Assembly: GCF_001194135.2 (NCBI RefSeq)
Contig: NC_068993.1
Span: 34,114,300-34,149,417 of the forward strand
Source: Octopus bimaculoides
Taxonomy: Eukaryota
Direction of reading: 5' to 3'
DNA: 35,118 nt
Numbering within the stretch: the first letter of the stretch is position 1; every line of letters starts with the position of its first letter. The translations under genes were made by a program, and so were the position numbers. Shown piece after piece: positions 1-35,118 of the stretch. The notes below the pieces were generated by a model. That model was not told where the DNA came from and did not search any database. It worked only from the letters and a program-made list of their open reading frames with translations.

Positions 1-552
1 CAGTCTGTTCAGGAGAACTTTCGGGCCGGGGCCCATGGATAATTTCCAAAGGTCCCTCGCCTGGCAGTGCTACCAAGGTGCGCTACCTGTTCGAGATAAA
101 CTCTACCGGCCTGCCCGAGGTGCGCTCAGGACGACGAAACCGTTCTGCACGCACTCGTCCAGTGCCCGAGCATTGCTGACCTGTGGGTTTATATTGAACA
201 GCTACTGTCACGTGTAGGACGGATCCGGCTATCAGCTGAATCCATCGTGAGGATTGACCCGCCGACCTCCTTTAACCGGGAGGGCAAGGCAATTTTCTTA
301 TTTTTTCTGACCAGGCTCCCGTGGTTATATGGATTTTTCCACGTGTAACCTTTCCTTTTTCGAAGCGCCTCCCCCTTTGGGAGTTCTATTTATTTAATTA
401 TCTATTTATTTATTATATCTTTCTCCGTTTTCTTCCTCTGTTTAGACGAACTTTCCTACCTTTTCGGACAAAACCTTTTGTAACCTTCGTCCTGTCATTG
501 TCCTTACATGTTTTTAATTGATATTAGCCTTTGTGGCCAATAAAACGAATTA

Positions 553-601
<49 letters not shown>
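1..601 (+). mobile_element. 3' end of a Tx1/L1-type non-LTR retrotransposon (zf-RVT-like CCHC region, 3' UTR, AATAAA, (ATT)n tail), decayed
   Basis: FQRSLAWQCYQGALPVRDKLYR is followed, after a frameshift/deletion near 108-111, by CPRCAQDDETVLHALVQCPSIADLW (112 onward, stop 346-348). This matches the W..ALP..D.L / C..C...ET..H....C....W C-terminal signature of L1/Tx1 ORF2. A pyrimidine-rich UTR, AATAAA at 539-544 and (ATT)n at about 553-601 follow. Confidence 0.75.
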
Positions 602-602
<1 letters not shown>

Positions 603-944
603 GAATGACCAGTTTCAGAACTCTGATATTGGAAAATATCAAGTGCTTCAACATAATTAAAAGTATCAAAGTTAAAATAGATAGCAGCTACTTTTACAAC
701 TCAGTGTTTTATCTAAAACATTGCTACATTCAATGAAAATCCGAATGCTTAATAGATGTGAACAGGTGTCGACTGGACATAGGACCCAGAATGGGAAGCA
801 AGGTCGGAAGGAGCTTCTCCAGAATGTAGACTTTCAACAGATGGGAGATGTACGGTCGGAATGTAGATGTGACATTAACTAATTGCAGATAACACTGGTA
901 GGGTATCTAACAGTTGCTCCTAACAATTCCATGCACAGAAGCAA

Positions 945-1161
945 TCTTTTATCTTTTACTTGTTTCAATCATTAGACTGCAGCCATGCTGGGACACCGCC
1001 TTGAAGGGTTTTTTAGTCGAACAAATCGACTCCAGGGCTCACTTTTTAAAAGCCTAGTACTTATTCTTTTGGTCGATTTTGCCAAACCACGAAGTTATAA
1101 ACACACCAACACCGCGGTGGTGAGAGGACAAACACAGACACAAAGACACACAAGCAGATAT

Positions 1162-1203
<42 letters not shown>

Positions 1204-1359
1204 ATTATTTGCAAGACGGGCTTCTACCAAATCCGCTCACAAGGCTTTAGTCGGCTTAAGGCTATAGTAGAAGACACTTGCCCAAAGTGCCATGCAGGGT
1301 GACTGAACCTGGAACCATGTTATGGAAAGCGAGCTTCTTACCCCACAGCCACACCCGTG
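945..1359 (-). mobile_element. tRNA-derived SINE family A (long, internal microsatellite)
   Basis: Reverse complement matches the copy at 28216-28669 over head (GGCTGTG.GGTAAGAAGC, GGTTCAGTC), body (CTTGGGCAAGTGTCTTCTACTATAGCC), internal (CA)n and 3' end (GACTGAAACAAGTAAAAG-like). Confidence 0.85.
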
Positions 1360-1959
1360 CTAATGTAAAAATGTAAAAATGAATACATTTATCGAAAGAA
1401 ACATGACCGCAACAGGGTTTGAACTTACGAAACTGTAGCTGGCAGTCGTATATATCTTATATACGGTAATTTTGCCTTAAATAATTGGCAACGAGTGGCA
1501 ATAATGCAGAATGAAAGATTCGGTGAGTTAAAACAATCGTTCCAAATTATGTTTCTTTTAATAACCCTTTTACAATAGGGAATAGGAAATATTATAAAAA
1601 TTGTTATACACGTCGACCAATCAAGTTTCTGTATTTGTATGAAACAAAACTCTTTCTGTTTTTCTTAATCAATCGGTTTGATGTAGACCTTGTGGCATAT
1701 ATTACTTATTTTAGTTGTTGTTATTTATCCTATGTCATCACTAATTTAAAAGACCTGGAATGAAATGCATTTCAGTTATGGCCATCTTATGTTTTCTTTC
1801 TCTTTTGGAAATAGTATCTGAGTCAAAAGGATATAATTTGATAGATATTTAACTGCTATTTCTAGTTGGTTAAACGATCTCGTAGAGACTCCCTTATTGC
1901 TTAGTCGGAGGTATATTTAATTACAGCTGTGTGTTCTTGCTCGATAAGTGATCGTTCAC

Positions 1960-2300
1960 TTGATTCGTTCGTTCCTGATTTTCGTTTTGGATCATTTTCT
2001 TCGTGCTCTTCGTTTTCGTTTTCGTTTTCCTTTTATCTTCGTTATGTTTTTAATGTTATTTTCTTTAATCCTTTCGCCTTTCTCTTTGTTCCTCCTTCGT
2101 TTCCTCTTCATCATTATTATTATTCACCATGTTAACGACTACCACCATAACGATAACAACGACGACCATGACGGCGACCACAATCATAACTACCCCCCCA
2201 GCATCACCGTCACCACCCTGGTCGTCGCCGCCGTCGTCTTAGTCGTCATCATCATCATCATCATCATCCTCATCATAATAATCAACAACACTAAAATTAT
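1960..2300. repeat. Compound low-complexity tract ((TTCG)/(TTTTCG), then (CAT)/(GAC)/(CAC)/(GTC) trinucleotides)
   Basis: Motifs visible directly in the sequence. Confidence 0.8.
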
Positions 2301-2753
2301 TCATTGATTAAAAGTCGTTTATTTATTTGTTTTATTTCATTTTCTTAGTTTTTGTGAGACTGCTTTAAAATAAATGCGCTTATCATTAAAAGACCATATT
2401 TGTAATCAATTTACGCTTTCAATAGCATGGGGTAAAAACCTTTAAATTTGATTAATGTTTCCTTGTTAAAATCACAACGTCAAAGAAGAGACTATGTACG
2501 CTAGATTTAGTACGTTCTCACAACTAGTGTCATACACTAGTTCAGTTATCTTTTCCTAGTTTACAGGGAAAACGAACATTCGCATCTAAACTAATTCTAC
2601 ATAAGGTGTCACTGCTTTATAACAAAATACACGTTTTTTATTTTGTTTTACTAACGACTAATTTTTTAATCGCTTAAATATAACTTATACATATGTGTGT
2701 GTATGTTAGTGTGTGTCTATGCGTTCGTGCGTGCTTATATATANNNNNNNNNN

Positions 2754-2789
<36 letters not shown>

Positions 2790-3000
2790 TCTTACTCTTT
2801 TCTCTCCTTTACTTGTTTCAGTCATTTGACTGTAGTCATACTGGGCAACGCCTTTAGTCGAGCAAATCGACCCCAAGACTTATTCTTTGGAAGCCTAGTA
2901 CTTATTCTATCGGGGACGTAAACACACCAGCATCGGTTGTCAAGTGATGCTTGGGGGACAAACACAGACACACAAACATATACACACACAAACATACACA
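2790..3000 (-). mobile_element. SINE family A, 3' half, truncated by assembly gap
   Basis: TTTACTTGTTTCAGTCATTTGACTG...TTTAGTCGAGCAAATCGACCCC...AGCCTAGTACTTATTCT...CACACCAGCATCGGTTGTCAAG is collinear with 945-1150 and with the reverse complement of 28480-28669. Confidence 0.85.
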
Positions 3001-3872
3001 NNNNNNNNNNNNNNNNNNNNNNNNNNNNNNNNNNNNNNNNNNNNNNNNNNNNNNNNNNNNNNNNNNNNNNNNNNNNNNNNNNNNNNNNNNNNNNNNNNNN
3101 NNNNNNNNNNNNNNNNNNNNNNNNNNNNNNNNNNNNNNNNNNNNNNNNNNNNNNNNNNNNNNNNNNNNNNNNNNNNNNNNNNNNNNNNNNNNNNNNNNNN
3201 NNNNNNNNNNNNNNNNNNNNNNNNNNNNNNNNNNNNNNNNNNNNNNNNNNNNNNNNNNNNNNNNNNNNNNNNNNNNNNNNNNNNNNNNNNNNNNNNNNNN
3301 NNNNNNNNNNNNNNNNNNNNNNNNNNNNNNNNNNNNNNNNNNNNNNNNNNNNNNNNNNNNNNNNNNNNNNNNNNNNNNNNNNNNNNNNNNNNNNNNNNNN
3401 NNNNNNNNNNNNNNNNNNNNNNNNNNNNNNNNNNNNNNNNNNNNNNNNNNNNNNNNNNNNNNNNNNNNNNNNNNNNNNNNNNNNNNNNNNNNNNNNNNNN
3501 NNNNNNNNNNNNNNNNNNNNNNNNNNNNNNNNNNNNNNNNNNNNNNNNNNNNNNNNNNNNNNNNNNNNNNNNNNNNNNNNNNNNNNNNNNNNNNNNNNNN
3601 NNNNNNNNNNNNNNNNNNNNNNNNNNNNNNNNNNNNNNNNNNNNNNNNNNNNNNNNNNNNNNNNNNNNNNNNNNNNNNNNNNNNNNNNNNNNNNNNNNNN
3701 NNNNNNNNNNNNNNNNNNNNNNNNNNNNNNNNNNNNNNNNNNNNNNNNNNNNNNNNNNNNNNNNNNNNNNNNNNNNNNNNNNNNNNNNNNNNNNNNNNNN
3801 NNNNNNNNNNNNNNNNNNNNNNNNNNNNNNNNNNNNNNNNNNNNNNNNNNNNNNNNNNNNNNNNNNNNNNNN
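3001..3872. other. Assembly gap (N run); other gaps at 2744-2753, 16451-16536, 21421-21503, 31729-31738, 32245-32451, 33468-33477
   Basis: Runs of N, most flanked by microsatellites, typical of short-read scaffolds. Confidence 1.
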
Positions 3873-4178
3873 CAGGAAACCCCAAAATGGCTGAAGTCCA
3901 AAAGATAGTGCTCATGGGAACTGCCCATATCCTACGTAAAATACTGTCTATGTGATCTCAAATTTTAAAGCAAACATAATTTTCTTATGGTTTCTTAAAC
4001 ATTCACTTGAACAAAACTGTACAAATCCAAATATATGGTACCCTAGGCATAACACCTACATGAACTTCTAACTTGTTGTCTCTTGAGGTCTCTGGGTGAG
4101 ACTTGGATCCAACTTGTACAAATGCAAAACAAAAGTCAAACATAAAATAATAATAATAATATTAATAATAATAATAAT
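3873..4178 (+). mobile_element. R4/Dong-type LINE 3' end (ORF C-terminus, 3' UTR, (TAA)n)
   Basis: GNPKMAEVQKIVLMGTAHILRKILSM* (stop 3953-3955) matches the R4/Dong RLE C-terminal QK..L.GTAHILR..L motif. UTR runs into an imperfect (TAA)n at about 4145-4178. Confidence 0.8.
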
Positions 4179-5108
4179 CTACAGTTTTCGAACACACAAA
4201 CGATCAGCTTTAAGAACTTTAATATCTACAACTTCTGTGAATATCTATCCTTTCCTTTCTGCCTGAGTATTCGAAAATGTGAACAGTCTCTTTATTCTAA
4301 GAACACTACAGTTTTCTCTGTTCCGACAAACAGAATATCATCTCTAGTAAATGTTAAAACTTTAATATCTACAATTTTGTGTGAAAATTTTATCTTTCTT
4401 TTTTCCCTGACAACCTGAATATGTAAACATGCCTTTTATTGTAACAACACAATTAAATGCACAATAAAAATCAAAAAAAAAATTAAGGTGGTAACAATTG
4501 TAAAGACTGTAAACCACAGCAAAACTTATAAAAAGAAAATAAAAGTTTCAAAGGAAAAAAAGAAAAAAAGAAATTCAGAAATTCAAAAATTCGACGGGGT
4601 GAATATCAGCATATATATGTATATATATATATATAATAATAATAATAATTTTTTCTCTCAGTAATTAAAAATAGAACAAGTTGAATTGGTTCTTTTCAAG
4701 GCCAAGGTCAACGCTCTCATTGAATGCTAGTAGTAGTAAACACATTTGATCTCTGCTGACTCCAAGGGTGTGAGGCCGCTTTTGTCTCCTTATCGCACAA
4801 GTATTGCCCATTGCTGATCTCTTCGCCATCTGCTGAATCTATCTACAGACCTGTGGAATTTAATCTACTCACTATGCTGTCTCGCTTGCTACTACTTTCG
4901 CCTTAAGCACTCACATATTTATGATCATGTGAAGTGCAAGACAAAAGTTGAAACTAAACAACATACAATAATACCTTTTAATAATAAATAGAAATGATAA
5001 TGATGGTAATAATGATAATAACAATAGTTTAGCCAGAACTCATGTCGGATCGGAGGAAATATTAACAATGACAAATAGTAGTAGAAAAATGGAAACAATA
5101 ATATCAGT

Positions 5109-5121
5109 GATGATGATGATG

Positions 5122-5180
<59 letters not shown>
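5109..5180. repeat. (GAT)n(AAT)n microsatellite
   Basis: Direct observation. Confidence 0.95.
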
Positions 5181-5181
<1 letters not shown>

Positions 5182-5418
5182 TAGCGGCGAAAGAATTTGA
5201 CAAGATCAGTAAATATAAAGACTTGCTAATAGAAATTGAAAAAATGTGGCACCTCAAGGCGACTACCATACCAGTGATTGTAGGATCTCTAGGAATGATA
5301 AAAAAAAAGGTACTGAAATCTATTTGAAATGATACCAGGCTTACCATCTCTACAGGAGGTGCAAAAAATCGTGCTAACTGGAACGACTCATGTACTAAGA
5401 AGAGCATTATCGCTGTGA
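5181..5418 (+). mobile_element. 5'-truncated R4/Dong-type LINE fragment (RLE C-terminus)
   Basis: IAAKEFDKISKYKDLLIEIEKMWHLKATTIPVIVGSLGMIKK..(frameshift/stop)..IPGLPSLQEVQKIVLTGTTHVLRRALSL* matches the KE.EK..KY.DL..EI..MW...PVIIGALG...QK..L.GT..ILR motif series. Confidence 0.85.
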
Positions 5419-5420
5419 AA

Positions 5421-5910
5421 TATGAGGAGAAGTCGTTTTTACTTTCAGGAAAATGTTATGTGATAAACTCATTGACGCCGGGTTGAAAATCGTAACGGAA
5501 AATTTTCCAGAAATTCCAATACAACCAACCATTTTTTCTCACACAGAATTTCTAACATACAATCCACACTGCACACTGTTTATTCACCACACCAGGAACA
5601 ATCATTTTGTTTTGTCAACCAATTTTCTCGGAGATGTTTATATTTATGACAGTTTGAACTTACCAGCTTCGCAGGAACTAATGGCACAAATAACAGCATT
5701 GTATTCACCACAAACAAACATTATTCCTACAATTCAACAAGTTCATATAATTAATCCCCAAGTTGGCGCATATGATTGTGGCCTTTTCGCCCTGGCATAT
5801 GCATATGAACTGGTCATTGGAAACGCTCCAGAGAAGTTTCTATTTGATCAGTCAAAAATTGCGAGCACATTTAAGATTTTGCCTCGAAAACAATAAATTT
5901 GTTCCTTTCC
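5421..5910 (+). pseudogene. Ulp1/SENP-like (clan CE, C48) cysteine protease domain at the PLE N-terminus
   Basis: L.SG.ML.D..ID, then NHF (His codon 5603-5605), YDSL (Asp 5648-5650), Q-x5-C in NPQVGAYDCGLFALA (Gln 5759-5761, Cys 5777-5779). FDQSK/LRAHLRFCLENNKFVPFP continues after removing one A from the run at 5854-5858. Confidence 0.8.
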
Positions 5911-8658
5911 CGAAAGTAAAGGTTTTTCAAATGTCTACAAAAACCACAGAAGTCATTCACTTACTATCACCCACCCAGAAATGGATTACCCCTAGAAAGA
6001 TGACTAAAAATTATAACTTCTTACATGAACATTCACAACAAATTTTATCACCCAATAGGTTCCGCGTTTTAAGTGAATATTTCCAGCAAAGCCCAAAAAG
6101 TAGTCAGGAATCTAATGAAAAAAAGACTCTGAAAACCACTTGCCCAAGAAAAAACATCGCATTAGAGAATAACTCGGTCATAAATTTATCTAAACTAAAA
6201 CTTTCGCCCGACAATGTCTCAGTCTTAGAGCTTGGACTGAGTTTTTGACCAAGCACTAAGAATTTCGACAAGGATGAACTGACTCAAGGGCTATTCCAGT
6301 TTGTCCGCCGCCACAAGCTGAAAGAATATTTTTTTGACAAAAAGCTGGTAACGAGGTGTCCGAAAACCCTATGTTACTAAAAATGATGATGATCGAATCT
6401 GGCATAATTGGATTGAAAAGTATCTCAATTAGCATCCAGATAAAGTTCGGGGTGGACGTTCACAAGCACTACTGGAATTTCTTGAATCTTGCCAGGAAGG
6501 CATTAGAGGAAGCCTTAAATCAAGTGGAAAGAAGTCCTGGAATAACCTCACAAATTCCCAACGTTACGCACTCCGACGTCTAGTTAATAACGATTCTATT
6601 GTTATTAAGATGGCGGATAAGGGAGGCGCTATCGTCATTATAGACAAAAGTGAGTATATTTCGGCTTGTGAAGAAGTTTTAAATGACAAAACTTCATATG
6701 AAGAATTACCTGTCGACCCAAACCCCAATTACAGAGAGGAACTTGACAAAATAATTCTGGAAAAGGAGGAAAACAATTTCGTTAATAAGGCTGAATCTAA
6801 GATTCTAAGGTCAGAAAGAAGAACACCTGTATTTTATGGTCTCCCTAGAATACACAAAATGTTCGAAAGATTTCCTCCAATGCGCCCAATTTGCAGTGGA
6901 TATGAATGTTGCACGGCCAAAATTTCGGAATGACTGGATGGCTTTCAACTCCCAGTTGCAAAAGGATCAAGTTCCTATATTTGGGATACCTTTGCTTTTG
7001 TATCTAAAATCAACAACTTTTTTAAGCGCTGAGGCCGTATTGAGAACTGTCTTTTGGTAACCATGGATGTTTCTTCCTTATATCCCAATATTGACTACAA
7101 TGAAGGGGTAGAAGCATGCATGGATGCCTTCGAAAACCGGTAAAACAAAAGTAGTCCATCAAATTCACTCTGTAGATTATTGAAGTTTTTGTTAGAAAGT
7201 AACACAATGAAGTTTAGACAAATATTTTACCACCAGACGAAGGGTTGCGCCATGGGTAACCCCATGGCAGTTAATTTCGCTAATGTCTTCATGACGAAAT
7301 TCGAGACACAGTTACTGAAGATATTCAAATCTCTTCATGGTCATGAGCCAATACTCTGGTTACGGTTCATTGACGACGTAGTTTTTCGTCTGGGATGGAT
7401 CACAGGATAGTTTAATGGACTTCTTGAATTTCTGTGACTGTTATGCAAGAAACTATGGCTTTAAATACAACATAAAATTTACGTCTAGTTTTTCAAAACT
7501 AGCGTTGAATGTTTGGACACAAAAGTCAAGTTTTCTGGAGGCAGAATAGTGACAAAGTTATTTTGCAAGCCCACGTCATCCCACATTTATCTCCACCACC
7601 GCTCCAATCATCTACATCATCTTATTAGGTCAAATCCGAAAACCCAATTTTTTGAGGATAAAACGGATTTGTACTGACATAGGGGATTACTGGAAATATG
7701 CAAATGCTTTTGTATGTCATTATGTCAAACGCGGTTACAGTGAATCACGATTAAAGGAAATAGCAAATGAAATAGCTAAGATTAGCAAAGATAGTCAAAC
7801 CTACACGCATAATTTTAGCAAACACAATACAATAGATGACAGAATTCCTTTAGTGATTATCTGGCACCGACATTTCGCTGGCATTTCAAAAGTGTTGCAT
7901 GAAAGTTACCAGCATGTGGCGAAAAATATCCTCGTTTCAAACAGATATTTCTTCAGCAGCCTATTGTATCCTTTAGACAGAATAAGAAAACGAACATTGG
8001 AGTATCTGCACGCTGTACCTTAAAGAACAGCCGCAAGAGAGGTAAGTCCTGTTCATTGTGCAACAACATAAGTGAAGTGAATTCCATCAGAAATCCTAAC
8101 AGGAATGTTATGATTTATACAGAAGGTGGAACTTGTACGCTGCCGAATGCACGAAACACAACTGAATTTATGTTGGCTGTAGAACAGAACAATTAAACGA
8201 AAGGTTTAATGGGCACAGATTCGACGTCAGGCATAATAACAGTAGTTCGACAGAACTTGCTGAACATTTCGTTTCAAGCGGGTGCAATTTTGAAGAAGAC
8301 TTGAAAGTACATATTCTCAGAAAATATTCTGAATCTGCTCCACTTTCACTTCTCAGAATGTATGAGGAGTAATATGTTTGCGGTTGTTAACATCACGCCC
8401 TGGAGGAATGAATAAGATGACAGGAGACTATCATCAAATTTATACAAAACTGTTTGATTAAATATTTTTCTTTCTCTCTTTTTCTTTCCTTTTTTTTCTG
8501 TCATCTTTTTTCTATTTTTATGTCTTTTTCTTTCGCCTGTTATAAAATTGTAACTTAAAAACTGATGATGTCATTCCATGAATGTTTGGACGCTGGCTGC
8601 TCTCGTTCATACTTTACGTTTAAACTTCTGTAATTTTGAATTTTTATCACTCCTTATT

Positions 8659-8701
8659 TTGAACTTGACAAAGACAGACGTACTGTTGAAATATCGTTCA
8701 A
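8659..8701 (+). ncRNA. Minimal type I hammerhead ribozyme motif (U3:A8 variant) in the PLE 3' region
   Basis: Stem I TTGAAC (8659-8664)/GTTCAA (8696-8701); core TTGACAA(A); stem II GACAG-ACGTA-CTGTT; GAA-A; palindromic ATAT mini stem III; predicted cleavage after C8695 (AUC). Confidence 0.7.
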
Positions 8702-8787
8702 CTAATAAAATATCTTACAATCGAATCGCGCTCTTCGTCTTGACTGTTTACCTTCGTGAAGTGTTACGTCAATCCTTTTTAAAATAT

Positions 8788-8793
8788 TCTTCT

Positions 8794-8840
<47 letters not shown>

Positions 8841-8863
8841 TTCTTCTTCTTCTTCTTCTTCTT

Positions 8864-8893
<30 letters not shown>
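8788..8893. repeat. (TTC)n microsatellite between the PLE 3' end and a Dong 3' end
   Basis: Direct observation. Confidence 0.95.
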
Positions 8894-10089
<1,196 letters not shown>

Positions 10090-10299
10090 AAGGCGGCGAG
10101 CTGGCAGAATCGTTAGCACACCGAGCGAAATGCTTAGCAGTATTTCGTCTGTAGCTACGTTCTGAGTTCAAATTCCGCCGAGGTCGACTATGCCTTTCAT
10201 CCTTCGGGGTCGATAAATTAAATACCAGTTGAGTACTGGGTCGATGTAATCGACTATCCGTCTCCCTCGAATTTCAGGCCTTGTGCCTAGAGTAGAAAG

Positions 10300-10376
<77 letters not shown>
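10090..10376 (+). mobile_element. tRNA-derived SINE family B, near full length, with (ATT)n tail
   Basis: A-box-like GAGCTGGCAGAATCG and B-box-like GAGTTCAAATTCC. Central GAGGTCGACT.TGCCTTTCATCCTTCGGGGTCGATAAA resembles the Meta/MESC SINE domain (from memory). Matches copies at 13518, 17061, 17286 and 25513. Confidence 0.85.
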
Positions 10377-10377
<1 letters not shown>

Positions 10378-12004
10378 GTGCCTGCGTGCGCGGGTGTGTG
10401 TGAGTACGCGTGCGTATGTTTTTGTGTACACTATTGCAACTAAATTAACTTTTCTCATTTCTAAGATTGATTCACAGGTATCTTATATAAGCCATGGAAC
10501 TTAAGCAAATATACATTTTTCAACAGAATAAAATAGTTGGGAGCGTACAATTAACTCTTAATTTCCTGTAATGCACAGTACGACACAAATCTCCTTTAGT
10601 CAACTATCCTTGAAATGCACGTCACCACAAGATCGTACTAATTTGTTTAGATTCATCTTGAAAGAAGTGAGAAACTCTCTGTTCTAAATGGGAAATCTAG
10701 TCTCTCCTATCATTTTCAGTTTCTTTTCTCTAATAGACTCATTGAATTTAAATGTTCTGTACTACTTCCTTTTGCAAAAAAGAGCTTACTAAGACAGCTT
10801 TTGCTTTCATGATGCAATTAGTCCTGAAACAGAGTCAATGCAATAATTTATTTGCTCTTGTCAACTAATACCGGCTTTGCTTCTATTAAATAGTGTATAT
10901 CTTGTGAAGGAGAGGTAGACTGAAGATTTACTCGTTGTATAACTTGAGTACATTAATTCGCTTTATATCTGTTGAAGATATTCTCGATGGAAAAGCATAT
11001 CACTATTCCTGTTGCTAAGTATCATTTGTATTTAATGACACAAGTACGTATCCCATGGAGGCATGAAAAGCATATACTTAAGTGGGGGTAGTATTTTATG
11101 TAGTGAGCTAATGATGTTTGATCGATTAGATTTACACAGGTAATGAAAAGAAAATTAAGTAGCATAATGGTAATTTTAGCAAAAAAAAGTCAAGGGATAA
11201 AACAGTGAAATTGAGTGAGTCTGGTATTTGGTTAGTTGACTGACAATTCAGAACATGCTTTAGTCTCAGTCATATTTGTATTCCATTTACCAAAGATAAA
11301 CTCGTTTCTCAATGCATTTTGTCCATCAGTTATTGAGGAATTTGAATTTTATGTCTTTGTTCCTTTTACCATGCACTTACAAAGACCTCATTTAAATTTT
11401 TAAAGGATTTGACATGTGTTAGTAAACCTAGAAAGTAATCGACGTCTGTAAGTGAAACAACGTTATATTATAGTTAGGAATGTTAGGTAGAGACAAATAA
11501 TATTGCAAGTGTTGCTTGGGAATAAATGGCAGCAATATTTCATAATTACTGTTTTCTGTAGATTATATTGTTGCAAGTTAGTGGGGAGTTTGACTGCGTG
11601 TGCATCAATAAATAAGAATGCAGCAGATAAGAGTTATATTACATCGTTACTTGAGGTAGCAACAGATATCGGAGTTGGAGAGATAAAAGATGAAAGAGAA
11701 TTGCATGTGTGAATAAACGTCAATAATAACTGTTTCTAAGAAAGAACGACAGTAGATTTTGAGGGGAGAAAATTTAGTCAATTATATTGACCCCATGATT
11801 TATGTGATACTTTATCTTTTTGATACAGAAGAATGAAATGAAAGAAGAATGAATATGTTGAGATTACAAAAAAACGGAAAAGGATAGCGCAAGGCAATCT
11901 GTTTAGCGCTCTAGCGACTTTTACCAGCTCAGTAATATCTAACACTTATAACATTATATAAGCATTTTAACTGAGACGCGAGGATAGAGACTTGAGAGGA
12001 GAGA

Positions 12005-12150
12005 GTAATCGATATAATGGACCACCAATATTTTGACTGGTATGTTATTTTATCGACCCTAGATGGCAAAGTTGACTCCAGCGGGCTTTAAACTTAGAAC
12101 GTAAAGAGCTGGAAGAAGCACCACAAAGCATTTTGTCCGACGCTGTAACA
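12005..12150 (-). mobile_element. Degraded SINE family B copy (similar remnants near 12860-12985 and 16570-16680)
   Basis: ACTGGTA..TTATTTTATCGACCC...GGCAAAGTTGAC..CAGCGG..TTTAAACTTAGAACGTAAAG is the reverse complement of the family B core. Confidence 0.6.
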
Positions 12151-13517
12151 TTTTGTCAATGCACGGCCCGAGTAATGTTATGTAATATTATTTGTCAGAA
12201 ACTACGGAACCAGTGAAATAACTTCACAAGAAATTACATTAAATTCATATTCTGAATTGCTAGATATCCGGAAAGTAATATAGTAAATCCATACGCTTAT
12301 TCTATTAATCTTAGAGAGTGATCAAAACCTTTGTAGACTTTAGCCACTGGTGAAGCAGACTGGTGGGGTTTAAACATTAAATAATATTATTTGAAGGAAA
12401 TAGTTTATATTTCAATGGAAACATTTCATAACGTAGTCCTACTGTTTCTATTTATTAGTTTATGACGATATGCGACTGCATTTCTCAACACTTGACTGAC
12501 ACCTCTTTCATCAACATTGGAAGTGTGAATGAAAAATTGATCTGGGAATAGTTTGAACAGGCAGAGTTGTACCTAAATACCAAAGTTATTTTGTCTAACA
12601 CTCTTTCTATTCTGCAAGGTTATATTAAATCAGTCGATATTAAAAGTAGAAAACAGAGGGGATTATAAATCTATATTGTGATAGATCTGAGAGAATATAT
12701 TGAATTAGCTCAGCCGATGAGATTCAGTCCTACGGCTCAAAATATGTTAATGGTGGAGCATTGTATCCGGCAAAAGTGTCCTAACCTTCACAAAGGTTAG
12801 TCCGTCAAATTATGTTTCCTTTCCGTTTAAGCACAAGACCAGCAATATTTAACAGAGAGAGATTATCGGTTCAACTGAACGTGGAGGGATTGAAAGGCAA
12901 AAATTACCTGAGCGTGATTTGAACTAAGAATGTAAAGAACTGGCATATATGCTGTAAGGCTCAAACGATTCTGCAAGCTCACCGTCTCTTTAGACTTCCT
13001 AATTATAAAATGTATCGTGGGCATATGAAAACCATTGTTTCAAACAAGGAGGTAAATAGTACAAAACAAAGTCCTATTACCTAACCGCCATACTGAGTTT
13101 AAATGTATGATTGGAAAATACATTTAGACTCACTGTATCGTTTCTTATCAACCAATAAATACTGGAATGATGTTTCTCTGACACTTCTTGGAATTATAGC
13201 ATCTATAAATGTTGATGGTCACATGCTTATGAACGTGAAAGAATCTAACATGAGCTAACTATTTTTCCGAAACAAATATGGTTATATTTAATTTCTATCA
13301 AAGGCCTCCTTAACGATAAAACTTAACTAAGATTGACGTCGAACTTTATAATGAATTAAATTAATTTCAAATCATAAAAATAAAGTGTTATCTCTCTTTA
13401 GGAAAATTCTAGAATTATTCTCTCACATAAAGCATTAAAAAGAAAAAAAAAACGGTAAGTAAAACTTCTATGAATTAATGAGTTGAGTTCATTGATGTCA
13501 ATATTTCTCATTTTGTT

Positions 13518-13639
13518 ATGGTGACAGACTGGTAGAATCGTTAGAACATCGGAAAAATGCTTCGTAACATTTGTTCCGGTGCTTTATATTCTGAGTGCAA
13601 ATCTTACCAATGGAGATTTGCCTCTCATCCGTCCAGGGT

Positions 13640-13645
<6 letters not shown>
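13518..13645 (+). mobile_element. Degraded SINE family B, 5' part, followed by (TA)n
   Basis: GACTGGTAGAATCGTTAGAACATCGGAAAAATGCTT...TTCTGAGTGCAAATC...TTTGCCTCTCATCC aligns to 10090-10210. Confidence 0.7.
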
Positions 13646-13692
<47 letters not shown>

Positions 13693-14964
13693 TATTTGGT
13701 TATTTTACTTTTGAGTTTGTGTTTCAGTTCCATAAATTGACTGAGTCATCAGGATATTGGATAAGATGGTCAGTGGTATTTGATCTGATCCTCTGTGCTT
13801 TGAATTGAAATCTCATCGAGTTGGTGACATTACCTTTCATTCGTTCGAGATCGACAAAACGTACACATCTAGGATAGTGGGACGGTTGATCTATTAAAGG
13901 GACAGGCAAGATGCTTTTCGCATTTCTTCTGGCCCTTTGCATTCTGACAGCAACGTCATCGTTGCCACAGTTGTCAAGCCGTGTCGGCCCAGTTTGGCAG
14001 CCTTTCTGCTGGAAAATCATTGGTTATGTAGAGAGAATAAACTCGCATATATGGGCAACTGCAAGCCTCCTTATAACAAAAAATCTTGCCGAGTTCTGCA
14101 TATATATAAGTCAATCTTGTAAAGTTCTAGGAAACTCCTAGACCCTTTCTGATATTTTATAGCAATATAAACATATTTCACCTGTGATTGTTTGCAGAAT
14201 TAATGCAAGTCATTCAAAATAATTTTTAGTTTATATCTACAGCGTTTTTATATGAATATCCTTCTTCCTCGATCAATTACTGGTAGATCTTACATCAGTT
14301 AGTGAACGTCACCTAATCCAAATTAGTTTTTCCATATAAATATGTGACTTCGAATTAATATAAGTAACCAATGCCCTAAATTTATCTCGTAGCTTCGTCT
14401 AATTTAATTTCTCAGAAAATTACATTAACGCATTTATAGTAGCATAATAAATATTGATTTCTTAAATTGGCAACTGTAGACACAATATTAGATCATATTA
14501 AACTGATGTCTTACATATCACATTAAATACGTAGCTTGTTGGTAATATCAATATGTTTTGAACTAATCTTTAAAGTAATTAATAGAACCATTGGTATAGT
14601 ATAGTAGCTAATGTTAATATTTATTTGAACTAACGACACCAAACCCTGTCATAAAATAAACTATAGAAATGGATCTCATTCGCAAAATCGGAATATATGA
14701 TTTGAGTTGATCAGGATGGAAGGGAGTCATAGATAATCAGGGAAAGTACATTGATGATTAAATTTCAATTAAATATAACATTTGATCACCTGTTTTTTTA
14801 ATTCAAAATTTGGACAGAACTTATAGGATGACCTGATATATATCTAATAAGCTTAACTACCTACATTTATTTTTCTAGATTAAAGAAGACGACTGTAACA
14901 GCACTTTGAACGCAACCTGTTAAATATTGCTTGTCACAACTGACTAGCTTGCAGAATACAGGCG

Positions 14965-15590
14965 ATACGTTGGAAACTTGCTATGCAATAGTTTCATATT
15001 AAAATGAGCAAAAGCGCCAAAGAAACTCATGAAACGTTCTAGAGTGATTATGGATTAACATTTTGATGATGAGGGGTGTGGGAGAGAGGAATGTCAGAAT
15101 ATCAGAGCCGGTTGAGAAAATTCGCACTTTTCTCGATGAAGACCGTCGTGTGGCTATAAAGACAAGAAGCATACAGTTTGGTGTTGTTTTGGCAACTGTA
15201 CACAGAATTATTTGCGAAAATCTGAAGATGTGAAAAATTTGTGTAAAGTTTGTTCCCAAAATCAGTGACGAGTATACTGGTAACTAACTAATTGACAAAG
15301 ATGTGCAGCAAACCTTTTGCTCAACTTCCCTACAGTCCAGACCTTGCTCCTTGTGATGTTTGGTTGTTTCCCAACATGAAGAACCTCTGAGGTAGTGGTT
15401 TTGAAGATGAAGGAGACTGTGACCAGGATCGTAGACACCTTCACTTTGGCGGACTTCCATGGGTCCTTCACGAAGTGAGTGCATTGAAGTCAGAGGACTC
15501 TACTTGGAAGGAAGTTAGAGTGTTGTACTTCTTTGCAATTAAGAAATGCCCCTCCTGAAAAAGTCTCAAACTTCTGGAATGTACCCCGTC
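14965..15590 (+). mobile_element. Internally deleted Tc1/mariner transposon remnant
   Basis: Fragmentary mariner transposase motifs: KSAKETHE, VEKIR.FLDEDRRV.I, ATVHRII.E.LKM.KIC.KFVPK and QLPYSPDLAPCD.WLFP (YSPDLAP at 15331-15351). A mariner-like right end (AAAGTCTCAAACTTCTGGAATGTACCCCGT) is present. No matching left TIR seen. Confidence 0.8.
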
Positions 15591-17060
15591 TTTCTGCAGG
15601 ATTATGTTAAACTGGAACTGGAGTCTGCTATTCGTTGAATTGTATATCTCTATCTTCTATATGTTTCTTCATACGGAGTTGCCCTTGGGTACTCAAACCA
15701 AATGATTAAACGTTTCTTGGATCTGAACTCGTTTAATGTAAAAAGCCAATTAGACATAATTGGGCAAATGTGGGTAAATATTTACTATGCTGCTGTGCAT
15801 GTATGAGCAGAGTAGGACATACATATGTAGATGCATGGTCAACCTCTGATAGTTCTTAAAATGTAAAAACTATTTTATTCAATATGTGCTTCTGTTTTGC
15901 TAAAGATCGTGAACTCAGTTGATGGTGATTTAGCTACTATGTCTAACAGAACTAGAAATGACAATGAGACACCCTCATTAACTCGGGTGGTTATGTTGTC
16001 TTAAATTGTACAGCATAAAATACGTAGTACTCTACTTTAGAAACTATTAGAAAGTTCAGCATGCATTTGCAAAAACTATCAGACATAGGCAGTATTTTTT
16101 GAGGAACACTGACAATTGCTAATTTGTAAAGACTTCCCTATTTCATGTTACCGATGTTTATCCCAGTAAAAGGTCACCGGCTTGGGTCTACACAGCTTGG
16201 CATCATTGCAATTGTAGGTGTTGCTGTCAAAACAGGATAAGCTGGAACAGACACCGCAAGTCACCACACCTGACCTACTAACATTCGTTCATGGAGACTA
16301 TAGCTATATCGAAGTGGGGTAAACATTACTCGAGAATCTTTGAGCAACCCCGAAAAAGCCAAGGGGAACATATTTGAAATGAATTAATTTTCATATTGAT
16401 AATTTGCATTACTACATAATCTTATGTGAATATGGCATTATTGTATATATNNNNNNNNNNNNNNNNNNNNNNNNNNNNNNNNNNNNNNNNNNNNNNNNNN
16501 NNNNNNNNNNNNNNNNNNNNNNNNNNNNNNNNNNNNTATATATATATATATATGTATGTATGTATTTACATCTGCCAGTCAGCTACTTTGGACTGATAAA
16601 TTTTAATTGACGTCGAAAAGCCAAGTTGATATCATCGGATGTGAACTCAAATCGTAGAGAGTTGGAACAAATACTTCAATTACAGCTCTGAATTCGCATG
16701 TATTAATAGACATTCTCAGTAAAGGACTTAGTTGGGATACGGAGCTCGCTTACGTAAGGTGAAGTAACTCCTAAAAGTGTTGAAAAGGAGCACATTTACT
16801 TTAAGCAAACTACAGCAAGTAAATTATAAATTACTCAGATACACCATCAACTTGAAAATGATAAGTTAAATAGGAGTGAACATAATACATTGCATCACAC
16901 TTCTAGCTAGAAATAATATGGTGATGATGGGGAAGCTTAGCTCAATGCTTAATATTACTATTGTCAGGGATGCCTTAGCCTAATGATGCAGAGTGCTCAG
17001 CCGGAGTTTAAGAGGTACTGGGTTCGATTCTTTGTGGAGATTTGCTGACCACTTTAAAAT

Positions 17061-17250
17061 AAGCAGTGAGCTGGAAAATGTTTAGCGGCATTTCGTCTGT
17101 TTTTAATTTCAGAGTTCAAATGCCTCTGAGGTCGACTTTACCTTTCATCATTTCGGGGTCGATAAAATAAGTACTAGTTGCACACTGGCGTCGATATACT
17201 CGACTTATCCTCTCCTACGAAATTGCTGGCCTTGTGCCAAAATCTGAAAC
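17061..17250 (+). mobile_element. SINE family B copy (small deletion in head)
   Basis: GAGCTGG..AAAATGTTTAGCGGCATTTCGTCTG..GAGTTCAAAT..GAGGTCGACTTTACCTTTCATCATTTCGGGGTCGATAAAATAAGTAC..GGCCTTGTGCCAAAATCTGAAACC. Confidence 0.85.
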
Positions 17251-17285
17251 CGATATTAGTTCATGTTGACGGGGAGGGGGGAAGC

Positions 17286-17447
17286 GGGCTGCTTAGCGGC
17301 ATTTCTTCCAACTACTTACGTTATGAATTCGAATTCTGTCGCGAATTTACGGTGTTGATGAAATATGTATCAGCTAAGTACAGAAGTCGACGTAATCGAT
17401 TTACCCAGTCCTCTAAAACTCCTATCTTGTGCCAAAATTTGAAACCA
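17286..17447 (+). mobile_element. Second, more degraded SINE family B copy
   Basis: TGCTTAGCGGCATTTC..ACGTT.TGAATTCGAATTC..GTCGACGTAATCGAT..CTTGTGCCAAAATTTGAAACC. Confidence 0.7.
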
Positions 17448-17790
17448 GACCCGGTTTCTAACCTAGATCCAAGTGTTCTTCACTGGAATTTCAAAACCGT
17501 CAACAGGGTATTTGTGCATGTTTGCGTATATGTGTGCAATATCTAGATTCAATGCAAATACACATTTGTATATTTATTTTCTATATGTATTCTCCTGCTT
17601 ATTGTACTTAAGTGCTACACTATAGGGAAATTTTACAAATATTGACAGTTCCATTGATGGTTAGTGTCTGTAATCTTCTAATTAGCTCTCTGGTTTTGAG
17701 AAGACTAATTTTTCAAGATTGGTACTGAGAAATTTAAATAGATTTCTTAGTGTCCCGATAATTACAGGTATAAATCTCAACTTGTAATCC

Positions 17791-17791
<1 letters not shown>

Positions 17792-17846
<55 letters not shown>
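17792..17846. repeat. (AGT)n microsatellite
   Basis: Direct observation. Confidence 0.95.
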
Positions 17847-18345
17847 CGAGGGTATGGGCTGTAACAGCATCCACCATTTATTGACGGATGACACCTTTGC
17901 ACCACTCTGGTGACACCCTCCGACACATTGGTCTGTTTAGGTAGTCGTTGCTGGTTTTACGAGGTCGGCATACAGAGATTAATCCGAATAGAGTAGCTGT
18001 CAGTGTCGGTGTTGTGTTTATCGCTGATCTGTAGCTTTATGTTGACGTTTGCTGGGCAACTGATTTCCTCTACAGGTACCATCATAATATATGCTTTCAT
18101 CTACCCTTGGTATCTATAACGTTCCTCATCAGATATAGGTGAAGCAGTTGAGTCATGGATGGAGATGCTGGTAGTTTGGTTTATAGTATTCCCTCGTTTC
18201 ACAACCGTTTAGGAATATTTATCCTGATCAAACTCCAACCCAACATCTTTTGAGAATGTTGTAATCAAGGTCAATGCTCTATTTCATCACATACCTATTA
18301 GTGACATCCAGTTTCAAATCATCGTCAAAGAAGCGTCGTGAAATT
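17847..18345 (-). mobile_element. R4/Dong-type LINE fragment with internal deletions
   Basis: Minus strand gives F.DDLKL, LITTFSKDVGLEFDQDK..VVKRG and Y.Y.G.DE (RT motif 5-7 region), then EISCPANVNIKL.IS.K (RLE). A UTR containing GTGTCACC ends at (TAC)n. Confidence 0.6.
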
Positions 18346-18736
18346 CTTTTTTTTTATGTATGTACTACGTATGTATGTATTTTTTTCTTTGATTTTTATC
18401 TAAGTTCTTCATAAAAGAGTTCAAGCCGGTCGCTAACAAAGCGACAAGAACTTTGAGTTCAGAGAGTTTCTGGTGTTTGTAAATTTATGGCTGACTTGCT
18501 ATATTTGTGTCTTGTTGTTATACATGCTCTTGTGTAGGCATCTATTCATCTAGAGAATGCTACAGAATCTCTGGAATGTCTTACAAATCTTCACTGTGCA
18601 CCTAATAGATTGGATTTGAAAGCGTTAGTTTCTTTTGCCCTTTCTTCGAAAACCTAGTATTTCTAGGATTTTGTGTAACTTTTTTGGCCAACAGCATAAT
18701 ACATCTATGATGATAAGCACAAATGAGAATTGATAG

Positions 18737-18760
18737 TCAGGGTTAGGGTTAGGGTTAGGG
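18737..18760 (+). repeat. Short interstitial telomeric repeat TCAGGG(TTAGGG)3
   Basis: Direct observation. TTAGGG is the usual molluscan telomere repeat (established knowledge). Confidence 0.8.
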
Positions 18761-18973
18761 TCAATTAGCGCCACAAGTAAAAGTATTTTGATTGGATTTT
18801 AAATTCTTTGTTCGGAGTTGCCTCTTTTTCCAATGTTCGATATTCATAAGAAAGCATCTACCTCGAAATGTATTTGCATTAACCTGGTGTTTTAATTCTT
18901 TAAGTTCCGCATTAATTCACCGTAAATGTTGAATTAATGCGGAAGTCTCTTCTTCCTGGTCTTTTGACGGTGA

Positions 18974-19004
<31 letters not shown>

Positions 19005-19192
19005 CCACTGATTAGCTCTTCTAATCCCTGTTATACCACAGCCAGGCAGTCAATTAGCGCCACAAGTAAAAGTATTTTGATTGGATTTTAAATTCTTTGT
19101 TCGGAGTTGCCTCTTTTTCCAATGTTCGATATTCATAAGAAAGCATCTACCTCGAAATGTATTTGCATTAACCTGGTGTTTTAATTCTTTAA
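18760..19192 (+). repeat. Perfect 144-bp direct repeat (18760-18903 and 19049-19192) with 145-bp spacer
   Basis: Base-by-base identity read by eye, offset 289 bp. Confidence 0.9.
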
Positions 19193-19388
19193 ACTGCTTC
19201 AGCTTTAAAGTTGAGGTCATGTTGAGGCACCACCGTGTGTTAACATCTTTTTATCAATACCGTAAATATTTCTCCATGAATGGAGTGAGTGTTCTTTTTA
19301 CGGCTTCGAATATATTTCTAACATATTTGAATTGATAATAAATTTATATTTATATACATTACTGCTTAGCGCTTCTTAACGTAAATAA

Positions 19389-20460
19389 ATATGTTCGCCG
19401 ATTTACTGCCAATTCAAAGGTTCTCCATTCTATTATTCGTGACCTCCTTTATGCAGTTGACTGTGACTTAGTCACTCATACAGTGGATGACATGCAAATA
19501 CTCATGAATTGCATTTCTGCTTCTTGCAAGGCATTTGGACTCAGCATTAGCGTGGACAAGACCGTTGTAATGTTCCAGCCTGCACCAGAAAATCCATATG
19601 TGGAACCAGTTATCTTGGTCGAAGGAACAATTCTGAAGGTAGTAGACAAGTTTGTCTACCTGGGCAGCACACTCAGCCGTTCTTGCTCCCTGGAAGAGGA
19701 AATAACTTTCAGGTTGCAGAGAGCAACTAATTCCTTTCAGTCTCGTGTAAGGTCCCAGCATGGCATCGCAAGGCAAACAAAAGTTGCTGTGTACCGTGCA
19801 TGTGTACTGACATCGCTCCTCTACTCATGTGAGACATTGGCTCTGTACAAACGTCAGGCAAGGGTTCTTGAATGCTTTCATCAGAGATGTCTCAGACACA
19901 TTCTTAATGTTGGCTGGACCTCAAAAATTCCAGACACACAGGTGCTGAGGCCAGCTGATATCTTCAGTATTGAGGCAATGGTGCACAAGCACCGGTTACG
20001 TTGGACTGGACACCTTATTAGAATGAAGGATAGCAGGATTCCTAAGCAGATGCTCTATGGAGAACTTGTGAATGGAAGGAGACTCCGGCAGAAACGAAGG
20101 CTGCGATTTAAGGACTGTGTCAAGTCCTCATTAAAGGCCTATGATATGCAGGACACTGACTGGGAGAACAATGCCTCTCATCGCCACAGATGGAGGAAGC
20201 ATGTTAAGGAGGGGATCGACACTTTTGAGAGAGCACGTACCCAGCATGAAGAACTTAAGCGAGCTGCGTGAAAGCGCACGGCTCGTATAGTAAATGGGAA
20301 AAGCTTGGTCTGCAATGTTTGCAGTCGTGTATGCTTGTGAAGAGCAGGGCTCATTAGCCACCAACGGAGTCGCAAATGCAAAATATAAGTTAGACCTAGA
20401 GCGCACAATGTTCCTGAAGGTCGGCAATGGTCTTCCTCGGTCACGAGTGGACAGCCATCA
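19389..20460 (+). mobile_element. 5'-truncated RTE (BovB-like) LINE 3' portion with C2H2 finger and 3' UTR
   Basis: IRDLLYAVDCDLVTHT (YADD motif mutated), FGLSISVDKTVVM.QP, VDKFVYLGSTLS, LLYSCET, RLRWTGHLIRM.DSRIPKQMLYGEL..G.R, RLRFKD, then CNVCSRVC..RAGLISHQR after a TGA at 20269-20271. Ends GGACAGCCATCA before (TGTA)n. Confidence 0.9.
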
Positions 20461-20600
20461 TGTATGTATGTATGTATGTATGTATGTATGTATGCGTGCA
20501 TGTATGCATGTATTCATGCATGCATGTATGTATGTGTGTATGTATGTATGTATGTATGTATGTATGTGTGTATGTATGTATTTATGAGCGTGAGTATCTG
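20461..20600. repeat. (TGTA)n/(TGCA) compound microsatellite at the RTE 3' end
   Basis: Direct observation. Confidence 0.9.
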
Positions 20601-22489
20601 TGTATCTATGTATGGAATATAATTAAAGAATGCTGGAGCATCAAAAGATATAACATTGAAAGTTATATTGACATGTATAAGCTTATCTGCAGTTATTTGA
20701 CAGTTTTAAAAATAGAATATTCCTGTTTTGAAGTTTGTCGTTATTTTTCTGGTAGAGCAAGTTAACCAAGTAAAGAAACCGTTTGTACAACATATGTGTT
20801 ATATTTTGAATTCAGTACAGGTATGTGTGCAAAAGAAACACTAAAGTTTTTCAGAGAGAAGTACATGATATTGTACATCTTAGAGTTTGGGAGAAATGAA
20901 TTATTAATAGCTAAATATCGTTCCCAGATAGCTCTAAATGTAAAATAACGTAAACAACATTATCAGCAACAATAATATACCTTTAAAGCTTCGGTCTGTC
21001 GACAGGTATAATATTGATCTCTGCAACATATATTTTTTTAGAATTGATGAAGAAAGGAATCATATGTTATATCAGGCTATAACGTACAAATATCTGTGAA
21101 ACACGCAATCACATATATGTTAAATTCTGTGAACAGGTAACTCTGTGAAGCAAACCACTGAAACTTCGTCTCGTCGAAACCGATGCAAAAGCACCCGTAA
21201 TTAAAGAATAAAAAACGTGATGATACTAGAAGTCTTTTGATTATATGTCTTCTCTTTCAGAGCTGACCATCAGTTAGAAACAGCGTCGGGATTCGAAACT
21301 AGTTCAGAAACATGCTACATATATATAGAGTTATGCATATTATATAGAGCTATACTCCAAAGTAAATACAAATATAAACACATGCTTTATATATTTATGT
21401 ATATATATATATATATATATNNNNNNNNNNNNNNNNNNNNNNNNNNNNNNNNNNNNNNNNNNNNNNNNNNNNNNNNNNNNNNNNNNNNNNNNNNNNNNNN
21501 NNNATAATATATATAGATAGATAGATAGATATATATATAATACAAATCAGTAGAATAAAAAAAAATCTTTAAAATAGTTAGCTTCCGTTTTGAGTTGTCT
21601 ATCTTGCCTTTGGTTTAATGAAAGTTTGTTCACCAACGTTTACCCCTATTCGATACAATTGTATGCTTGATGAATGAGCGTTTTAAGGGTGTTAATGCTT
21701 ACTTCCCTACTGACATGTTTCAGATACTATGTGATCTTTCTACAAGCAAAAAATAATGACCAAGTCGTCATCAAACTGTATTCTGGAAAGGGACATCGTT
21801 AATCTATTGAATCTGGATTACACTGTTTTTGAAAATCAATTTAGATAGTAATGACTTGAATATATTTGATCATAGTTCTGTCCAGTCAAAACATATATGA
21901 GGCTAAACGACAGAAATAAAAATTACAATATTAACAATAACTGCAACAGTAACAACGTAAGAAAAAAAATAACAGACGATAAATAGTTGACAATGAAGTA
22001 ATCATCGGATAAAATTGAAGTTAATAAAATTGAAGTAAATGTAGCAAGAAACTGCAGTAGATACTGAATTAGTTACGAAGTAACTTTGATTAATGTTAGG
22101 CACAGCAAGCGTCATATAGCAATGATAGATTAACAATATGCTTCAGAATGAGTTGTTTGAAATGCATAAGAAAAACTGGAGTTAACATCACAAGGCATTG
22201 AACTTAATGTCTTGAATTATATCGTGCGTAAAAATAATTAACGACAGCATTAGTCAACAAAGGTACATGAATATTTAATAAACAACATAAAATTAATTGC
22301 GATGCTAATAACTTGGTGTTAGAACTCAGTATGCGTATGCTTCAGTATGAAAGTCAGTCGATACAGAGTGGTAATAAGAAATTACTGCTGTTTCTGCTCT
22401 AAGGTGCAATGCACTCGTAGTTGAGTGCTTGAGCATCACCTCATAGCTTCATCGGATCTTTTTTTTTGTCATCCCAATATATACATACA

Positions 22490-22501
22490 TACCTACACAC
22501 T

Positions 22502-22539
<38 letters not shown>

Positions 22540-22691
22540 TATACATATATAAATATGTGTGTATGTATGTATGTATGTATGTATGTATCTATGTATCTAT
22601 CTATCTATCTATCTATCTATAGATAGATAGATAGATAGAGATAGAGAGATAAAGTTATGTATACATATATTTAATGAAGAACATTAAGTAA

Positions 22692-22739
<48 letters not shown>
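22490..22739. repeat. Compound microsatellite cluster (CA)n, (TATG)n, (TATC)n/(GATA)n, (AGT)n
   Basis: Direct observation. Confidence 0.9.

Positions 22740-35118: not shown

What the first reader, a model, noticed from the sequence alone, without database searches (positions are those of the whole stretch)
5421..8461. Penelope-like retroelement carrying an in-frame N-terminal Ulp1/SENP-like (SUMO/ubiquitin-like) protease
Seen: a domain with H(5603)-D(5648)-Q-x5-C(5759/5777), the residue order and QxxxxDCG context of clan CE Ulp1/SENP proteases. Removing one A at 5854-5858 gives FDQSKLRAHLRFCLE, and that frame stays open for about 129 codons into the PLE N-terminal motif VINLS.LKLS...SVLELGLSF, followed by RT and GIY-YIG. 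Known: canonical PLEs encode only RT plus GIY-YIG, while Ulp1-like domains are described in MULE, Ginger1, Zisupton and NeSL elements. I do not know of a described PLE family with this fusion, but cannot check the literature. Inference: an ancestral protease-RT-endonuclease polyprotein that could counter SUMO-dependent transposon silencing or process itself.
Basis: partly seen in the sequence, partly recalled or inferred. Interest (0 to 1): 0.85.

Follow-up and report, generated by a model that had tools for sequence, protein, structure and literature searches.

The report
Penelope-like retroelement with built-in SENP-like protease
The window holds a dead, front-truncated copy of a Penelope-like retrotransposon from a lineage whose single protein also contains a SUMO/ubiquitin-protease-like domain; I found no paper describing this domain combination, and the copy in the window is only a fossil.

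Summary
Window 5453-5896 encodes a domain with His (5603), Asp (5648), Gln (5759) and Cys (5777). A 1-nt insertion at about 5855-5860 breaks the frame. The repaired frame runs on into the PLE motif VINLSKLK...VLELGLSF, then RT, then GIY-YIG, to the natural stop at 8459-8461.

This is not chance nesting. The window is collinear from 5427 to 8455 with intact 1,220-1,370-aa database ORFs ordered leader/2A-like NPGP, FLxxC..PKGL motif, coiled coil, protease, RT, GIY-YIG. A 90%-identical fragment (P0001) reads straight through the junction.

The domain belongs to clan CE and is closest to Ulp1/SENP. An AlphaFold model (pLDDT 93.7) matches SENP5/2/1/3 and Ulp1 best. A 40-sequence profile hits SENP1 (E=6e-6) with the catalytic residues aligned. 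31 of 40 family members touch Pfam Peptidase_C48.

The window copy is 5'-truncated (about 245 aa missing). It carries eight or nine frameshifts and 8 stop codons.

Eight literature searches found no description of this architecture. The nearest precedents are Ulp1-like domains in NeSL/Utopia and a Josephin-like motif in one Chlamys PLE. Repbase and Dfam could not be checked. Biochemical function is untested. I rate it a new variant of a known kind, of moderate interest.

The parts
5400..5452 (+). 5' end of the truncated PLE copy. EKSFLLSG (5427-5450) is the conserved segment just before the protease. The boundary with the upstream LINE-like tail is uncertain by about 25 bp.
   Evidence: The frame-aware alignment to P0265 starts at 5427, equal to P0265 aa 227. 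DNA homology to L003 starts at about 5401. The upstream LINE-like ORF tail runs 5211-5415.
5453..5921 (+). Clan CE Ulp1/SENP-like cysteine protease domain, about 156 aa. Catalytic His 5603-5605, Asp 5648-5650, oxyanion Gln 5759-5761, Cys 5777-5779. It is split by a frameshift.
   Evidence: Searches give the coordinates. H, D, Q and C are invariant in 40 homologues. SENP1 hit with aligned catalytic residues. Foldseek top hits are SENP and Ulp1.
5854..5860 (+). 1-nt insertion (A-run/ATTG) that shifts the protease C-terminus into the next frame.
   Evidence: L003 and P0001 lack the extra base.
5922..6176 (+). Low-complexity linker with the family-conserved motifs KWITPRK (5979-5999) and NRFRVL (6054-6071).
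6177..6340 (+). PLE N-terminal conserved motifs VINLSKLKLSPDNVSVLELGLSF*PS and FVRRHKLKEYF, with a stop at 6246.
   Evidence: The same motifs occur in the protease-less PLE P0272.
6373..7990 (+). PLE reverse transcriptase with DKG motif (6610-6642), core motifs and thumb. Frameshifts at about 6375, 7381, 7496, 7648 and 7928. Stops at 6430, 6931, 7030 and 7141.
   Evidence: Pfam RVT_1 E=1.5e-4. tblastn to P0007/P0265 at 40-44% id. Lesion catalogue.
8044..8067 (+). Remnant of the Zn-finger-like linker (KSCSLCNN) upstream of the endonuclease.
   Evidence: Intact CX2-5CxxC is seen in L001 (PCNHQSCLLC), P0082 and P0270.
8133..8458 (+). C-terminal GIY-YIG endonuclease and the end of the ORF. Frameshifts at about 8083 and 8379. 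Stops at 8097, 8163 and 8370.
   Evidence: Pfam GIY-YIG E=1.9e-3. Alignment to P0265 reaches its last residue.
8459..8461 (+). Natural stop codon of the PLE ORF (TAA).
8462..8788 (+). 3' UTR of the element.
   Evidence: Window 8715-8803 is conserved (81%), in inverted orientation, upstream of the L003/L004 copies.
8789..8893 (+). (CTT)n microsatellite abutting the 3' end, the likely insertion target.
   Evidence: The L003 copy abuts (ATT)n instead. Microsatellite insertion bias of PLEs is reported in PMC8557442.

Best explanation
Window ~5400-8790 is a dead, 5'-truncated insertion of a canonical (C-terminal GIY-YIG) Penelope-like element. It belongs to a lineage whose single ORF has acquired an integral clan-CE, Ulp1/SENP-like cysteine protease domain.

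In intact relatives the ORF order is: short conserved leader with a hydrophobic stretch and a 2A-like D(V/I)ExNPGP motif; FLxxC..PKGL motif; coiled coil; protease (about aa 225-400); low-complexity linker; NLS..LELGLSF and FxRRLKLKEYF motifs; DKG/RT/thumb; (in some) a CX2-5CxxC linker; GIY-YIG.

Shown: the architecture, its conservation across ORFs only 30-47% identical to each other, invariance of the His/Asp/Gln/Cys catalytic residues, and the SENP-like fold.

Inferred: the domain is an active peptidase or isopeptidase. Its most likely role (about 50% of my belief) is removal of SUMO, ubiquitin or another ubiquitin-like modifier from host or element proteins. That would protect the retrotransposition complex from modifier-dependent silencing or degradation. 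Cis-processing of the polyprotein is the main alternative.

The window copy can do none of this. It lacks the first ~245 aa and has eight or nine frameshifts (the 5' most, at about 5451, is the least certain) and 8 in-frame stops.
For: Collinearity: seven tblastn segments run from 5456 to 8455, covering P0265 aa 237-1245 (P0007 aa 246-1260 to 8458). The frame-aware alignment gives 430/987 identities, from 5427 to the last codon.

Junction: P0001 is 90% identical over the whole repaired 264 aa and uninterrupted.

Intact fusions: P0007, P0023, P0024 and P0082 each have the protease at about aa 225-480 plus Pfam RVT_1 and GIY-YIG. P0264-P0267 and P0270 add precomputed PF00078/PF01541 hits. These are continuous ORFs on 4-5 kb contigs, with multi-member 90% clusters that include several intact copies.

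PLE hallmarks in relatives: L001 has a 4,292-bp tandem repeat plus an inverted partial copy. L003 has an inverted 3' end upstream of a truncated copy.

Clan CE: Foldseek on a pLDDT 93.7 model gives SENP5 (TMq 0.71), SENP2/1/3 and Ulp1, then bacterial CE DUBs, adenain and NEDP1; ranks 1-47 are all clan CE. The 40-sequence HMM hits SENP1 at E=5.8e-6, aligning HW/YDS/Q..DCG. Peptidase_C48 is touched by 31/40 members at E<=0.1 (best 1.9e-7). UniRef names the O. bimaculoides fragment P0002 'Ubiquitin-like protease family profile domain-containing protein'.

Single main acquisition: 25 of 28 PLE-linked domains fall in one NJ clade free of PHD-linked relatives.
Against: The window's own domain scores below Pfam's C48 threshold (E=0.032, 14.5 vs 20.7 bits). 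It found nothing in PDB as a single sequence.

All intact full-length ORFs come from unlabelled ENA/Logan assemblies, so their host taxa are unknown. No intact full-length copy is shown for an octopus.

No hammerhead ribozyme was detected in the window or in L001.

PLE clade was not placed by RT phylogeny.

The residue after the catalytic His is Phe, not the Trp of SENPs, in most PLE copies. Substrate specificity is therefore open.

No biochemical evidence exists for activity or substrate.

P0082 falls outside the main PLE protease clade in a weak NJ tree.

The window and L003 share nearly the same 5' homology limit, which simple independent 5' truncation does not explain.
Confidence: 0.85

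Rival explanations
1. Chance nesting or chimera. The protease belongs to a different transposon or a host SENP-like gene and merely lies next to a 5'-truncated PLE, so the repaired frame is a coincidence.
For: The window copy is broken exactly between the protease and the PLE motifs (frameshift ~5855). The same protease family also occurs outside PLEs as stand-alone protease+PHD ORFs.
Against: P0001 (90% id) and about 20 intact ORFs read continuously through protease, linker, RT and GIY-YIG. The linker motifs are conserved at 39% identity. PLE-linked proteases form their own clade.
Confidence: 0.02
2. The protease is a polyprotein-processing enzyme, as in adenovirus adenain or ASFV pS273R (also clan CE). 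It would cut the PLE ORF product into N-terminal and RT-EN pieces rather than act on ubiquitin-like modifiers.
For: Adenain and pS273R are among the structural hits. The domain sits between two modules separated by long low-complexity linkers with conserved short motifs that could be cleavage sites. A processing role is one long-standing idea for the Ulp1-like domain of NeSL-type elements (my recollection, not checked in a paper here).
Against: The closest sequence and fold matches are SENP/Ulp1, not viral processing proteases. No conserved Gly-Gly-X site was seen in the linkers. The only invariant GG is the universal PLE DKGG motif. The element already uses a 2A-like motif for one co-translational separation.
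Confidence: 0.25
3. The protease works together with the 2A-like leader. 2A-induced ribosome pausing attracts ubiquitin-dependent quality control, and a downstream deubiquitinase-type domain rescues the nascent protein or ribosome.
For: Every full-length protease-PLE ORF examined carries D(V/I)ExNPGP upstream. A 2026 preprint (PMC13405545) reports 2A-like peptides with Josephin/OTU DUB domains in non-LTR ORF2 proteins, and cites rescue of 2A-linked protein loss by a viral OTU DUB.
Against: This rests purely on correlation. I did not test whether protease-less PLEs also have 2A. The protease is translated after the 2A site, so it could act only in trans on later rounds.
Confidence: 0.1
4. The domain is a YopJ-like acetyltransferase, another clan CE activity that uses the same triad, rather than a protease.
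For: Weak Pfam Acetyltransf_14 hits for P0004 (E=0.0033) and 5/40 members. PopP2 and AvrA appear among the lower-ranked fold matches.
Against: C48 hits are far more frequent (31/40) and stronger. SENP TM-scores are 0.64-0.71 against about 0.43 for PopP2. The domain is about 160 aa, and Foldseek aligns it to only a small part of the ~330-residue PopP2 chains (TMt ~0.22). From my own knowledge of YopJ enzymes, it has no room for their regulatory IP6/AcCoA-binding subdomain.
Confidence: 0.04

Closest known systems
Canonical C-terminal-EN+ Penelope-like elements (Neptune, Nematis, Penelope/Poseidon; Arkhipova 2006; Craig et al. 2021, PMC8557442)
   Same: [quoted passage not shown] Also 5' truncation, tandem/inverted pseudo-LTR arrangements (L001, L003) and a 3' end at microsatellites. 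The CX2-5CxxC linker typical of Neptune/Nematis is present in L001, P0082 and P0270 and as a remnant in the window.
   Different: A ~160-aa clan CE protease is inserted in the N-terminal region, and a 2A-like leader is present. No hammerhead ribozyme was detected. The CX2-5CxxC linker is absent in most of the main protease-PLE clade. Clade was not placed by phylogeny.
NeSL-1 and Utopia-1_TSP non-LTR retrotransposons with an N-terminal Ulp1-like protease (PMC4640811)
   Same: A retrotransposon ORF that fuses an Ulp1-like cysteine protease upstream of the RT. The function of the protease is unknown there too.
   Different: These are a different retroelement class: restriction-like endonuclease, non-LTR RT, nematode hosts, site-specific targets. 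Acquisition was evidently independent.
Chlamys-1_cBra, a PLE of Chara braunii with a Josephin-like motif (PMC8557442)
   Same: The only accessory ubiquitin-pathway cysteine-protease-like domain in a PLE that I found in the literature.
   Different: It has a Josephin fold (not clan CE), a C-terminal extension, an N-terminal-EN Chlamys clade and a green-lineage host. The authors themselves describe the homology as weak.
Cellular SENP/Ulp1 SUMO proteases (Pfam Peptidase_C48; PDB 9gnx, 2io1, 2iyc, 1euv)
   Same: Fold (TMq 0.64-0.71), order and context of His, Asp, Gln and Cys, and the N-terminal L.D..I helix aligned to SENP1.
   Different: Only about 15% identity. The domain is shorter (~160 vs ~220 aa) with trimmed loops, and His-Phe replaces His-Trp in most PLE copies. 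It is embedded in a transposon ORF.
Ulp1/C48 domains of DNA transposons
   Same: Recurrent capture of a clan CE protease by mobile elements. The PLE domain's nearest non-PLE relatives are small protease+PHD ORFs, at least one of which is flanked by inverted repeats.
   Different: These have a different transposition machinery. No direct sequence comparison with those named families was possible here.

Membership tests
Penelope-like elements (canonical, C-terminal EN+) | RT and GIY-YIG endonuclease in one ORF, with GIY-YIG C-terminal | tested here: met
   Window: RVT_1 E=1.5e-4 and GIY-YIG E=1.9e-3 in the right order. It is collinear with intact ORFs that pass Pfam thresholds for both.
Penelope-like elements (canonical, C-terminal EN+) | PLE N-terminal conserved motifs, including DKG, upstream of the RT | tested here: met
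   VINLS..VLELGLSF 6177-6245, FVRRHKLKEYF 6300-6332 and ADKGG 6610-6642. They are shared with the protease-less PLE P0272.
Penelope-like elements (canonical, C-terminal EN+) | Pseudo-LTR / tandem or inverted partial copies and frequent 5' truncation | tested here: met
   L001 has a direct repeat at 4,292-bp spacing (97-100% id) and an inverted 244-nt arm. L003 has an inverted 3' end upstream. The window copy lacks about 245 N-terminal aa.
Penelope-like elements (canonical, C-terminal EN+) | Hammerhead ribozyme motif in the pLTR | tested here: not met
   No Rfam hammerhead in the window at gathering threshold, in L001 at E<=1, or in window 8300-9000 at E<=5. This is not a universal PLE feature, and minimal HHRs can escape these models.
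Penelope-like elements (canonical, C-terminal EN+) | RT groups with PLE/TERT in phylogeny | not tested
Neptune / Nematis clades of PLEs | CX2-5CxxC Zn-finger-like linker upstream of GIY-YIG | tested here: inconclusive
   Present in L001 (CNHQSCLLC), P0082 and P0270. The window has a decayed remnant (KSCSLC, 8044-8067). It is absent in P0009, P0020, P0264-P0267 and the P0265 cluster. No RT phylogeny was made.
Clan CE, family C48 (Ulp1/SENP) peptidases | Catalytic His, Asp, (Gln), Cys in that order, with the Q.....C / DCG context | tested here: met
   H51, D66, Q103 and C109 are invariant in 40 homologues. They align to SENP1 HW / YDS / QQMNGSDCG.
Clan CE, family C48 (Ulp1/SENP) peptidases | Significant profile match to Peptidase_C48 | tested here: inconclusive
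   The window domain scores E=0.032, below the gathering score. 31/40 members score E<=0.1, best 1.9e-7, and some pass the 20.7-bit cut-off (P0046 49 bits, P0039 29 bits). A PROSITE-based UniRef name exists for P0002.
Clan CE, family C48 (Ulp1/SENP) peptidases | Adenain/Ulp1-like fold | tested here: met
   For the pLDDT 93.7 model, Foldseek ranks 1-47 are all clan CE, with SENP5 at E=6.6e-6 and TMq 0.71.
Clan CE, family C48 (Ulp1/SENP) peptidases | Cleaves after the C-terminal Gly-Gly of SUMO or another ubiquitin-like protein | not testable with these tools
   Needs enzymology.
2A / StopGo recoding peptides (in full-length relatives, not in the window) | C-terminal D(V/I)ExNPG|P motif in frame | tested here: met
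   E, N, P, G and P are invariant in the 7-ORF alignment. The motif is present in 13/13 N-terminally complete ORFs, P0001 and L001. Skipping activity was not tested.
NeSL/Utopia non-LTR retrotransposons | Restriction-like endonuclease C-terminal to a non-LTR RT | tested here: not met
   The endonuclease here is GIY-YIG. This is analogous, not a member.

The most novel reading that the evidence does not exclude
A widespread and probably still active lineage of Penelope-like elements in marine invertebrates carries a three-part N-terminal module: StopGo/2A leader, coiled coil and SENP-like isopeptidase. The protease strips SUMO or ubiquitin from host silencing or quality-control factors, or from the element's own RNP. 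That would make it a retrotransposon-encoded counter-defence enzyme in animals, mechanistically coupled to 2A recoding.
Probability: 0.15. Interest if true: 0.8.

Novelty: new variant of a known kind. Interest (0 to 1): 0.55.

Why it matters
PLEs are usually described as RT plus GIY-YIG only. A conserved, catalytically intact SENP-like domain inside many divergent PLE ORFs adds another case of mobile elements capturing clan CE proteases; others are NeSL/Utopia, Crypton and, by recollection, MULE, Ginger and Zisupton.

The role of those domains has never been established experimentally. The intact 1.2-1.4-kaa ORFs found here offer compact substrates for testing whether such proteases deconjugate SUMO or ubiquitin, or process the element's polyprotein.

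The invariant 2A-like leader upstream is a second feature I did not find reported for PLEs. It also matters for annotation: 5'-truncated PLE consensus sequences will miss both features, and gene predictors split them into 'ubiquitin-like protease' orphan genes such as the O. bimaculoides entry.

Tried and rejected
Steps that led nowhere:
- Single-sequence Pfam scans of the window domain and of P0001-P0004 gave no C48 hit. The one hit was a weak, below-threshold YopJ match (Acetyltransf_14, E=0.0033) for P0004. A single-sequence PDB phmmer search and a 5-sequence profile gave nothing useful. A 40-sequence profile was needed.
- Rfam searches for hammerhead ribozymes in the window and L001 were negative.
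- An exact look-up of the window's 147-aa ORF found no record, so the source organism was not identified.
- Taxon identification of the full-length ORFs failed. Cluster look-ups gave no names, and run/assembly accessions are in no searchable paper.
- The word-indexed search with the N-terminal profile A4 returned only 12 proteins and no names.
- Craig et al. 2021 has no supplementary text held, so no reference PLE sequences were available for an RT tree.
- The Pfam family PF28514 (DUF8422) listed for relatives is not in the local Pfam copy. From which fragments carry it, it appears to cover the PLE N-terminal motifs rather than the protease. This is an inference.

Ideas considered and rejected:
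- Chance nesting was rejected; see the rivals.
- The LINE-like tail at 5211-5415 as part of the element was rejected. L003 lacks it.
Full report
**1. What is in the window.**

ORF 5453-5896 (147 aa) reads MLCDKLIDAG...HHTRNNHF...YIYDSLN...QVGAYDCGLFA...FDQSK. His51, Asp66, Gln103 and Cys109 lie exactly at 5603, 5648, 5759 and 5777.

After FDQSK the frame breaks. The next frame (ORF 5763-6248) continues KLRAHLRFCLENNKFVPFPKVK. It then passes through a low-complexity linker with KWITPRK and NRFRVL, into VINLSKLKLSPDNVSVLELGLSF, and ends at a TGA at 6246.

A 78%-identical DNA copy (L003) and the protein P0001 show that the lesion is a single inserted base, most simply ATG to ATTG at 5859/5860.

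Downstream come ADKGG (6610), FYGLPRIHK (6832), VTMDVSSLYPNIDY (7057), RFIDDV (7360), a thumb region, KSCSLCNN (8044), the GIY-YIG block LYAAEC..IYVG..NERFNGHR (8133-8219), and the ORF's natural stop at 8459-8461.

A frame-aware alignment to the intact relative P0265 runs from window 5427 to 8455, equal to P0265 aa 227-1245, with 430/987 identities. It lists frameshifts near 5855, 6375, 7381, 7496, 7648, 7928, 8083 and 8379, plus a less certain one near 5451. Stops fall at 6246, 6430, 6931, 7030, 7141, 8097, 8163 and 8370.

The copy is therefore 5'-truncated, missing about 245 aa, and long dead. No second copy exists in the window. The 3' UTR runs to about 8788 and abuts a (CTT)n array at 8789-8893.

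**2. Is the protease part of the element?**

Yes. P0001 is 90% identical over all 264 repaired residues and reads straight through the junction.

P0003 and P0004, at only 39% identity, have the same protease-linker-NLS..LELGLSF order.

The genomic locus of P0003 (L001) is a nearly full-length element. It carries leader/2A-like motif, FLTNCQKENFIPNGL, coiled coil, protease, linker, N-terminal PLE motifs, DKG, RT, PCNHQSCLLC and GIY-YIG. It sits in a 4,292-bp tandem repeat with an additional inverted partial copy, the classic PLE pseudo-LTR arrangement.

An exhaustive profile search found 5,958 relatives of the protease domain. Among the best are continuous ORFs of 1,187-1,461 aa with the domain at about aa 225-480. 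Pfam finds RVT_1 and/or GIY-YIG in them. Their sequences show the same module order. A second search added P0264-P0267 and P0270.

Several belong to 90% clusters with multiple intact and truncated members on 4-5 kb contigs. This suggests recently active families.

The protease-less PLE P0272 has the same FL..C..IPKGL and NLS..GL.F motifs. The protease is therefore an insertion into the variable N-terminal region, not an N-terminal add-on.

In an NJ tree of 204 domains, 25 of 28 PLE-linked domains form one clade without PHD-linked relatives. This is weak evidence, based on a 160-aa domain and a distance method.

**3. What is the domain?**

Single-sequence searches failed. Deeper ones did not.

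With 40 homologues, His, Asp, Gln and the DCG cysteine are invariant. The profile hits SENP1 at E=5.8e-6 over positions 4-147. HW, YDS and Q..G.DCG.FA align to SENP1's catalytic His, Asp, Gln and Cys.

31/40 members match Pfam Peptidase_C48 at E<=0.1, the best at 1.9e-7. The window's own domain reaches only E=0.032.

An AlphaFold model built on this alignment has pLDDT 93.7 and pTM 0.89. Its Foldseek matches are SENP5 (E=6.6e-6, TMq 0.71), SENP2, SENP1, SENP3 and Ulp1, followed by OtDUB, SseL, XopD, adenain, NEDP1 and SnCE1. Ranks 1-47 are all clan CE. A shallower model gave the same family list.

UniRef already labels the O. bimaculoides fragment P0002 as a 'Ubiquitin-like protease family profile domain-containing protein'.

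The domain is shorter than cellular SENPs. In most PLE copies it has Phe rather than Trp after the catalytic His, so I leave its substrate open.

**4. How it probably works.**

Shown: an intact catalytic set is conserved across ORFs that share only 30-47% identity. This argues for selection on catalysis.

Inferred: the enzyme acts as a ubiquitin-like-modifier peptidase or isopeptidase serving the element. I favour deconjugation of SUMO or ubiquitin-type marks at about 50%. Cis-processing of the polyprotein stands at about 25%. A link to 2A-induced ribosome stalling stands at about 10%, suggested by the DUB/2A co-occurrence in non-LTR elements in PMC13405545. A YopJ-like acetyltransferase activity is unlikely.

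None of this can be decided in silico. The window copy itself is non-functional.

**5. Comparison with what is known.**

Craig et al. 2021 describe canonical PLEs as RT plus C-terminal GIY-YIG. They list accessory PHD, SAP, gag-like and a weak Josephin-like motif in Chlamys elements, but no clan CE domain.

Ulp1-like domains are documented in NeSL and Utopia-1_TSP and in Cryptons.

Six of the eight full-text searches targeted Penelope or PLE together with Ulp1, C48, SUMO protease, peptidase or cysteine protease. They found no description of this fusion. The 2A search and the two 2A papers I read do not mention PLEs. The eighth search looked for the sample accessions. Repbase, Dfam and subscription literature could not be checked.

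I therefore file this as a new variant of a known kind, with the caveat that it may already sit unremarked in a repeat library.

**6. Open points.**

- The host taxa of the intact ORFs are unknown.
- The PLE clade is not assigned. The CX2-5CxxC linker is present in some members and absent in others.
- No hammerhead ribozyme was found.
- The window and L003 share nearly the same 5' homology limit (~5401), even though L003 lacks the upstream LINE-like tail. This is unexplained.

Noticed in passing
Relatives only: P0007 aa 55-66, P0265 aa 55-66, P0001 aa 9-19, L001 ~5540-5575. Absent from the window.: Every N-terminally complete protease-PLE ORF has a canonical 2A/StopGo-like D(V/I)ExNPGP motif. 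It follows a conserved MDDL..YR.RIG.F start and a hydrophobic stretch. I found no report of 2A-like sequences in PLEs.
   Followed up: partly
L005 8001-8678 (Dendronephthya gigantea GCA_004324835.1); also P0157 (Paralvinella palmiformis) and about 2,600 database proteins: The nearest non-PLE relatives of the protease are stand-alone ORFs of about 220-300 aa with protease plus a C-terminal PHD finger. The D. gigantea one is flanked by GC-rich inverted repeats (7542-7646 / 8933-9084), so it may be a small TIR element.
   Followed up: partly
P0110, P0132, P0150, P0151 (database proteins): Four divergent polycystin-like channel proteins (PKD_channel, PLAT) end in a copy of this protease domain, one of them with a PHD finger as well. 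This could be a real host fusion or domestication, or a recurrent gene-model chimera.
   Followed up: no
P0091 (727 aa): The protease domain is followed by a YqaJ-like / viral alkaline exonuclease domain, which hints at yet another mobile-element context for this protease family.
   Followed up: no
L003/L004 1-1035 versus window 5401-5942, 6446-6698 and 8715-8803: This short related copy (78-84% id) has an internal ~500-bp deletion. It is preceded by the element's 3' end in inverted orientation and by (ATT)n. It shares the window copy's 5' homology limit, which independent 5' truncation would not predict.
   Followed up: partly
window 5211-5415 (+), 3875-3952 (+), 9099-9350 (-), about 26293-26712: These are tails of an abundant LINE-like ORF (KYKDL.IEI.KMW..., GTAHILRK.LS, PDIVV..C.IIDLACP). 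One copy ends directly at the PLE's truncated 5' end.
   Followed up: partly
window 19483-20271 (+): An open 262-aa ORF resembles the C-terminal part of a non-LTR (LINE) ORF2. It looks like another 5'-truncated retrotransposon.
   Followed up: no
window about 3000-3880, about 32240-32470 and short runs near 31700 and 33480: Runs of N (assembly gaps) are flanked by (CA)n/(GT)n-type simple repeats. The window is a draft-quality, repeat-rich eukaryotic region.
   Followed up: no
window 5100-5180 and 8789-8893: Long (ATA)n and (CTT)n microsatellites. The (CTT)n array abuts the PLE 3' end.
   Followed up: partly
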